From NCBI GenBank assembly GCA_963731265.1, contig CAVSUE010000001.1, positions 1,696,001 to 1,760,000 of the forward strand: 64,000 bases of DNA. The letters are read 5' to 3'. The translations under genes and the position numbers were made by a program. Every line of letters starts with the position of its first letter. Positions within the stretch are counted from its first letter, which is position 1. The notes beneath the pieces were generated by a model that had not been told where the DNA came from, did not search any database, and saw only the letters and a list, made by a program, of their open reading frames with translations. This DNA comes from an uncultured Verrucomicrobiae bacterium. Lineage in GTDB: Bacteria > Chlamydiota > Chlamydiia > Chlamydiales > Rhabdochlamydiaceae. Shown here piece by piece: positions 1-64,000 of the stretch.

Positions 1-954
1 GAAATCGTGAACAAACACCTGTCTATCGCTGACCAAAAGAAGGTCGCGCGGGCCGTGTTTTTATGCAAAGCCGACCTCGCTTCTGCTCTCGTCGGAGAAT
101 TTCCTGAATTGCAGGGAACCGCCGGAAAATATTATGCTTTAGCTCAAAAAGAGGAAAAAGAAGTCGCCTCTGCCATCGAAGAACATTGGATGCCGCGAGC
201 GGAGCACGCCCCGCTCCCAAAAACAAGCGTCGGGGTGATTTTGAGCGTGGCGGATAAAATTGATAATTTGATCGGCTGCTACAGCGTCGGACTCAAACCT
301 TCTTCTTCCAGCGATCCGTACGGATTACGCCGCCAATCGATCGGTCTACTTAAAATCTTGATCGATCAAAAGCAAAGCGTCGATTTAAAAGCCATTCTCG
401 AAGAGGCGTGCAAAGCCTTTCCCCATGTTAAAGATCAAGAGCCCATTGTGAATGAAATTCTTTCTTTCATCACCGCGCGGGCAAAATCCGTCTTCGAAGA
501 ATACGGGTTTAAAAAAGACGAGATCGAAGCTTCGCTTCAAGGTCTTTGCACTGACCCTTATGATCAATTTTGCAAGACCCAGGCGCTCCACAGCTTTCGA
601 AAATCCGGCACAGAATTCGGAAAACTATATGAAGTCTACAAACGCGCCAAAGGCCAGCTGGAAAAACCCGCTGGGGCCCCTTTTCAATCGGGACTAGCTT
701 TAGAGCCCGCAGAAAAAGAGCTCATGCACGCCCTCGACGTCCTGCACAAGGATTGGAAGATGACGATCAGAGATCGGCAATACCTCGAAGCCTTCCGGAT
801 GATTGCAAAATTGCAGGCACCGCTTGCCAAGCTTTTCGATACAGTGAAAATTCTTGCGGATGACTCTAAACTTCGCGAAAATCGGATCGCCCTGTTGCAA
901 CAAGTCTTCACCCCCTTTCAAGAACTGATCGACTTTAGCAAAATTCAAGGATAG
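1..954 (+). CDS. glyS: Glycyl-tRNA synthetase beta-chain region, C-terminal part (gene begins before the window)
   Basis: Motifs KADL..ALVGEFPELQG..G.YYA, ADKIDNL, SSDPYGLRR and C-terminal DALR-type RENRIALL. Confidence 0.95.
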   Translation, partial: EIVNKHLSIADQKKVARAVFLCKADLASALVGEFPELQGTAGKYYALAQKEEKEVASAIEEHWMPRAEHAPLPKTSVGVILSVADKIDNLIGCYSVGLKPSSSSDPYGLRRQSIGLLKILIDQKQSVDLKAILEEACKAFPHVKDQEPIVNEILSFITARAKSVFEEYGFKKDEIEASLQGLCTDPYDQFCKTQALHSFRKSGTEFGKLYEVYKRAKGQLEKPAGAPFQSGLALEPAEKELMHALDVLHKDWKMTIRDRQYLEAFRMIAKLQAPLAKLFDTVKILADDSKLRENRIALLQQVFTPFQELIDFSKIQG

Positions 955-1071
955 AGCTCTTGCATGACCGGCACTACCTGAAAAGGGCGATTTTGAGGGT
1001 TGGAGAAGGCTATCCAAGAGTCCTAAGTAGAAATTCATAGACAATGCCGTTTCTTCTTTTGCATAATAACT

Positions 1072-2109
1072 ATGCAAATGAAGGGTCAAATGAAAAAAGC
1101 AGAAATTCCCGTGATCGATCTTCACAGCGATCTATTGTCTTATCTGTCGCTAAAACCTACCCGCTCTCCTGAAGACTCGATTTCACGGTGCTCTTATACA
1201 CAGCTCCGCGAGGGCAATGTCCGATTGCAGGCGCTAGCCATCTTTAGCACCACTGAAGAAAATTCCACTGAAAGTGGCCGCAAACAAGTCGAATGCTATC
1301 TCAAATTGCTCGCCCAATATCAAAACCGCTTTGCTGCTTGCCGCTTACCTCTGGATGCGCAAAAAACGACTGTCGCGCTTCTTCCCGCCTTCGAAAATGC
1401 CTCTACTTTTGTCAATGAGACGGAACAGGTTACAGATGGGATACGGCGGCTCGAGGAGTACAAAAAAGCTCTGGGCGCTATTTTCTACATCAGTTTGACC
1501 TGGGATGAAGAAAACCGTTTTGGCGGAGGCAATCGATCTAGTGTGGGTCTGAAAGAAGATGGCAAACGCCTCTTGGAATGGATGCACGGCAAAAAAATCG
1601 CCCTCGACTTCAGTCACACTTCAGATAAACTCGCCTACGATCTTCTCCATTTTATCGACGGCGAGTCGCTCGACATTCCCGTCATTGCAAGCCATTCCAA
1701 TTTCCGCGCTATTTCCAATTATCCCCGCAATCTTCCCGATGAAATTGCTAAACAGATCATCCGCCGCAAAGGCCTAATCGGCCTCAATCTCTTCGCCCCC
1801 TTCATCCATGACACAGACCCATCAGCGATTGCCCGTCATGTCGACCACGGTCTTGGCCTCGGCGCAGAAAATGCCCTCTGTTTCGGAGCAGACTTCTTTT
1901 GCGACTCCGATAATCCCGGTTTTTTGAAAGAAAAATACCATCGAACAGAGGCTTACTATTCTCAATTCAGCAATGCATCGGCCTATCCGGAATTGCTTCA
2001 GCTTTTCTCTCAAAAATTAGAGCTCAAAGAGCATGTCCTGCTGAAGATCGCCAGCCAAAACGCTTTAACCTTCTTAAAGGAACAAATAAATTTATTTTCT
2101 TCTCTTTAA
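1072..2109 (+). CDS. Membrane dipeptidase (M19 amidohydrolase family); start may be ATG at 1090
   Basis: IDLHSD, LDFSH, VIASHSNFR, RNLPDE, FGADF motifs. Confidence 0.85.
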   Translation: MQMKGQMKKAEIPVIDLHSDLLSYLSLKPTRSPEDSISRCSYTQLREGNVRLQALAIFSTTEENSTESGRKQVECYLKLLAQYQNRFAACRLPLDAQKTTVALLPAFENASTFVNETEQVTDGIRRLEEYKKALGAIFYISLTWDEENRFGGGNRSSVGLKEDGKRLLEWMHGKKIALDFSHTSDKLAYDLLHFIDGESLDIPVIASHSNFRAISNYPRNLPDEIAKQIIRRKGLIGLNLFAPFIHDTDPSAIARHVDHGLGLGAENALCFGADFFCDSDNPGFLKEKYHRTEAYYSQFSNASAYPELLQLFSQKLELKEHVLLKIASQNALTFLKEQINLFSSL

Positions 2110-2277
2110 GGGCACTTTTGCTCCCTTCTTTCTGGCTTCGGAAAGACCTATGGCAATAGCTTGTTTTCTGCTTTTTACCTTTCTTTTGCTTCTTCCCGAT
2201 TTTAAGGTTCCGGCTTTCATCTTATGCACAGCGCGTCTTACGCTTTTTTGTGACGCTTTTCCATATCTGGCAACCAT
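2092..2277 (-). CDS. Small basic protein (DUF6496-like)
   Basis: K.GTLKSGRS..KVKSRKQAIAIGLSEAR.KG signature; last gene of the csbD-yciF cluster. Confidence 0.75.
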   Translation of the reverse strand: MVARYGKASQKSVRRAVHKMKAGTLKSGRSKRKVKSRKQAIAIGLSEARKKGAKVPLKRRK

Positions 2278-2293
2278 AAAAAAACCTCAAGGA

Positions 2294-2803
2294 TTAAGCA
2301 GCGTGTTTTTTTGCCTTAATATTCACTCCTCGGCTGAAAATGGTCCCTTCAGCAATTTCCGTGAGCTTTTTGTTCGCATTTCCTTCTTCTTTCGAGTTCT
2401 TTTCAAGAAGTCCAAGAATGCGGTCATATTTGAATAACTTCGCAAGAGACTTTAACATCCCGTACGAAGCAATTTCAAAATGTTCGACATGCTGAGCGCA
2501 CTGGATGAGAGCCGCATCTCTCACATCTGTTTCATATTGCATTTGCATGTACTTTTCTGGTTCTTTCAATAGGCTCTCCATCACTTCAGAAGTCACCCCA
2601 GAAGGCGTCTTGCCAAGCTCTTCCAAAATACTTTCCAAACGGCGAGCTTGCTCTTCCGTTTCTTTGAGGTGGTCCTGAAGTGCATTTTTCAATTTGTCCG
2701 AAGAAACTGCGTCAATGAGTTTGGGAAGAGCACGAATGATTTGCTTTTCACCATCATACATTAACTGCAGTTCATAAATGAACAAGTCGTGAATATCTTT
2801 CAT
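2294..2803 (-). CDS. YciE/YciF ferritin-like stress protein (DUF892)
   Basis: EL..MYDGEKQI..ALPKL, HL.ET..Q..RLE, RDAALI..AQ.VEHFEIASYG. Confidence 0.9.
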   Translation of the reverse strand: MKDIHDLFIYELQLMYDGEKQIIRALPKLIDAVSSDKLKNALQDHLKETEEQARRLESILEELGKTPSGVTSEVMESLLKEPEKYMQMQYETDVRDAALIQCAQHVEHFEIASYGMLKSLAKLFKYDRILGLLEKNSKEEGNANKKLTEIAEGTIFSRGVNIKAKKHAA

Positions 2804-2806
2804 GAG

Positions 2807-3364
2807 TTAGCCTGTTTTTCTTTTTTTGGGCTTGCCTTCTCCGCCTTCTTCATCCTCATCTCGGCCGGTCCGGAATTTCCCTTCATCTTCATTTCGACCA
2901 GTACCAGTGCGGAATTTCCCTTCATCTTCATTTCGGCCAGTGCCAGTACGGAATTTCCCTTCATCTTCATTTCGACCAGTACCAGTGCGGAATTTCCCTT
3001 CATCTTCATTTCGGCCAGTGCCCGTACGGAATTTCCCTTCATCTTCATTTCGGCCAGTGCCAGTGCGGAATTTCCCTTCATCTTCATTTCGGCCAGTACC
3101 CGTGCGGAATTTCCCTTCATCTTCTCGTTCTTTGCCATGAGATTCTCTTGAAGAATCACCTTCTTTACGATACATTTGTTCAAATCGTTTTAATTCTTCT
3201 TCGGCCCTCTTTTGCTCCCAGCCATATCTTTCTTGTAGGGATCCGAGCATTTTTTCCCTGCTACCATTGATTCGAGTGAGATCATCATCCGTTAATTTTC
3301 CCCATTTCTCTTTGACTTTTCCTTTGAATTGGTGCCACTTTCCTTTAAAAATATCGTCTTGCAT
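2807..3364 (-). CDS. CsbD-family stress protein with a repetitive charged C-terminal tail
   Basis: N-terminal KGKW.QFKGKVKEKWGKLTDDDL..I.G.RE...G.LQERYG; SD gaggag upstream; tail of 13-aa repeats. Confidence 0.9.
   Translation of the reverse strand: MQDDIFKGKWHQFKGKVKEKWGKLTDDDLTRINGSREKMLGSLQERYGWEQKRAEEELKRFEQMYRKEGDSSRESHGKEREDEGKFRTGTGRNEDEGKFRTGTGRNEDEGKFRTGTGRNEDEGKFRTGTGRNEDEGKFRTGTGRNEDEGKFRTGTGRNEDEGKFRTGRDEDEEGGEGKPKKRKTG
2871..3125. repeat. Tandem repeat, 39-bp unit (about 6.5 copies) encoding EDEGKFRTGTGRN on the minus strand
   Basis: cggaatttcccttcatcttc recurs at 2871, 2910, 2949, 2988, 3027, 3066, 3105. Confidence 0.97.
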
Positions 3365-3494
3365 GGTGTCCTCCTCTTGTTAATTGTGCCTTCCTATTTT
3401 TATTATACAATGATTACTACATTATTAATCAACAAATAACTTTAATTGCTGATTTTTAATTAATTAGAACTATTAATTAATGACGCACCCAGTC

Positions 3495-4523
3495 TTAAGA
3501 TTTAATGGCCTGATGAAAATCATTACCGAGCTGTTCAAAGGTAAATTTTTTAGCCTGATCGCTTTCTAAAAAAGCCCGGATCCGCGTCAAATACCCTTCG
3601 TATTCTTCTTTGGGCATCGATTTGAGAAAAAAGTAGAGTTCTTCCATGTTTTGAAACGACTCGCGATCGATGAAACAGTCTTTAGGGATGTACTCAGCGA
3701 CATTGCTTGCGCCCCAATAGACGGGAATGGTCCCTGCGGAGAAACAGTCGAAAATCTTTTCCGTGATATAACCGGAAGTCTTTTTGCTATTTTCATAGCA
3801 GAACGTAAATCGGTAATTTTTTATCGTTCCAATTTTGTCTTCTATGGGGCCGCGATAACTTCCATATTCTGCCGGATTCCAGCTTCTTCCATAAAACTCA
3901 AACTCCTTTTCTCCGATGTGCTCAAAAAAAAGAATGATCCTTTTTCTTTCACTATAAAGTTCGTTGACATACTTGCTCTTGAGGTTGGAAGCCACAAGAG
4001 TGCACAGCTTTTTTTCTTCAAAAGGAACGATATCGGAGATCATCGGACGATAGACCGGGTAATAAAACTTAAAGTAAGTTTTTCCATCGATTAAAGAATC
4101 ATCCCAAGTATAAATTTTAGAAAAACACCGCTGCACTCTAGGGAGATACATCCGTCGCAGAACCGTCTTTGGCTCCCACATGAACAAAATAAGTTTTTCC
4201 TTTGGAAATTTAGAAAGATCGTATTTTTTGGCGACTTTTGGCGTAATGTTGAAAAAAACAATCTTTTCTACCTCTGCGCCAAGTTCGATTTTCCGAAAGT
4301 CAAGCTTGCGCATGATTTTGTGAAAAAAACCTTTTTTCTTCTTTAAACTTTTCTCGTAATCCTGGATGTCGACTACGACGACTTTCGCATCGTATGCGTG
4401 GACTTTTAAAAAACGCGTATATGCCTCTGCATCGATCGGAAAATTTGCGATGCATTGCACAATTTTTTCCGCTCTCAATGGGAAAATGGCACAGATCAAA
4501 AGTAAAAGAATCCGATTCTTCAT
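3495..4523 (-). CDS. Glycosyltransferase family 10 (alpha-1,3-fucosyltransferase-like)
   Basis: YRFTFCYEN....GYITEKIFDCF.AG.IPVYWGA motif; hydrophobic N-terminus. Confidence 0.85.
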   Translation of the reverse strand: MKNRILLLLICAIFPLRAEKIVQCIANFPIDAEAYTRFLKVHAYDAKVVVVDIQDYEKSLKKKKGFFHKIMRKLDFRKIELGAEVEKIVFFNITPKVAKKYDLSKFPKEKLILFMWEPKTVLRRMYLPRVQRCFSKIYTWDDSLIDGKTYFKFYYPVYRPMISDIVPFEEKKLCTLVASNLKSKYVNELYSERKRIILFFEHIGEKEFEFYGRSWNPAEYGSYRGPIEDKIGTIKNYRFTFCYENSKKTSGYITEKIFDCFSAGTIPVYWGASNVAEYIPKDCFIDRESFQNMEELYFFLKSMPKEEYEGYLTRIRAFLESDQAKKFTFEQLGNDFHQAIKS

Positions 4524-4554
4524 CTACACACATTACATGAACACAACAGATGAG

Positions 4555-4641
4555 ATCAACTCCGCTTACGGGATGAACGGGTTGTTCGGGGGGCCTATTC
4601 CCCTTTTGACTTTGCAAGTGTCCTGCTTCAGCTGAGTTGAT
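4555..4641. repeat. Single-copy intergenic palindromic element
   Basis: atcaactccgct (4555) pairs with agctgagttgat (4630), 11/12 match. Confidence 0.45.
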
Positions 4642-4703
4642 GCAATTTAACAGCTCTTTACAATTATTGATTAATTTATTAGATGTTAAATTATAGTCTT
4701 ATA

Positions 4704-5009
4704 ATGGGAGGACGCGTGAACAAAAAAAGAATTATTGGGGTCGCGGTTTTAATCGTTGGCATTATTGCAGTTATTTATGCCAGTCACCTTAAAGGCCGCA
4801 TTGGCTCATCTGAAAGCAATGTCAGGGAGGGGACCACCCTATTCGGCGGTAATCCGGTCGGGAATGCTGTTGGAGGAGTGATGGAAGGCAAAATCTCTTC
4901 CTACAAAGGTCCTGTGATGATGCTGATGATTGGTGGCATTATCTTGATCGTTGTGGGTGGGGGGATGGCGCTTTTTTGCCGATACCGAGGTAGAAAAAGA
5001 GGGGGTTGA
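4704..5009 (+). CDS. Small two-TM membrane protein, hypothetical (start uncertain, 4704 or GTG 4716)
   Basis: Two Gly-rich hydrophobic segments and a basic C-terminus. Confidence 0.7.
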   Translation: MGGRVNKKRIIGVAVLIVGIIAVIYASHLKGRIGSSESNVREGTTLFGGNPVGNAVGGVMEGKISSYKGPVMMLMIGGIILIVVGGGMALFCRYRGRKRGG

Positions 5010-5023
5010 TTTTTTACAACCCT

Positions 5024-5371
5024 CTAAAGACGGTGGCGCCTTTTGGCGACAAAAGAGTAGATTTGATCGATGCCAAGAGGCGCATAGGCTAGCCAGCCGA
5101 TGAGTTTCTTCCAGCCGCCGAGCAGCCAGAGGATTCTCATGACCGCCCTCCCTTTAATCCAGATTTTCGAGGTAGGGACTCGGTAATTTTCAATGAGAAC
5201 GATCGTATTGGCTTTTTTTAACTTTTCATATTTTTCAAGAAGAACTTGCTTGGCTAGTTTTTCTCGGAGCGAGCAAAATTGAAACTGTTTCTTTTTATCC
5301 CACTCGCGAATCCGGTTGACCGACCTCCAGCAGAAAGAACAATGGTCGTCGAAGAGGATCAAATGCTTCAT
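5024..5371 (-). CDS. DCC1-like thiol-disulfide oxidoreductase (DUF393)
   Basis: N-terminal LFDDHCSFC (DxxCxxC) and C-terminal Y.FVAKRRHR. Confidence 0.85.
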   Translation of the reverse strand: MKHLILFDDHCSFCWRSVNRIREWDKKKQFQFCSLREKLAKQVLLEKYEKLKKANTIVLIENYRVPTSKIWIKGRAVMRILWLLGGWKKLIGWLAYAPLGIDQIYSFVAKRRHRL

Positions 5372-7146
5372 GAGTTAATCACCTCCGGAACGCGCTTCTT
5401 TATTTCGTCGAATTGACGGGCCAATTCAAGTGCTTCGTCATCGCTAAGGGCGCCGCTCTGGAGCTTTAGGCGGATAGCCTCGCGCTTGTCCATCCATTGA
5501 CGAATGAGGATTTTGCGGATGGTCTCTTTAAATGATTCTTCCGCTCTCATAAGATTGACTTTCCGTTGCATGATCTCACTGAGTAATTTTTGATCTTCTT
5601 CCCCATCAAGGCACCCTCCTAGAGATAGAAGATCGCAAGCGCGATCTTCCTGATGCGCCTTTAAAAATTCGTCGTACAGGCGCGCGGCCCCGGGAACGCA
5701 TAGATGTTCTATTGTCAGATTGGCTTTTGCCATGCCAATGAGCTTAGGATTTTGCGACGAGGCAAGAACAAGCCATCGGATAAAATCTCCTTCTAAAATG
5801 CGGTTAGCGTCGATTTCCTGGATCTTGATGGATGAGCTTCTTTTGATAAACAGGTCGGGCAATGAGATTTGGCCTATGCCCAGGGCAGCTTCGGGGACAA
5901 GCGAAATTTCCGCGAGCTTTTTCAAGCTTTCGTGGACCATCACAGGCATTTCCCACTGTTTGATCTTTTCCACGATCAGGCTGACGATTTCATTCTTTTT
6001 TGACGGGGAACGCAGGTCCGCGTCTTTTGATAAATAGGCGAATAGAAAATTGAGGTAATCGCGGCTCTCTCTTAACAAACCTGCAAAGGAATCGGGGCCG
6101 AACTCAGAGAGCAGCGAATCGGGGTCAGACCCATCGGGAAGAGACAGGACGAAAACTTCCACGCCCTTTTTTTGGAATAAATGCCCGATTTTTGCAGCTG
6201 CGGCCTTTCCTGCATCATCGGCGTCGAGGGCAAGGTAGACTTTATTCACCCCAAGGTGCATCAGCTCCTTGACATGGTCTTCACCAAAGGCCGTCCCCTG
6301 CCCGGCCACTGTATAATTGAATCCGGCATGGATCAACCTCAGGCAATCGATTTGCCCCTCGACGATGATCGCTTGAGATTCCTTGGCAATTCTGGTGCGG
6401 CAGTAGCTAAGGCCGAAGAGGACGCGCGACTTTTTAAAAAGGGAAGTTTCGGGGGTATTGATATACTTTCCGCCAAAAGTCTCTTCTTTGAATTTGCGTG
6501 CGGAAAAGCCAATCACGGCGCCAAGGGCATCGCGAATGGGAAATGTGATCCGGTCGGTGAAAAAATCCCTGCGTTTGCCATGCTGCGTGACCAAAACCAA
6601 TCCCGTGTGTTCCTGGATTTTTTCCTCGACGCCATTTTCATTCATATAGCGTATCAAGATGTCGCCTTGCCTGGGCGCAAATCCAATTTGAAATTGGCGG
6701 ATAAATTGAAGATCGAGCCCTCTTTTGTAAAGGTAGTTCAAAGCGATGTGGCCTTCTGCAGAATGAAGAAGTAAGTAGTGGTAAAGAGAGGATGCAAGCT
6801 CCAAAGCGGCTTTAAGCTGAGATTTGCTTGGTCCTTTTTCTGCTAAGGGCTCCTCGGTCTTCTCCAAAGAGACTTGAAATCTTTCCGCAAGGATTTCGAC
6901 GGCTTGAGAAAAACTCATTTTGACGTACGACATCAAAAAGGCAATCGCATCGCCATGCGCTCCGCAGCCAAAACAATGGTAATGGGAATCCCCTTTTTGA
7001 ACCATGAAGGAGGGCGTTTTTTCTTCATGGAAGGGGCACAAAGCTTTATAAGAGGATCCGGATCTCTGCAAATTGAGATGCCCGGAAAGGACCTCCGGAA
7101 GATCGATGCGCCGACGTAGCAGCTCTAAACTGTCTTTTGTAAACAT
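5368..7146 (-). CDS. dnaG: DNA primase
   Basis: CPFHEEKTPSF zinc finger, YHCFGCG, KYINTPET, TOPRIM IVEGQID and DADDAG; ATG at 7146 preferred because the longer start lies inside a repeat element. Confidence 0.97.
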   Translation of the reverse strand: MFTKDSLELLRRRIDLPEVLSGHLNLQRSGSSYKALCPFHEEKTPSFMVQKGDSHYHCFGCGAHGDAIAFLMSYVKMSFSQAVEILAERFQVSLEKTEEPLAEKGPSKSQLKAALELASSLYHYLLLHSAEGHIALNYLYKRGLDLQFIRQFQIGFAPRQGDILIRYMNENGVEEKIQEHTGLVLVTQHGKRRDFFTDRITFPIRDALGAVIGFSARKFKEETFGGKYINTPETSLFKKSRVLFGLSYCRTRIAKESQAIIVEGQIDCLRLIHAGFNYTVAGQGTAFGEDHVKELMHLGVNKVYLALDADDAGKAAAAKIGHLFQKKGVEVFVLSLPDGSDPDSLLSEFGPDSFAGLLRESRDYLNFLFAYLSKDADLRSPSKKNEIVSLIVEKIKQWEMPVMVHESLKKLAEISLVPEAALGIGQISLPDLFIKRSSSIKIQEIDANRILEGDFIRWLVLASSQNPKLIGMAKANLTIEHLCVPGAARLYDEFLKAHQEDRACDLLSLGGCLDGEEDQKLLSEIMQRKVNLMRAEESFKETIRKILIRQWMDKREAIRLKLQSGALSDDEALELARQFDEIKKRVPEVINS

Positions 7147-7332
7147 ATATTGCTTCACCTGAAAGTTATGAAAATTTCTGCTTCAGCATCTTCATTTTTG
7201 CAGCGCTCGCTTCTCGGCATAATTACCGACACTGATATCGAGCCATGTGCTTGCAAATGGTCGACTTCAACAAACAAAAAATTGAAGCGCTGAAATTGAA
7301 ATTTTCTATAACTTTCAACTGTCAGCAGTATA
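7147..7332. mobile_element. Palindromic/MITE-like element family A, copy 1
   Basis: Terminal inverted repeats (tgcttcacctgaaagttatgaaaattt / aaattttctataactttcaactgtcagcagta); homologous to 34645 and 42849. Confidence 0.85.
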
Positions 7333-7431
7333 GAACCCATTATTACAGGAATCCATGAGTCTGTCTATGAGTTCATTTCGGTATATTATTTTTGCTTTTT
7401 TATGCTACGTTGGGTGACAATAGGCAAAAAT

Positions 7432-7974
7432 ATGAGCGACCTTGAGACGGAACTCTCAGATTCGTACAAAAACTTTGAGGAAAAGGCGACCCATTTCGCC
7501 CAGGCAGGATCGCTCCATGATCCTTCATTGAGCCAGCTGCGCGACCAGATTAAAAAAGTCATGATTCCTCTTTTGATCAAAACATTTCAATTCAAACTCG
7601 AGCTCAACCAATCTCTGAGCCTTCCATCCCGCCTCCAGAGTCAGAAGAACCAGCGCTTGCCTGAAGAGATCGCCGAACATCTCAAAACACTGGACAATGA
7701 TTTGAAAGTGTTGCTTCTGTGGTGCCAAAGCTGCCGAAGCCAAATCCAAAAAGCCCTGATTTCACCGGCAGATGAACAAAAAAGTACGGTAACCGCAGCG
7801 GTCTCTGCATCCAATCATGAAACCGTTTCAAAATCTTTTAACGAAGCGCTGTCGGCCCAATCTTCGTTTTTTCAGCAGCAAAACAACCAGGAAAAAGACA
7901 AAATGCCGCCATCCCAATCATCCGGTCTTTCCACGACGAAAACATGGTGGGAAAAGTTAATTGGGAAATCATGA
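7432..7974 (+). CDS. Hypothetical protein, coupled to mutS (ATGA overlap)
   Basis: ORF with helical N-half and S/Q-rich C-half; stop overlaps the mutS start at 7971. Confidence 0.7.
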   Translation: MSDLETELSDSYKNFEEKATHFAQAGSLHDPSLSQLRDQIKKVMIPLLIKTFQFKLELNQSLSLPSRLQSQKNQRLPEEIAEHLKTLDNDLKVLLLWCQSCRSQIQKALISPADEQKSTVTAAVSASNHETVSKSFNEALSAQSSFFQQQNNQEKDKMPPSQSSGLSTTKTWWEKLIGKS

Positions 7975-10529
7975 CGCTTGATATAGATCAAAAAATTTCA
8001 CCCATGATGGCGCAGTGGCATGCCTGTAAGAAAAGCGCGCCCAATGCGATCCTCTTATTCCGGCTCGGCGATTTTTATGAAGCGTTCTACGAAGACGCTA
8101 TTCTCATTTCCCAAATCCTCGACCTGACGCTGACCAAACGGCATGACATCCCGATGGCAGGCGTCCCCTTCCACACCAGCGAAGCCTACGTCGACAAACT
8201 CGTCGCTAAAGGGTATCGCATTGCTATTGCCGAACAAATGGAAGATCCCCGCTCTGTGAAAGGAATTGTCAAACGGGAAATTGTCCGCATCGTCACCCCC
8301 GGCACCGTTGTCAACTCCGCGCTGCTTGCCGACAAAGCCAACAATTATCTTGCCTGCATCGCTCAAGTGGGCGAGATGCAAGGTCTGAGCATCCTCGATT
8401 TGACAACGGCGGATTTCAAGGCGATGGAGTTTGAAGAGATCAAAGAACTCGTCGACGAGTTATGCCGATTGCGGCCCAAAGAAATCCTCGTCTCTGAAAA
8501 ATGGAACAAGAAACACGGAAAATCTCTTGACGATTTGAACAGCCTTTTTTCTTTTTCGATCAATACGAAGGAAGACTGGCATTTCGAGCATGCGCATGCT
8601 TGCGATGTATTGCTCCGCCATTTCCGCGTGCACCATCTCGATGGCTTCGGGCTAAAAGGGATGATTGCCGCCATCAATGCATCGGGCGCCATTTTGCAAT
8701 ATATTCACGAGGATTTGAACCTTTCGATCGAACATCTCAAGTCGATTGCCGTTGAACACATGCATCGCTACATGCTCCTCGACCGCTCAACGCAAAAGCA
8801 TCTCGAATTATTCGAATCTCTTCAAGAGAACAAAAAAACGCATACGTTGCTGTACTGCATCGATCAAACTATGACGCCCATGGGCGGACGCCTTTTGAAA
8901 AATTGGCTGGCCCACCCCTTGCTCGACGTCGAAGCGGTCCGTTTGCGTCAAGACGCCGTCACCGCTTTTTTGCAAGCGTGGCCGAGCAGCTTGGAAATAC
9001 GGAATCATTTACGTGAAATACGCGACCTGGAACGGTTGATGATGCGGATAGAAACCGGCTATGCAACTCCAAGAGACGTTGCCGGATTGGGCTTTTCCTT
9101 GGAGCATATCGCTCCCCTCTCCCGGCTCATGGCTACTTTTCCCCATCCGAGGCACAATCTCTCCCACGTCGAAGGGATCGCCCACAAAATTCGCTCCTCC
9201 CTCGTCGATGATCCTCCTTTCCGTTTGAGCGATGGGGGTATTTTCCGCAGCGGATATCACCCCGAGCTCGATGAATTGAGGACCTTGCAGCATGACAGCC
9301 ATGCCTGGATCGCGCGCTACCAGATGCAGCTCAAAGAACAGACACAAATCAAGACTTTAAAAGTTGGCTACACCAAAGCATTTGGCTATTACATCGAAGT
9401 GAGCCGCGGCCAGGCGGGTAAAATTCCGGAAGAATTCCAAAGACGACAAACCCTCGTCAATGCCGAACGGTTCATCACCCCAGAACTAAAAGCCTTTGAA
9501 ATAAAAATGCTCTCTTCAGAGGAAAAAACCGCCGCTTTGGAATATGAATTGTTCGACGCCTTGCGAAAAGAGGCCGCATCCCATTCCCAAGAGGTGCGGA
9601 AAATCGCCGAAGCCGTCGCCCAGATCGACTGCCTGCTTTCCTTTGCCGATACAGCGAGAACGCATCATTATATCCGTCCTATTGTCGATGAGAGCGAGAT
9701 TTTTCATGTGGAACAAGGGCGCCATCCCGTGATCGAAGCTGTGCTTGGCACGGAAACGTTCATCCCCAACGATGTCTTTTTGGATGGGCACAATCAGAGG
9801 CTTTATCTCATCACGGGCCCGAACATGGCTGGAAAGTCCACGTTCATCCGCCAAGCCGCCTTGATCGCGATTTTGGCCCAAATAGGCTCTTACGTACCCG
9901 CCAAACAGGCGCATATCGGAATCATCGATAAGATCTTTAGCCGCATCGGTGCCAGCGACGATCTGTCCCGCGGCCAATCGACATTCATGGTCGAGATGAC
10001 CGAAACGGCCAACATTCTTCACAATGCGACGGACCGCTCCCTTGTCATTTTGGATGAGATCGGCCGAGGGACGAGCACCTACGACGGGATTTCCATAGCC
10101 TGGGCTGTTGCTGAATTTTTACTGACAGAACCCCGCCGGCGCGCCAAAACACTTTTCGCGACCCATTATTGGGAACTTACCGAATTGGAAAATGAGATTC
10201 CGGGCGCCGTGAACTTCAATGTCGCTGTTCATGAGTCGGAGCGCGGCATTGTCTTCTTACGCAAGATTGTCAAAGGGGGGACGGACAAAAGCTACGGCAT
10301 CCACGTCGCCAAACTCGCCGGTCTCCCCCATTGCGTGATCAAGCGCGCATTGCAACGACTGCACAAGTTAGAGAAGAACACCAAGGTGCCCAACAAGGAC
10401 AAACAACTCAACTTTTTTACATCGGAATCAAAAATATCTGCCGAGTTAAAAAATTTGGACACCGATCATTTAACGCCTATAGAAGCCTTAAAAAAGCTTA
10501 TCGAGTTGAAGAACCAATGTTCGACGTAA
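7971..10529 (+). CDS. mutS: DNA mismatch repair protein MutS
   Basis: FRLGDFYEAF, TGPNMAGKST Walker A, STFMVEM, LDEIGRGTST. Confidence 0.98.
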   Translation: MTLDIDQKISPMMAQWHACKKSAPNAILLFRLGDFYEAFYEDAILISQILDLTLTKRHDIPMAGVPFHTSEAYVDKLVAKGYRIAIAEQMEDPRSVKGIVKREIVRIVTPGTVVNSALLADKANNYLACIAQVGEMQGLSILDLTTADFKAMEFEEIKELVDELCRLRPKEILVSEKWNKKHGKSLDDLNSLFSFSINTKEDWHFEHAHACDVLLRHFRVHHLDGFGLKGMIAAINASGAILQYIHEDLNLSIEHLKSIAVEHMHRYMLLDRSTQKHLELFESLQENKKTHTLLYCIDQTMTPMGGRLLKNWLAHPLLDVEAVRLRQDAVTAFLQAWPSSLEIRNHLREIRDLERLMMRIETGYATPRDVAGLGFSLEHIAPLSRLMATFPHPRHNLSHVEGIAHKIRSSLVDDPPFRLSDGGIFRSGYHPELDELRTLQHDSHAWIARYQMQLKEQTQIKTLKVGYTKAFGYYIEVSRGQAGKIPEEFQRRQTLVNAERFITPELKAFEIKMLSSEEKTAALEYELFDALRKEAASHSQEVRKIAEAVAQIDCLLSFADTARTHHYIRPIVDESEIFHVEQGRHPVIEAVLGTETFIPNDVFLDGHNQRLYLITGPNMAGKSTFIRQAALIAILAQIGSYVPAKQAHIGIIDKIFSRIGASDDLSRGQSTFMVEMTETANILHNATDRSLVILDEIGRGTSTYDGISIAWAVAEFLLTEPRRRAKTLFATHYWELTELENEIPGAVNFNVAVHESERGIVFLRKIVKGGTDKSYGIHVAKLAGLPHCVIKRALQRLHKLEKNTKVPNKDKQLNFFTSESKISAELKNLDTDHLTPIEALKKLIELKNQCST

Positions 10530-12352
10530 AAATCCTCGATCAGTTTCCGACCAAGCCCGGCGTTTATCTGATGAAAGATGCAGAAAACAAAGTGATCTAT
10601 GTCGGGAAGGCCAATGTTCTCAAAAACCGGATCAAACAATATTTTTCCCTGGTTGATAGCCGCCCGATGATCCCGTTCCTGATTCGGCAAGTCGCGCACA
10701 TCGACACGATCGTCGTCCCGTCCGAAAAGGAAGCGCTGCTGTTAGAAAACACGTTAATCAAGAAACATCAGCCCAAATTCAACGCCATTCTCAAAGATGA
10801 CAAGACCTTCATCAGCCTGATGATCAACAACCGCCACCCCTGGCCGATGATCCGGCTCATCCGCTATAAAGGAACGCCCAAAGATGACGGCCTTTATTTC
10901 GGCCCTTATACGAGCGCTTTTTCAGCACGTCAGACGTATGAGATGCTCACCCGTTTGTTCCCCCTAAGGCAATGCAGCGACGAAGAATTGAAGCGCCGTA
11001 CGCGGCCCTGTTTGCTTTATTCGATCAAGCGCTGCGTTGCGCCTTGCGTCGGCAAATGCACGAAACAAGAATATGACACTTTTGTGGGAGGCGCTGTCAA
11101 ATTTCTAAAAGGGCAAGACAAAGAGATTTTAAAACATCTTTATGCCGAGATGAAAAAAGCCTCTGAAAGTCAGGAATACGAACGCGCCGCAGCCATTTTG
11201 CAATCTATCCGGCAAATCGAACACGTTGTCGAGACACAAGCTCTCGTTGTGAAAGTCAATGGCAAAAATAGCGACGCTCTGGCCATCTACCGCGAAGGGG
11301 AAGAAGTGATGCTCGTGCAGCTGCTTTTTCGGGAAGGCAAACTGGTCGGCTCGGAGCACTATTCTTTTTCCAATATCCTCGAGGAAGATGAAGATCTGCT
11401 TTCTTCATTCATCTTGCAGCACTATCGGCATTTGGAAGGGATGCCCGATGAAATTCTCGTTCCCATTTCCTTGAAAGACGCCGATGTGATCTCCGAAATC
11501 CTTTCCGAATCGCATCAGAAAAAAAAGAGCGCGATCCTGCATCCCCAAAAAGGAGAAAAAAGAGCCCTGATTGGCATTGCCGAAGAAAACGCCAAAGCCA
11601 TTTTCAGGCAAGAAAAGGACCATCTGGAGCTCAAAGAAAAAATGCTGCTCGACCTGCAAGAAACCCTCAAACTGAACCGCTATCCCAAACGGATCGAATG
11701 CTTTGACACTTCCAACATTTCCGGGACGGATCCCGTCGCCTCCCTCGTCGCTTTTACCGATGGGGAAAAAGACACAAAACGGACGCGGCTGTTCAAAATC
11801 AAAACAGCCCTTAAAGGGGACGATTATGGGGCCATGCGCGAAGTGTTAACACGCCATCTCACCCGTTCGAAGCAAGACGATGATCTCCCCGATTTGATCA
11901 TCCTCGATGGCGGCAAAGGGCAGCTCAACATCGGGTTAGAGGTGTTTAAAGCCCTCGACATCGCCTCCGTCGATCTCATCGCACTCGCCAAAGAACAAGG
12001 ACGCCATGATAAAGGGATGACGGCGGAAAGAGTCTTTTTGCCGGAACACCATGATCCCATTCACCTCAATCCCCGTTCCAGCCTGCTCTTCTTGCTGCAA
12101 AAAGTGCGCGATGAGGCCCACCGCAAAGCGTTGGGCTTTCACCGCCATCGCCGTCAGAAACGCACACTAACGAGCGCTCTAGACAACATTCCGGGCATCG
12201 GCCCCATCAAACGGGGGCGCCTTCTGCGCCATTTCGGCAGCGTAGAAAAGATCAGGCAAGCTTCCGAAGAAGAGCTCAAGCAAGTGAAAGGGATCACCCA
12301 AAAAGACATCCACTATTTAAGAAGTATGGAAAACAGAAACTCTTTGCGATAG
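10517..12352 (+). CDS. uvrC: Excinuclease ABC subunit C
   Basis: GIY-YIG (PGVYLM..VIYVGKA), RIECFDTS, DGGKGQ, C-terminal HhH IPGIGP; start ATG at 10517. Confidence 0.97.
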   Translation: MFDVKILDQFPTKPGVYLMKDAENKVIYVGKANVLKNRIKQYFSLVDSRPMIPFLIRQVAHIDTIVVPSEKEALLLENTLIKKHQPKFNAILKDDKTFISLMINNRHPWPMIRLIRYKGTPKDDGLYFGPYTSAFSARQTYEMLTRLFPLRQCSDEELKRRTRPCLLYSIKRCVAPCVGKCTKQEYDTFVGGAVKFLKGQDKEILKHLYAEMKKASESQEYERAAAILQSIRQIEHVVETQALVVKVNGKNSDALAIYREGEEVMLVQLLFREGKLVGSEHYSFSNILEEDEDLLSSFILQHYRHLEGMPDEILVPISLKDADVISEILSESHQKKKSAILHPQKGEKRALIGIAEENAKAIFRQEKDHLELKEKMLLDLQETLKLNRYPKRIECFDTSNISGTDPVASLVAFTDGEKDTKRTRLFKIKTALKGDDYGAMREVLTRHLTRSKQDDDLPDLIILDGGKGQLNIGLEVFKALDIASVDLIALAKEQGRHDKGMTAERVFLPEHHDPIHLNPRSSLLFLLQKVRDEAHRKALGFHRHRRQKRTLTSALDNIPGIGPIKRGRLLRHFGSVEKIRQASEEELKQVKGITQKDIHYLRSMENRNSLR

Positions 12353-12819
12353 CCTAAATGCTTCTGCAAGATTTGGCTTAGATCATTCTCGGCTTTTTCC
12401 AAAACTTCCTGCTGTTTTTCCGCAGGCAAGAGGGGCATCTCGACAAATACCGCAATTTTTTGATCCTTGGAAAGGTCCACATCAACGGACAAATCCCGAT
12501 TCGGAAAGCATTTTTTCCAATAGTCTTGCACATAGCCTTGAACCACGGCCGAATCGACGAATACTTCATGCCGCCCCATTTTAAAACGGTAGTACGCCCC
12601 GCGACACATCGTATAAAAACCCAGCAGCAGCAACCCACCGCAAGCGAGAATGCCATACCCAATCAAAGAAAAATGGGTGGACTCATTGGAGAAAAAGGCA
12701 GCAATCGCATTGCGCAGATGAGGAGCATATTGAAGCCCGACAAAAAACACCCCTATCACAAGGACAAAGACGACCAAAATGAATTGCACTGCAGAAAATA
12801 GGAGATTGCCAGTTTTCAT
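12313..12819 (-). CDS. Two-TM membrane protein, possibly an AmaP-like anchor partner of Asp23
   Basis: Two N-terminal TM helices plus a soluble domain; co-oriented directly downstream of the Asp23-family gene. Confidence 0.6.
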   Translation of the reverse strand: MKTGNLLFSAVQFILVVFVLVIGVFFVGLQYAPHLRNAIAAFFSNESTHFSLIGYGILACGGLLLLGFYTMCRGAYYRFKMGRHEVFVDSAVVQGYVQDYWKKCFPNRDLSVDVDLSKDQKIAVFVEMPLLPAEKQQEVLEKAENDLSQILQKHLGYRKEFLFSILLK

Positions 12820-12932
12820 CCGTCCTCCGGCGGAAACCCGGCCCTTAAGGGCCGGGTATTTTCAAAAACAATGTTGGGCCGAGTACGAACCTCGGCCCCA
12901 ACTTAATCCCAGGCCTTAAGGCCTGGGTTCAC
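12815..12932 (-). repeat. Three-hairpin element family B, copy 1
   Basis: Near-identical reverse complement of 39644-39761; palindromes acccggcccttaagggccgggt and cccaggccttaaggcctggg. Confidence 0.95.
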
Positions 12933-13387
12933 GAATCAAAAAATTCCTTATGGTGTTCAGAAGCGGATTTCGCTTTTTTCTCCAACAATTCTTCCAAGTT
13001 TGGCTTTCGCTTGGAGATGAGATTTTTAAAAATGACGTGCACAGCGCGCACATGCACATTTGTCAGGCGGCTGATATCTTGCAGAATCTTATTCTGAATT
13101 TCTTCCGCTTTATCTGGAATAGAGATGCCATAGGCCACATTAATCTCAATCCGCACGTTGACACTATGCGTCTTCTGATCCTGATCGACGTGTATCCCTT
13201 TGACCCCGTCCAAACCATCGCCTAAAAGATTGTCAAAAAGATTGCCTTCGAGAGTTTCCACCCCTTCGATCTGGCTCAAAGTTTGAAGCACAATAGACTG
13301 AAAGACCTTGCTTTCAACGTCGCGGATAAACACCGTTTCGGGAAGCTCAATTTCCTTGGTGTCGATTTGCTTAAGCGGATTATGCAT
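12929..13387 (-). CDS. Asp23/Gls24-family envelope stress protein
   Basis: V.IEINVAYGISIPDKAEEIQ..I...I..LT..HV..VHV pattern. Confidence 0.85.
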   Translation of the reverse strand: MHNPLKQIDTKEIELPETVFIRDVESKVFQSIVLQTLSQIEGVETLEGNLFDNLLGDGLDGVKGIHVDQDQKTHSVNVRIEINVAYGISIPDKAEEIQNKILQDISRLTNVHVRAVHVIFKNLISKRKPNLEELLEKKAKSASEHHKEFFDS

Positions 13388-13500
13388 AGCCTACCCCTCT
13401 TTCAAGAGCAGCTATTATCCAAGTAATGAAACCTCCTTGTCAAGTACAAGGAAACCCATTATGATAAAATCAGTCAAAATTCATTCCTCGCAGATCAACC

Positions 13501-13908
13501 ATGCAAACTTTTTTTACTCTCTTCCTAAGTTTATTTTTAGGTTGGGGATGCAGCCAAATAGCCCTTCGGCGCGGTCGCAGCCCAAGGAATTGGTTCATCG
13601 CGGGCGTGTTTTTCGGCGTCTTTGCCTTGATAGTCCTTTTTATCCTGCCTCGCCGCACAGTCAAAGAGACGGTTAACGCTCCACAGCCTCAAAAAAGCCT
13701 CCCCACACTCGCCATCCTTTCATCTTCCCATGCCGAAAAATTGTGGTATTTTCTCGATGATGAGAAAGCCCAATTCGGGCCCATGAGCTTTGACGCATTG
13801 AGCAGAGCCTGGCATGAAGGAAAAATTAAACAAAGCACTTACGTCTGGAATGAAGCGATGGAGAATTGGCAGCCGTTCCAAGAAGTGATCCAATCCGCTC
13901 AATCTTGA
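13501..13908 (+). CDS. Membrane protein with C-terminal GYF_2 (DUF4339) domain
   Basis: WYFLD....QFGPMS...L......G.I...TYVW.E.M.NW.P motif after two TM segments. Confidence 0.8.
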   Translation: MQTFFTLFLSLFLGWGCSQIALRRGRSPRNWFIAGVFFGVFALIVLFILPRRTVKETVNAPQPQKSLPTLAILSSSHAEKLWYFLDDEKAQFGPMSFDALSRAWHEGKIKQSTYVWNEAMENWQPFQEVIQSAQS

Positions 13909-14072
13909 GAAAATGTCTCCCATTTCCCTCAATTGAGTATAGAGCTAACCTTCTATAACTCATATTAGACACAACTTTTTAAGTCGGAGCGTGTAGAAGC
14001 ACGGCACAGGGCATTATAAAATATTTTACGATAGTGTAGAAGTAGGATATTTAAATCTTATTTAGATTTTAG

Positions 14073-14106
14073 AAAAAAAACCCCGCGGAGATTTGCGGGG
14101 GTTTTT
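14073..14106 (-). terminator. Intrinsic terminator downstream of rpsN (possibly bidirectional)
   Basis: A8-ccccgc-ggagattt-gcgggg-gttttt. Confidence 0.8.
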
Positions 14107-14121
14107 CTTTCGGCTGAGTTT

Positions 14122-14424
14122 TTACCAGCTGGCTTTGACAACGCCAGGGATGAGGCCGAAATTGGCCATCTCGCGGAAACAAAGACGGGAGAGTTTGAAT
14201 TTTTTCAGGACGCCACGGGAACGGCCGGTCAGCTGGCAGCGGCTGCGCAGGCGCACGGGGGAAGAGTTGCGGGGCATCTTATTCAGCTCCATTTTAGCTG
14301 CATGGCGCTCTTCGTCGGTCTTATTCATATCGAGAATAGTTTTCTTTAAACTTTGACGTTTGTCCCATTTGAGTTTGACAAGGCGCTCACGTTTATGTTG
14401 TTTAGCAATCCAGGCTTTCGTCAT
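14122..14424 (-). CDS. rpsN: 30S ribosomal protein S14 (long type)
   Basis: [21 protein letters not shown]...[24 protein letters not shown]. Confidence 0.97.
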
Positions 14425-14436
14425 ATTCCTCTTATA

Positions 14437-14574
14437 CTACTTTTTACGAGCAGGACCTTTTTGTCGCTGCTTGCGGTTTGGGTCGGTTTTGTTGATCACG
14501 TAGACACGCCCTTTCCGGCGGACGACTTTGTCTCCTTTGGAAGGGTCGGCTTTGATCGAAGCTTTGACTTTCAT
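14437..14574 (-). CDS. rpmJ: 50S ribosomal protein L36 (Cys-free type); missing from the ORF track
   Basis: Hand translation: [45 protein letters not shown]. Confidence 0.95.
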
Positions 14575-14658
14575 GACTACCTTAAGAAATAGAGAATAAA
14601 GTTAGGTAAGGTTATACGCAATCCTTGGTTTTCTTTCAAGAGAAGCGAGGATAAAAAA

Positions 14659-15126
14659 TTAATTTACAGCCAGGCTGTTTTTTTGGAGGAAGGCTTCTCC
14701 CCAATAATAGTGGTCCAGAAGCCCTTCCGTCTTACGCCCTAAAATCGAAAAAGCAAGGAATAAAGCTTCTACAGAGGCAAGCCCCTTGGTGGGGTCAACA
14801 CAATCTTCCTGCCGGCGGGGATAAGCGGTCGAGCAATGAGAAGGCAGGCTCCGTTTTTGGAAAAGATGCGGCCTCGGCAGCTGCCTCTCCATTACCTCGG
14901 CATAGTTCCAGGTTCCATCGATCAAAAACACCCCTAAATCCCGATCTCCTTCCTGGAGGACAGGAGCATCGAGCGCAAGCAAAAAATAACCTGATAAATC
15001 GGGCAGCGTGTCTTTGGGATAAGTAAAAAATTGAAAATCAGAACGGCTTTCCAAGCCCCGAAGACTGCATTTTTTCAGATTTTCCTTGCGGTGGCGCAAA
15101 ATAACGGTAGGAGGAAATGTAAACAT
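14659..15126 (-). CDS. DTW/Tsr3-like protein (putative RNA aminocarboxypropyltransferase)
   Basis: H..E..KKCS, IDGTW (DXTW), RSLP, LASVEAL motifs. Confidence 0.65.
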   Translation of the reverse strand: MFTFPPTVILRHRKENLKKCSLRGLESRSDFQFFTYPKDTLPDLSGYFLLALDAPVLQEGDRDLGVFLIDGTWNYAEVMERQLPRPHLFQKRSLPSHCSTAYPRRQEDCVDPTKGLASVEALFLAFSILGRKTEGLLDHYYWGEAFLQKNSLAVN

Positions 15127-15155
15127 TTTTTATACAAGGAGTTGGGATACACTAT

Positions 15156-16106
15156 ATGGTAATCAAACTCGTTTTAAATTGCATTCTTCTGTTTTTCATA
15201 ACCACACTAAATAGTGTCACCAGGTTTGAAGAAAAAAAAATATTAAAAGAAGCTTTAGCCAAAAATCGACCTATTGTCGCTGTATTCTTGAGTTCTAATT
15301 GCCCCTGGTCGGCAAAACTACAGCAGGAAGTCCTAGAAAACCCTTTATTTTTTGAGAAAACCAGCAGGGAGGCTGTCCTTTGGCCGCTCTTTTTACAGCA
15401 AAGCGAAGAAGAGAAAGCCTTTTTACAGAAATATCACGTACAAAAATGTCCGACGCTATTGATCCTCGATCCCAAAGGAAAAGAGTTTGCCCGCTTTGAA
15501 TACGTCCCGCTCGATGCCGCAGGGTATGCGGAAATGATTGTCAGCCAGATCGAAAGTTTTCATGAGATCTGCATCGCCCTAGCGCAAAATGATGACAATT
15601 TCGATGAAGAAAAGTGGCGCGAACTCTACCAGAAAGCAAAAAAATTATCGGCTCCTTGCTTCAAACAGGTTCTTCTCGAGAGAGGTTTCCGCAAAGAGAA
15701 AGGGTCTTTTTTTCATTTGGAGAAATTCGCCTCTCTTCTAGACAAATACAAAATCAAGCACCCTTTAGTTCGCAAAGCAAAGAAGCAATTTCTCGACAGA
15801 GATCGGGACAACGAACAGGGTTTTCAATTCAAAGTCGCTGTTTTAGAATTTCAAAAACTTGCCTCCCGGCTAAAGTCTAAGGACCGGCCAAAAAAAGCCT
15901 TAAGGCCACTTCTGAAATACTCGCAAGCGTTTCAGAAAAAAGATCCCCAAAATTATTGGAAAAGCGAATGGATGATCGCGGAATTTTTATACACCAAAAA
16001 TTCGCTCATTTCCGCCTTGGAACACGCCCAAGCAGCTTACTTGGCGGCACCCGATTCTGAAAAACAGCAAATCGCTGAAACAATGAGTTTTTTTCAAAGG
16101 GAATAA
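15156..16106 (+). CDS. Exported thioredoxin-fold protein (CxxS) with helical C-terminal region
   Basis: Signal peptide, CPWS motif, PTLLILDP.G.E thioredoxin strand. Confidence 0.7.
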   Translation: MVIKLVLNCILLFFITTLNSVTRFEEKKILKEALAKNRPIVAVFLSSNCPWSAKLQQEVLENPLFFEKTSREAVLWPLFLQQSEEEKAFLQKYHVQKCPTLLILDPKGKEFARFEYVPLDAAGYAEMIVSQIESFHEICIALAQNDDNFDEEKWRELYQKAKKLSAPCFKQVLLERGFRKEKGSFFHLEKFASLLDKYKIKHPLVRKAKKQFLDRDRDNEQGFQFKVAVLEFQKLASRLKSKDRPKKALRPLLKYSQAFQKKDPQNYWKSEWMIAEFLYTKNSLISALEHAQAAYLAAPDSEKQQIAETMSFFQRE

Positions 16107-16123
16107 AAAACATTTAGTCTCTC

Positions 16124-18163
16124 TTATTCTCCCATCTGGAAAAGCTTTTGCAAACTCTGGTCGGATGCTGGGAGCGCGGACAAATTCTGCACGCCTTGAG
16201 CTCGGCGGTTATTCCAAGCCGTCAAAATTCCCCATTGATTCACATAAGCATGCAATTTGGAAATCTGATGATCCCGATCTAATGCTTGGAACTCTTCAAC
16301 CAGGGCATTCAATTCCTCAGCCAATCCATTGTAATTTTTAGAATCAAAGGCTTCGACCATCAACTTGGCCATATTGGATTTTTCTGCAATCTCACCAAGC
16401 TTTGCTTGAAAAGCTTTTAGCTTCTGTTGGAAACTCACCCAAGGGCACCCCGCTTCATCAAGAATCACACCACATGTCTTCGTCTCTTCAATCTTATCTT
16501 CGACAACTTGGGATATTTCCCCTGTAAGCGTTGTCAGGTTAGTCTTTCGTCGTTCAGCCTCTGTTTTTACGCTGTTGTCTCTAAAATCTTCTCCGACTTC
16601 TAGGATCTCCAGGCTATCCAACTTCACAAAGTGAGGAGAAGCTAAGCAAATCAGTTTCACGTCTTCTGCCGACAAAATGCCGATTTTTTCTAAATGTCCC
16701 GAACGGCACTTTAGCTTTTCTGAATACTCTTTTTCGGTTTTGATCCCCAGGTGAGCCAGCAATTGAGGGGTGTTTTTTGGAGGCAGATCATTCAAATACT
16801 CCCGAATTGCCTGAGCCTTTTCAACAGGCATAGAGATTAGACCATATTGATTGTGAAAGGCATGTTCAGCACATCCCAAATACTCATTGACAAAAGGTTT
16901 GATATTCTCATAGAGCTTTCCGTAGATGGCATGTTTTGCCGTTTTTGGCATCCGCGAAAACCGCTCAAGGGCGCCAGCGACATCCTGATAACTTTCTAAT
17001 GAGTGTGCGATCTCTTCAAAAATCGTCCTAGCATCCGCTGTCAAATCCCAGACCTTGATGGTTTTGTCGGCAGAGCCCGAAAAAAGCTTTCCCTCGTAGA
17101 CGGCAACAGAGTTAACCGAGTGCCCATGGCCTGTCAGGGTCGCTGTGCACTGTCCTGTTTTTAGATCCCAGACCTTGATTGTGTTGTCCCAAGAGCCCGA
17201 AAAGAGCTTCCCCTGGAAGACGGCGAGAGAGTTAACCCCTTTCCGATGGCCTAGAAGGGTCGCTGTGCACACTCCTGTTTCCAGGTCCCAGACCTTGATG
17301 GTTTTGTCAGCAGAGCTCGAAAAGAGCTTTCCCTCGTAGACGGCAACAGAGTTAACCCCGTGCTCATGGCCTCTAAGGGTCGCTGTGCACTCTCCTGTTT
17401 TTAGGTCCCAGACCTTGATTGTGCAGTTGAAAGAGCCCGAAAAGAGCTTCCCATCGAAAAACGCAAGTGAGTTAACCGAGTTTCCATGGCCTTTAAGAGT
17501 CGCTGTGCACTGTTCTGTTTTTAGATCCCAGACCTTGATTGTGTTGTCCCCAGAGCTCGAAAAGAGCTCCCCGTCGAAGACGACAAGAGAGTTAACCCCT
17601 TTCAGATGGCCTGTCAGGGTCGCTGTGCACTGTCCTACTTCCAGGTCCCAGACCTTGATTGTGTGGTCGGCAGAGCCGGAAAAGAGCTTCCCGTCGAAGA
17701 CGGCGAGAGAGGTAACCTCTTTCAGATGGCCTGTCAGGGTCGCTGTGCACTGTCCTGCTTCCAGATCCCAGACCTTGATTGTGTGGTCGGCAGAGCCCGA
17801 AAAGAGCTTCCCGTCGAAGACGACAAGAGAGTAAACCGAGTTCCCATGGCCTTTAAGAGTATGCAAACCATACACTCCTTTTGTGAGATTTGAATAAACA
17901 CCTTTGTAGGCGCTCTGGAAATTCTCAATGGAGAGCGGATTAACGCTTGGAAAATGGTGACGAAACAATATGCGCCAAACATCATCATCTTCCAGCGCCT
18001 TGTTCAATTGTCTACAGACTAAGGAGCTTGTTACGATTTCCTGGCCAGACAAGTATGTTAAAATTCGATTGACTATGTCTTGGGGCATCTGCAACAGCGG
18101 AGTGTCCTGCGGTATAATGGCTGCAGGGTTGGTAAGCTGTGAATGATTGATGGGATTCGCCAT
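16124..18163 (-). CDS. F-box/WD40-repeat protein (eukaryote-like putative effector)
   Basis: F-box LLQMPQDIVNRILTYLS......SLVCRQL; seven 40-aa GH...LFSGS.D.TIKVWDL repeats; coiled-coil-like C-terminus. Confidence 0.92.
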   Translation of the reverse strand: MANPINHSQLTNPAAIIPQDTPLLQMPQDIVNRILTYLSGQEIVTSSLVCRQLNKALEDDDVWRILFRHHFPSVNPLSIENFQSAYKGVYSNLTKGVYGLHTLKGHGNSVYSLVVFDGKLFSGSADHTIKVWDLEAGQCTATLTGHLKEVTSLAVFDGKLFSGSADHTIKVWDLEVGQCTATLTGHLKGVNSLVVFDGELFSSSGDNTIKVWDLKTEQCTATLKGHGNSVNSLAFFDGKLFSGSFNCTIKVWDLKTGECTATLRGHEHGVNSVAVYEGKLFSSSADKTIKVWDLETGVCTATLLGHRKGVNSLAVFQGKLFSGSWDNTIKVWDLKTGQCTATLTGHGHSVNSVAVYEGKLFSGSADKTIKVWDLTADARTIFEEIAHSLESYQDVAGALERFSRMPKTAKHAIYGKLYENIKPFVNEYLGCAEHAFHNQYGLISMPVEKAQAIREYLNDLPPKNTPQLLAHLGIKTEKEYSEKLKCRSGHLEKIGILSAEDVKLICLASPHFVKLDSLEILEVGEDFRDNSVKTEAERRKTNLTTLTGEISQVVEDKIEETKTCGVILDEAGCPWVSFQQKLKAFQAKLGEIAEKSNMAKLMVEAFDSKNYNGLAEELNALVEEFQALDRDHQISKLHAYVNQWGILTAWNNRRAQGVQNLSALPASDQSLQKLFQMGE
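17040..17870. repeat. 120-bp tandem repeat x7 (WD40 units)
   Basis: cccagaccttgat recurs at 17047, 17167, 17287, 17407, 17527, 17647, 17767. Confidence 0.95.
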
Positions 18164-18417
18164 GATTAATTCCTTGTTGAATTTTTTAATTTAAAATAAT
18201 GTTTGATTATAATTTTAATCTAAATCAGCATTTTCATCACCGTTTAATTTGATAAAAAAATTATTATATCAAGAAACTATTCTTGATTGAAAGAGAATGA
18301 TTACATTGACCTCTAAAAAGAGAAGGTGTGAGTAAAGAAATTTATTTACTATTAAATATTTTATTATATTCATTGATTTGATATGGCTTAGAAAATTATG
18401 AGATCGATCGAACACCC

Positions 18418-19227
18418 ATGAAAAAATTTGGCGTGCTCTGCGGCGCGGAAAAATCCCAAGAATGGTTGATTCCCTGGTGGTGGTCGCGCTATCGGGAACA
18501 CAATGCATTTCCGGTGACTTTCTTTGATTTTGGCATGACAGATGAAATGCGGTCTTGGTGTGGAGAAAGGGGGACCGTCTGTTCCGTCGAATTCGATGTT
18601 GCTTACATCTGCCCACGTGAAAATATCGATTCCAGGCTGGCCAAACAGTGGGAAAAACTCTATGGTTGGACAGTGTGGAGCGCACGGCGCACCTGGTTTA
18701 AAAAACCATTCGCCTTATTAAAATCCCCCTATAAAGTCGGGATCTGGATCGATATCGATTGTGAAGTGCTAGGATCTTTAAAACCTTTATTTCACGATTT
18801 TGATTCAAGCTCTGAGCTGGCCCTTGTTCGCGAATACTCCTGCGACCATTTGACGCTGGAGGACCCTAATGTGCGTTATAATAGCGGCGTCATTGTCTTT
18901 CAAAAAGGCGCGCCAATCATTGAAAAATGGGCGGAAGGTGCGATCACTCAAAATCAGGTTTTTGGAGGCGATGATCTTCTGCTCTCCCATCTGATTCGTC
19001 AATGCAAGTCAACTGTGATCGAGCTTCCGGAAATTTATAATTGGAGAATGGCGCGGGGACTCAATTTGAATGCGGTCATTTTGCATTGGATCGGCAAAGG
19101 TGGCAAAGCCTATATTCGCAAGCATGGGGGCTTAAAACCTTCGCTCGATTCTTTCTACCAATCCTGGAAAGTTCTAGATAGTTTGCCAGGACGTGATGCA
19201 AACGAGCTCTTTGGGAATTTCGAATAG
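18418..19227 (+). CDS. GT-A fold glycosyltransferase-like protein
   Basis: WFKKP, WIDIDC (DxD), YNSGVIVF, LP..YNW, I.HW motifs. Confidence 0.7.
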   Translation: MKKFGVLCGAEKSQEWLIPWWWSRYREHNAFPVTFFDFGMTDEMRSWCGERGTVCSVEFDVAYICPRENIDSRLAKQWEKLYGWTVWSARRTWFKKPFALLKSPYKVGIWIDIDCEVLGSLKPLFHDFDSSSELALVREYSCDHLTLEDPNVRYNSGVIVFQKGAPIIEKWAEGAITQNQVFGGDDLLLSHLIRQCKSTVIELPEIYNWRMARGLNLNAVILHWIGKGGKAYIRKHGGLKPSLDSFYQSWKVLDSLPGRDANELFGNFE

Positions 19228-21186
19228 AAAGCGGGAAGGATTGGTCACAATCTCTTTGCCCATCTTTTTTCTTTTTCGGGCCATGCTCAAAGTGAGAAAT
19301 TTTTTGGCCCGTGTCATGGCAACATACATAAGACGGCGCTCTTCTTCAAGGCCGGTCTCCATCAAGCTTTTTTCATGGGGAATGATATGATCTTCCATCC
19401 CGATGAGGTAGCAAGCCGTAAATTCGAGACCTTTGGCACTGTGGAAAGTCATTAAGCTGACTTTGTCTTCTCTCTGTTCTTTATCTTTTTGGACGATGCG
19501 TTCCTGGCAAAGAAGAGAATTGCTCAAAAAATCGGTAAGAGAGCTATCGGTTTGTTCTTCTTCATAAATGGCCATCGAATCGACGCAATGGGCAACGTTC
19601 TCCCATTTGAAATCGCGCATTTTCTCACTTTTTACATCGTCGGAAATCGCCTTTCTGTAGTCAATTTCATCAACAAGCCAGGAAAAAGAGGGATGCAGAG
19701 GCCGCTCTGCAAACTTCTCCTGTGCGGTCTGGATCAATGCGACAAAACTGCGAATGCCTGCAACCGCTTTGTCCGAAAGATCGGTTTTAAGATCTGAAGA
19801 GAGCGGAGAAGCCATTTCAAGCAAAAGGTCCCATAACGGAATTTTTCGCGTGCGATTGAACTGCGTCAAAAGGTCCAAAGTCTTATCGGAAATCCCTCTT
19901 CGAGGAACATTGATGATGCGCAAAAGGGCCTCTTGATCTAGAGGATTGGCAATGACCTTCAAATAAGCCATCAAATCTTTAATCTCTGCCCTTTCGAAAA
20001 ACTCGGTACCGCCGAAAATCTCATAGGGGATGCCGCGCACCCATTTCCCCTCTTTTTCCCAAACAGCTTCCATCAATGCCAATTCCAAGGGCCTGGACAG
20101 AATATTGGACCGGTAAAGAACGGCCATTTCCCTCCAGGAAAGATTTTTCTCCTTCCGCAATTTGATCATCCGTTGGACAATCGACCGCGCTTCATCCACT
20201 TCTGTCGGAGCATGAAAAAGGGTGATCGGCTCGCCCGTTTCTTTCGTGCTCCAAAGTTCTTTGGCATGTCGCTGCGCATTATTCGCAATCACAGCGTTTG
20301 CTGCTTTGAGGATGTTCGGCGTCGAACGGTAATTTTGCTCGAGCTTGATCTGATTTTCTGATTCGAATTGCAGAATGTTCTTAATTTCAGCCCCTCTCCA
20401 TCCATAAATCGATTGATCGTCATCGCCAACTACGCAAAGATTGTTGTGCTTGCTGGAAATCAGCTTGGCAAGACGGTATTGAATCGGGTTAGTATCCTGA
20501 TATTCATCGATCATGATGTAACGATAGCGGTCCTGGTAGCGCTCAAGCACATCGGGGTGTTCTTCAAAGAGCTGCACTGTCAAAGAAAGCAAACTGTCGA
20601 AGTCGACGGCGTTATAAGCCCGCATGCAGATCTTCAATCGATCGTAAAGCTCCGCGCTGAAGGGATCATGCCAATCTTTTTTCTCAGAAGCAACCTGATC
20701 AAAAGAAAGACCACGGCATTTGGCAAACGCAATCTTGGTAAACGTTTTTTCTAACGAAGGAAGCTCTCCTTCATGTTCAAGAAGATGGCGCGCGAGCCCT
20801 TGCCCTAAGCGGCGGACATCTCCTTCATCATAAAGCGTGAAATTCGAGGTGTAGCCCAACCGATGAATCTCTTTGCGCAAAATCTGCATGCAGAAGCTAT
20901 GGAAAGTGCTCAAAGTCACCCCTTTTGCAATCTTTTGCGAAACAATTCTGCCGACCCGTTCCCGCATTTCTTGGGCAGCCTTATTCGTGAACGTGAGACC
21001 CAAAATCGCCTCAGGAGAGACATGGAGATTTTGCAAGAGATGCGCGATGCGATAGGCAAGCACACTCGTTTTGCCACTGCCAGCGCCCGCGAGAATCAGC
21101 ACACGGCCCTGCGCGGCCAAAACCGCTTTGCGCTGCCCTGGATTGAGATGCGAGAAAGCTTGTTTATTTTCGAGAGAATCCTGCAT
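19174..21186 (-). CDS. UvrD/Rep/PcrA-family ATP-dependent DNA helicase
   Basis: AGAGSGKT, IDEYQDTN, VGDDDQSIY, QNYRST, HSAKGLEF, EERRLMYVAMTRA; ATG at 21186 preferred. Confidence 0.95.
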   Translation of the reverse strand: MQDSLENKQAFSHLNPGQRKAVLAAQGRVLILAGAGSGKTSVLAYRIAHLLQNLHVSPEAILGLTFTNKAAQEMRERVGRIVSQKIAKGVTLSTFHSFCMQILRKEIHRLGYTSNFTLYDEGDVRRLGQGLARHLLEHEGELPSLEKTFTKIAFAKCRGLSFDQVASEKKDWHDPFSAELYDRLKICMRAYNAVDFDSLLSLTVQLFEEHPDVLERYQDRYRYIMIDEYQDTNPIQYRLAKLISSKHNNLCVVGDDDQSIYGWRGAEIKNILQFESENQIKLEQNYRSTPNILKAANAVIANNAQRHAKELWSTKETGEPITLFHAPTEVDEARSIVQRMIKLRKEKNLSWREMAVLYRSNILSRPLELALMEAVWEKEGKWVRGIPYEIFGGTEFFERAEIKDLMAYLKVIANPLDQEALLRIINVPRRGISDKTLDLLTQFNRTRKIPLWDLLLEMASPLSSDLKTDLSDKAVAGIRSFVALIQTAQEKFAERPLHPSFSWLVDEIDYRKAISDDVKSEKMRDFKWENVAHCVDSMAIYEEEQTDSSLTDFLSNSLLCQERIVQKDKEQREDKVSLMTFHSAKGLEFTACYLIGMEDHIIPHEKSLMETGLEEERRLMYVAMTRAKKFLTLSMARKRKKMGKEIVTNPSRFLFEIPKELVCITSWQTI

Positions 21187-21226
21187 GGACAGAATTATAG
21201 CGAACGGGGAACTCTGGTCAAGAGTT

Positions 21227-21592
21227 CTAGTGGATGAACTTCGCCAATAATTTTTGCAAATCGACCAAGATGGCCTGCTTTGAAAGGGGGGCATTGCTTT
21301 TTCGAGGAACGACATTGAGCTCTAGATCTTCGGGCAGGGAAGAGTAAATTTCACGGAAGGCCTCGCGCACAACCCTCTTGAACCGATTGCGGTCATGGGC
21401 CTTGCCGAATTTCCGTGAAACAGTAATCCCTAACTTTGCTGAAGGAGCGTTTCCCTGACGAATATCTACAGAGATCTGTTGTCCAAAAAGACGAATCGAA
21501 TGTCTATGAAATGACGTGTATTGCGAGCGCGTTAGCAAACGTGCTGATTTAGGCAGTTTTTTGGTAACGCGCTTTGTCTCGGCGGGAATCAT
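21227..21592 (-). CDS. rnpA: Ribonuclease P protein component
   Basis: LGITVSRKFGKAHDRNRFKR (RNR motif); follows rpmH with TAATG overlap. Confidence 0.95.
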   Translation of the reverse strand: MIPAETKRVTKKLPKSARLLTRSQYTSFHRHSIRLFGQQISVDIRQGNAPSAKLGITVSRKFGKAHDRNRFKRVVREAFREIYSSLPEDLELNVVPRKSNAPLSKQAILVDLQKLLAKFIH

Positions 21593-21729
21593 TAGGCTGT
21601 GGTCAGTTTTTTACGTCCCGAACGGCGGCGGCGATTGATGATGGCACGGCCGTCTTTGGTTTTCATCCGCTTGCGAAATCCACAATTCTTTTGACGTTTT
21701 ATCTTGCTGGGCTGGTAGGTGCGTTTCAT
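21592..21729 (-). CDS. rpmH: 50S ribosomal protein L34; missing from the ORF track
   Basis: Hand translation: [45 protein letters not shown]. Confidence 0.97.
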
Positions 21730-21829
21730 GAAGTAATTCCTTTATTTTTTTCAGTCTACACTACTATATCTTACCCATTAAAAAATCATCAACTCAAAAA
21801 TCCCAAAGCTCACTTCTTTAAAAAATAAT

Positions 21830-23677
21830 TTAAATCGGATACATGGCAACAGGTTCGGCTACGGAGTCTGGTCCATTTAAGTAGGCCGAGATTGACATAA
21901 TATAGGTTCTAAGGATGTTTTGACTCACTCGGATACACTTAAAAACCTGAAGAACCTCATCTAAGAATGTGCCCGATTTCGCCATATCCTCAATACATTG
22001 ATAAAAGGGGGGAGGGATATCAGAGCAGGTCGAGTATTTGCCCACAAAGTTCGCCATCGCTTGACGCAAAAGCTGGTTTCTCTTCTCTCCTTCGGTATGC
22101 TCGTGCAAAAGAATGATCAAGTCTATTAGAGTTTGTAGGCTAGCGGTATTGACCACACGATCACTCAATGTCAAAATCTCATTATTAAAAGATTTGAGCG
22201 AGGATTCCACACTATTCTTAGTAATCAGTCGGTTTAAAACAGATAGAAGACGCTCACCATAGACCGCCCCGCCCTGCCCCGCTGTACAAAGAACCTCTCG
22301 GACCAATGAATTTTCATGAATTGTGTTCATGTTCAAAGTGAAAGTAACCACCCCGCAATTCTCGATTACCGCAAGAGTTTTTGTCCTGTATTCCAGGTGG
22401 TCGCTTTTAAGGCCATCAAGCAAAAGTTGGAATAGTTCGCATTGCTGTTCGTCCGTGATCTTAGATGCAAAAAGCAGCCTGAATGTCCATATCAGGCGTT
22501 GCTCGTCTTTATCGCAGGAGGCGAAAAGAAGCTTCCTGCACCTGTTCAAAAGCTCTTTGCAACCAAAGCCCGCCATGACAATTGGCTCGACAATTTTCCA
22601 AGCTTTTCTAATATCGCTGCCGTCTGCGTTGAAGAAACAGTCCATCGCAAATGAGACATAGCGGTGCATGAGCGTTTCACATTCCGGATGTCCTGCCAAA
22701 TCTTCGAAGATACGATAAGATAATCCGTCGTGAAGCCCATAATTAGCTCGATTATCGAGAGCATGTGCGACAATCTCTTTTACCGCCTCCAGATTTTTGC
22801 CATCGCGGGTCGCACGCTCATAATAACCAGGGGCCGTCCTACTGAGTTCATCCAGCAATTTTTCGGGGGTGATCCCCTCCTTCAAGCGGTAATATCTGAC
22901 ATGGTTTCCATAACAGAACGGCACATAGAATAATTTGTGTTTATACACAGGCCATGTTCCCCATTTGGACTCAATGAGATCCTCACCGCAGTAAATACCA
23001 AAATGCATCAATTCACTGGGATCGGAAGAGAGATTGGCCGGGTTTCGGATATAAACAACTAGGTCTCCTGCACTGGGAGTGGAGGTTTGAGTAAAAAAAA
23101 TTTCAATCATTCGATATCGGGCTGCTGGGTCATGAAATTTGCCGGCTTCCTTAGGGATGCCATACGTTTCTAAAATTTTCCCAAGGGCGTATTGAAAGCA
23201 AACCCCCTCTTCAAAATGGATAAAATCCAGCTTTTTTGCTCCTGTAAGGAGCCCTTTGCTGGAGGTTTCATTCAATCTTTGACGCAATTCAGCAGCCAGA
23301 GGATGGTCCTTTAGAAATAGCGTATTGTCTTCGAGTCTCTCTGGGACCATCGCTTCCGCAAGGCATTCAGGGATATCAGAAAAGGGCTTTGAGTAAGGCT
23401 TTTTTTTCATGATCCGATAATACACCCCAGTTACGCTAGAAGCCGGCGATGGATTTTCGGAAAAAGTGGCATCTTCTGAGTCATTCCTGATGAAAAGGTC
23501 TGCGTTTTCGGGGCTCTCCACTCGCTTAAAATAATTTTTTAAAACAAATCCGATTCCATAGGCATCTTTTTGGGCGAGGATTGTTTTTTTAGGCGTTAAA
23601 GTAGTTCTTTCTATTTGATCCAATAAGGAAAGAATTTTAACTTCATGGTTCCCAATATTTTGAATTGAAACGCTCAT
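21830..23677 (-). CDS. Hypothetical 615-aa protein with a possible papain-like Cys/His domain and helical C-terminus
   Basis: CFQYALG ... GDLVVY ... HFGIY ... ESKWG ... P..YG; AT-rich upstream region. Confidence 0.6.
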   Translation of the reverse strand: MSVSIQNIGNHEVKILSLLDQIERTTLTPKKTILAQKDAYGIGFVLKNYFKRVESPENADLFIRNDSEDATFSENPSPASSVTGVYYRIMKKKPYSKPFSDIPECLAEAMVPERLEDNTLFLKDHPLAAELRQRLNETSSKGLLTGAKKLDFIHFEEGVCFQYALGKILETYGIPKEAGKFHDPAARYRMIEIFFTQTSTPSAGDLVVYIRNPANLSSDPSELMHFGIYCGEDLIESKWGTWPVYKHKLFYVPFCYGNHVRYYRLKEGITPEKLLDELSRTAPGYYERATRDGKNLEAVKEIVAHALDNRANYGLHDGLSYRIFEDLAGHPECETLMHRYVSFAMDCFFNADGSDIRKAWKIVEPIVMAGFGCKELLNRCRKLLFASCDKDEQRLIWTFRLLFASKITDEQQCELFQLLLDGLKSDHLEYRTKTLAVIENCGVVTFTLNMNTIHENSLVREVLCTAGQGGAVYGERLLSVLNRLITKNSVESSLKSFNNEILTLSDRVVNTASLQTLIDLIILLHEHTEGEKRNQLLRQAMANFVGKYSTCSDIPPPFYQCIEDMAKSGTFLDEVLQVFKCIRVSQNILRTYIMSISAYLNGPDSVAEPVAMYPI

Positions 23678-23806
23678 AAAAATAAAAAATATAATTTTAT
23701 ATAAATATATTAACTAAAACCTTGAATTAAATATACATAAATAAAATTTTAAAAAACTGCTTATTTTTTCTTGCTCATGACCATGCTTTTCTCAAGCCTC
23801 CTGGAC

Positions 23807-23835
23807 TTGACTTCTTAAACTTTTGCTAATATAGT
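23807..23835 (+). promoter_or_regulatory. Sigma70/66-type promoter for pcnB
   Basis: ttgact-N17-tatagt. Confidence 0.6.
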
Positions 23836-23866
23836 GATCCGTAATTTTATTAGAAGAATACGATAA

Positions 23867-25117
23867 GTGAGCCCAAAAACCTATTCCTTTGAAGAGCATC
23901 AACTTTCTATAAGTAAAGTCGATCCCGACGCCCTTTACGTGATGGAAAAACTCCGCGCTAACGGCCATACCGCCTACCTTGTAGGCGGCAGCGTGAGGGA
24001 CCTTTTACTCGAAACAAAACCTAAAGATTTCGATATTTCTACATCGGCTGAGCCTGAACAGATCAAACAGCTTTTTCGCAATTGCATCTTGATCGGCAGA
24101 CGCTTCAGGCTCGCGCATATCCGTTTTGGGCGAAAAGTACTAGAGGTCTCAACCTTTCGCGCCGGCGACCCGGAAGACGATACGCTGATCGTCCGCGATA
24201 ATATTTGGGGGTCGCCTGAAGAAGATGTCCTCCGCCGTGATTTTACGATCAATGGGCTGTTCTACGAACCGGCCACGGAACAGATCATCGATTATGTCGG
24301 AGGCTACCCCGACCTTCAAAAAAAAATCTTACGGACGATCGGCCAACCCTTCATCCGTTTTCGCCAAGACCCCGTACGCATGTTACGGTTGCTCAAATTC
24401 CAGGCGCGTTTTGGATTTGATGTCGATCCTCCCGCACGCGTGGCCCTGTTGGATTGCCGCCAAGAGATTGCGAAAAGCTCTCCAGCGAGAATCCAGGAAG
24501 AATTGCTCCGGATGCTCGAATCGGGCGCTTCCGAGGCTTTTTTTCGATTGATTTCCGAACACGGCTTTCTTCATTTGATGATGCCGGGATTCAGTGAATA
24601 CATGGAATCCGGCGAAAGCGAAGAAGTCTTTGCCTACTTAAAAGAGGTCGATACGACATTTCACGATATTTCTCTTCCGCCGCTTCCTCGTGCTGTGCTC
24701 TTGTCCTGTCTTGTTTTCCCTCTTTTGGAAAAAAGAATCTCCACTCGCTATGTCGATCGTGAAAAGATCCCGCATCTTGGCGAGATCAGCAAAGAATCTA
24801 TCGAGCAAATCAATGAGGTCTTCCTTCCTTTCTTCCATCTTTCCCGCCGCATGAAAGGAAGCCTGATTTCCATCTTAACTTCCCAATACCGTCTCACACC
24901 GATCGAGAAGAAAAAAACAAGGCGCATCCGTCTGCCCAATGATCCTGAATTTATTCACGCTTTAAAATTTTTCGAAGTGCGCTGCGCTCTAGAACCAGCT
25001 TATAAGACGATTTGGGAGGAATGGATAGGTGCGATGGAAGCGCCGGAGCAGTTCCGTCCGCGCCGAAGGCGACGCCGAAAACCCAAAGGGCCGTCCACAG
25101 GAAAGGACGAGCAATAA
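23867..25117 (+). CDS. pcnB: Poly(A) polymerase / CCA-adding nucleotidyltransferase
   Basis: LVGGSVRDLL...PKDFDI, LIGRRFRLAHI (PAP signature), RRDFTINGL, DPVRMLR; basic C-tail. Confidence 0.92.
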   Translation: MSPKTYSFEEHQLSISKVDPDALYVMEKLRANGHTAYLVGGSVRDLLLETKPKDFDISTSAEPEQIKQLFRNCILIGRRFRLAHIRFGRKVLEVSTFRAGDPEDDTLIVRDNIWGSPEEDVLRRDFTINGLFYEPATEQIIDYVGGYPDLQKKILRTIGQPFIRFRQDPVRMLRLLKFQARFGFDVDPPARVALLDCRQEIAKSSPARIQEELLRMLESGASEAFFRLISEHGFLHLMMPGFSEYMESGESEEVFAYLKEVDTTFHDISLPPLPRAVLLSCLVFPLLEKRISTRYVDREKIPHLGEISKESIEQINEVFLPFFHLSRRMKGSLISILTSQYRLTPIEKKKTRRIRLPNDPEFIHALKFFEVRCALEPAYKTIWEEWIGAMEAPEQFRPRRRRRRKPKGPSTGKDEQ

Positions 25118-25121
25118 AGCG

Positions 25122-25907
25122 ATGGATCGTGCTGTTTTAGTTCATATCTTTGATTTGGATCCTCAGCTGGAGATCGCTTATTGCGGCCCGGACTTTTCCA
25201 CAGGTCCTTTGCCGGCGTTATTTTATTTTGCCCTATCTGCACAAGACAGCTTGGGGCTCGATCCATTCAACCAGCCCGCTGCGTATCTTTCCTCGCTACC
25301 CATGCGCGTTTTCTCAATCACCCTGCCCGGCCATGAAAATCAGCTTCCTCCCACAGAAGCATTAACGGCATGGGCAAAAGAAATCGCCGCTGGAAATAAT
25401 CTCATTGCTGCATTTGTCGACAAAGTCAAAATAGCTGTCCAAAAACTCCGCGAACGCAATGTTTTAATTTCCGAACAGATTGCCGTAGGGGGCCTTTCAC
25501 GCGGCGCCTTTATTTCTGTTCACGCTGCAGCAGAAATTGCCGAATTTAAATGGATCCTTGGTTTTGCCCCTCTCAACGACCTTTCTTTCGCTAAAGAATT
25601 TGAAGGGATCAGACAGCATCCCCTTGTCGAATCATTAAAACTCGACCATCTTGCTCCGCGCCTTACCGATCGTTTTGTGCGTTTCTACATCGGCAATCTC
25701 GATACACGCGTCAGCACAAGACGCTGCTTTGATTTTGTTGAAAAACTCTCTGAATCGGCATTTGAACAAAAGATCAGGTCACCGCAAGTGGAACTGATCA
25801 TCGGCCCATCGATTGGGCGCGATGGTCATGGGACCTCCAAAGAGGTCTTTCACCATGGGGCTCAGTGGATCGCTGAAAAAATAGTAAGCGAGGTGAAATA
25901 TTTATAA
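25122..25907 (+). CDS. Alpha/beta-hydrolase-fold hypothetical protein
   Basis: GLSRG nucleophile elbow and GH near the C-terminus; start at ATG 25122. Confidence 0.7.
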   Translation: MDRAVLVHIFDLDPQLEIAYCGPDFSTGPLPALFYFALSAQDSLGLDPFNQPAAYLSSLPMRVFSITLPGHENQLPPTEALTAWAKEIAAGNNLIAAFVDKVKIAVQKLRERNVLISEQIAVGGLSRGAFISVHAAAEIAEFKWILGFAPLNDLSFAKEFEGIRQHPLVESLKLDHLAPRLTDRFVRFYIGNLDTRVSTRRCFDFVEKLSESAFEQKIRSPQVELIIGPSIGRDGHGTSKEVFHHGAQWIAEKIVSEVKYL

Positions 25908-26030
25908 TGAAATTCAAGGAGCTTTTCGATGAGATTTCATAGCAGACGACGAAGACAATGTGGGAACACATGGCTGAGGAGGCTGATGTGAAAGATCGCG
26001 AAAAGAACTTGAAGATCATTATAAATATTT
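25896..26030. repeat. Single-copy palindromic element with long imperfect arms
   Basis: aaatatttataatga (25896) / tcattataaatattt (26016) is perfect; the arms continue imperfectly for about 35 more bp. Confidence 0.75.
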
Positions 26031-26045
26031 GGCGAGCTTACTTGG

Positions 26046-27215
26046 GTGCCATTGATGTCCTGTGACCTATTTGTATTTGCCGGGGAAAAAAGCGGCGACC
26101 TGCATGGAGAAAAATTGCTGCAAGCCCTTTATGCAAAAAATCCCCAACTGAAAATTGCAGGCATAGCCGGCCCGAAGATGCGGTCTCAAGGCATGGACTG
26201 CGTACTGCCAACAGAAGAATTCCAGGTCATGGGATTCATCGATGTTTTTGTCGCGCTTCCCAAACTCATCCGCCAGTTTTATTTTGTCGCTAGAAAAATT
26301 GCCGAGTTAAAGCCCAAAGCTGTCATCCTGATCGATTACCCCGGCTTTAATTTGCGTATGGCAAAATATTTAAGAAAAAAAGGGTATTCTGGAAAACTGA
26401 TCCATTTCATTTGCCCCTCCGTTTGGGCCTGGGGAAAGAAAAGAATCCCCTTGATGGGAAACACTCTCGATCTGCTGCTATCGATTCTGCCCTTCGAGGA
26501 AAAACTTTTTGTTGAAACCCCTCTAAAAGTCGCTTATGTCGGCCATCCCCTCGTCGAACGGATGAAAAATTATGCCTATAAACCTTTTCCGTTTCCTTCC
26601 GAGGGCAAAATCATCGCCCTATTTCCCGGAAGCCGCGCAAAAGAAATTCAACGCAATCTTCCCTTGTACCTCGATGCTTGCCGCGATCTTTTACAAAAAC
26701 ACCCCGACTTTAAAATAGCCCTCTCTATCTCGGATGAACAATATCGCCCTCTCATTTTAGATATTTTAGCTGCCAAACAATGGAAAGAAAATGAACTCCT
26801 ATGGATTCCTTCCGAATACTCCTATGAGCTCATGAAGAATGCGTACATAGCTATTGCCAAATCAGGGACGGTGACTTTGGAGCTTGCCCTGCATCGCGTG
26901 CCCTCTGTTGTCACGTATGGAGTTTCTTTTCTCGACAAAATCATCGCCTACGACATTTTGCGCATCCGGCTTCCTTTTTATTGTCTCGTCAACATCATCG
27001 CAGAGAAAGAAGTTTTCTCAGAACTCATTGGACCGCATTTCACTTTTGCCTCTTTGAAAGAAAAACTTCACGCCCTGACAGAAAGATCTCTCCGTGAAAA
27101 AATGCAGCACGCATGCGATCTTCTTATTCAGCAGCTTGGAGACAAAAACGCAGCCTTTGAAGCTGCGGAAGAAGTTTTCCAATGCACAATTTTAGGTAAC
27201 ACATGGACCAATTAA
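26046..27215 (+). CDS. lpxB: Lipid-A-disaccharide synthase
   Basis: AGEKSGDLHG, IDYPGFN, PSVWAW, YVGHPL, PGSR..EI, SGTVTLE. Confidence 0.96.
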   Translation: MPLMSCDLFVFAGEKSGDLHGEKLLQALYAKNPQLKIAGIAGPKMRSQGMDCVLPTEEFQVMGFIDVFVALPKLIRQFYFVARKIAELKPKAVILIDYPGFNLRMAKYLRKKGYSGKLIHFICPSVWAWGKKRIPLMGNTLDLLLSILPFEEKLFVETPLKVAYVGHPLVERMKNYAYKPFPFPSEGKIIALFPGSRAKEIQRNLPLYLDACRDLLQKHPDFKIALSISDEQYRPLILDILAAKQWKENELLWIPSEYSYELMKNAYIAIAKSGTVTLELALHRVPSVVTYGVSFLDKIIAYDILRIRLPFYCLVNIIAEKEVFSELIGPHFTFASLKEKLHALTERSLREKMQHACDLLIQQLGDKNAAFEAAEEVFQCTILGNTWTN

Positions 27216-27673
27216 AAATTTATGTCGACAGACTGAAAAATGGGGAATCCCTAAAAATTGAGGAAGTTCTTTCTCCCGATTTTTTAGAGATCGATGAAGA
27301 CGACCTCCATTTTAAAGACCCCGTTCGTCTTACAGGAGAGGCTTATTTATCCAACGACCATTTGATCATTCATCTCAATATCGGTACAACGGCCTTGCTT
27401 CCATGCAGCATCTGCAATACCCCCGTTCAAATCCCCATCTCCGTAAAAAATATTTACCTTACCCAGCCTTTGGAAGAGATTAAAGGAGCGATCTATGATA
27501 TCACAAATGAAGTGCGGGAATCGATTTTGATTCAAACACCTCTTTTTGCTGAATGCAGCAAAGGCAATTGCCCCGAACGGGAAAATCTAAAGAATTTTCT
27601 TAATTCTAATCACACAAATTCCAGCCAAGATAAAGATATTGTGCACTTTCCTTTCTCAGATCTCGACAAATAA
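27203..27673 (+). CDS. YceD/DUF177-family protein
   Basis: CxxC plus a C-terminal C...C pair; directly upstream of rpmF-plsX. Confidence 0.8.
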   Translation: MDQLKIYVDRLKNGESLKIEEVLSPDFLEIDEDDLHFKDPVRLTGEAYLSNDHLIIHLNIGTTALLPCSICNTPVQIPISVKNIYLTQPLEEIKGAIYDITNEVRESILIQTPLFAECSKGNCPERENLKNFLNSNHTNSSQDKDIVHFPFSDLDK

Positions 27674-27722
27674 GGATCAATTCGTTATAAGGTATCCATA
27701 AATTTTTATGGAGTATTGACAT

Positions 27723-27905
27723 ATGGCAGTACCACGTAATCGAACATCCAACGCTCGAAAGAACTCCCGACGTGCTCATCACGCGAAGAAGCCAAAAAAC
27801 ACTTCTGAGTGTTCAAACTGCTCAAAACCGCGCGTTGCGCATCGAATCTGCCCTCATTGTGGTTTCTATGCAGGCCGTGCGGTGATCCATGCGAGGGCAG
27901 AGTAG
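27723..27905 (+). CDS. rpmF: 50S ribosomal protein L32
   Basis: MAVPRNRTS..R...RR.H; CSNC...HRICPHCGFY. Confidence 0.97.
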   Translation: MAVPRNRTSNARKNSRRAHHAKKPKNTSECSNCSKPRVAHRICPHCGFYAGRAVIHARAE

Positions 27906-28908
27906 TATACGCAAGGGAAAAGCCCCTTGCCATATCGGTATCGATCTGCTGGGCAGCGACATTCCTCCCAGCGAGCTTCTCCATGCCGTGGTTGCTTTTT
28001 GCAAAGAGCTGGACACTTCGATACATCTGACCCTTTTCGGGACGAAAGCGCTTTTCGCAAGAATGCGCCCTCCTGCCGGGAATTTTTTTTTCCATGTCGT
28101 TACAGAGTTCATCACCATGGATGATTCTCCTCTCACTGCGATACGGAGAAAAAAAGATTCCTCAATATGTGTAGGGATCCGCCTTCTCAAAGAAGGACAT
28201 TTACAGGCATTCATTTCCGCCGGGAATACAGGCGCTCTGATGGCCTCTTCGAGGATAGAGCTTCCCGCTCTCCCTCATGTCGAACGTCCCGCCTTACTCA
28301 CCCTACTTCCTACTCGAGATAAAGAAATTGCAGTCCTGGACGTGGGGGCTAACACCTCTTATAAAGAAAAACATTTAGTCCAATTTGCTGCCATGGGCGT
28401 CGCCTATCAGAGAAGCCGCGGAGTCAAAATGCCCATCGTCGGGCTTTTGAATATCGGCTCCGAAGCAAAAAAAGGCACCCCTGAACTCCAACGCGTCTAC
28501 AATCAACTCCTCTCAGGAAGCAAAAAAACTTCCCCCTCTTATACTTTTGCAGGCAACATTGAAGGACGCGACGTCTTTCAAGGGGAAATCGATGTGCTTG
28601 TCACAGATGGGTTTACCGGCAACGTGTTTCTCAAAACGGCCGAAGGTATTGCCGCCGTGATCCTGGAAGAACTCGAATGTTCTTCCATCGAGGAATGCTC
28701 TCCCCGCACAAAAGGTGTTTTGGCCGAATTGCGCCAGCGTCTGCACTACGCCGAATATCCCGGCGCCCTTCTTTGCGGCGTCGAAGGGATCGTGATCAAA
28801 TGTCACGGCAGTTCCAGCCCGCAGAGCTTCCTCCGCAGCATTACCACTGCCGCCCGCCTCGTTCAGCACTCCTTCCTCTCCCAAGTCAAAACACAGCTAA
28901 AAAAATAA
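27889..28908 (+). CDS. plsX: Phosphate acyltransferase PlsX (start approximate)
   Basis: IDLLGSD, SAGNTGA, LDVGAN, LLNIGSE..KG, TDGFTGNV.LKT.EG, KCHGSS. Confidence 0.95.
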   Translation: MRGQSSIRKGKAPCHIGIDLLGSDIPPSELLHAVVAFCKELDTSIHLTLFGTKALFARMRPPAGNFFFHVVTEFITMDDSPLTAIRRKKDSSICVGIRLLKEGHLQAFISAGNTGALMASSRIELPALPHVERPALLTLLPTRDKEIAVLDVGANTSYKEKHLVQFAAMGVAYQRSRGVKMPIVGLLNIGSEAKKGTPELQRVYNQLLSGSKKTSPSYTFAGNIEGRDVFQGEIDVLVTDGFTGNVFLKTAEGIAAVILEELECSSIEECSPRTKGVLAELRQRLHYAEYPGALLCGVEGIVIKCHGSSSPQSFLRSITTAARLVQHSFLSQVKTQLKK

Positions 28909-29024
28909 CTTACAAGTTTAATCAAATAATTTTTAATTTGCTTTTTTTCAGCAATTTTGTAAAATATCTTTATTATTAATTATATTAATAATAAGATGAA
29001 AAAAAATTTAAAAACGGAGTTATT

Positions 29025-29629
29025 ATGGCTTCAGCTCTATCAAACACATCTGAAGCCCAAAATTTCACTTTTCTTGATTCTCCCACCGAAATTCAAACTA
29101 AGATCATCTGTGACACCGATATGAAACATGTAAAACAACAAAAACCCTGATGGATCAATCAAAGCCACTTCTTCTTGAAGCAAGAGAAGAACAAAGAAAA
29201 TTGATGAATGCTACCTTAACCTCGCAAATCGAGAAAACATTCTCGCGAAGTGCCGTTAACGCTCCTTCTTCAGATGCCGTTAACTCCTTATTGATTACTT
29301 TTCAGAAATGCCATTCCCAAGCAGTCAAAATGGACGTTTTCCGCAGAGTTCTCGATGCTATCAATTCTACAGATGACATCGCAATACAGTTTTACCAGGC
29401 TCTTCCCGAGGGCAGCATTGAAAAGTTCGATGCATCTAGAAGCGGACTCAGGTATTACATCTGGATTGCAAACTGCCGAATTGATAACGGGCTCGGGTTA
29501 GGTTTTGGCGAGCATGTGATTTCTACTCAACCTCGTGGTCCTTTGGTTAAGCAGGGAGCTTCAGCGTTATACTCAGCGTTGATTGAAGAGAAGAGGAGCT
29601 TCAGCGTTGGGGGCTTCAGCGTTGATTGA
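29025..29629 (+). pseudogene. Frameshifted F-box-like gene (29025-29150 plus 29150-29629)
   Basis: ORF1 MASALSNTSEAQNFTFLDSPTEIQTKII follows SD ggag; the F-box-like end TCKTTKTL lies in the frame of the downstream ORF. Confidence 0.55.
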
Positions 29630-29959
29630 AGACTTTTTCTCCAATGAAAGATTTGCTCAGCTCCGTTTTGAGTAACTGACCTTTCTTTTAAGCGCCTACG
29701 ATTCTGGTGTTCTTCTGATCCATCAGAGGCAGATCGTCGGCTCTTTTTCAAAAAGCTTCCCCCTTCTCCAAGCTGCCATCCTGCCTCTCGCACGTCAAAA
29801 AATAAATTTCTTTTTTTAAAATTAATGGTCCTTATTTTTTGTGGAAAAAGAAGTTAAAAGAGGCTATGATCACCCTATTGACTATTTTGGTGTTCCGCGA
29901 CAATTTCTTTATTTCCAGCGGAATAGACCGACTTCCAAAAAAAACTTATCGGGGATCCC

Positions 29960-31501
29960 ATGCAAGAAATCCTACTGAACGTTGAATCGAAAGAAACGCG
30001 TTACGCCGTCCTGAAAAATGGAACCCTTTACGATCTGATCATCGAGAGAAAAAAGAACCGGCAGCTCACAGGAAACATCTATCGTGGCCGTGTGACCAAC
30101 ATCCTGCATAATATTCAGTCTGCATTTATCGACATCAATGAGGGAGAAAATGGTTTCATCCACATTTCGGATATCTTAGAAAATACGCAAAAATTTCAAG
30201 AAATGTTCGAAATGGATTTCGATTGGGAAGGCGACATCTCTAAAACGCAAGGACGAGAGCGGCGAGAGTCTGACATTTCGAAAATCATGAAAATGGACCA
30301 GCCCGTGCTTGTGCAGGTCGTCAAAGAACCGATCGGGACGAAAGGGGCGCGCCTCACCTCCAATATTTCCATCCCAGGAAGATATCTGGTTTTGCTTCCG
30401 AATACGCCGCATCGCGGAGTATCGCGCAAAATTGAAGATGCGGGTTCCCGCGATAAATTAAAAAAACTCATCCGCGCTTTTGAAATGCCCAAAGACATGG
30501 GGTTGATTTGCCGGACGGCAAGCGTCAACGCCTCGTCGGAAATGCTGATCCATGAGGCGACGGAACTTCTTAAAACTTGGCAGAACATCGCCGAAAATTT
30601 TCATAAAGCCGCTAAACCAACTTGTCTCTATGAGGAATCGGACTTGATCAAGCGCGCCGTCTTGACCGCTGTCGATAAAAAATTCGATCGACTTCTTGTG
30701 GACGACTATGCGACGTTTCAACACTGCAAACGCCTCTACGAAAAATACAGCAACGAGCATGCGCTTAAACTCGAACTTTACCGCGATAAAAGCCCGATGT
30801 TCGAACGATTTAACGTTGAGCGGGAGATCGATCGCGCCCTGCGCCGTAAAATTTGGCTGCCCAGCGGCGGCTATCTTTTCTTCGATCGCACAGAGGCGAT
30901 GTACACCATCGACGTCAACTCTGGCAGAAGTACCACCTCGAGCTCGGATGTCGAAGAATCCCTCGTCCGGATCAACATGGAAGCGGCAGAAGAAATCGCA
31001 CGCCAGCTGCGTATTCGCAATGTCGGGGGCCTTGTGATCTGCGACTTCATCGACATGCGCTCTCGGAAAAATCAACGCCGCGTTCTCGACCGCCTCAAAG
31101 AAGCGATGAAAGACGATTCCGCTAAATGCACGATTTTAGGGATGAGCGAATTCGGTCTCGTTGAAATGACAAGGCAGCGCAGCCGAGAATCGCTGACCCA
31201 GACGATTTTCACCCATTGCCCTTATTGCAATGGCAGCGGAACGATCAAAAGCCATGAAAGCGTTTCGGTTGAAATCGAACGGGCACTAAAAAAATTGGTT
31301 AATCAGCACCAGCAGTTCGGGCTAGAGCTCATGTCTCACCCCGACCTCGATGGCTACTTGTCCCACCATCAGGATAAAGACTATTTACGCAAAATGGCTG
31401 GAAAAATGCACGCGGAATTGCGCTTTGAAAACAATGATAACCTTCACCTGAATGAGTTCCAATTCTACTCGACAATCAATGGAAAAAAACTCGACGTCTA
31501 A
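29960..31501 (+). CDS. rng: Rne/Rng-family ribonuclease (RNase G/CafA)
   Basis: S1 domain GNIYRGRV, VQVVKEPIG.KGARLT, IDVNSG, RNVGGLVICDFIDM, CPYC.G.G. Confidence 0.93.
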   Translation: MQEILLNVESKETRYAVLKNGTLYDLIIERKKNRQLTGNIYRGRVTNILHNIQSAFIDINEGENGFIHISDILENTQKFQEMFEMDFDWEGDISKTQGRERRESDISKIMKMDQPVLVQVVKEPIGTKGARLTSNISIPGRYLVLLPNTPHRGVSRKIEDAGSRDKLKKLIRAFEMPKDMGLICRTASVNASSEMLIHEATELLKTWQNIAENFHKAAKPTCLYEESDLIKRAVLTAVDKKFDRLLVDDYATFQHCKRLYEKYSNEHALKLELYRDKSPMFERFNVEREIDRALRRKIWLPSGGYLFFDRTEAMYTIDVNSGRSTTSSSDVEESLVRINMEAAEEIARQLRIRNVGGLVICDFIDMRSRKNQRRVLDRLKEAMKDDSAKCTILGMSEFGLVEMTRQRSRESLTQTIFTHCPYCNGSGTIKSHESVSVEIERALKKLVNQHQQFGLELMSHPDLDGYLSHHQDKDYLRKMAGKMHAELRFENNDNLHLNEFQFYSTINGKKLDV

Positions 31502-32483
31502 GTCTTTTCATTCAAAGCTCAAAGAATCCGCCCAGGAGGGATCCATCCCTCCTAAATGCGCCGATAACCTGGAGCAATTCTACCTTTGCTACCAACAGGC
31601 CATCGCTTCTCAGGAAGGAGGCTACGATCGCCTTTTCCTCGATTTGCTGGAGTTGATCAAACAACAATGTTTGGAACCTTTTGTTTTTCAACCCTTCCAC
31701 AAACATCTTCGCCAACCCTTCGACTATTATCAATTCGGCATCGACCTGGTCAAACCTCTGGTCGACATGCCCCATTCATCCATTCTTGGACTTGAGCATT
31801 TAAATCAGATAGCCACTTCTTTAGAAAAAGGGGAAAATGCGATTTTCCTCGCCAACCATCAAGTGGAAGCCGACCCACAGGCGATCAGCATCCTTTTGGA
31901 AAATTCTTATCCGCGCCTCGGTGAAGAGATGATTTTCGTCGCCGGCGAACGCGTTATCACTGATCCTCTGGCCGTCCCATTTAGCATGGGCCGAAACCTA
32001 TTATGCATTTTCTCAAAGCGATATATCGACCATCCCCCCGAACAAAAAATGAAAAAACAGCTGCATAACAAAAGAACAATGGAATTGATGAGCGAGCTGC
32101 TTAGCGAGGGAGGAAAAGCCATCTACGTCGCCCCGAGCGGAGGAAGAGACCGTCCAAATACTTCCGGCGTCGTGGAAATTGCCCCTTTTGACCCTCAAAG
32201 CATCGAAATGCTTTATCTCATGGCAGAGCGCGCCGGTCACCCCACTCATTTTTATCCCCTAGCCCTAAAAACTTATCAGCTTCTGCCCCCTCCCGAAACT
32301 ATTCAGGTAGAACTCGGGGAAGCCCGAATCGCCACGCGCGCAGCCGTCCACCTCGCCTTCGGCCCCCAAATCGACATGGAACATTTTCCCGGCAGCGATT
32401 CACCGGATAAACACGAGCGCCGCTCCGCCCGCGCCACCTACATCTGCAATCTTGTAAAGAAAGATTACGACAGGTTTCCGTAG
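31452..32483 (+). CDS. plsB: Glycerol-3-phosphate acyltransferase (plastid ATS1-like chlamydial PlsB)
   Basis: NHQVEADP (HxxxxD), AGERV.TDPL..PFSMGRNL, APSGGRDR. Confidence 0.9.
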   Translation: MSSNSTRQSMEKNSTSKSFHSKLKESAQEGSIPPKCADNLEQFYLCYQQAIASQEGGYDRLFLDLLELIKQQCLEPFVFQPFHKHLRQPFDYYQFGIDLVKPLVDMPHSSILGLEHLNQIATSLEKGENAIFLANHQVEADPQAISILLENSYPRLGEEMIFVAGERVITDPLAVPFSMGRNLLCIFSKRYIDHPPEQKMKKQLHNKRTMELMSELLSEGGKAIYVAPSGGRDRPNTSGVVEIAPFDPQSIEMLYLMAERAGHPTHFYPLALKTYQLLPPPETIQVELGEARIATRAAVHLAFGPQIDMEHFPGSDSPDKHERRSARATYICNLVKKDYDRFP

Positions 32484-32494
32484 AGAGAGATAAA

Positions 32495-34144
32495 ATGACT
32501 TTTGAATTTATCATTTCATTCCCTTTTTTAGCCCTCTGCTCCAATTGTGATTCATTTAGGGCTCAGCACCACGTTGAAATGATTGAATCAGTAGCTTATG
32601 ATTATTTGGAAAAAGCAAAACAGCAAGGCTTTCAATGTCAATGGATGTCAGAGAGTCTAATTAATGACTTAGAAACATATACGACTATCAAGAGTTATTC
32701 CAAAATTTGTTTTGTTTAAATGAAGACAACATAACTAGCAGCATTAAAAATGCTAAAAAAAACATTCAATATTTAATCAAGTCAATTCAAAGAGAGTCCT
32801 CCTTTGAATCTCCTGAAACCGATCTAATAGCCTCTTATAACCGGCAACTTAAAAACGAAGAATCAAGAGTTCAACATCTCACTTCATCAGCAGAAAAAAA
32901 TTCGCATTCTATTAAATACTGGAATTTCAAAAGTTCAAGAAACTTATCAGAGACTTTATGATGATTGCATACAAATACACCCTTGCTCATCAGCCTATTA
33001 TGAACGCGGTTTGCTTCATTTTGAACAAGGAAAAAACATCGAATTTGTCAATGATATTTCAAAAATAATTGAGAAAGGTGACGTACAAGATGTTTTACAA
33101 AGAAATAACCAATCTGATTTCTCCTTATACTTAAAAATAGGAAGAAACTACAATGAGCTTGCAGCATACGATCAAGCCATTGAGGCTTTGGATAAAGCTA
33201 TCGAATTAAATCCTCTGAACAAAAACGCTTATTTCGAACGAGCAATTGCATATTTTGAGAAAGGAAATATATCCACCTCCTTACAAGATTATCTTCAATC
33301 GAATTTAAAACCAACGCAAATTGACTTAGATCTCAAAGACTCTTTCGACTATGCCGCTGGCTTACTATTTGGTGCTGCTAAAGGGGTAAAAGAAGGAGTT
33401 GTAGATTATGTGCCTTCGATCCTTTCATCGGCACAGGGGTTAAGTCATGGTCTTTGGTCTTTGGTAACAACTCCTGCGCAAGTTTCTAAGCAGGTAGTCG
33501 AGGCGTGTAAAGGCTGTGCTAATTTTTTAAAAGAAAATGCATCTGCAGAAATTGTCTCTAAAATAGTACCCGAACTCAGGGAACTTATCGAAAAAAAGGA
33601 TGAAATTTCCAGTCAAAGGGAAGGAGAAATTATTGGTTATATCATCGGCAAATATGGTGTGGAAATTTTTGCCGGAGGCGTAATGGTGAAATGCATGAAA
33701 GCATATAGATCTTTAAAAAGGGCCAACGCATTATTAACCATGGAAGTAGCTGCCATTAGTGAACAAAATCGCATTCATATTGCCGTCGAAGCCGCCAGAA
33801 AGGCCGAAGCAAGAAAACAAGTTCTGAGATCTGCTAACTTACAGATACGATGGAATAGACAAGGGAAACACATTCAAGGCTATAAAGATTATGATCCGCT
33901 GAGAAGTGAGTTTACGCATCCTGATCCACAGGGGCTTGTTAATAAATTCGCTGGAACTGGACAACGGATTAACAACAATAAACCTGGGCCCCCTAATTAC
34001 AGAGAGAGAATTAATTTCAAAGAAATCATAGGCGTTTATAAAAATGAAGCAGGAACAATCAGCCAGGAAACAACAATAGGCATGATTATTTACAGCAATA
34101 ATGGCACTCACATAATCCCACTTAGACCAAAAGATTTTTTATGA
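32495..34144 (+). pseudogene. Frameshifted TPR-containing polymorphic toxin with C-terminal Ntox50-like nuclease domain
   Basis: Three consecutive fragments in different frames; TPR motifs AYYERGLLHF and AIELNPLNKNAYFERA; C-terminus RQGKHI.G...AGTG...IG...T..G.I.YS..GTHIIP. Confidence 0.7.
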
Positions 34145-34464
34145 GAATAAAACACAATAGTAACGTTGATTATTCATTAGAAATTGCAATTAGAATGTCG
34201 TTGCAGCGAGCACTATTGAATGAAATCTCTTCGAATTTAAGAATGGTAGCTGTCGATTGGAATAACAAAGAGAAAAAAATTGTTATTTATTTTTATTTTG
34301 ATAGAGAAGTTTCTGAGGAAAATAGAGATTCGGCAAATTGCGTGGCAGGTGAAGTAACAGGAGATTTTGATCCACAGACAGAGATTACCGAAAATTGCAT
34401 TCAATTAAATAGTCCATTAGAACTGCCAAATCATCAATGTACGGTGTATCGCAGAAGAGAATAA
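34141..34464 (+). CDS. Putative cognate immunity protein
   Basis: 107-aa ORF, acidic in its C-terminal half, with ATGA overlap on the toxin stop codon. Confidence 0.65.
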   Translation: MRIKHNSNVDYSLEIAIRMSLQRALLNEISSNLRMVAVDWNNKEKKIVIYFYFDREVSEENRDSANCVAGEVTGDFDPQTEITENCIQLNSPLELPNHQCTVYRRRE

Positions 34465-34493
34465 ATAATGTAGCAAGGTACGGCTAAACTTGT

Positions 34494-34633
34494 AGCCGTC
34501 CAACCTTCCTTCGGCCCATAAATCGACATGAACATTTTCCGGACAGGGATGCACTAAAAAACGCGAGCGCAGCTCCGCTCGCGCCCCATACATTTGCACT
34601 CTTGTAAAGAAAGATTACCACAGATTTCCCTAA
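34494..34633 (+). repeat. Degenerate direct-repeat copy of the plsB 3' end (32342-32483)
   Basis: agccgtcca..ccttcggccc..aaatcgacatg..cgagcgc.gctccgc..tcttgtaaagaaagattac.acag.tttcc.ta shared; the copy carries an in-frame stop and indels. Confidence 0.9.
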
Positions 34634-34644
34634 CAAAAGCTATC

Positions 34645-34826
34645 CTGCTTCCACTTGAAAGTTAGGAAAATTTCCGCTTCAGCATCTTCACTTACGGCCA
34701 TCCTTTTGCGACGGACTTTTTATTCGTTTCCATAGACCGTGTGTGCCTGCACATGGTTTACTTCACCAAACAAAAAATTAAAGCGCTGAAATTGAAATTT
34801 TATATAACCTTCACCTGTCAGCAGTA
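34645..34826. mobile_element. Palindromic/MITE-like element family A, copy 2
   Basis: ctgcttccacttgaaagttaggaaaattt ... aaattttatataaccttcacctgtcagcagta. Confidence 0.85.
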
Positions 34827-34945
34827 CATACTAAAACTATGCTTTGTGGATCTATTGATATTTAATTGTAATTTATGTATACTATTAATAATTAATAAAT
34901 AGAATGCACATTTTAACTAATAATTAATTATTTAAATAAATTAAC

Positions 34946-36415
34946 ATGACTTTATCCCTATTACAATTACCTCATAAAGAGCCGGAAAGGTTAAAGGGAA
35001 ATCATCAATTTTTCCCGGTGGTTTATCAAAAAATAGGTTACCTTTGGTACACCATTAAGCACAAATTATCGGGGAAGTCTGATGATGAGATGTTTCAAGA
35101 AATCATTAGCGATTGTAAAAAACATAATAATTATTACATGAGTAAAGTGGGGGTAAAAAAACCCTCTATTTTTGACATTAGCACTGCAATGCTATATTGT
35201 GATGCACTTATAAAAAGAAAATTACGCGGTATATTCAAACGTACGGTCAATACACATTTTACTGGACAAATCAAATCAGGCATCATCACTCGAAAAGATC
35301 TTTTATCCCTTGCGAATGAGAAAGAATTAGCAAAGCTTTATCCCCATGGGCTATTGAAAGGCACAAAAGATGAATTGATTGGGAAGATTGTGAAAGCAAA
35401 TCAATCTAATTCTGATGAAAATTTCTGCAAACAAATCCCTTTTAAAGCTCTTATACGAAAGATCTCTAATGAGTCCAAAATTAAAGAATTATTTTCCTGC
35501 TTATCAAAAAAAGAGTTTGAAAACTTAAAAATCGACATGCATAAAGTTTTGGCGTTACGCGTCAAAATTCAACAAGAGGATTGCTTGGATGCCTTTCTCA
35601 AGCTTTTTCCATCGGATTCCTTGGCCGAAGAAAACGGATGGAAGATTTGCTTAGCCCAGCTTTCTGCGGGCATTGATCCGGTTCAGATCCCACCGTTTCT
35701 CCGAGAACGATTTTCCAAAACATACCAGGGTCTGCCCTCTGATTACGCGCAGCAGCTCGACTATTGGAAAAATCAACAGGGATGGATTGCACAATATGTG
35801 CACGGGCAGTTTAAACATTGGAGCAACTCTTCTCTAGGAGGCAACCTTGCCCCAAGCGAAGATCTGGCTCGCGTCTTAAAACAAAACATTTTATCAGACG
35901 AAAATGTGGAGGAATTTGTTGATTCGCAACACTATTGTGTCGCTTCCAAACGTGCAGAAACGATGCATTCGCTTGAAACTGGAGTTGTGGAGGGATTTAT
36001 GAACCTTCAAGTCGAGATGATTCTTGTACATGATAATTGGAGAATTTACAAGAATCGTTTATCGGAAGACGAGTTCAAAGCAGCCTATGTTGAATGGGGA
36101 AAATTTTCCTTGTCTGTTTCTGAATTTGAAGAACTCTTAGAAAAAGCATGTGCTTGGAAGGCCTGGAGAAAATATTGTTTTAACGTTGCCGAAGAACAAT
36201 TCGCCAAATTTTTTAAACGCTGGTACAAACAAAAACCTAACCAAAACTATGAAGCACAATGTTTGGAAGTTGTTAACGCAAAAGAAGTCTGGAAAAAACT
36301 ATGTAGTGACTGGCCCCAAAACCAATTTATATCCATCTATCTTGATTGGTTAAATACGCGACCTACCGCGCCCAATTTTGAGCAATATCTCCAGAAGCAC
36401 CTTACTAATAAGTAA
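34946..36415 (+). CDS. Hypothetical protein (489 aa)
   Basis: Long ORF after an AT-rich spacer; no motif recognised. Confidence 0.7.
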   Translation: MTLSLLQLPHKEPERLKGNHQFFPVVYQKIGYLWYTIKHKLSGKSDDEMFQEIISDCKKHNNYYMSKVGVKKPSIFDISTAMLYCDALIKRKLRGIFKRTVNTHFTGQIKSGIITRKDLLSLANEKELAKLYPHGLLKGTKDELIGKIVKANQSNSDENFCKQIPFKALIRKISNESKIKELFSCLSKKEFENLKIDMHKVLALRVKIQQEDCLDAFLKLFPSDSLAEENGWKICLAQLSAGIDPVQIPPFLRERFSKTYQGLPSDYAQQLDYWKNQQGWIAQYVHGQFKHWSNSSLGGNLAPSEDLARVLKQNILSDENVEEFVDSQHYCVASKRAETMHSLETGVVEGFMNLQVEMILVHDNWRIYKNRLSEDEFKAAYVEWGKFSLSVSEFEELLEKACAWKAWRKYCFNVAEEQFAKFFKRWYKQKPNQNYEAQCLEVVNAKEVWKKLCSDWPQNQFISIYLDWLNTRPTAPNFEQYLQKHLTNK

Positions 36416-36593
36416 GTTCGCATTCCTGTTCCCCCTGTCAAGATCCCCTAAAAGTTTTCGTGTCTCCGTAGCCCGTCCATGCATTGTCTTCGCGGTCCGC
36501 TGTGAAACCTAATGAAAAACTCTTTGAATTTTATTATGTAGTACTGCCAATTCAAACAACTTGAAAAAATTAGTTTTAGATGGTGTTTATGTC

Positions 36594-36636
36594 TACACAG
36601 CTTCCACTTAGGAAAATTTAAAGGGGAAGCAGTATA
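36594..36636. mobile_element. Collapsed remnant of family A element
   Basis: gcttccacttaggaaaattt-aaaggggaagcagtata matches family A termini. Confidence 0.55.
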
Positions 36637-36724
36637 TCTTGAAATATACATGACCGACCGAGAAGTTGCAAAATTCTATCCCTTCCATGCATGATGGGGA
36701 TAATCTTATGATGAGGTCTTCGAC

Positions 36725-39637
36725 ATGAAATTCCCAAGAGCACTTTTCTTTTCTTCTCTTCTATTTTTAACAGTGTCTGCCTATTCGGAAGATGCGGGCG
36801 CGCAAATGGGCGGCTATCGGGTCCTCAAGGATCAAGCGACTCTTCCGATCCTCAATCCTGCGCTGGAAGGAAGAGCTGTGGAAAAACTCGTTCTCGACAA
36901 TGGGCTGCAGGTTCTGCTGATTTCCGATCCAGGAGCGGATCAGTCCGCGGCGGGAGTCGCGGTCGATGCGGGTTCATGGGAAGACCCGAAAGAATACCCC
37001 GGCATGGCCCATTTTTTGGAACATATGCTGTTCATGGGGACGCAAGCTTATCCGAATGAGTTCGAATACATGCAATTCATCTCGGACCATGGGGGCGGCG
37101 TCAACGCCTTTACAGCCTCCGATCGGACTGTCTACATGTTTTCGGTGAATAATGACGCTTACGATGAAGCTCTCGATCGATTTTCCCATTTTTTCATCGA
37201 TCCTCTTTTTTCGCCGAACTGCATCAATCGCGAACTGCATGCAGTGGATCAAGAGCACGCCAAAAACATTGAACATGACGGCTGGCGGCAATACATGATC
37301 CTAAAAGAGACAGGAAATCCCAACCACCCCAATTGTGCCTTTTCTACCGGCAACGCACAGACTTTATCTGGAATTCCGCAGTCGGCGCTAAAAAATTGGT
37401 ACCAATCGCATTACAGCGCAGATAAAATGCACCTTGTGATGGTTTCTCCTTTGCCAATGGAGGAATTGCGCACTCTTGCCGTTACGGACTTTTCGAAGGT
37501 GCCGCAGTTAAAAACTTCTTCAAAAATGATTCCCCCCGAGTTGACCTCCTATGCCCAGCGCGGCCATATGATTTTTATTAAGCCTGTCAAAGACATTAAG
37601 CAATTATCTTTGAACTGGGAAATTCCAGCTGTTTTTGCTGAAGATATGGAACGCCAGGCCCCGAATCTTGTCGCCCTCGCTTTAGCCCAGGAAGGTGAAA
37701 ATAGTCTTACGCAGGTGTTGAAAAAAGAGAAAATCGCCGAAAGCGTGCATATCAGCAGCGATCGTTTCAGTAAAAAAAGCGTCTTTTTTTCCATCGACAT
37801 CACTTTGACCGATTACGGCCTCACCCAAGTCGATGCCGCGATCTCACGAGTTTATCAAGCCATTGCCCGATTGAAAAAAGAAGGGTTCCCGGAGCATCTT
37901 TTCGATGAAACGCAGACGATGGCCAAGCTCAACTACCAATATCAGTCGCGTGACGATGCTTTTCATACCATCATGACAATGGCTTCCGAAATGCCTTATG
38001 AAGAGCTTTCTTCCTATCCTGAAAAAACCAAAATACCTTCTAGGTTTGACTCCGAATTTGTTCAAACTTTTGTGGAGACACTCAAAGCGGAAAATTGCAT
38101 TTACTTTGTGATGGCCGATCCGACGAAGACTGGAATTACAACGGATACCAAAGAAAAATGGATGAATGCCGAATACGCAATCAAGCAAGTTTCACGAGCC
38201 CGGCTCGCCGCTTGGAATGTTGCAGAGCCCAATCCTGCTATTCTGCTCCCGCCGCAAAATCCTTATCTGCCCACACATTTAGTCTTAGAACCGTCTTCAG
38301 CATCAGAAAATTCATCGGAAGGTCCTGCATTGCTGTTCTCGGATGAGGGATGCACCATTTATTATGTTCAGGACAATCGTTATAAAGTTCCTGAAATCGC
38401 CTTTCTCTTCAGCTTCAAATCTCCATTTCTCCAGGCATCTCCTAAATCTCAGGCTCTTGGGGATCTTTATGTACGCGCATTGTGTGAAAAACTCTCTACC
38501 AGCCTCTACCTGGCGTCGAAAGCTGGTCTCAACGTCAAATTCTTCATCGAAGGTTTCGAGCTAAAAATGACGATCCTGGGATTCAATGACAAGGCCTCGC
38601 TTTTGCTAAATGAACTCTTTTCCTCATTCAAAAACGTGTCCCCTTCCAAAGAAGAATTCGACATTTACCGTACTTCGCTGGCCTCTGAATACGATAATTC
38701 TTCAAAAGAATTACCGGTCCGCCAGGCGATGCAGCATCTCGACAATATTCTCTTCAATACCGCTACTGATATAGAAAAACTCGCATCTATAAAAGAAGTG
38801 ACTTTTGAGGATTTCTCTCTGTTTTCCAAGAATTTGTTCCAATCGATTTACACGGAAGGAATGCTCTACGGCAATGTGAGCAAATTAGAAGCTCAAAATC
38901 TGATGCATGGCCTTCAAGCCAAACTAGGCTCTCTTGCTTTTCCGATGCAAGACCATCCCAGGAGAAAAGTGTTAGTCCTTTCGGAAAAATATGGCCCTTA
39001 TAAACTTGTTCAATCCACCGATCGGCAAGGAAGCGGTGTCCTTCTTCTTCTTCAAGAAGGGCCGTTCAGCTTTGAACGTAAAGCGATCCAACAAGTTTTA
39101 GGTTACGCTCTTTCCGATGCTTTTTTTGACACCTTGCGCACGAAACAGCAAACGGCGTACATTGCGAAAGCCTGGAACACGGAAGAAGAGCGCCAGCTCT
39201 TACAATTTTTTGCCGTCCAATCCAGTACTCATAGCCCGACGGACCTTCTTGCCCGTTTCGAATTGTTTTTGGAAACCTTCGACAAAAACCTCAGTGTTCA
39301 AATCCCCGAAGGCCGTTTTGAGAGCATTCGAGCGACACTAATCACTCTGTTAAAAATGCCCCCCGAGAATATGCCGGGCATGGCCAATCAACTCAACGAA
39401 CTTGCCTTTGAATATCACGATTTTAAATGGATCGACAAACGGATCGAGTATTTAAAAGAGCTGAGTTATGAGCGCTTTTGCGAAATTGGCCATCAATTGC
39501 TTTCTCGCAACAACCCGCGCCGCCTTGCCGTCTTAATGGAAGGGATCATTAATCCTGAAAATGATTTTCACTATGAACTTATTTCCAAGGACGACGTGCG
39601 CAATCTGGGGACATTTACCTCGGTTATTCCGGAGTAA
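36725..39637 (+). CDS. ptr: Insulinase-family (M16) metalloprotease, pitrilysin-like
   Basis: Signal peptide; inverted zinc motif HFLEH (GMAHFLEHMLFMG); NAFT; RE..AVD.EH. Confidence 0.92.
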   Translation: MKFPRALFFSSLLFLTVSAYSEDAGAQMGGYRVLKDQATLPILNPALEGRAVEKLVLDNGLQVLLISDPGADQSAAGVAVDAGSWEDPKEYPGMAHFLEHMLFMGTQAYPNEFEYMQFISDHGGGVNAFTASDRTVYMFSVNNDAYDEALDRFSHFFIDPLFSPNCINRELHAVDQEHAKNIEHDGWRQYMILKETGNPNHPNCAFSTGNAQTLSGIPQSALKNWYQSHYSADKMHLVMVSPLPMEELRTLAVTDFSKVPQLKTSSKMIPPELTSYAQRGHMIFIKPVKDIKQLSLNWEIPAVFAEDMERQAPNLVALALAQEGENSLTQVLKKEKIAESVHISSDRFSKKSVFFSIDITLTDYGLTQVDAAISRVYQAIARLKKEGFPEHLFDETQTMAKLNYQYQSRDDAFHTIMTMASEMPYEELSSYPEKTKIPSRFDSEFVQTFVETLKAENCIYFVMADPTKTGITTDTKEKWMNAEYAIKQVSRARLAAWNVAEPNPAILLPPQNPYLPTHLVLEPSSASENSSEGPALLFSDEGCTIYYVQDNRYKVPEIAFLFSFKSPFLQASPKSQALGDLYVRALCEKLSTSLYLASKAGLNVKFFIEGFELKMTILGFNDKASLLLNELFSSFKNVSPSKEEFDIYRTSLASEYDNSSKELPVRQAMQHLDNILFNTATDIEKLASIKEVTFEDFSLFSKNLFQSIYTEGMLYGNVSKLEAQNLMHGLQAKLGSLAFPMQDHPRRKVLVLSEKYGPYKLVQSTDRQGSGVLLLLQEGPFSFERKAIQQVLGYALSDAFFDTLRTKQQTAYIAKAWNTEEERQLLQFFAVQSSTHSPTDLLARFELFLETFDKNLSVQIPEGRFESIRATLITLLKMPPENMPGMANQLNELAFEYHDFKWIDKRIEYLKELSYERFCEIGHQLLSRNNPRRLAVLMEGIINPENDFHYELISKDDVRNLGTFTSVIPE

Positions 39638-39643
39638 CGGCCG

Positions 39644-39761
39644 GTGAACCCAGGCCTTAAGGACTGGGATTAAGTTGGGGCCGAGCTTCGTACTCGGCCC
39701 AACATTGTTTTTGAAAATACCCGGCCCTTAAGGGCCGGGTTTCCGCCAGAGGACGGATGAA
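39644..39761 (+). repeat. Three-hairpin element family B, copy 2
   Basis: Reverse complement of 12815-12932 with three substitutions by eye. Confidence 0.95.
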
Positions 39762-40461
39762 GCATAAAGCATTAGCTATTGCACCTTTTGCCATCATTTT
39801 AATCCTGATCCTTATTTTTTATTTAACCGGACTTCACCATCGCTTGAGCTTTGAAACCATCAAACACGAACATGAGAAATGGAAATTGTTCGTCTTCGAT
39901 CATCCCTTTTTGTCGGTATTTTATTTTGTAGGGATTTATATCGTATCGGTCGTTCTCGTTATTCCAGATTCCACACTATTGACTCTGCTCTCGGGGTTCC
40001 TTTTCCCTTTGCCTCTCGCCATTTTATATACATGTATTGCAGAGACAATAGGCGCGGCGTTGTTTTTCCTCGCCGTACGTCTTGCCTATACGAAGACTAT
40101 TAAAAAAAAAGAAGGCTATTTTCTACACCGGCTACAGAAAAAATTCGAACAAAATGAGGCATCCTATCTGCTTTTTTTGCGCTTTTCCCATCTTCTTCCT
40201 TTCTGGCTGGTCAATTTGAGCGCAGGAATTTTTCATGTAAGAACAGCGACTTTTATTTGGACGACATTCGTGGGAGTGATCCCTCTTGCCTATGTTATTG
40301 CTCAAAGCGGATCGAGCCTTTCCATCTATTTGGAAACCCATGAGCATTTTTCCTGGAATGGCGTTTTCACCACAAAACTTAAACTCAGCCTCATCGCATT
40401 AGGCTTCATCGCCTTGCTTCCTCTTGCTTTCAAAAAATGGATGACGAAAAGACGAAAATGA
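39757..40461 (+). CDS. TVP38/TMEM64 (DedA/VTT) family membrane protein
   Basis: Multi-TM; TLLSGFLF..P, GA...F...R, LR..HLLPF..VN...G, F..TTF.G..P. Confidence 0.85.
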   Translation: MKHKALAIAPFAIILILILIFYLTGLHHRLSFETIKHEHEKWKLFVFDHPFLSVFYFVGIYIVSVVLVIPDSTLLTLLSGFLFPLPLAILYTCIAETIGAALFFLAVRLAYTKTIKKKEGYFLHRLQKKFEQNEASYLLFLRFSHLLPFWLVNLSAGIFHVRTATFIWTTFVGVIPLAYVIAQSGSSLSIYLETHEHFSWNGVFTTKLKLSLIALGFIALLPLAFKKWMTKRRK

Positions 40462-40526
40462 TTAAAAAACGTGAACTCTGGATAAGCAAAAAAAATGCCC
40501 GTGCCCACCTTCTTTCAAAAGTGCGG

Positions 40527-42029
40527 TTAAAAATCGGGGTCATCGCTGCTGCGCAGGATTTTGACTCCAAAGATCCAACTGACTAGCTTGATCATCTCTG
40601 AGATCCCGTAAAAGGAGCAAAAGGCGACTCCTCCCCAGAGCCGGCGCATTCTCTCGTACCAAAACACATCTGGACCGCGTTTGGAGTTATCAAGATGATT
40701 AAAAAGTTCTTCACTATTTTCAATGCACTGCATTTGATAGAGAAAGACCCTATTATCAAAAATACGATGAGAATGAAGATACAAAGCGGAAACTTTCTTA
40801 TTTTCATGGTCGACTTCCATGAGCTGAACGTTGACATCGGGATGGACGACACCCCAACCCGCATGTTTGCCTCCAACGTAATGGCAAAAATCGCCTTTCA
40901 TCCGGAATATCTGAATATTTAACGGCACAGTCCTTCGCGGCATGGCATTCATTTTATCACGGATACGTTCAGCGGTCGCATCATCGACGCTAGGATCGCT
41001 GTAAAAGAGGGCATGAGAGATGTGTGCATAATGAAATTCCAGGAAACGCTGGGCATGCGCTCCTCCCAGGCTGTATCCAGCCACCGAAATTTTTTCATCC
41101 GAACGTCTGAAATGGGGATCCTGCATCAGTTGATCGAATAAAGGTTTTGCATTTTTCCAGCCCATTTCGCCGACATGGACTTGGACATCGTTCAAATAAG
41201 TCTCAAAAGCATCTTCATTGGAAAATGCCCACTGCGAGGGGCGGAAGAAAATAATAGGTTTCAAGGTCGAATCGCCTGCCGCAGGCTTAAGGGCGTAAGC
41301 GACCAGACCATGCCCCGTACCGATTTTGCGATGGACCTTATAATAATCGATGCAGCCATCTTGGCCTGGCGCCGGGATCAATTGTCCTTCAAGGATCTCG
41401 CGGTTCGCAATTACTTTGACAAATCGCTCCATCCAGGCATGAAAAGAAAGGCGTCCGACATCGGAAAAGAGGAGCTGTTTTTCTTTGTCCATCAACACTT
41501 TGTCATGCAAAAAAAAGGCGGGAAAATTTCCAGGAGAACCAGAGATTTTGACGGGATCCTGATACGTTCCGACAAAAGAAAATGGTTGGACCAATCGGAT
41601 TCTGTCGTTCAATTGACTCCGTGTAATCGCTTTAAGTTTCTCCGGAAAACGGACTTTGACATCCCGAGATAACAGCTGATTGGACCCGATGCTGAATAAT
41701 TGGACATGTTCAGGGAGAAGAGGTTTGCCAGATCTTTCCATATGCGTAAAATTGATGCGGGAGCGGTACCGATTGCAAATCCAATCAAATTTTCTTTGAC
41801 CGATCACACGGACCGTGGACTCTCTAAAGATTCTCCAAGTGGTTTTGTTTTGGTCCTTGATTTCCGGAGAATATCTGGAAGGGGTATCTTGCAAACGGAC
41901 TTGAACTCCATTCGGATCAGCAATTAAAGATTTGTTTTGCATAGATGCAGAAAAGGATTGATTTGCGCATTCAACAAATCTGTTTAATCGGATATAATCA
42001 GGCATACTTAACCCCAAAAAATTTGTCAC
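40527..42029 (-). CDS. Lipase-like alpha/beta hydrolase
   Basis: VAGYSLGGAHA (GxSxG), downstream GD and H candidates. Confidence 0.7.
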   Translation of the reverse strand: MTNFLGLSMPDYIRLNRFVECANQSFSASMQNKSLIADPNGVQVRLQDTPSRYSPEIKDQNKTTWRIFRESTVRVIGQRKFDWICNRYRSRINFTHMERSGKPLLPEHVQLFSIGSNQLLSRDVKVRFPEKLKAITRSQLNDRIRLVQPFSFVGTYQDPVKISGSPGNFPAFFLHDKVLMDKEKQLLFSDVGRLSFHAWMERFVKVIANREILEGQLIPAPGQDGCIDYYKVHRKIGTGHGLVAYALKPAAGDSTLKPIIFFRPSQWAFSNEDAFETYLNDVQVHVGEMGWKNAKPLFDQLMQDPHFRRSDEKISVAGYSLGGAHAQRFLEFHYAHISHALFYSDPSVDDATAERIRDKMNAMPRRTVPLNIQIFRMKGDFCHYVGGKHAGWGVVHPDVNVQLMEVDHENKKVSALYLHSHRIFDNRVFLYQMQCIENSEELFNHLDNSKRGPDVFWYERMRRLWGGVAFCSFYGISEMIKLVSWIFGVKILRSSDDPDF

Positions 42030-42104
42030 ATTCTAACTAAATAGAATGTAAAAATCAAACAGAAACAATAGTTTATCAGAACTAATTAAGATAATTTCAT
42101 AAAA

Positions 42105-42827
42105 CTATGCGGATAGGTTCATATTGTGGTAAACAGAATAAACGTCTTCTAGAGTTTCTAAATAATCGATAAGCTCAAGATTAAGCTTCTGATTTTCGGG
42201 ATCACATTCAACATAATTTTTGGGGATCATTTGAAGCTCGGCTTCTTCACATGGGATGCCAAGCTTGTCAAGCTTTTCTTTAACATGGGAAATCTGATCG
42301 GGAGGGGTCGTGATCATAAAGGAATCATCGGCTGCCTCAAAATCTTCTGCGCCCGCTTCAGTCGCGGCCATAAATAACTCGTCTTCAACTGCGTTCTTTT
42401 TGAGAACTTGAATGACCCCTTTACGATCAAAATTGAAGGCCACAGCGCCGGGGCTTGCAATGGTGCCCCCTTTCTTATTGGTCGCAATCCGCATTTCTGA
42501 AGAAATCCGATTTTTATTGTCTGTCATGATCTCCGCGATGATACCTACCCCGCCATATCCATAAAGTTCGTAAGACATTTCGTGGTAATCGGCCTGATCA
42601 GCACTTGCCGCTTTCTTGATATTACGTTCAATGTTGTCGTTGGGGAGGTTGGCAGTGCGGGCTTTTTGAATCACGATGCGCAATTTTGTATTGGACTTGG
42701 GATCAGGCCCTCCCTGTTTGACGGCGCTGATGATCTCTTTCGTCAATCGGGAAAAGAGTTTTCCTTTGATCGCATCGGCCTTCCCTTTGCGGTGTTTGAT
42801 ATTTGCCCACTTGCTATGCCCTGCCAT
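42105..42827 (-). CDS. yebC: YebC/PmpR-family protein
   Basis: MAGHSKWANIKHRK, YE.YG.GG, TDNKNR, DV..VYHN. Confidence 0.96.
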   Translation of the reverse strand: MAGHSKWANIKHRKGKADAIKGKLFSRLTKEIISAVKQGGPDPKSNTKLRIVIQKARTANLPNDNIERNIKKAASADQADYHEMSYELYGYGGVGIIAEIMTDNKNRISSEMRIATNKKGGTIASPGAVAFNFDRKGVIQVLKKNAVEDELFMAATEAGAEDFEAADDSFMITTPPDQISHVKEKLDKLGIPCEEAELQMIPKNYVECDPENQKLNLELIDYLETLEDVYSVYHNMNLSA

Positions 42828-42848
42828 GAACTGCCTCGCTATTGTTAA

Positions 42849-43033
42849 TATACTGCTTCCACTTGAAAGTTAGGAAAATTTCCTCTTCAGCATCTTCACT
42901 TAGGGACATCATTTGCGACGGCCTTTTTGTTCGTTTCCATCGACGATGTGACTGCACATCGTCTACTTCAACAAACAAAAAATTGAAGCGCTGAAATTGA
43001 AATTTTCTATAACTTTCAAGCCTCAGCCGTACA
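42849..43033. mobile_element. Palindromic/MITE-like element family A, copy 3
   Basis: tatactgcttccacttgaaagttaggaaaattt ... aaattttctataactttcaagcctcagccgtaca. Confidence 0.85.
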
Positions 43034-43070
43034 TACCGCGCTCCTTCAGGTATAAATGATTTTTGATACA

Positions 43071-43215
43071 TTTTTTCGCAGATTTTTGCGCTGCTTCGCG
43101 GGACATACTTAAATAACCTGCAACCATCAAGGGTATGGTTGCAGATCCCCTCGGAGGCATAAGGGTCTTGAGGGGACTGCCGGCTAAAGAAGCAGCGCGA
43201 AAAGATGCGGAAAAA
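43071..43215 (+). other. Multi-branch structured element (candidate ncRNA or palindromic element)
   Basis: Outer stem ttttttcgca.atttttgcgctgcttc / gaagcagcgcgaaaa.atgcggaaaaa encloses hairpins ctgcaaccat/atggttgcag and tcccctc/gagggga. Confidence 0.6.
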
Positions 43216-43259
43216 GGCGCTAAAGGAATTTGTTTAGAATAGTGAGATAGATTCATAGT

Positions 43260-43904
43260 CTACCTTGAGAAAAACAATTTTTTGTTTTCTTGTTCCCACC
43301 GTTTGGCGTTTGCATATTCGGCAAATTCTTTTTCCCGAGTTTTAAAATCGGAATGGTGGATCCGAAATCTACCTTTTTTTGCCTTGACTGGAGGACAAAC
43401 GCTGTGGAGCATCTCATGATATATAACATACGAAATAAAGTAAGGAGGAAACAGCGGCTTGTCCAGCAAACGATGAATTTTAATCCGGTTGGATTGAAAG
43501 CAGAAAAGCCCGAGTTTGCGATGGCGTCTTGCTTGCCGCTGGGCGCTGCCAAACCAAGTGATCTCTAAATTTAATTTATTTTCAAAATAAGAATGATTGA
43601 GAAGATCATAAATGGATTTCAAATCGTAATGTTCACCTAGTGAGGGCTTTGCAGAACTCTTCGCAACTCGGGAATTTCTTTTTTTGCGCCGTATCGCAGG
43701 CTTTTTCCTAAAAAGATTCTTAAGGCTCTCTAGTGACCCGTTACAAAAATTTTTCAGATAATTTCTAGCGTGAAAGCTCGGTAGAATCGACGATCGCATG
43801 TTAATCCGTATTAATTCAATACGAATCAACATGCGATCGTCGATTCTAGCGGCTTTGGCGCAGAAATTATTCCAAAAGTTTTTGCAAGGGGGCACTCGAA
43901 TCAT
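43260..43904 (-). CDS. SprT-like zinc metalloprotease-domain protein (start probably further downstream)
   Basis: LN..YF, I.IH..LD....P......VIYHEMLH, H...F. Confidence 0.75.
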   Translation of the reverse strand: MIRVPPCKNFWNNFCAKAARIDDRMLIRIELIRINMRSSILPSFHARNYLKNFCNGSLESLKNLFRKKPAIRRKKRNSRVAKSSAKPSLGEHYDLKSIYDLLNHSYFENKLNLEITWFGSAQRQARRHRKLGLFCFQSNRIKIHRLLDKPLFPPYFISYVIYHEMLHSVCPPVKAKKGRFRIHHSDFKTREKEFAEYANAKRWEQENKKLFFSR

Positions 43905-44401
43905 AACGACTTTTGCATGAAAATTTTGGGGATGTATTTCCCATTTTCTTTAATGAAATGCGTCTGGTATCCGAATTCTTTAAATCCAGCCCTCTCATAG
44001 AGGTGCTTGGCAGGATTTCCCTGATAAACTTCGAGGTGAAGGATTTCGATTTTAAACTTCTCTTTCGCATGCTTCATCAAATTTTCGAGCAACTGCTTGC
44101 CGACCCCTTTGCCACGCATCTCTTCTTTCACGATAATGGAAAACAGACAAGTATGGGCCAGTTTTTTGTAAGGCTGGATATAGAGATTAGCCATTCCGCA
44201 AGGTTCTGAATTCCACAAAGCGGTCACCCCCGCCTCAATGCGGGAATACCCAATCCATATACGGACCGCATCTTCGATTTCCCGCGCGTCGAACATGGGA
44301 AACCAGCTGAGGATCTTGGGATCCGACAACCATTGCGAAAGGTAAGGTCCATCTTCAGGAAGCGTGAGCCGAAAGGTCAATGGAGAAGCATTTTGAGACA
44401 T
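43901..44401 (-). CDS. GNAT-family N-acetyltransferase
   Basis: RGKGVG acetyl-CoA motif, LEVYQGNPA..LY...GF. Confidence 0.9.
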   Translation of the reverse strand: MSQNASPLTFRLTLPEDGPYLSQWLSDPKILSWFPMFDAREIEDAVRIWIGYSRIEAGVTALWNSEPCGMANLYIQPYKKLAHTCLFSIIVKEEMRGKGVGKQLLENLMKHAKEKFKIEILHLEVYQGNPAKHLYERAGFKEFGYQTHFIKENGKYIPKIFMQKSL

Positions 44402-44410
44402 AGTTTGTCC

Positions 44411-44908
44411 TTACAGGAAGCTTTCAAAAAGAATACGTCCATTGTACCCATCCTTGTCTTTGACAAAGCATTCCTGCCTTGCAAACTCGCGAAAATCAAA
44501 TTTTTGCAAGAGATGAATAAAAGGATTTCCTTCGAACACTTCGATGTGGATGAGCTCTAGATGAAAATAATTCTTAGCCAAGTGTTTTAAATTTTTTAGC
44601 AGAGCAGAGCCAATGCCTTTGCGCTGATGTTTGGGATCGACGACAATTTTGAACAGGCAATGGTGCGCCACTTTACGGTACGGCATTAAAAAAAGTGTCC
44701 CAACCCCACAAGGAGTGCCGTTCAAAGTCGCCGTCAAACTCGAGCTATATCTGCTGAACCCGATCCAGCATTGGATGGCGTCCTCAATTTCTTTTTGCTC
44801 AGAGACAGGAAACCATTTTTGCACTTCAGGCTTCAGCAGCCAATCTCTTAAATAAGGAGTGTCAGTCACATAAGTATAGCGGATATCTAAACCAGGCAGC
44901 TCTGTCAT
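44411..44908 (-). CDS. GNAT-family N-acetyltransferase (tandem paralog)
   Basis: QRKGIG motif; shares WFP/EIEDA/WIG.SR/PY.K.AH.CLF with its neighbour. Confidence 0.9.
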   Translation of the reverse strand: MTELPGLDIRYTYVTDTPYLRDWLLKPEVQKWFPVSEQKEIEDAIQCWIGFSRYSSSLTATLNGTPCGVGTLFLMPYRKVAHHCLFKIVVDPKHQRKGIGSALLKNLKHLAKNYFHLELIHIEVFEGNPFIHLLQKFDFREFARQECFVKDKDGYNGRILFESFL

Positions 44909-46003
44909 TAGCCAAATTCCTTGAGATAAGCGTTGACGAAATCATCCAACTCTCCGTCCATGACCGCATGAATATTGCCGACTTCGTGCTTTGTCCGAGT
45001 GTCTTTAACGAGAGTATAAGGCTGAAACACATAATTGCGAATTTGGCTTCCCCAAGCAATCTCTTTTTTTTCTCCAGCCATTTCTTTTAATTTGCTCTCC
45101 CGCTCATTCAGCTCTTTTTCATAGAGCTTTGCGCGAAGCATCTTCAAGCAGGTTTCCCGGTTTTGGATCTGGCTCCGCTCGCTTTGGCAAGAGACAATAA
45201 TCCCCGTAGGGAGGTGGGTCATGCGAACGGCGGAATCAGTTTTGTTGACATGCTGTCCGCCCGCTCCAGAGGCGCGGTAAGTGTCGATCCGGAGATGTTC
45301 TGGATTGATCTCGATTTGAATATCGTCATCGATCTCAGGAGTGACGTCGACAGAGGCAAAGCTGGTATGCCGACGCGCATTGCTGTCAAACGGGGAGATC
45401 CGTACAAGGCGGTGCACGCCCCTTTCCGATTTGCTATAGCCATAGGCGAAAGAACCAGTGAATTTCAATGTCGTGCTCTTGAGGCCGGCCACTTCTCCAT
45501 CGATTGAGTCGAGCACCTCTACTTTCCAGCCACGCTTAGCCCCCCAACGCTGGTACATGCGCGAAAGCATCAAAGCCCAATCGCAAGCTTCGGTCCCCCC
45601 TGCCCCGGCATTAATGCTTAAAAAACAATTTTTACTGTCCAGCTCGCCGGAAAGCATTCTTCTCACTTCAAGCTCGGAGAGAGTTTTATCAACACTATTC
45701 AATTCCGCGACAAGCTGAGCAAAGAATTCAGGGTCGTCTGCTTCATTCACATCGGGCAAAAGGGATTTGACATTTTCAAAACGCTCTTTAACTTCATGAT
45801 AGGGAATTGTCCATGCCTTCAAATCATTGCATTCAGTAATGATTTTTTGAGCCGCGGAGTTATCATCCCAGAAGTCGGAAACCTCCATTTTGCCTTCGAG
45901 CTCTTGGATTTTCTTCTCTTTGACAGCTAAGTCAAAGATACCTCCACATATGAAGGAGGCGATTATCGATGCTTTTGATCTGATCTTGGATTTGTTCGTT
46001 CAT
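44908..46003 (-). CDS. prfB: Peptide chain release factor 2, with programmed +1 frameshift
   Basis: SPF and GGQ motifs; ATG at 46003, 23 codons ending CTT-TGA-C, then the +1 frame joins ORF 44908-45888. Confidence 0.97.
45931..45946 (-). promoter_or_regulatory. prfB +1 frameshift site
   Basis: Minus strand tggaggtatCTTTGAC: internal SD plus slippery CTT TGA C. Confidence 0.95.
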
Positions 46004-46165
46004 AAGAGTGTACCTAAAAGCCTTTGGAAGGAATCCAGCATACACCCTCATCGCACAAAAATCAATGGGGGCTTCTTCCGAGCAGCATTAAAACATATTA
46101 AAAATCCATTTAAATTTACACTTCCTTAATGTGCTCTTTACAATAATCTGACAGAAGCTATAATT

Positions 46166-46260
46166 AACCAAAGTTTCGAGAGAACTGTAAAAGGGAACTC
46201 TGATCAAGCGTCTTACCTGATGCCAAGGGAAAGCGAAAATCATTTTCCTCAAACTTGGTT
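46166..46260. repeat. Single-copy intergenic palindromic element or structured leader
   Basis: aaccaaagtttcgag ... ctcaaacttggtt imperfect inverted repeat. Confidence 0.4.
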
Positions 46261-46326
46261 TCCGATATGATGCTCATATCCGGACGGTTACTCTTTGAGA
46301 AATTTAAACTCTATCAGGAGGTCTTT

Positions 46327-46689
46327 ATGTCAATGAGAATTCAAGACGCATTATCTAACTGCTGCGACGGAGCAAAAGCTTTTGCTTCTGGAGCTGTAGA
46401 CTGGATGAGCAAAGCTATAACAGCTACCGGCGCTTTCATTGCTGAGAGCGCGCGAAAAGTGGCGGAATTTGTGAAACCCCATTTTGAGAACCTCAAAACA
46501 TTCGCTAGAGAAAACAAGGAATCCCTTATCATCGGAAGTATTGGGGTTGCTATTGGTGCTATCGTGACTACGATCGTCTCAAAAGTTTTCTGCAAACCAA
46601 CAGTCGAACCTGTCGTGGTTCCAGTTCCGGCCCCAGTCGTCGTTCCTGGTTCAACCCCAGTCGTCGTTGCGCCTGCTGTTGTTGTTTAA
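46327..46689 (+). CDS. Small membrane protein with V/P-rich C-terminal tail
   Basis: SD aggagg before ATG 46327; one TM segment then PVVVPVPAPVVVPG... Confidence 0.75.
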   Translation: MSMRIQDALSNCCDGAKAFASGAVDWMSKAITATGAFIAESARKVAEFVKPHFENLKTFARENKESLIIGSIGVAIGAIVTTIVSKVFCKPTVEPVVVPVPAPVVVPGSTPVVVAPAVVV

Positions 46690-46709
46690 GGTCCCGCTCT
46701 CTTTAGAGG

Positions 46710-46737
46710 AACAGCAGGTTTTTGGCCTGCTGTTTTT
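46710..46737. terminator. Intrinsic terminator between convergent genes
   Basis: aacagcagg-tttttgg-cctgctgtt-ttt. Confidence 0.7.
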
Positions 46738-48880
46738 ATTTTAGACCAATGCAGCCATCTTCAAAGAGATGATACATCCAAGACTTTTTTTGTCCCGATA
46801 AAATTTCCTTCCTGAATTTTAACTGGCCTTCATGCTCAAAAGCGGTCAATCGGGTTCCTGATTCCACTTCGATCTTCAAATTTCCTCTCAAAGAAACATT
46901 TTCTGCATGAAATTCAGCATCACCATGAAGGACGATCTCGCAAAGTTCAGAACGTTTGATCTCCCCTTTCCAATAAATATTTGCACTTTCACGATCGATG
47001 CCATGATTTTTCACACTAACATGAGCAAGTCGGCATCTCCCGACGTTTTCCGAATAGTGTAAAAGTCCTGCGGGATCGATTTCACCGACGATGCGGTCTG
47101 CGATGATGTGCAGCGAGCCTGAAAGGTTCAATTCTGAAATGTCCGCTTCAGCGATGTCCAATTTGAGCTCGCTGCGATGGTTGAACTTGCCGCCGCGGAT
47201 TTTTTGGCCAATGATCGAAAAAAGAGGACCCAAAGCGGGATGGTATAGGAACAAAAAAGAGGGACCTTCTCGAGTGTAGGTTTCGACATCAGCGACTTGG
47301 GGAACAGAAACTCCGCAATAATGAGTGAGAAGATCGTAGGCATTTTGATGCAGATCATAGAAACAGCCTTCCGGCGTTTCGAGTAACGGAGAACCTTCCT
47401 GATACAGTTTTTTTGTCGTAGAAATGGTTTTTCGACGTTGATTGTAAGTTAAATAGGTCTTCAAACGGACCTCGTCCTGCGAAGGAGGAATGTCTAGAGC
47501 TTCTTCGAAACAATCAGCAATATTTTGCATTGTCGATTCGAGGCGCGCCACTTCCTGGCTTTTAACTTTGCCGTCTTCATCGATATAGGAGAGCGTCTTG
47601 AGATTGACCACCATTCCGGGGATGGGACAGCGCCGAGCGGCATTTGCGACAGCCGTGATATCTGCGAAGAGAATATTCGTATTAGAAGGAAATCGCGAAT
47701 AAGGGCTCTCCGGATGCATAGAAACATCTTCGATGCAGAACTTGGCAAAATCGCAGTATTCTACATTGCTCAATCTGTAGAAATGACCGCTCAAAGATTT
47801 TTTTTGGATTAAAATGTTAACCCCTTCCGCTGATTGCACTTGCCTTGGGCAAGATGCAAAACCAAAAATTTTGTTTTCCGAAAATCCAACACCGCAAAAG
47901 GCCAAAAGACCATAATCCATCCCCGCAATTGGATTGTTGATTTGCCGAATCAGGATTTTTTTTCTGCCGAGGCTGGCAAACCAATCAAAAATTCCGTTTT
48001 GCTCAGCAGCCCTCCATAAAACGCCATGCCCTCCTGGCTTCATTAACAATCTCATCTCGCCGCTCAAACACCATTTTCCTTCTTTGTCCATTGTCGGCAC
48101 AACAGGCTGGCAAAAAAAACGGAAAGACTTCATTGGCCTCCCAAACCATTTTTTTTCTTCGCAGAGAGAAAAAACATGATCGTGGTTGTCTTTTTCCATC
48201 GAAGTCATCATGGCGATCGGAGTCGTCATCTGAACGTTAAAAAGCTTGAAATACACATACTCTCTGGCCTGAATATCGCGAATCAGTCCTTCGAGAAGAG
48301 AGTGTCCGCAAAACTCCAGTTTTGCCGCAGGAAGGGGCTCGCCTGAGGCGGGATCGAATAATTTTAAACGGTCTGCAGCTCCTCCAATCGGATAAATTTC
48401 AGCAAGGAAAGGCAAAGAGGCAATCCCTTCGAGGATATAAGCAAGAACGCGCTCATTTTCCGAAGAAATATCGATTCCCGGAGGACGATGATAGGACTCC
48501 AAATCGGAAGGAGCTTTCTTTTCCTGCGTCAAAAAAGAGAGCAGCGTCCAATGGTATCCGACAATCCCGCCGATTTCTTTATAAAAAGATTCGACAGGAA
48601 ACAACTCTTCCAATGTCTTTCTGATCTTTTCAGAGATGGCAAAACTTTCGTTCGGGGATGAAAAGATAGATTTTTCTTGTCCAATGGCGACAAGCGACTT
48701 GATTGTCAACTCACATTCTTGGCTTAATTGTGCAGTCAAAGTGCGCAGCGGACTTGGCGCTTGCATCCAGTTTTTGACGCGCGCGTCCTGGTCGAGTAAT
48801 TCTATTCTCTCTAAATCGGTTCGACAATTCTTGAGTCCTTCTACCAGACTTGAAAGCCGCTCAATCTCGCTTACAGACAT
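46736..48880 (-). CDS. UTP--glucose-1-phosphate uridylyltransferase (plant UGP3-like)
   Basis: GGAADRL, KPGGHG, RQINNP, NVEY, NTNILF, RLESTMQNIAD. Confidence 0.85.
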   Translation of the reverse strand: MSVSEIERLSSLVEGLKNCRTDLERIELLDQDARVKNWMQAPSPLRTLTAQLSQECELTIKSLVAIGQEKSIFSSPNESFAISEKIRKTLEELFPVESFYKEIGGIVGYHWTLLSFLTQEKKAPSDLESYHRPPGIDISSENERVLAYILEGIASLPFLAEIYPIGGAADRLKLFDPASGEPLPAAKLEFCGHSLLEGLIRDIQAREYVYFKLFNVQMTTPIAMMTSMEKDNHDHVFSLCEEKKWFGRPMKSFRFFCQPVVPTMDKEGKWCLSGEMRLLMKPGGHGVLWRAAEQNGIFDWFASLGRKKILIRQINNPIAGMDYGLLAFCGVGFSENKIFGFASCPRQVQSAEGVNILIQKKSLSGHFYRLSNVEYCDFAKFCIEDVSMHPESPYSRFPSNTNILFADITAVANAARRCPIPGMVVNLKTLSYIDEDGKVKSQEVARLESTMQNIADCFEEALDIPPSQDEVRLKTYLTYNQRRKTISTTKKLYQEGSPLLETPEGCFYDLHQNAYDLLTHYCGVSVPQVADVETYTREGPSFLFLYHPALGPLFSIIGQKIRGGKFNHRSELKLDIAEADISELNLSGSLHIIADRIVGEIDPAGLLHYSENVGRCRLAHVSVKNHGIDRESANIYWKGEIKRSELCEIVLHGDAEFHAENVSLRGNLKIEVESGTRLTAFEHEGQLKFRKEILSGQKKSWMYHLFEDGCIGLK

Positions 48881-48881
48881 A

Positions 48882-48998
48882 CATGCTCAGTTTCTTGAAG
48901 AAATTGCCATGATCCCGTTCTAAAATCAAGCCTTATAAGGCGATTTTCCATTGGAGGTAGGGTCTTCCAATGGGTTATTTCCTTAAAAAAACTGCATG
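48882..48998. repeat. Single-copy palindromic element abutting the uridylyltransferase start codon
   Basis: catgctcagtttcttgaagaaat / atttccttaaaaaaactgcatg imperfect arms; internal ccattgga/tccaatgg hairpin. Confidence 0.55.
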
Positions 48999-49250
48999 GG
49001 ATATATTCATTTTTAATTCATTGATTATTAGAGACTTAAAATTAACTTCGTAGGAAGGCCGACTGCTGCGAGAGAAATTTGCAACGATTTTTTTTGACTA
49101 TAAAATCCTGAGAAAGATACAACTAGTCATTCGAGGATTACAGTAATCGCCCTCGAAAGTCTATCCAAAAAATTTATGAGGATAGGCCTTTAAAGCTAAA
49201 CAACCCCCCATGAGGGGAAAAAACGCTTATCGGATATTAAGGAGATAGCA

Positions 49251-49508
49251 ATGGCTAAAGAGAAAAAATCCAAATTCATGCAACCGATGCAAGTTAGCGA
49301 AGAACTCGCTGCGGTCGTTGGCAGAGGCCCCTTGCCTCGTACTGAAGTGACAAAGAAATTGTGGGCCTACATCAAAACTCACAAGTGCCAAGACACAAAA
49401 AACAAGCGCAACATCAATCCAGATGATAAACTCGCAAAAGTCTTCGGTGCAAAGAAAACGATTAACATGTTTGAAATGACAAAACTTGTCAGCAAACATC
49501 TCTCTTAA
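49251..49508 (+). CDS. SWIB/MDM2-domain protein
   Basis: SEELAAVVG....PRTEVTKKLW.YIK....QD..NKR.I.PD.KL..VF. Confidence 0.93.
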   Translation: MAKEKKSKFMQPMQVSEELAAVVGRGPLPRTEVTKKLWAYIKTHKCQDTKNKRNINPDDKLAKVFGAKKTINMFEMTKLVSKHLS

Positions 49509-49522
49509 CTGTTTTTTTCGCA

Positions 49523-49551
49523 ACAGAATGCAGTTTAACACTGCATTCTGT
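49523..49551. other. Perfect 12-bp hairpin between SWIB and truA
   Basis: acagaatgcagt-ttaac-actgcattctgt. Confidence 0.6.
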
Positions 49552-49558
49552 CATATGT

Positions 49559-50302
49559 ATGTTTACTTACAAGTTAACGATTGCTTACGATGGGACATCC
49601 TTTGGCGGTTGGCAAATCCAACCGAACTCTGTCTCTATTCAGGCACTTATCCAAGGAGCTCTTGAAATTATTCTACGGACTCCCACTTCTGTAATCGGCT
49701 CGGGCCGTACCGACGCCGGCGTACACGCTCTTGGGCAAACAGCCCATTTTTCTGCAAAAGATCGTATCGATGTTCAAAAGGTCATGGCCTCCCTCAACGG
49801 ACTACTCCCTTCTGAAATCCGCATCCTCGATCTCATCGAAGTCACCTTGGAATTCCATGCTCGTTTTAAGGCTGTTTCAAAAGTGTACCATTACCGCCTA
49901 CATCTTGAGCGCATTGCAAACCCCTTCAAGATCCAGTACTCTTATCATGTTCCCCATTCCGTAGATCTAGCATTGCTCGAAGAAACAGCGTTGCTTTTTC
50001 TGGGTACACATGACTTCACTTCCTTTGCCAATGAAGCGCGTCGAGGCTCTGCGGCAAAGGATGCGGTGCGCACATTGCACCGCCTCGATCTAGTTCCAGA
50101 AACAGGCGGAGTGCGGTTAGAGTTTGAAGGAGATGGATTTTTATACAAAATGGTGCGCAATATCGTCGGCACTTTACTTGACGTGGGCGCAGGAAAAATC
50201 ACAAAAGATCAAATTTCAGCCATTCTTAAAGCCAAAGATCGAAGACAGGCAGGGAGAGCCGCCCCTCCTCACGGACTTTATCTTGTCGAGGTTAAATACT
50301 AG
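49559..50302 (+). CDS. truA: tRNA pseudouridine(38-40) synthase
   Basis: YDGT.F.GWQ.Q, GRTDAGVHA, G.HDF.SF, FLY.MVR.IVG, APPHGL.L. Confidence 0.96.
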   Translation: MFTYKLTIAYDGTSFGGWQIQPNSVSIQALIQGALEIILRTPTSVIGSGRTDAGVHALGQTAHFSAKDRIDVQKVMASLNGLLPSEIRILDLIEVTLEFHARFKAVSKVYHYRLHLERIANPFKIQYSYHVPHSVDLALLEETALLFLGTHDFTSFANEARRGSAAKDAVRTLHRLDLVPETGGVRLEFEGDGFLYKMVRNIVGTLLDVGAGKITKDQISAILKAKDRRQAGRAAPPHGLYLVEVKY

Positions 50303-50333
50303 AGAGTTTCGGATAAAGAAGAAGGCGGGCAAG

Positions 50334-50423
50334 GGCACATTTACGTTCACGAAGAAGCAAACTCTGAAATCCTTCCTCCGGTGCGGGGACTTTAGCCCCG
50401 ACTAGCGTGAACGTAAACCTGCC
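50334..50423. repeat. Single-copy palindromic element between convergent genes
   Basis: ggca..tttacgttcacg / cgtgaacgtaaa..tgcc; internal cgggg-acttta-gccccg. Confidence 0.55.
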
Positions 50424-50439
50424 TAATTTATTCTTTTTC

Positions 50440-51114
50440 TTATGCTAAACTGGCATTAGAAAGATTTTCGCAATGCTTTGCTCCAAGGGCAATCCCTTCT
50501 GCAACATGTTCGCTTTGGGCTGGACAGACCAAAACGGTTTCCACGCCTGCGGCAAGCAATGCTTTTAATCCTTTGAGGGTATCTTCGAATCCGATGATCC
50601 TATCTCCGAATTTCCCCAATTTTTCAATGGCTTTGAGATAACCTTCGGGAGAGGGTTTCGGCTGCGCATAATCTTCACGGGTGATCCACAAAGGGATCGA
50701 ATGAAGAACGGGAAGAAAAGCTTTAATGATTTCGATATGCGCTTTTGGAGAATTCGTGACGACGGCTCGTTTTGCACCTCGAACTTCCAAAGCTTGCAAA
50801 AGTTCAGTTGCCCCTTCCATCAATTGTAAGCGCGATGTTTTAAGCAGTTCAATGTAGATCTTTTTCTTTTCCTCATACAGGGCCTCGATGTGGGGCGCCA
50901 TTTCGAACATCGAAGGGAATTCTCTTTTCAAACCGTCCCAGACCCCCATCGCTTTGCGGTGGGCCTCGAGGCAGAATCGCTCAAAATCCCACCCCAGCTC
51001 GCATCCATGGCGCCGGCACAATTCTGCATAGGCAGCATAATGCAAAGGCTCTGTATCGACGAGCAGGCCATCGAAGTCAAAAAGAAAAAGCTGATAATCT
51101 TGAATCCAATTCAT
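50440..51114 (-). CDS. HAD-family phosphatase (beta-PGM/CbbY-like)
   Basis: FDFDGLLVDTE, VTNS, KPSP..Y, FED...G..A. Confidence 0.9.
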   Translation of the reverse strand: MNWIQDYQLFLFDFDGLLVDTEPLHYAAYAELCRRHGCELGWDFERFCLEAHRKAMGVWDGLKREFPSMFEMAPHIEALYEEKKKIYIELLKTSRLQLMEGATELLQALEVRGAKRAVVTNSPKAHIEIIKAFLPVLHSIPLWITREDYAQPKPSPEGYLKAIEKLGKFGDRIIGFEDTLKGLKALLAAGVETVLVCPAQSEHVAEGIALGAKHCENLSNASLA

Positions 51115-51143
51115 GGCATCTATTATAAACTTCTTCAGAATTA

Positions 51144-51326
51144 AACTCGACTTTATAACTTTTTGGGCCCGCCGCCTCGCTTATTTACTCTCGGCCGCTC
51201 GACCCCTGGTCGAACTGGGAGTTATTTAAAACAGGAAGGGGTTAAAAACCCCTTCCTGTTTTAAATAACTCCCCCGAGAGCAAATATTTCGAGTCCTTCG
51301 GGCCCAAAAAGTTACAAAGTCGAGTT
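51144..51326. mobile_element. Palindromic element family C, copy 1, with nested hairpin insertion
   Basis: TIR aactcgactttataactttttgggccc / gggcccaaaaagttacaaagtcgagtt; internal perfect 27-bp hairpin 51217-51273. Confidence 0.85.
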
Positions 51327-51336
51327 AAAGGAATAT

Positions 51337-52704
51337 ATGAAATTTTCAATTTTAGTCTTAACGCTTCTTTGCTCTGTCTTTTTACACGCTGCTGAAATCA
51401 GCATCATTGGAGCCGGACTTTCGGGTCTGACATGCGCCCATCGCCTTCAAGAGCTCGGCCATACGGTCACGGTCTTTGAGGCTTTGGACCGCCCCGGAGG
51501 CAGAGTTTTCACCTACTATGCAGAAAATTCCCATGAAGAGTTAGGAGGAAAATTTATCTACGATGGAGGACCTGCAACTCATATTCGCTGCCTCTTGCAG
51601 GAACTTGGTTTGGAGATCGATGTCCATGAAGTTCCTCATACCAAAAATTATATTCATGAAGGAAAGTCTATTTCCTACCATCAATTGCATGAAACGCTTC
51701 CTCCAGCAAATGAGCAAACTTTCCAGACATTGAAAACCCTCGCCGTCGACGCAAAAAATTTTGGGGAAATCCTCGACCGGTTTTGCGAAGGGCTTCCGGT
51801 CATCCGCCATTTGATGGAGCTGCGCACGCGTAATTATGAAGGAGCGCCATCCGCAGAACTCTCTGTGAATTACTTTGAGTTGTTTTGGGAATATTACAAA
51901 CTGAGCGCGGATCATTTGGCGTTAGAAGACCAAGGAAAGGCAGCCTCTTACGATGTTTCCAGCGTCAAAGGAGGCAATAGCCGTCTTATCCATACTCTTT
52001 GTAGAAGAGTCGGAGAAAATTGCATCCACTATCAAAGGCCATTGAAAAATGTCGAACTGCAGAAAAATGGAAAGCTTCTTTTGTATTTTGACAATGGGGA
52101 ACACCGACTCACAGATTATCTCATTTTAACAGTGCCTTTGCCTATTTTAAAAGAGATCGAAATGGATGAAAAGCTCCTTCCTCTCGAGAGAAAAAGCCTC
52201 TTAAGCAACCTTCCTTTTGGCAATAATTCAAAAATCATCATTCCTGTGGCTGCTCAAGGGTCCGTTGATCCTCAATTCTCTTATACAAATGAAGGTATTT
52301 CCTGGTTCAATCACGATTTTACTTTGATGACCCTGTATTTTGGTGGAGAAGCCGCCAAATTTGCCAATGCATCGATCGAAGAAATTTACCGACGGGAGCT
52401 TCCCTTCCTCAAACTGCATTACCCGCAAATTCTATTTCCTCCCGAGGATCAAATCCTAGGCATCTGTTGGCCTAAGGAACGGTATTTTCAGGGAAGTTAC
52501 TCCAACTATGGGACAGATCTATTCGATCCGCTGCACGAAAATGTATGGATAGAAGAGATTCCTGTTAGAAAAATTTTCGCACCGCTTCTGAATGTTGTTT
52601 TTTTTGCCGGAGAAGCCACTGCCCTTGACTTTCCTTCGACGATGGAAGGGGCTGTCGAATCCGCTGACCGGATCAGTGCGCTCGTTCACAAGATCTGCCG
52701 ATGA
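51337..52704 (+). CDS. Flavin monoamine-oxidase-family FAD oxidoreductase with signal peptide
   Basis: IIGAGLSGL..A, EA.DR.GGR, FFAGEAT...TMEGAVES. Confidence 0.85.
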   Translation: MKFSILVLTLLCSVFLHAAEISIIGAGLSGLTCAHRLQELGHTVTVFEALDRPGGRVFTYYAENSHEELGGKFIYDGGPATHIRCLLQELGLEIDVHEVPHTKNYIHEGKSISYHQLHETLPPANEQTFQTLKTLAVDAKNFGEILDRFCEGLPVIRHLMELRTRNYEGAPSAELSVNYFELFWEYYKLSADHLALEDQGKAASYDVSSVKGGNSRLIHTLCRRVGENCIHYQRPLKNVELQKNGKLLLYFDNGEHRLTDYLILTVPLPILKEIEMDEKLLPLERKSLLSNLPFGNNSKIIIPVAAQGSVDPQFSYTNEGISWFNHDFTLMTLYFGGEAAKFANASIEEIYRRELPFLKLHYPQILFPPEDQILGICWPKERYFQGSYSNYGTDLFDPLHENVWIEEIPVRKIFAPLLNVVFFAGEATALDFPSTMEGAVESADRISALVHKICR

Positions 52705-52778
52705 CTGGACTTGAACCAGCACTCTATTGCTAGAAGTAGATTTTGAGTCTACCGCGTCTACCATTCCACCACATCGGC
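52696..52778 (-). tRNA. tRNA-Leu(CAA)
   Basis: gccgatgtggtggaatggtagacgcggtagact-CAA-aatctac...ctggttcaagtccagtcatcggca; long variable arm; CCA not encoded. Confidence 0.95.
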
Positions 52779-52883
52779 AAAAAGAGCGGCTAATATAACC
52801 CATTTATTCAATAAAACGCAATGCTCCCCTAACGACGTTCCAGGGCATTGGATATTTAAAATGAATTTTTAAATTTGCGCAGT

Positions 52884-52986
52884 GTTCGACTTTGCAGCTT
52901 TTTAGGTACGAAGGTCTCGAAATATTTGCTCTCGGCCAAGAGTTAATAGGCGAGGCGGGCGGGCCCAAAAAGCTGCAAAGTCGAGC
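52884..52986. mobile_element. Palindromic element family C, copy 2 (no nested insert, inverted orientation)
   Basis: Reverse complement aligns with 51144-51326 minus the insert; TIR tcgactttgcagcttttt / aaaaagctgcaaagtcga. Confidence 0.85.
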
Positions 52987-53051
52987 GGAAATCATAGACT
53001 TGAAAATTAAAAAGTAAATCCTATACAAGGATACAAACTCACTTGAGGCAT

Positions 53052-53771
53052 ATGGAAAGCGATGTGTTGCAGCATGTCATGGATCGCTTGACAAACGCTC
53101 AGATCGTTGCTTCCCCTTATCCCCATTTTTATATTGAAAACATATTCCCAGACGATTTCTATCAGGAGATCCTTGCCAATCTCCCAGATAATGCCTCCTT
53201 TCAAGGCGTTTCACAAACGGGAAAAGTGGATCCAAGAACTTATTTAGAACGGCGTGTCTTGATTTTACAGGAAGATGAATTAATGAAACTGCCGTTTTTC
53301 CATTTTTTATTTTGGAGCAAGTTCACTTCTTCAATAAAAAGCGATTCGTGGTGTTCCACGCTGCTGAGAAAATTCGATCCTTACATCAGACAACGCTTTG
53401 GCGCTCATTATGAAAAAGTGAAATTTTCCTCCACGGCAGAACTTGTCCGTGATGGGACCAATTATGCGATCGGACCTCACACGGATCATCCAATACGGGT
53501 ACTGACTTTGCTCTTCTACTTTCCGCGATCAAAAGATCAAGCCCATTTGGGCACATCGCTTTATCAGCCGCTCGATCCTTCTTTTGAATGCGAAGGATTC
53601 ACTCACCACTGTTTTAAGGGGTTCAAGAAATTGCATACATTTCCTTTTTTACCCAACAGCGTCTTCGGATTTGTCAAATCCAATCATTCTTTCCACGGAA
53701 GAGAGCCGATTTTGGACAAAGGAGTTGAACGCAACCTCATTAATTACTATCTTCAATGGAACCACAATTGA
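53052..53771 (+). CDS. 2OG-Fe(II) oxygenase superfamily protein
   Basis: PYPH, Y.IGPHTD (HxD), GTSLY, SFHG, R..I.Y. Confidence 0.75.
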   Translation: MESDVLQHVMDRLTNAQIVASPYPHFYIENIFPDDFYQEILANLPDNASFQGVSQTGKVDPRTYLERRVLILQEDELMKLPFFHFLFWSKFTSSIKSDSWCSTLLRKFDPYIRQRFGAHYEKVKFSSTAELVRDGTNYAIGPHTDHPIRVLTLLFYFPRSKDQAHLGTSLYQPLDPSFECEGFTHHCFKGFKKLHTFPFLPNSVFGFVKSNHSFHGREPILDKGVERNLINYYLQWNHN

Positions 53772-53774
53772 AAA

Positions 53775-53826
53775 TATACTGCTGACACTTGAAAGTTATA
53801 GAAAATCTCAAGTGGAAGCAGTGTAT
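53775..53826. mobile_element. Internally deleted family A element (termini only, inverted)
   Basis: tactgctgacacttgaaagttatagaaaat + tcaagtggaagcagtg. Confidence 0.75.
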
Positions 53827-53834
53827 CTTCCACC

Positions 53835-54866
53835 CTACCACGATCTTAGCGGCGCTCGTTTTAAAGTCCTGGCTGCCATTGGAACAGCAGGAATCGCGCC
53901 AATGTAAGATTCTCCTGTATTTTTGCAGATAATTTCCACTCCGCGTCGATGGATGAAATTCCCAATGACGTAATGCGTCGTTCGACACCCCACAGAGAGG
54001 CTGTCCGAAGTGCGCACACAGCTCTTTGGACTTGCCCGATTAGGGGGCGCCCCTTCCTCGAGGATCCGCACAGTATTGAACAGAGCCAGGGTGCGTAAAG
54101 AAACCATCTGAAATCCTTTTTTCTCTAAATATGTATTTTGAGTGCAGGCCTGCTTCCCTAGAGTTTGTTTGGGTGCGACTTTTCTCATGAAATAAAGATT
54201 CACTTTTCCTGGACTGGGCGGGCAATGGTGAAAAGCTTCTTTAACACTGCCGTGATAGAAAACAGGGGCGTTCGTTTTCCCCAACAACGGATAATAGGAA
54301 AGGGTTTTAAGATTCATTAAATTAAAGGGTATTTCGATTTCTGTTTCTGTCTCTTCTTCGGACTCCCGCAAGGCTATAGCCAGGTAACCCTGTTCATCCA
54401 GGGTTGCAGAAACATCTTTACTGAATGTTCTCTTGATAGCTTGAGGTTCCACAACGATGACGAAAGATTCCGCCATTGTCTTTCCCGGTTCGAACGGATC
54501 CGGCTCGCTCAATTTGTTAAACCATTCCAAACTGATCTTCGGAATTTCTCCGATAAATTCTCCCAGAAACTTCTCAATTTTTTTCCCACGGAGTGTAATG
54601 GGGAAAAGGATTTTGAAATCGCCTTTATAATTGCGATCGCTGCCCTCGACGAAAGGGATTTTTTCTTTGAGAAAATGTTGCCGCCAAATGCCGGGCTGAT
54701 CTGCTGCTTCTGCCCAGGATTTGCAAACTTGCCCCAAATTGCAAACATCCGTGGATGAGAGAACACAAGTCGTAGACTCGAAAGCATCCTGTGTTTGAAA
54801 AAGAATAACAGAATTAGAGACCATATTACACCTATTTCTAATTGATTTTATCAACTTACAAAACAC
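53835..54866 (-). CDS. F-box-like hypothetical protein (start probably ATG 54824)
   Basis: LSSTDVCNLGQVCKSW......IWR pattern matches the F-box C-half. Confidence 0.6.
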   Translation of the reverse strand: MFCKLIKSIRNRCNMVSNSVILFQTQDAFESTTCVLSSTDVCNLGQVCKSWAEAADQPGIWRQHFLKEKIPFVEGSDRNYKGDFKILFPITLRGKKIEKFLGEFIGEIPKISLEWFNKLSEPDPFEPGKTMAESFVIVVEPQAIKRTFSKDVSATLDEQGYLAIALRESEEETETEIEIPFNLMNLKTLSYYPLLGKTNAPVFYHGSVKEAFHHCPPSPGKVNLYFMRKVAPKQTLGKQACTQNTYLEKKGFQMVSLRTLALFNTVRILEEGAPPNRASPKSCVRTSDSLSVGCRTTHYVIGNFIHRRGVEIICKNTGESYIGAIPAVPMAARTLKRAPLRSW

Positions 54867-54915
54867 ATAAGTTAATCTTTCTAAATAAATGTTTTACATT
54901 AATTGAAAATAAAAG

Positions 54916-55926
54916 TCAATATATAAGAGCTTTAAAACAGGCTTGTGGAGTGAGATTGTATTGCGCATACTCGAGGGCACAAGTAGAGAGGCGCCGTCGC
55001 AAGTCTGAAGATGCTGCCAATGCGCAAATGGCCGCAGCAAATTCTTCCGGTGTGTCGGCAAGTAAAAAAGATCTTCCGGCCTGTTCAAGAAGCCCTTGCG
55101 CGCCTGCGCTCGTCGACACAAGAGGAATGCCATAAGCAATGGCTTCAACGCTCTTGATCTTAAGGCCGCTTCCATAAAGAACGGGATTGATGGCGATATC
55201 GATGCCGTTGTAATAATCGCCTAGAAAAGGAAAAACTTTTCCCTTAGCGAGCTGGGGAGAAAAAATCGACACCGGTGATGTGCTGAATGTTCCATTGGCA
55301 ATGCATTTTTCTGCCAAATTTCCAAGAAGAGGCATCACAGCGTCATGAAACCATTGGATCCCATCGATGTTGGGCCAGGAGGGACTGCCAAAGAAGCTGA
55401 TGACCTGCACTTCTTCACGAATCGTAGCATCGGCTTCGGGAACAGTAGGATGGGGGCAAAGAAGAAGTTTGTCCTCTCCTAGATGCGGCAATACCTTTTC
55501 CATCTCCTCTTTTTGTAAAAACATCACTTTGTCGAATTTACGAAAACAATCGATTTCCTCATCCAATGTCATGGAACCGATGCTGCGATTGTAGGAGGCA
55601 AACGATTTTGTCCTTTCGGAAAAAAGGTCGACCGCGTCGAGATAGATTTTTGTTTCCTTCAGCAAAAAGTCGGCGGCCCAGTGCAAATGGATATATTCGA
55701 CGATCAGCAGATCATGCCTGCCTGCTTGTAGGAACCCTTTAAGCTGCTTTTGTTTGTTGCCCATTTGAAAAGACGGGCCGTGAAATGGGCAAACTTCATC
55801 CCCGAGATAATAAAGTGTAAAATGGCTATTGCAAGCGAGAAAATGGCAAAGTTCTAGGATGCGCGCATGTGCGCCAAGCCCAGTTTGCCAAAAGGGGACA
55901 TCCGTGGCCAAGGCAATGTTCTTCAT
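54916..55926 (-). CDS. GT-B glycosyltransferase (GT4-like)
   Basis: N.DGI.WF...V, GSGLKIK..EA..YG.P.VST..GA.GL. Confidence 0.8.
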
Positions 55927-58769
55927 CGAGATAAGATTTGCCTCAAAACATAAGGCAAAATCCCTCCATGCAGATAATAATCGATATCGGTCTGCGTATC
56001 GAGTCTGCTGATGAGTTTTACCCGATCGACTTTGCCACCCCCGCGGTCGATTTCCAGAATGACCTCTTGTCGAGGCTTCATCTCCTGTTCCAGGCCGAGG
56101 AGAGAAAATGTTTCATCGCCTTTGATGTTAAACGATTCAAATCCTTCATCGCCTGTAAATTGCAAAGGAAGGACGCCCATCCCCACCAAATTGCTGCGAT
56201 GGATCCTCTCAAAGCTTTTCACGACGACTGCCCGGACGCCAAGCAAAGCGGTTCCTTTCGCCGCCCAATCGCGTGAACTTCCCATTCCGTAATCTTTGCC
56301 AGCAAATACAATGAGAGGAACTTGATTTTTTGCGTAAATTTCACAAGCGTCGAAAATCGGCATTTCTATTCCTTCGGGCATCAATTTTGTTAACCCGCCT
56401 TCTTTGCCTTCGACGATTTTATTGCGGATCCTCACGTTGGCAAATGTCCCGCGCATCATGATATTGTGATTACCCCGGCGGCTGCCGTAGCTATTGAATT
56501 CCCTTTCGGAAACGCCGAGTGAAATGAGGTATTTACCCGCAGGCGTGTTCGCCTTAAACGCCCCCGCAGGCGAAATATGGTCGGTTGTGATCGAGTCGCC
56601 AAACAGAGCAAGGGCCCGCATCCCTTTCAGCTCTTTCCGTTGGGGCAATTCAAGGGTGAAATTTTCGAAAAAAGGAGGTTTTTGAATATAGGTGCTTTTG
56701 GTATCCCAGGCATACTGCGCTCCCTTCCTGACTTGGATTTTTTTCCAAAGAGGATTGTCGTCGAGGAAATGCGCATACCGTTTTTTGAACATCTCCGGCT
56801 GGAGCCCTTGCTTTACAACTTCTTGGATCTCCTCATAACTCGGCCAGATCTCCCTTAAAAAAACAGGCTTGCCATCTTTATCAACCGCGAGCGGTTCCTT
56901 TTCCATGTCGATATCGACCCTGCCCGCAAGAGCAAAGGCGACCACGAGCGGTGGAGACATTAAGAAATTCGCTTTCACCGAACCATGGATACGCGCCTCA
57001 AAATTCCGGTTTCCGCTGAGCACGCTCGCCACAATGAGATCGTGCTCTTTGATTGCGGTTTCAATTTTTTCGTCCAAAGGGCCGCTATTGCCGATGCATG
57101 TCGTGCAGCCGTAGGCCACAAGCTGGAATCCAAGAGCATCGAGATATTTATCCAATCCCGTTTTATTAAGATAATCTGTCACAACACGCGACCCCGGCGC
57201 CAGGCTCGTCTTGACGCGGCAATCGATCTTTAATCCTTTTTCCACCGCTTTTTTGGCGAGAAGCCCTGCCGCAAGCATCACATCGGGATTCGAGGTGTTT
57301 GTGCAGCTCGTGATCGCCGCGATGACGACCACCCCGTGGTCCAACACAAAATCACAAGGCCGGTGCTGCATATAACCTGGATTGATCACTTCTTTGGTAA
57401 ATGGACGGTTAGTGACCATTTCTTCTTCGCTCCATCCCTGCTGGCGGGCAAGGGATTCTTTTCCTCCTGTGACATGCAGCTCATTAACATGGAAATTCCC
57501 TTCGGAATGGACGCAAATTTGTTTGCTCCTATCGGAGGTCTGCTTGCCGTATCCCCCTTCTTGGACAGGGGCGGTGAACAGCTCATTGAACTTATTTTTC
57601 ACCTCGACTAAATCGATCCGGTCTTGAGGACGCTTGGGGCCTGCCACGCACGGCTTGACGCTTTTCAAATCCAATTCGACCACTTTCGTGAATTCGACCT
57701 CCCCTTTTTTGGGAATCCCGAACATCCTTTGCGCCTGCAGATATTCTTTGATCCGCTGGATCTGCTTTTCATCGCGCCCCGTCATTCTCATGTATTCGAG
57801 CGTTTTTTCATCCGCGGGGAAAAAGCCAATCGTCGCTCCGTATTCGGGAGCCATGTTCCCGATCGTCGCTCTGTCTGCCACGCTCAATGTCGCTGCCCCT
57901 TCACCGCAAAACTCGACGAATTTGCCCACGACTTTTTCTTTGCGCAGCATTTCGGTGATCCGCAGTGTCAAATCTGTCGCCGTCACCCCTTTTTGCAACG
58001 CATTGGACAAATGGACGCCTATCACTTCCGGCGTTTGGAAAAAATAAGGCAGACCGAGCATGGCCGCCTCGGCTTCAATTCCGCCCACTCCCCAGCCGAG
58101 CACGCCAAGCCCATTGATCATCGTCGTATGAGAATCCGTGCCGACCAGCGTATCGAAATACAAAAGGGAATTTTTTTCTGTGACGACGGAACCTAGGTGT
58201 TCCAGGTTAACTTGATGGCAGATGCCGATTCCCGGAGGAACGACTTTAAACGTCTTGAATCCTTCTTGCCCCCAATTTAAAAACTCGTACCGTTCCTTAT
58301 TGCGCTCGAACTCAATTTCCAGGTTGAACAAATAAGAATCCGCAGTTCCTGAGCGGTCCACCTGCACGGAATGGTCGATGATAAGGTCCACCGGCACGAT
58401 CGGCTCAATCTTTTTAGGATCGGCATTCTTCGCCGCCACAGCATCCCGCATCGCGGCCAGGTCTACAAGCAGAGGCACGCCTGTAAAATCTTGCAAAAGA
58501 ACGCGAGAGAGAACAAAGGGGACATCGCCTTCATCCGGCTTTTGCGGATTCCATTTGGCAAGGCGCAGCACATCCTCTTCCCTCACCCGCCTACCATCGC
58601 AATTGCGCAGCAGCGATTCCAGCATGATCCGGATCGAGACCGGTAGCTTTCGAACGCCCGGAACTTTTGCTTCGAGCGCGGGCAAAGAATAGTAAAAATG
58701 CTCCCCATCCTCATTCAATGACTTCAAGGTCTGGAATGGATTGGCCAGCCCGCTCTCCTTCTCTTTCAC
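55923..58769 (-). CDS. acnA: Aconitate hydratase A
   Basis: [58 protein letters not shown] start at 58769 after SD ggagg. Confidence 0.96.
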
Positions 58770-58875
58770 AATCGCCTCCGCAAAAAAACATTTACCTCCT
58801 TTTAGAGGGAACAGGATTTCCAATGCAAATATTTCTTATCTTTTATACAATTGATGAAAAAAAAGGAGTGCCTTT

Positions 58876-59271
58876 ATGAATTTACAATCGATGAACCTGG
58901 CATGGATCGTTGTCAATGACATCAAAAAAGCTGTCAAATTCTACACCGAGACCGTCGGACTCAAACTGATGGAGTTCAATGAACAATACGGATGGGCTGA
59001 GTTAGAAGGCAATGCAGGTGGCGCCAGGATCGGCATCGCGCAGAAGCAGCCTAATAGCGAAGATGGCGTAGAACCAGGCCAAAACGCCGTGGTCACTTTC
59101 ACCGTCCGCAGCCTCGACCAAGCCCTCGCCGATCTTACAAAAAAAGGCGCACAGCTCGTCGGAAAAGTGCAAGAAGTCCCAGGACACGTGAAAATGCAAA
59201 CCGTTTCCGACACCGACGGCAACCGTTTTCAGCTTGTCCAGGTCCTTACCCATTCCTGCCCGCATTGCTAA
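58876..59271 (+). CDS. VOC/glyoxalase-family protein
   Basis: V.DI.KA..FY...GL; D.DGN..QL. Confidence 0.85.
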   Translation: MNLQSMNLAWIVVNDIKKAVKFYTETVGLKLMEFNEQYGWAELEGNAGGARIGIAQKQPNSEDGVEPGQNAVVTFTVRSLDQALADLTKKGAQLVGKVQEVPGHVKMQTVSDTDGNRFQLVQVLTHSCPHC

Positions 59272-59294
59272 TTTTTTGAGCGCCTACTGCCTGT

Positions 59295-60137
59295 CTAAAA
59301 TCTTCGGTAGCCATTAAATGCTTTTGCCCAGTCGCATATGACTTTTTCATTGGCCTCTCGATCAAAACGGACTTGAACAGAAATGTAGGGATAAGGGTGG
59401 CGATTATCAAAATCTCTCCCCTCATTCTTTAAATAGAGCTTGATCAGAATTTCTTTGTTATACCAGGGCCGTGTCGAGACATTGAGTTCACCTTTGTCCA
59501 ATTTCTGAAATTCCTGATACTGCTTGTCCCCTTTGTAAATCGACATCTCCCTGTAGTAACCCATCAAGATTTTGATCACCTCTTCGGGATTTTGCTCCAT
59601 CCCTTGAAGATAGAAGTCAACTTCCGCCCCGACCATATGTTTGGAATTCTGGTTATAAGCAGAATTATCGGCATAAGCGTTGTGGACCGGGCATCGATGG
59701 CCACAGGTAATGATCGCTTTGCACCCCGTCTTGGCCTGCACATAGTTGAGCAAATCGATCAAGATTGGATAGACAAACTCCTTATTTTCCCGAATCGGAA
59801 GGGAGTGCTTTTGAGATCCGCCGCAATCAAAATAATTGGCGGCGCGGGAAGGGTCTTTATGGTCAACGTGCGGGGGATTTAAGCTAGAGCCCTTACAGCG
59901 AAAGTATTGTTTGGTGATCTTGGAATGTTTTCCGATATATGCCATTTCCCAGGGATATTTCACTCGGACGCGGTGTTCGGGAGTTTCCAAGGGATACTCA
60001 TATTCATCATGATTCCGCAGGACAAACTCTCCCTTGGCATTGAGCCTTCGCAACTTCTCCTGTTCCGAATGTTCCATGCCGGAACAACTAGCTAAAAATA
60101 AAAATAAACAATTTAAAACTTTTTTTAAACTCGCCAT
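59295..60137 (-). CDS. Lipoprotein with M15-type peptidase-like motifs
   Basis: Lipobox LASC; ITCGHRCP.HN, SKHM.G.EVDF. Confidence 0.65.
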   Translation of the reverse strand: MASLKKVLNCLFLFLASCSGMEHSEQEKLRRLNAKGEFVLRNHDEYEYPLETPEHRVRVKYPWEMAYIGKHSKITKQYFRCKGSSLNPPHVDHKDPSRAANYFDCGGSQKHSLPIRENKEFVYPILIDLLNYVQAKTGCKAIITCGHRCPVHNAYADNSAYNQNSKHMVGAEVDFYLQGMEQNPEEVIKILMGYYREMSIYKGDKQYQEFQKLDKGELNVSTRPWYNKEILIKLYLKNEGRDFDNRHPYPYISVQVRFDREANEKVICDWAKAFNGYRRF

Positions 60138-60196
60138 TTCCTATAATCCGGTTTAGGCAGGTACTCCCTCAGTTTATACCAATAACTCATTAAAGT

Positions 60197-61567
60197 ATGG
60201 CAATTGAAAAAGTTCTTATCGTCGATATAGATTCTTCGAATTGTCTTTTTCTCAAAGATCTCCTCCAGCTTAGAAAAAGCGAAGTTTACCTCGCCGACAA
60301 CGGAACGGCTGCCTCCGAGTATCTTAGCCAACACCTGTTTGATCTTGTGATCTGCGACCTGCACATTCCCAACTCCAGCGGCCTGGAGATTCTGAAAATT
60401 GCTAAATCCCACAATCCTCACATGCTTGTCATCCTCACCACTGCTTTTGCCAGTATTGAGGGTGCCGTGGAAGCCATGCGCCTAGGAGCTTTCCACTATC
60501 TTCTTAAGCCCTTTCACCTCGAGACCATCGAGACCATGCTCGATAAAGTGCAAGAACATATCGACTTGCTTCAAGAGAATTTTTATTTGCGTGAGGAGAT
60601 CTCCACCAAGCCCGACCGTAAAAAACACCTTCTCATCGCCGAAAGCGAAAGCATGAAGAAGATTTTAAGCGATGTGGGAAAAATTGCCAAAAGTTCTTCT
60701 TCCGTATTCATCAGCGGGGAGTCAGGCACGGGAAAAGAGATCATCGCCCATGCGATTCATGCGCAATCTCACCGCAATTCACAGCCTTTCATCAAGGTCA
60801 ATTGCGCAGCAATCCCTACCAGCCTCCTCGAATCTGAGTTTTTCGGCCATGAAAAAGGCGCATTTACCGGCGCAATCAATAAAAAGCTCGGCCGATTCGA
60901 GCTCGCGGACAAGGGAACTCTCCTCCTCGATGAAATTTCCGAAATTCCCCTCGAACTCCAATCCAAACTCCTTCGCGCCATCCAAGAGATGGAATTCGAA
61001 CGCGTCGGCGGCATTCGCCCCATCCAAGTCGACGTCCGCCTGATCTCCACCTCTAACCGCTCGATGAAGGAAGCCATTGAAGAAAAGCTGTTCCGTGAAG
61101 ATCTTTATTACCGCCTCAACGTCGTCCCCATCCATCTCCCGCCTTTGAGAGACCGCAGAGAAGACATTCTTCCTTTGGCTGAATTTTTCTTAAAACGGCT
61201 CTGCAACGAGAACCAGAAACCGGTCAAACAGCTCAAAGCCGAAGCCAAACAAAAACTGCTCGACTACAAATGGCCGGGCAACATCCGCGAACTTGCCAAC
61301 GTGATCGAGCGCAGTGTCGTCATGAATGCCTCAGAGATACTCGAGGCCCACCAAATCTATATCGAACTGGCCTGCCCCGTCATCGAAGCGCCCTTCCATT
61401 CTCTGCCTGCCGGAATAACCCTTGCAGAACTCGAAAAGCGCCTGATCCTGGAAACTCTCGACCGAGAGAAGAATAACCGCACAAAAGCCGCCCAAGTCCT
61501 CGGCATCAGCGTCCGCACCCTTCGCAACAAATTGCATGATTATAAGTCATTGATCCCAAGCATCTAA
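60197..61567 (+). CDS. atoC: Sigma54-activating response regulator (AtoC/CtcC, NtrC family)
   Basis: Receiver domain, GESGTGKE, GAFTGA, LLLDE, WPGNIREL, Fis-type HTH. Confidence 0.9.
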   Translation: MAIEKVLIVDIDSSNCLFLKDLLQLRKSEVYLADNGTAASEYLSQHLFDLVICDLHIPNSSGLEILKIAKSHNPHMLVILTTAFASIEGAVEAMRLGAFHYLLKPFHLETIETMLDKVQEHIDLLQENFYLREEISTKPDRKKHLLIAESESMKKILSDVGKIAKSSSSVFISGESGTGKEIIAHAIHAQSHRNSQPFIKVNCAAIPTSLLESEFFGHEKGAFTGAINKKLGRFELADKGTLLLDEISEIPLELQSKLLRAIQEMEFERVGGIRPIQVDVRLISTSNRSMKEAIEEKLFREDLYYRLNVVPIHLPPLRDRREDILPLAEFFLKRLCNENQKPVKQLKAEAKQKLLDYKWPGNIRELANVIERSVVMNASEILEAHQIYIELACPVIEAPFHSLPAGITLAELEKRLILETLDREKNNRTKAAQVLGISVRTLRNKLHDYKSLIPSI

Positions 61568-61706
61568 CACCTTTTTGATACGGGCGACAAATCGCTCAAA
61601 ATCCTGACTTTTCATAACGTTCCTATATTATTAGAAATTTTTCTTGTTCAAATTTTTGAAATCCCATTATCATCTCAAAATTCCTTTAATCGATGGGGAG
61701 GATACG

Positions 61707-61946
61707 ATGAGTTTTGGTCGGGTATGCAGCCAGCAACATTATTACCAACAGACTGCCCAGAATGATCAAAGTCTACAAGATCCCCAACAAGCTAATCAGG
61801 CAGATCAAACGACTAATGATCCTCAGCAAGAAGATCCTAAACAACATCCTTGCATCTGGATGAACTGTACATCATTTTCAACAGATGGTTTTTTAACTGA
61901 TCAACAACGCGAACATCAAATCGTTTACCATGGAGACGGCAGGTGA
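61707..61946 (+). CDS. Small Gln-rich hypothetical protein
   Basis: SD ggggagg before ATG 61707; stop overlaps the next start (GTGA). Confidence 0.55.
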   Translation: MSFGRVCSQQHYYQQTAQNDQSLQDPQQANQADQTTNDPQQEDPKQHPCIWMNCTSFSTDGFLTDQQREHQIVYHGDGR

Positions 61947-63217
61947 AAGTGACTATTCTAATATCTCAGTTTTTTTTGTTTTTTGCAGCAATTGTCCTAA
62001 CAGCGCCTTGCTTTTCGCAAATTATCGCAGAAGGCAAGACAAAAATTGTCCGAAATTATCCCGATGATCCCCAGTTAGCCATTTTTGAATCGAAAGACGT
62101 GATTACGGCTTTTAACACCAAACGGGAAAATTTCGCAGGCAAAGCAGCATTAGCAAATCAGACGACATGTAATGTTTTTAGACTTCTTTCTGAATGCGGA
62201 ATTCCCGTCTCTTTTCGAAAACAACTCGATGAGCGTAGCTTTCTAGGGGATTTATGCGAAATGATCCACTATGAAGTGGTGGTTAGAAGAGAAGCCCATG
62301 GATCCTATCTGAAGCGCCATCCCCAATTAGAAAAAGCAACTCTGTTTCCAAAGCTAGTTGTCGAGTTCTTCCTGAAGACCAGCGATAATAATTGGCTCGG
62401 AACAGCAATTCCAAAAGATGATCCTTTTATCCAGTTTACAGATTCAGGCGCTGAGTTATATTTGCCGGATGCTCCCCTGACGAGCCAGAAACCCTTTTTA
62501 GTTCTTTCCGATTACCCTTTGAAGGACCATCCCGAGTATTTTGAACGGATCGTAAAAATTGCGAAACAAACCTTTCTTATCCTCGAAAAGGCATGGCAAT
62601 TGGAAGGTGCGCGACTGGTCGATTTTAAAGTGGAGTTTGGCTTTAATTATAAAGGGGAATTGCTCCTCGCGGATGTCATCGATAACGATTCGTGGCGCGT
62701 CATTCAAAATCAACAATACATTGATAAACAAGCCTACAGAGATGGTCAGAGCGTCGATGCCGTGACTCTTCTTTACCAACGCGTCTCCTTTTTAACGGAC
62801 CATTTCAAACTTCCCGATCAGCAACTCATTTTATGGCGGGAATCGGATAAGGACGATTTAGATCCCTTTGTTAAACAATTTGGGCGATTTGAAAATACTC
62901 ACTTAAAGTCGACGATTGTCACCTCTGTAGATAAAAACCCAATCGAAAGCACCATCGTTCTTCAGGAAAAACTAAAACAAGTTCCAGACTCTGTTTTGAT
63001 ATCAAGCAATGGCGCGGCGCCCACTGTTTCAGCCAATGCAACGATCCCTGTGATTACAACTTCTGCTGGATCGGACCCCAGAGCCCCTTCTGCAGCACAT
63101 GGGATGACAGTGATGGAACCTCAAAATGCAGTCCTTGCCGCTTTGCAAATCCTGGCTTGCCGAAATCCATTGCTATACATGCAGCTCCGCATGGAGCAGG
63201 AAGAGTTCGGCAAATAG
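61943..63217 (+). CDS. purC: SAICAR synthetase fused to a degenerate PurE-like domain, with N-terminal hydrophobic leader
   Basis: EGKTK, EVVVRR.A.GSYLKR.P, EFFLK, LVDFKVEFG, LADVIDNDSWR, DKQ.YRD; C-terminal PVI and P.NA.LAA..IL. Confidence 0.8.
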   Translation: MKVTILISQFFLFFAAIVLTAPCFSQIIAEGKTKIVRNYPDDPQLAIFESKDVITAFNTKRENFAGKAALANQTTCNVFRLLSECGIPVSFRKQLDERSFLGDLCEMIHYEVVVRREAHGSYLKRHPQLEKATLFPKLVVEFFLKTSDNNWLGTAIPKDDPFIQFTDSGAELYLPDAPLTSQKPFLVLSDYPLKDHPEYFERIVKIAKQTFLILEKAWQLEGARLVDFKVEFGFNYKGELLLADVIDNDSWRVIQNQQYIDKQAYRDGQSVDAVTLLYQRVSFLTDHFKLPDQQLILWRESDKDDLDPFVKQFGRFENTHLKSTIVTSVDKNPIESTIVLQEKLKQVPDSVLISSNGAAPTVSANATIPVITTSAGSDPRAPSAAHGMTVMEPQNAVLAALQILACRNPLLYMQLRMEQEEFGK

Positions 63218-63252
63218 TTTTCTAGTGAAACCCCTCAAATGGGCTTGATCAC

Positions 63253-63277
63253 GCCCGCGTTATGACGCGGGCTTTTT
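63253..63277 (+). terminator. Intrinsic terminator
   Basis: gcccgcgt-tatg-acgcgggc-ttttt. Confidence 0.8.
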
Positions 63278-63528
63278 CCACAAATTGAGAGGGGGACACC
63301 CCTCGAACTCTCCCTCCACCCGCCTGGGCCTCGCCCGATATCTCAATTGGTCCATCGTTTATTAGGGCAATGTAACTATTTCTTCTTCAATCAAGAATGG
63401 TTTTGTTCGACAATGATTTAAAACAGGAATTAATTAAAATTTTTTTATTACATCATTTTATTTATATTTAATAAAAATCTTATTTAGAGTATACTTTTAT
63501 ATAAAAACTCTTAAAAAGAGAATTAATC

Positions 63529-64000
63529 ATGACGAAATCAATCCAACCTCACAGCTTATCATCTTTGCCACCCATTGTCCCTCAGGAGGCTAGGCTTTTG
63601 GACATGCCGTTAGATATATTCACTCAAATTTTCAGATACTTGTCTAGCCGGGACATCGCGACAAGTTCCTCGGTCTGTAGACAGTGGACCGAGATATTGA
63701 AGGATAACGATGTTTGGCGCATATTATTTCATCACCGTTTTCCTAGCGTTAATCTAAACTCCATTGAGAATTTCAAGAGCGCCTACCAACGCGTTTACTC
63801 AAATCTCACAGCAGGAGTGTATGCTTTCCATACACTTAGATGCCCGGAGGGCTCGGTTGGATCTCTTGCCGTCTTCGAGGGGAAGCTTTTTTCGTGCTCT
63901 CAGGACAACACCATCACGGTGTCCGACCTAAAAACAGGGGAATGCACAGCCACCCTGACGGGCCATCCAGGCGACGGGGACAATATTGAAGCTCTTGCGA
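63529..64000 (+). CDS. F-box/WD40 protein, paralog of 16124-18163 (runs off the window end; not in the ORF track)
   Basis: Hand translation: MTKSIQPH...LLDMPLDIFTQIFRYLS...SSVCRQW...DVWRILF.H.FPSVN..SIENF.SAY..VYSNLT.GVY..HTL...LAVFEGKLFS. Confidence 0.9.
   Translation, partial: MTKSIQPHSLSSLPPIVPQEARLLDMPLDIFTQIFRYLSSRDIATSSSVCRQWTEILKDNDVWRILFHHRFPSVNLNSIENFKSAYQRVYSNLTAGVYAFHTLRCPEGSVGSLAVFEGKLFSCSQDNTITVSDLKTGECTATLTGHPGDGDNIEALA

Follow-up and report, generated by a model that had tools for sequence, protein, structure and literature searches.

The closest described relatives of the repeat analysed here are the PATEs of Haloquadratum (PMC3119063) and the PATE-like ISGst elements of Geobacillus (PMC10055086). 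As the passages compared describe them, these form homogeneous copies with neither a terminal inverted repeat nor a transposase, carry palindromes near their ends, cause no target duplication, lose their cores by deletion between palindromes and are invaded by other small repeats; the Geobacillus elements include gene-less copies and have TTCAT as TAM and TTCAC as TEM. In the available text of PMC4810608, ISC (IscB) and IS605B elements have 5'-GT..CG-3' ends and an N/ATGA target (slashes mark insertion points and junctions), and the term 'start codon' does not occur there. For IS608, the excerpts report a crossed pairing between guides and cleavage sites (PMC3201880, PMC5934647) and 10 nt between the right hairpin and the end (PMC3201880). 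The end alignments of PMC10055086 and PMC4810608 stand in figures or supplements and may bear on the guide placement proposed below.

The chlamydial element has the features listed above for the PATEs, and its TTCAT and TTCAC motifs are identical to those of the Geobacillus elements. Like the ISC and IS605B/IS1341 elements of the compared text, it has GT and CG(G) ends on the ATGA strand and inserts 5' of ATGA, and its left end is common to the TnpB/IscB elements of the family, but it contains no ORF and gave no omega-RNA match. It departs from the PATE descriptions consulted in having a third hairpin, placed centrally, with a loop that covaries with the end, in lacking a guide at the right hairpin foot and in its strong concentration in ATGA overlaps, which go unmentioned in the compared text of PMC3119063 and PMC10055086. 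The literature listings searched, which cover few subscription papers, named no paper on the element or on the use of ATGA overlaps by IS605-type elements. Taken as a whole, the element is likely a non-autonomous IS200/IS605 PATE that inserts just 5' of a host ATGAA.

Two copies in the window and the limits of the element

The preliminary description of the window (the whole stretch of 64,000 nucleotides that was analysed) reported two inverted copies of one three-hairpin repeat, and both are real: 12815-12932 and 39644-39761 are 118 nt each, with 3 mismatches. RNA folding recovered the three hairpins in both copies (z = -4.1 to -8.2; 0 of 200 shuffles as stable), well above shuffles on both strands and as RNA as well as DNA, and added a fourth, small hairpin (12819-12834) that holds the SD-like motif. 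Copy number and size needed correction: BLAST of the genome gave 49 insertions, not two, and within the 118-nt repeat match the mobile unit measures 113 bp (12820-12932 and 39644-39756), ATGAA belonging to the host.

Copy 1 (12820-12932) has its inferred active strand, the one that reads TTCAT, on the + strand. The host target TTCAT (12815-12819) reads ATGAA on the - strand, where it begins the AmaP-like ORF (12313-12819, - strand; a weak NCBIfam match, below the cut-off) that lies downstream of the element. In the left-end linker, the - strand carries the SD-like GGAGGA (12823-12828), with GGAGG 4 nt before the ATG. There follow, on the + strand, the predicted left-end guide GAAA (12833-12836) at the foot of the left hairpin, the left hairpin itself with a TTAA loop (12837-12856), a predicted TnpA site, the central hairpin (12873-12902) with a loop tetranucleotide (12887-12890) that is GAAC here and GAAG in most copies, and the right hairpin, again with a TTAA loop (12908-12927), in which one pair is compensated (7 of 16 rows). 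The element-encoded end TTCAC (12928-12932) reads G-TGA-A on the - strand, and the Asp23-family ORF (12929-13387, - strand) terminates on its TGA, as had been proposed.

Copy 2 (39644-39756) has its inferred active strand on the - strand, with the end at 39644-39648, the right hairpin at 39649-39668, the central hairpin at 39674-39703 (GAAG at 39686-39689), the left hairpin at 39720-39739, the predicted guide at 39740-39743 and an SD-like AGAGGA at 39748-39753. Its target ATGAA (39757-39761, + strand) begins the VTT/TVP38-family ORF (39757-40461, + strand). Since the M16 peptidase gene upstream (36725-39637, + strand) has its own stop at 39637, 6 nt before the element, copy 2 makes up only part of its spacer.

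In the contigs of runs X4 and X8 precisely the bases 12820-12932 are missing (0 ambiguous letters), so that the host TTCAT is retained and TTCAC is lacking, and a 112-nt copy elsewhere is skipped equally exactly in runs X4 and X2. At the site of the copy of locus L117, genome G000 reads aagtc/ATGAA without a left GTGAA (flank identity 94%). For a copy lying within another repeat family, 12 of the 33 listed paralogous sites read ATGAA and 0 read GTGAA; a copy at a tnpA start is missing from the paralogous IS605; and the junction of a tandem pair reads GGACGG/GTGAAC. The element is thus a 113-bp unit that includes GTGAA; ATGAA is host sequence, and there is no duplication. A target duplication of RTGAA was considered and ruled out, as the empty sites retain the right-hand ATGAA. 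Presence is strain-specific: genome G003 has copy 1, lacks copy 2 and keeps the VTT/TVP38 start, ATGAAGCAT, unchanged. The search for empty sites, which the preliminary description had proposed for orthologous loci, thus yielded exact ones, and its claim that the element supplies the ATG of the downstream gene falls with them, because the ATG is host target and is kept both in empty sites and in element-free orthologues (in all 16 such AmaP orthologues among those listed). Among the observations that count against the PATE reading is that in a 121-nt lineage the third target base is loose (ATNAA).

The genome search with the element gave 51 matches at E<1e-6, which correspond to 49 insertions with unrelated flanks (two pairs of matches are each one copy split by a nested repeat); 47 of the 49 keep the left, ATG-side end and 41 keep both ends. 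The element was present in 16 of the 61 genomes searched, all in the window's family (Rhabdochlamydiaceae). Named records in an exact-motif scan were Rhabdochlamydiaceae, Chlamydiae or MAGs labelled Verrucomicrobia, which points to an environmental member of the Rhabdochlamydiaceae as host, and the viral contigs searched gave 0 matches.

Shortened forms and other repeats were also seen. Single-hairpin forms of ~42 nt (L029, L031, L182, L189, L193) keep both ends and correspond to a palindrome-to-palindrome deletion, and several of them are located at starts. Four truncated copies in G000 (C1:1247965, C1:1319789, C2:93111 and C2:127594) end at or near a shared TTAAT/TTCAT after the central hairpin, possibly an alternative right end. 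A 145-170-bp repeat with TIRs and apparent 3-bp TNA-type flanks, which we take to be an IS5-like MITE, lies at C1:1280540-1280684 and 1281301-1281449 of G000; it occupies an identical insertion position in two element copies, and 14 exact end motifs and 60 BLAST pieces of it were found genome-wide. Another intergenic repeat family (window 7145-7358, 34641-34854, 42849-43059 and 53767-53811; 33 core matches in C1) hosts an element copy in one of its members. The window further contains a 120-bp tandem coding repeat (17046-17945) with an inverted paralogue (63569-63967), a 39-bp tandem array (2826-3176), and long hairpins and related repeats clustered near a tRNA gene (51141-51329, 52886-52985 and 52696-52778).

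Relation to IS200/IS605 elements and the right end

At 113 bp the element is too short for a transposase; it is multi-copy, has sharp ends and shows neither target duplication nor a terminal inverted repeat. The 5-nt TTCAT target stays in the flank and the subterminal hairpins are like those of IS605-type elements. The predicted left guide GAAA fits TCAT by the IS608 rule, and the left end matches the left ends of TnpB/IscB elements of the family at 21 of 23 nt. Other IS605-type ends in these genomes are AAAA/TTTAT and CAAA/TTGAT; the fourth pair of the guide rule is one that we take from AAAG/TTAC and GAAT/TCAA. Because most features of a PATE are present and the canonical right guide is absent, we class the element as a PATE variant. 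The portable REP/MITE-like cassette of the preliminary description is thereby borne out, as a mobile element of IS200/IS605 type.

Y1 matches were found in 23 of 61 family genomes. G000, which is 96% complete, has two, both in IS605 elements whose tnpA looks damaged (C1:925700-928400 and 315800-317600; tnpA plus tnpB, TTTAT target), one of which carries a mini-element at its tnpA start. No parent with identical ends was found among 30 Y1, 56 genome, 27 metagenome and 50 IscB/TnpB loci. A symmetric element at L152 consists of two left ends back to back around a palindrome, with TTTAT on one side and ATGAA on the other. The TTCAT strand is leading-strand sequence in 31 of the 49 copies (p 0.039-0.057), which leans weakly the way that a bias towards the lagging-strand template would predict. 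In the mechanism that we propose, TnpA supplied in trans would move the element as single-stranded DNA and insert it 3' of a host TTCAT without duplication. The transposase would bind both TTAA hairpins, GAAA would select the target, and the guide for the right-end cut would be the GAAG loop in the central hairpin, not the hairpin foot.

It is at the right end that the element departs from the IS608 arrangement. Instead of a guide at the hairpin foot ~10 nt from the end, the foot reads NAAT, which does not fit TCAC, and TTCAC directly abuts the hairpin; a matching tetranucleotide stands in the central loop, 45-55 nt from the last base. The stem of the central hairpin is swapped between lineages with compensatory changes (4 central pairs have both sides changed), while the loop is conserved. 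Among 139 distinct copies, 16 of the 17 that have a GAAA loop end in T and 86 of the 99 that have a GAAG loop end in C, the remaining 23 copies belonging to other classes. The per-copy Fisher p of 6e-11 is inflated by descent, so the covariation is carried by its recurrence in three lineages: among 66 co-occurring variant pairs in the conserved backbone the loop/end pair alone recurs in this way, although inside a single lineage numerous column pairs reach equal or higher scores. Between one A-T copy and seven G-C copies, the loop and end sites are the only differences. In a weak tree, built on few columns and with unsettled bootstrap, the A-T copies cluster and the 12 G-T and 2 A-C copies are singletons.

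This pattern is the one expected if the loop is a guide (G-C or A-T, with G-T tolerated). Watson-Crick pairing of the loop with the end, or a pseudoknot, was also considered and, by sequence reasoning, fails to account for the covarying bases. Judged from these comparisons, the proposal that the right-end guide has been displaced from the hairpin foot to the central loop stands somewhat better than even.

Start codons, ATGA overlaps and the TnpB/IscB comparison

Genes were called with a purpose-made simple caller (1960 genes in G000, of which 359 open with ATGAA). The suspected tie to start codons held: 28 of the 47 copies with a left end are at starts and the other 19 are not at called starts, whereas of the 7961 remaining ATGAA sites 453 are starts. 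Occupancy was 2 of 6507 for in-gene sites, 3 of 128 for convergent gaps, 13 of 403 for ordinary ATGAA starts and 15 of 78 for starts in ATGA overlaps. The element is therefore enriched at starts and at ATGA overlaps, and the difference between overlaps and convergent gaps (p=5e-5) means that purifying selection alone is insufficient. The target genes are unrelated (pyrF, ftsW, nadD, umuD, ubiE, truA, sdhA, a histidine kinase and others; 25 of the 28 were scanned and 10 were without a match at 1e-15). A regulon of membrane proteins was ruled out, as the targets are unrelated and 9 of 28 are hydrophobic against a background of 80 of 319. Some gene starts carry insertions of distinct subfamilies or element types from one genome to another: the TVP38 gap (L056, L057 and copy 2 of the window), a MKPK/MNPK gene start (L145/L146) and a MKKYFF gene start (L024/L345).

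At 15 start-site copies the element provides the upstream stop. Because TTCAC, its end, gives G-TGA when read on the strand of the genes, the upstream gene keeps a stop when the element lands in an ATGA overlap; the insertion alters only the third base of the last codon (xxA to xxG, or none) and is silent in 14 of 15 cases. Copy 1 is such a stop-restored overlap, since the runs with the exact skip have no indel there among the rows listed. As the site precedes ATGAA and the stop is restored, many stop/start overlaps are occupied with both genes intact. IStrons are IS605-type elements that avoid harm to the host gene by splicing out of the RNA, whereas the chlamydial element is harmless at the DNA level through the re-created stop codon. 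Under the proposed mechanism, survival at starts would result from the identity of the target together with the loss of in-gene insertions, stop restoration would admit the element to overlaps, and GGAGGA would probably aid re-initiation once coupling is broken, without being required. Divergence of the start-site copies does not exceed that of the rest (p=0.57), so greater age does not account for the excess in overlaps over convergent gaps; longer retention there may do so.

The full-length TnpB and IscB elements of the family provide a natural control. IscB occurs in 15 and this type of TnpB in 33 of 129 family genomes; 50 loci were fetched, and the left end was readable in 39. Of these, 26 are at starts (TnpB 17 of 25, IscB 9 of 14) and 0 of 39 contain an SD-like 4-mer, so an SD is not needed for location at starts. 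The right end of TnpB elements reads G-TAA, and a host ORF of at least 100 codons ends there in 11 of the 19 with the end visible; the right end of IscB elements reads G-TCA, and a host ORF ends there in 1 of 11 (p=0.018, or 0.019 with one shared site merged). This contrast indicates that it is likely stop restoration, and not the ribosome-binding site, that opens the overlap niche and decides access to ATGA overlaps. In G000, a TnpB-only element of 1248 bp (C1:356575-357835; TnpB ORF shortened to 291 aa) has the same target as the mini-element and a similar left end, and it sits in a stop/start overlap, where its TAA end closes one host ORF and the adjoining ATGAA opens the following one. A search of G000 for IscB gave no match, and the control in that search gave none anywhere either.

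Could the bias instead arise at insertion, with the transposase or the state of the DNA favouring TTCAT at starts and overlaps? Such targeting would fit the 4-8 times higher occupancy of overlaps than of convergent gaps, a bias common to three element types and the lack of an age difference between classes. However, the TnpB/IscB contrast follows stop restoration, which is visible to selection only, there is no strong flank preference outside the pentamer, and we know of no mechanism by which the template strand would be laid bare at starts. We regard targeting of this kind as unlikely.

The element does carry an SD-like motif where a ribosome-binding site had been ascribed to it. The 16S tail is CCUCCUUU, SD-like motifs were counted in 559 of 1798 genes of G000 against 115 in a control window, and the spacing of 4 in the element is the modal one among native GGAGG motifs in G000. 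That the host retains start copies as translation modules, because the SD and the hairpins increase or adjust the expression of the gene that follows, is nevertheless improbable. The native spacing would agree with it, as would the over-occupation of overlaps relative to convergent gaps and the decayed remnants before starts, which consist only of both ends or only of the last 11 nt (the SD end). So would the SD changes in G000, with none among 23 copies at starts and 3 among the 15 elsewhere (3 divergent copies excluded), and a variant with a weaker motif in genome G036, with 0 of 6 rows at starts. In the relatives, however, the SD is intact in 28 of 37 copies at starts and 40 of 60 others (p=0.37; the 97 rows include ~9 matches that are reverse or spurious), elements without an SD stand equally often at starts, the target genes are unrelated, sites are empty in close relatives and the motif is predicted to be mostly paired. 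Domestication of the cassette for translation initiation, as had been suggested, is possible but improbable.

Other repeat families and the proposed niche

It is very unlikely that the element is a classical TIR MITE or a RAYT-mobilised repeat of REP/REPIN type. Both would account for the two near-identical GC-rich palindromes, and locus L085 in a relative is a RAYT-like Y1 gene flanked by CCCAGG palindromes that resemble the right hairpin, but terminal inverted repeat and duplication are both absent, the ends obey TTCAT/TTCAC and not the GTAG-type tag of REPs, the left end resembles those of TnpB/IscB elements, and the only two Y1 matches in G000 are both in IS605 elements. The RAYT flanked by the same palindromes that had been suggested was not found by the Y1 search of this genome (96% complete). 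A structured cis-regulatory RNA common to two operons, with hairpins selected at the RNA level, is also very unlikely. The strong folding, the compensatory changes and a terminator-like site on the mRNA strand of the central hairpin would suit it, but a perfect palindrome folds on either strand, and both the loop/end covariation and the G-T pair in the small hairpin read on the strand opposite to the mRNA. Of the 47 copies, 19 lie away from called starts, the 49 insertions precede unrelated genes with hydrophobic targets near background, and no Rfam family matched at gathering score, the window giving only tRNA there and four other loci only sub-threshold chance matches.

Neisseria REP2 and Borrelia IR-A, as the compared part of PMC3184786 describes them, are likewise repeated stem-loops directly upstream of many genes, with a ribosome-binding site adjoining the ATG. 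They have a promoter, their published description places the ATG inside them, and the genes behind REP2 are co-regulated; in the chlamydial element, by contrast, a search found no sigma-70-like promoter, the ATG comes from the host target and the genes that follow are unrelated.

New here are the loop/end covariation and the TnpB/IscB control, which takes weight from the ribosome-binding-site account. Target and end motif are almost identical and read as start and stop, which may make ATGA overlaps a protein-silent niche. We suggest, tentatively and on less than even odds, that a guild of IS200/IS605 elements exploits this niche, and that the PATE is its streamlined specialist, adding an SD, locked in at overlaps, and presenting its guide in a loop ~50 nt from the cut. 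If this is true, a guide need not sit at the foot of a hairpin bound by TnpA, and there would be a second, independently programmable site. The covariation is a directly and cheaply testable challenge to the IS608 model of guide placement, of relevance to programmable single-strand transposition, and the TnpB/IscB contrast would provide a general, testable rule for IS200/IS605 elements. For annotation, dozens of genes in these genomes have upstream regions, apparent SD motifs included, that derive from transposons. The element shows a way for a transposon to spread through a compact genome of coupled operons without protein change, in which the target is the start codon and the end of the element is the stop codon.
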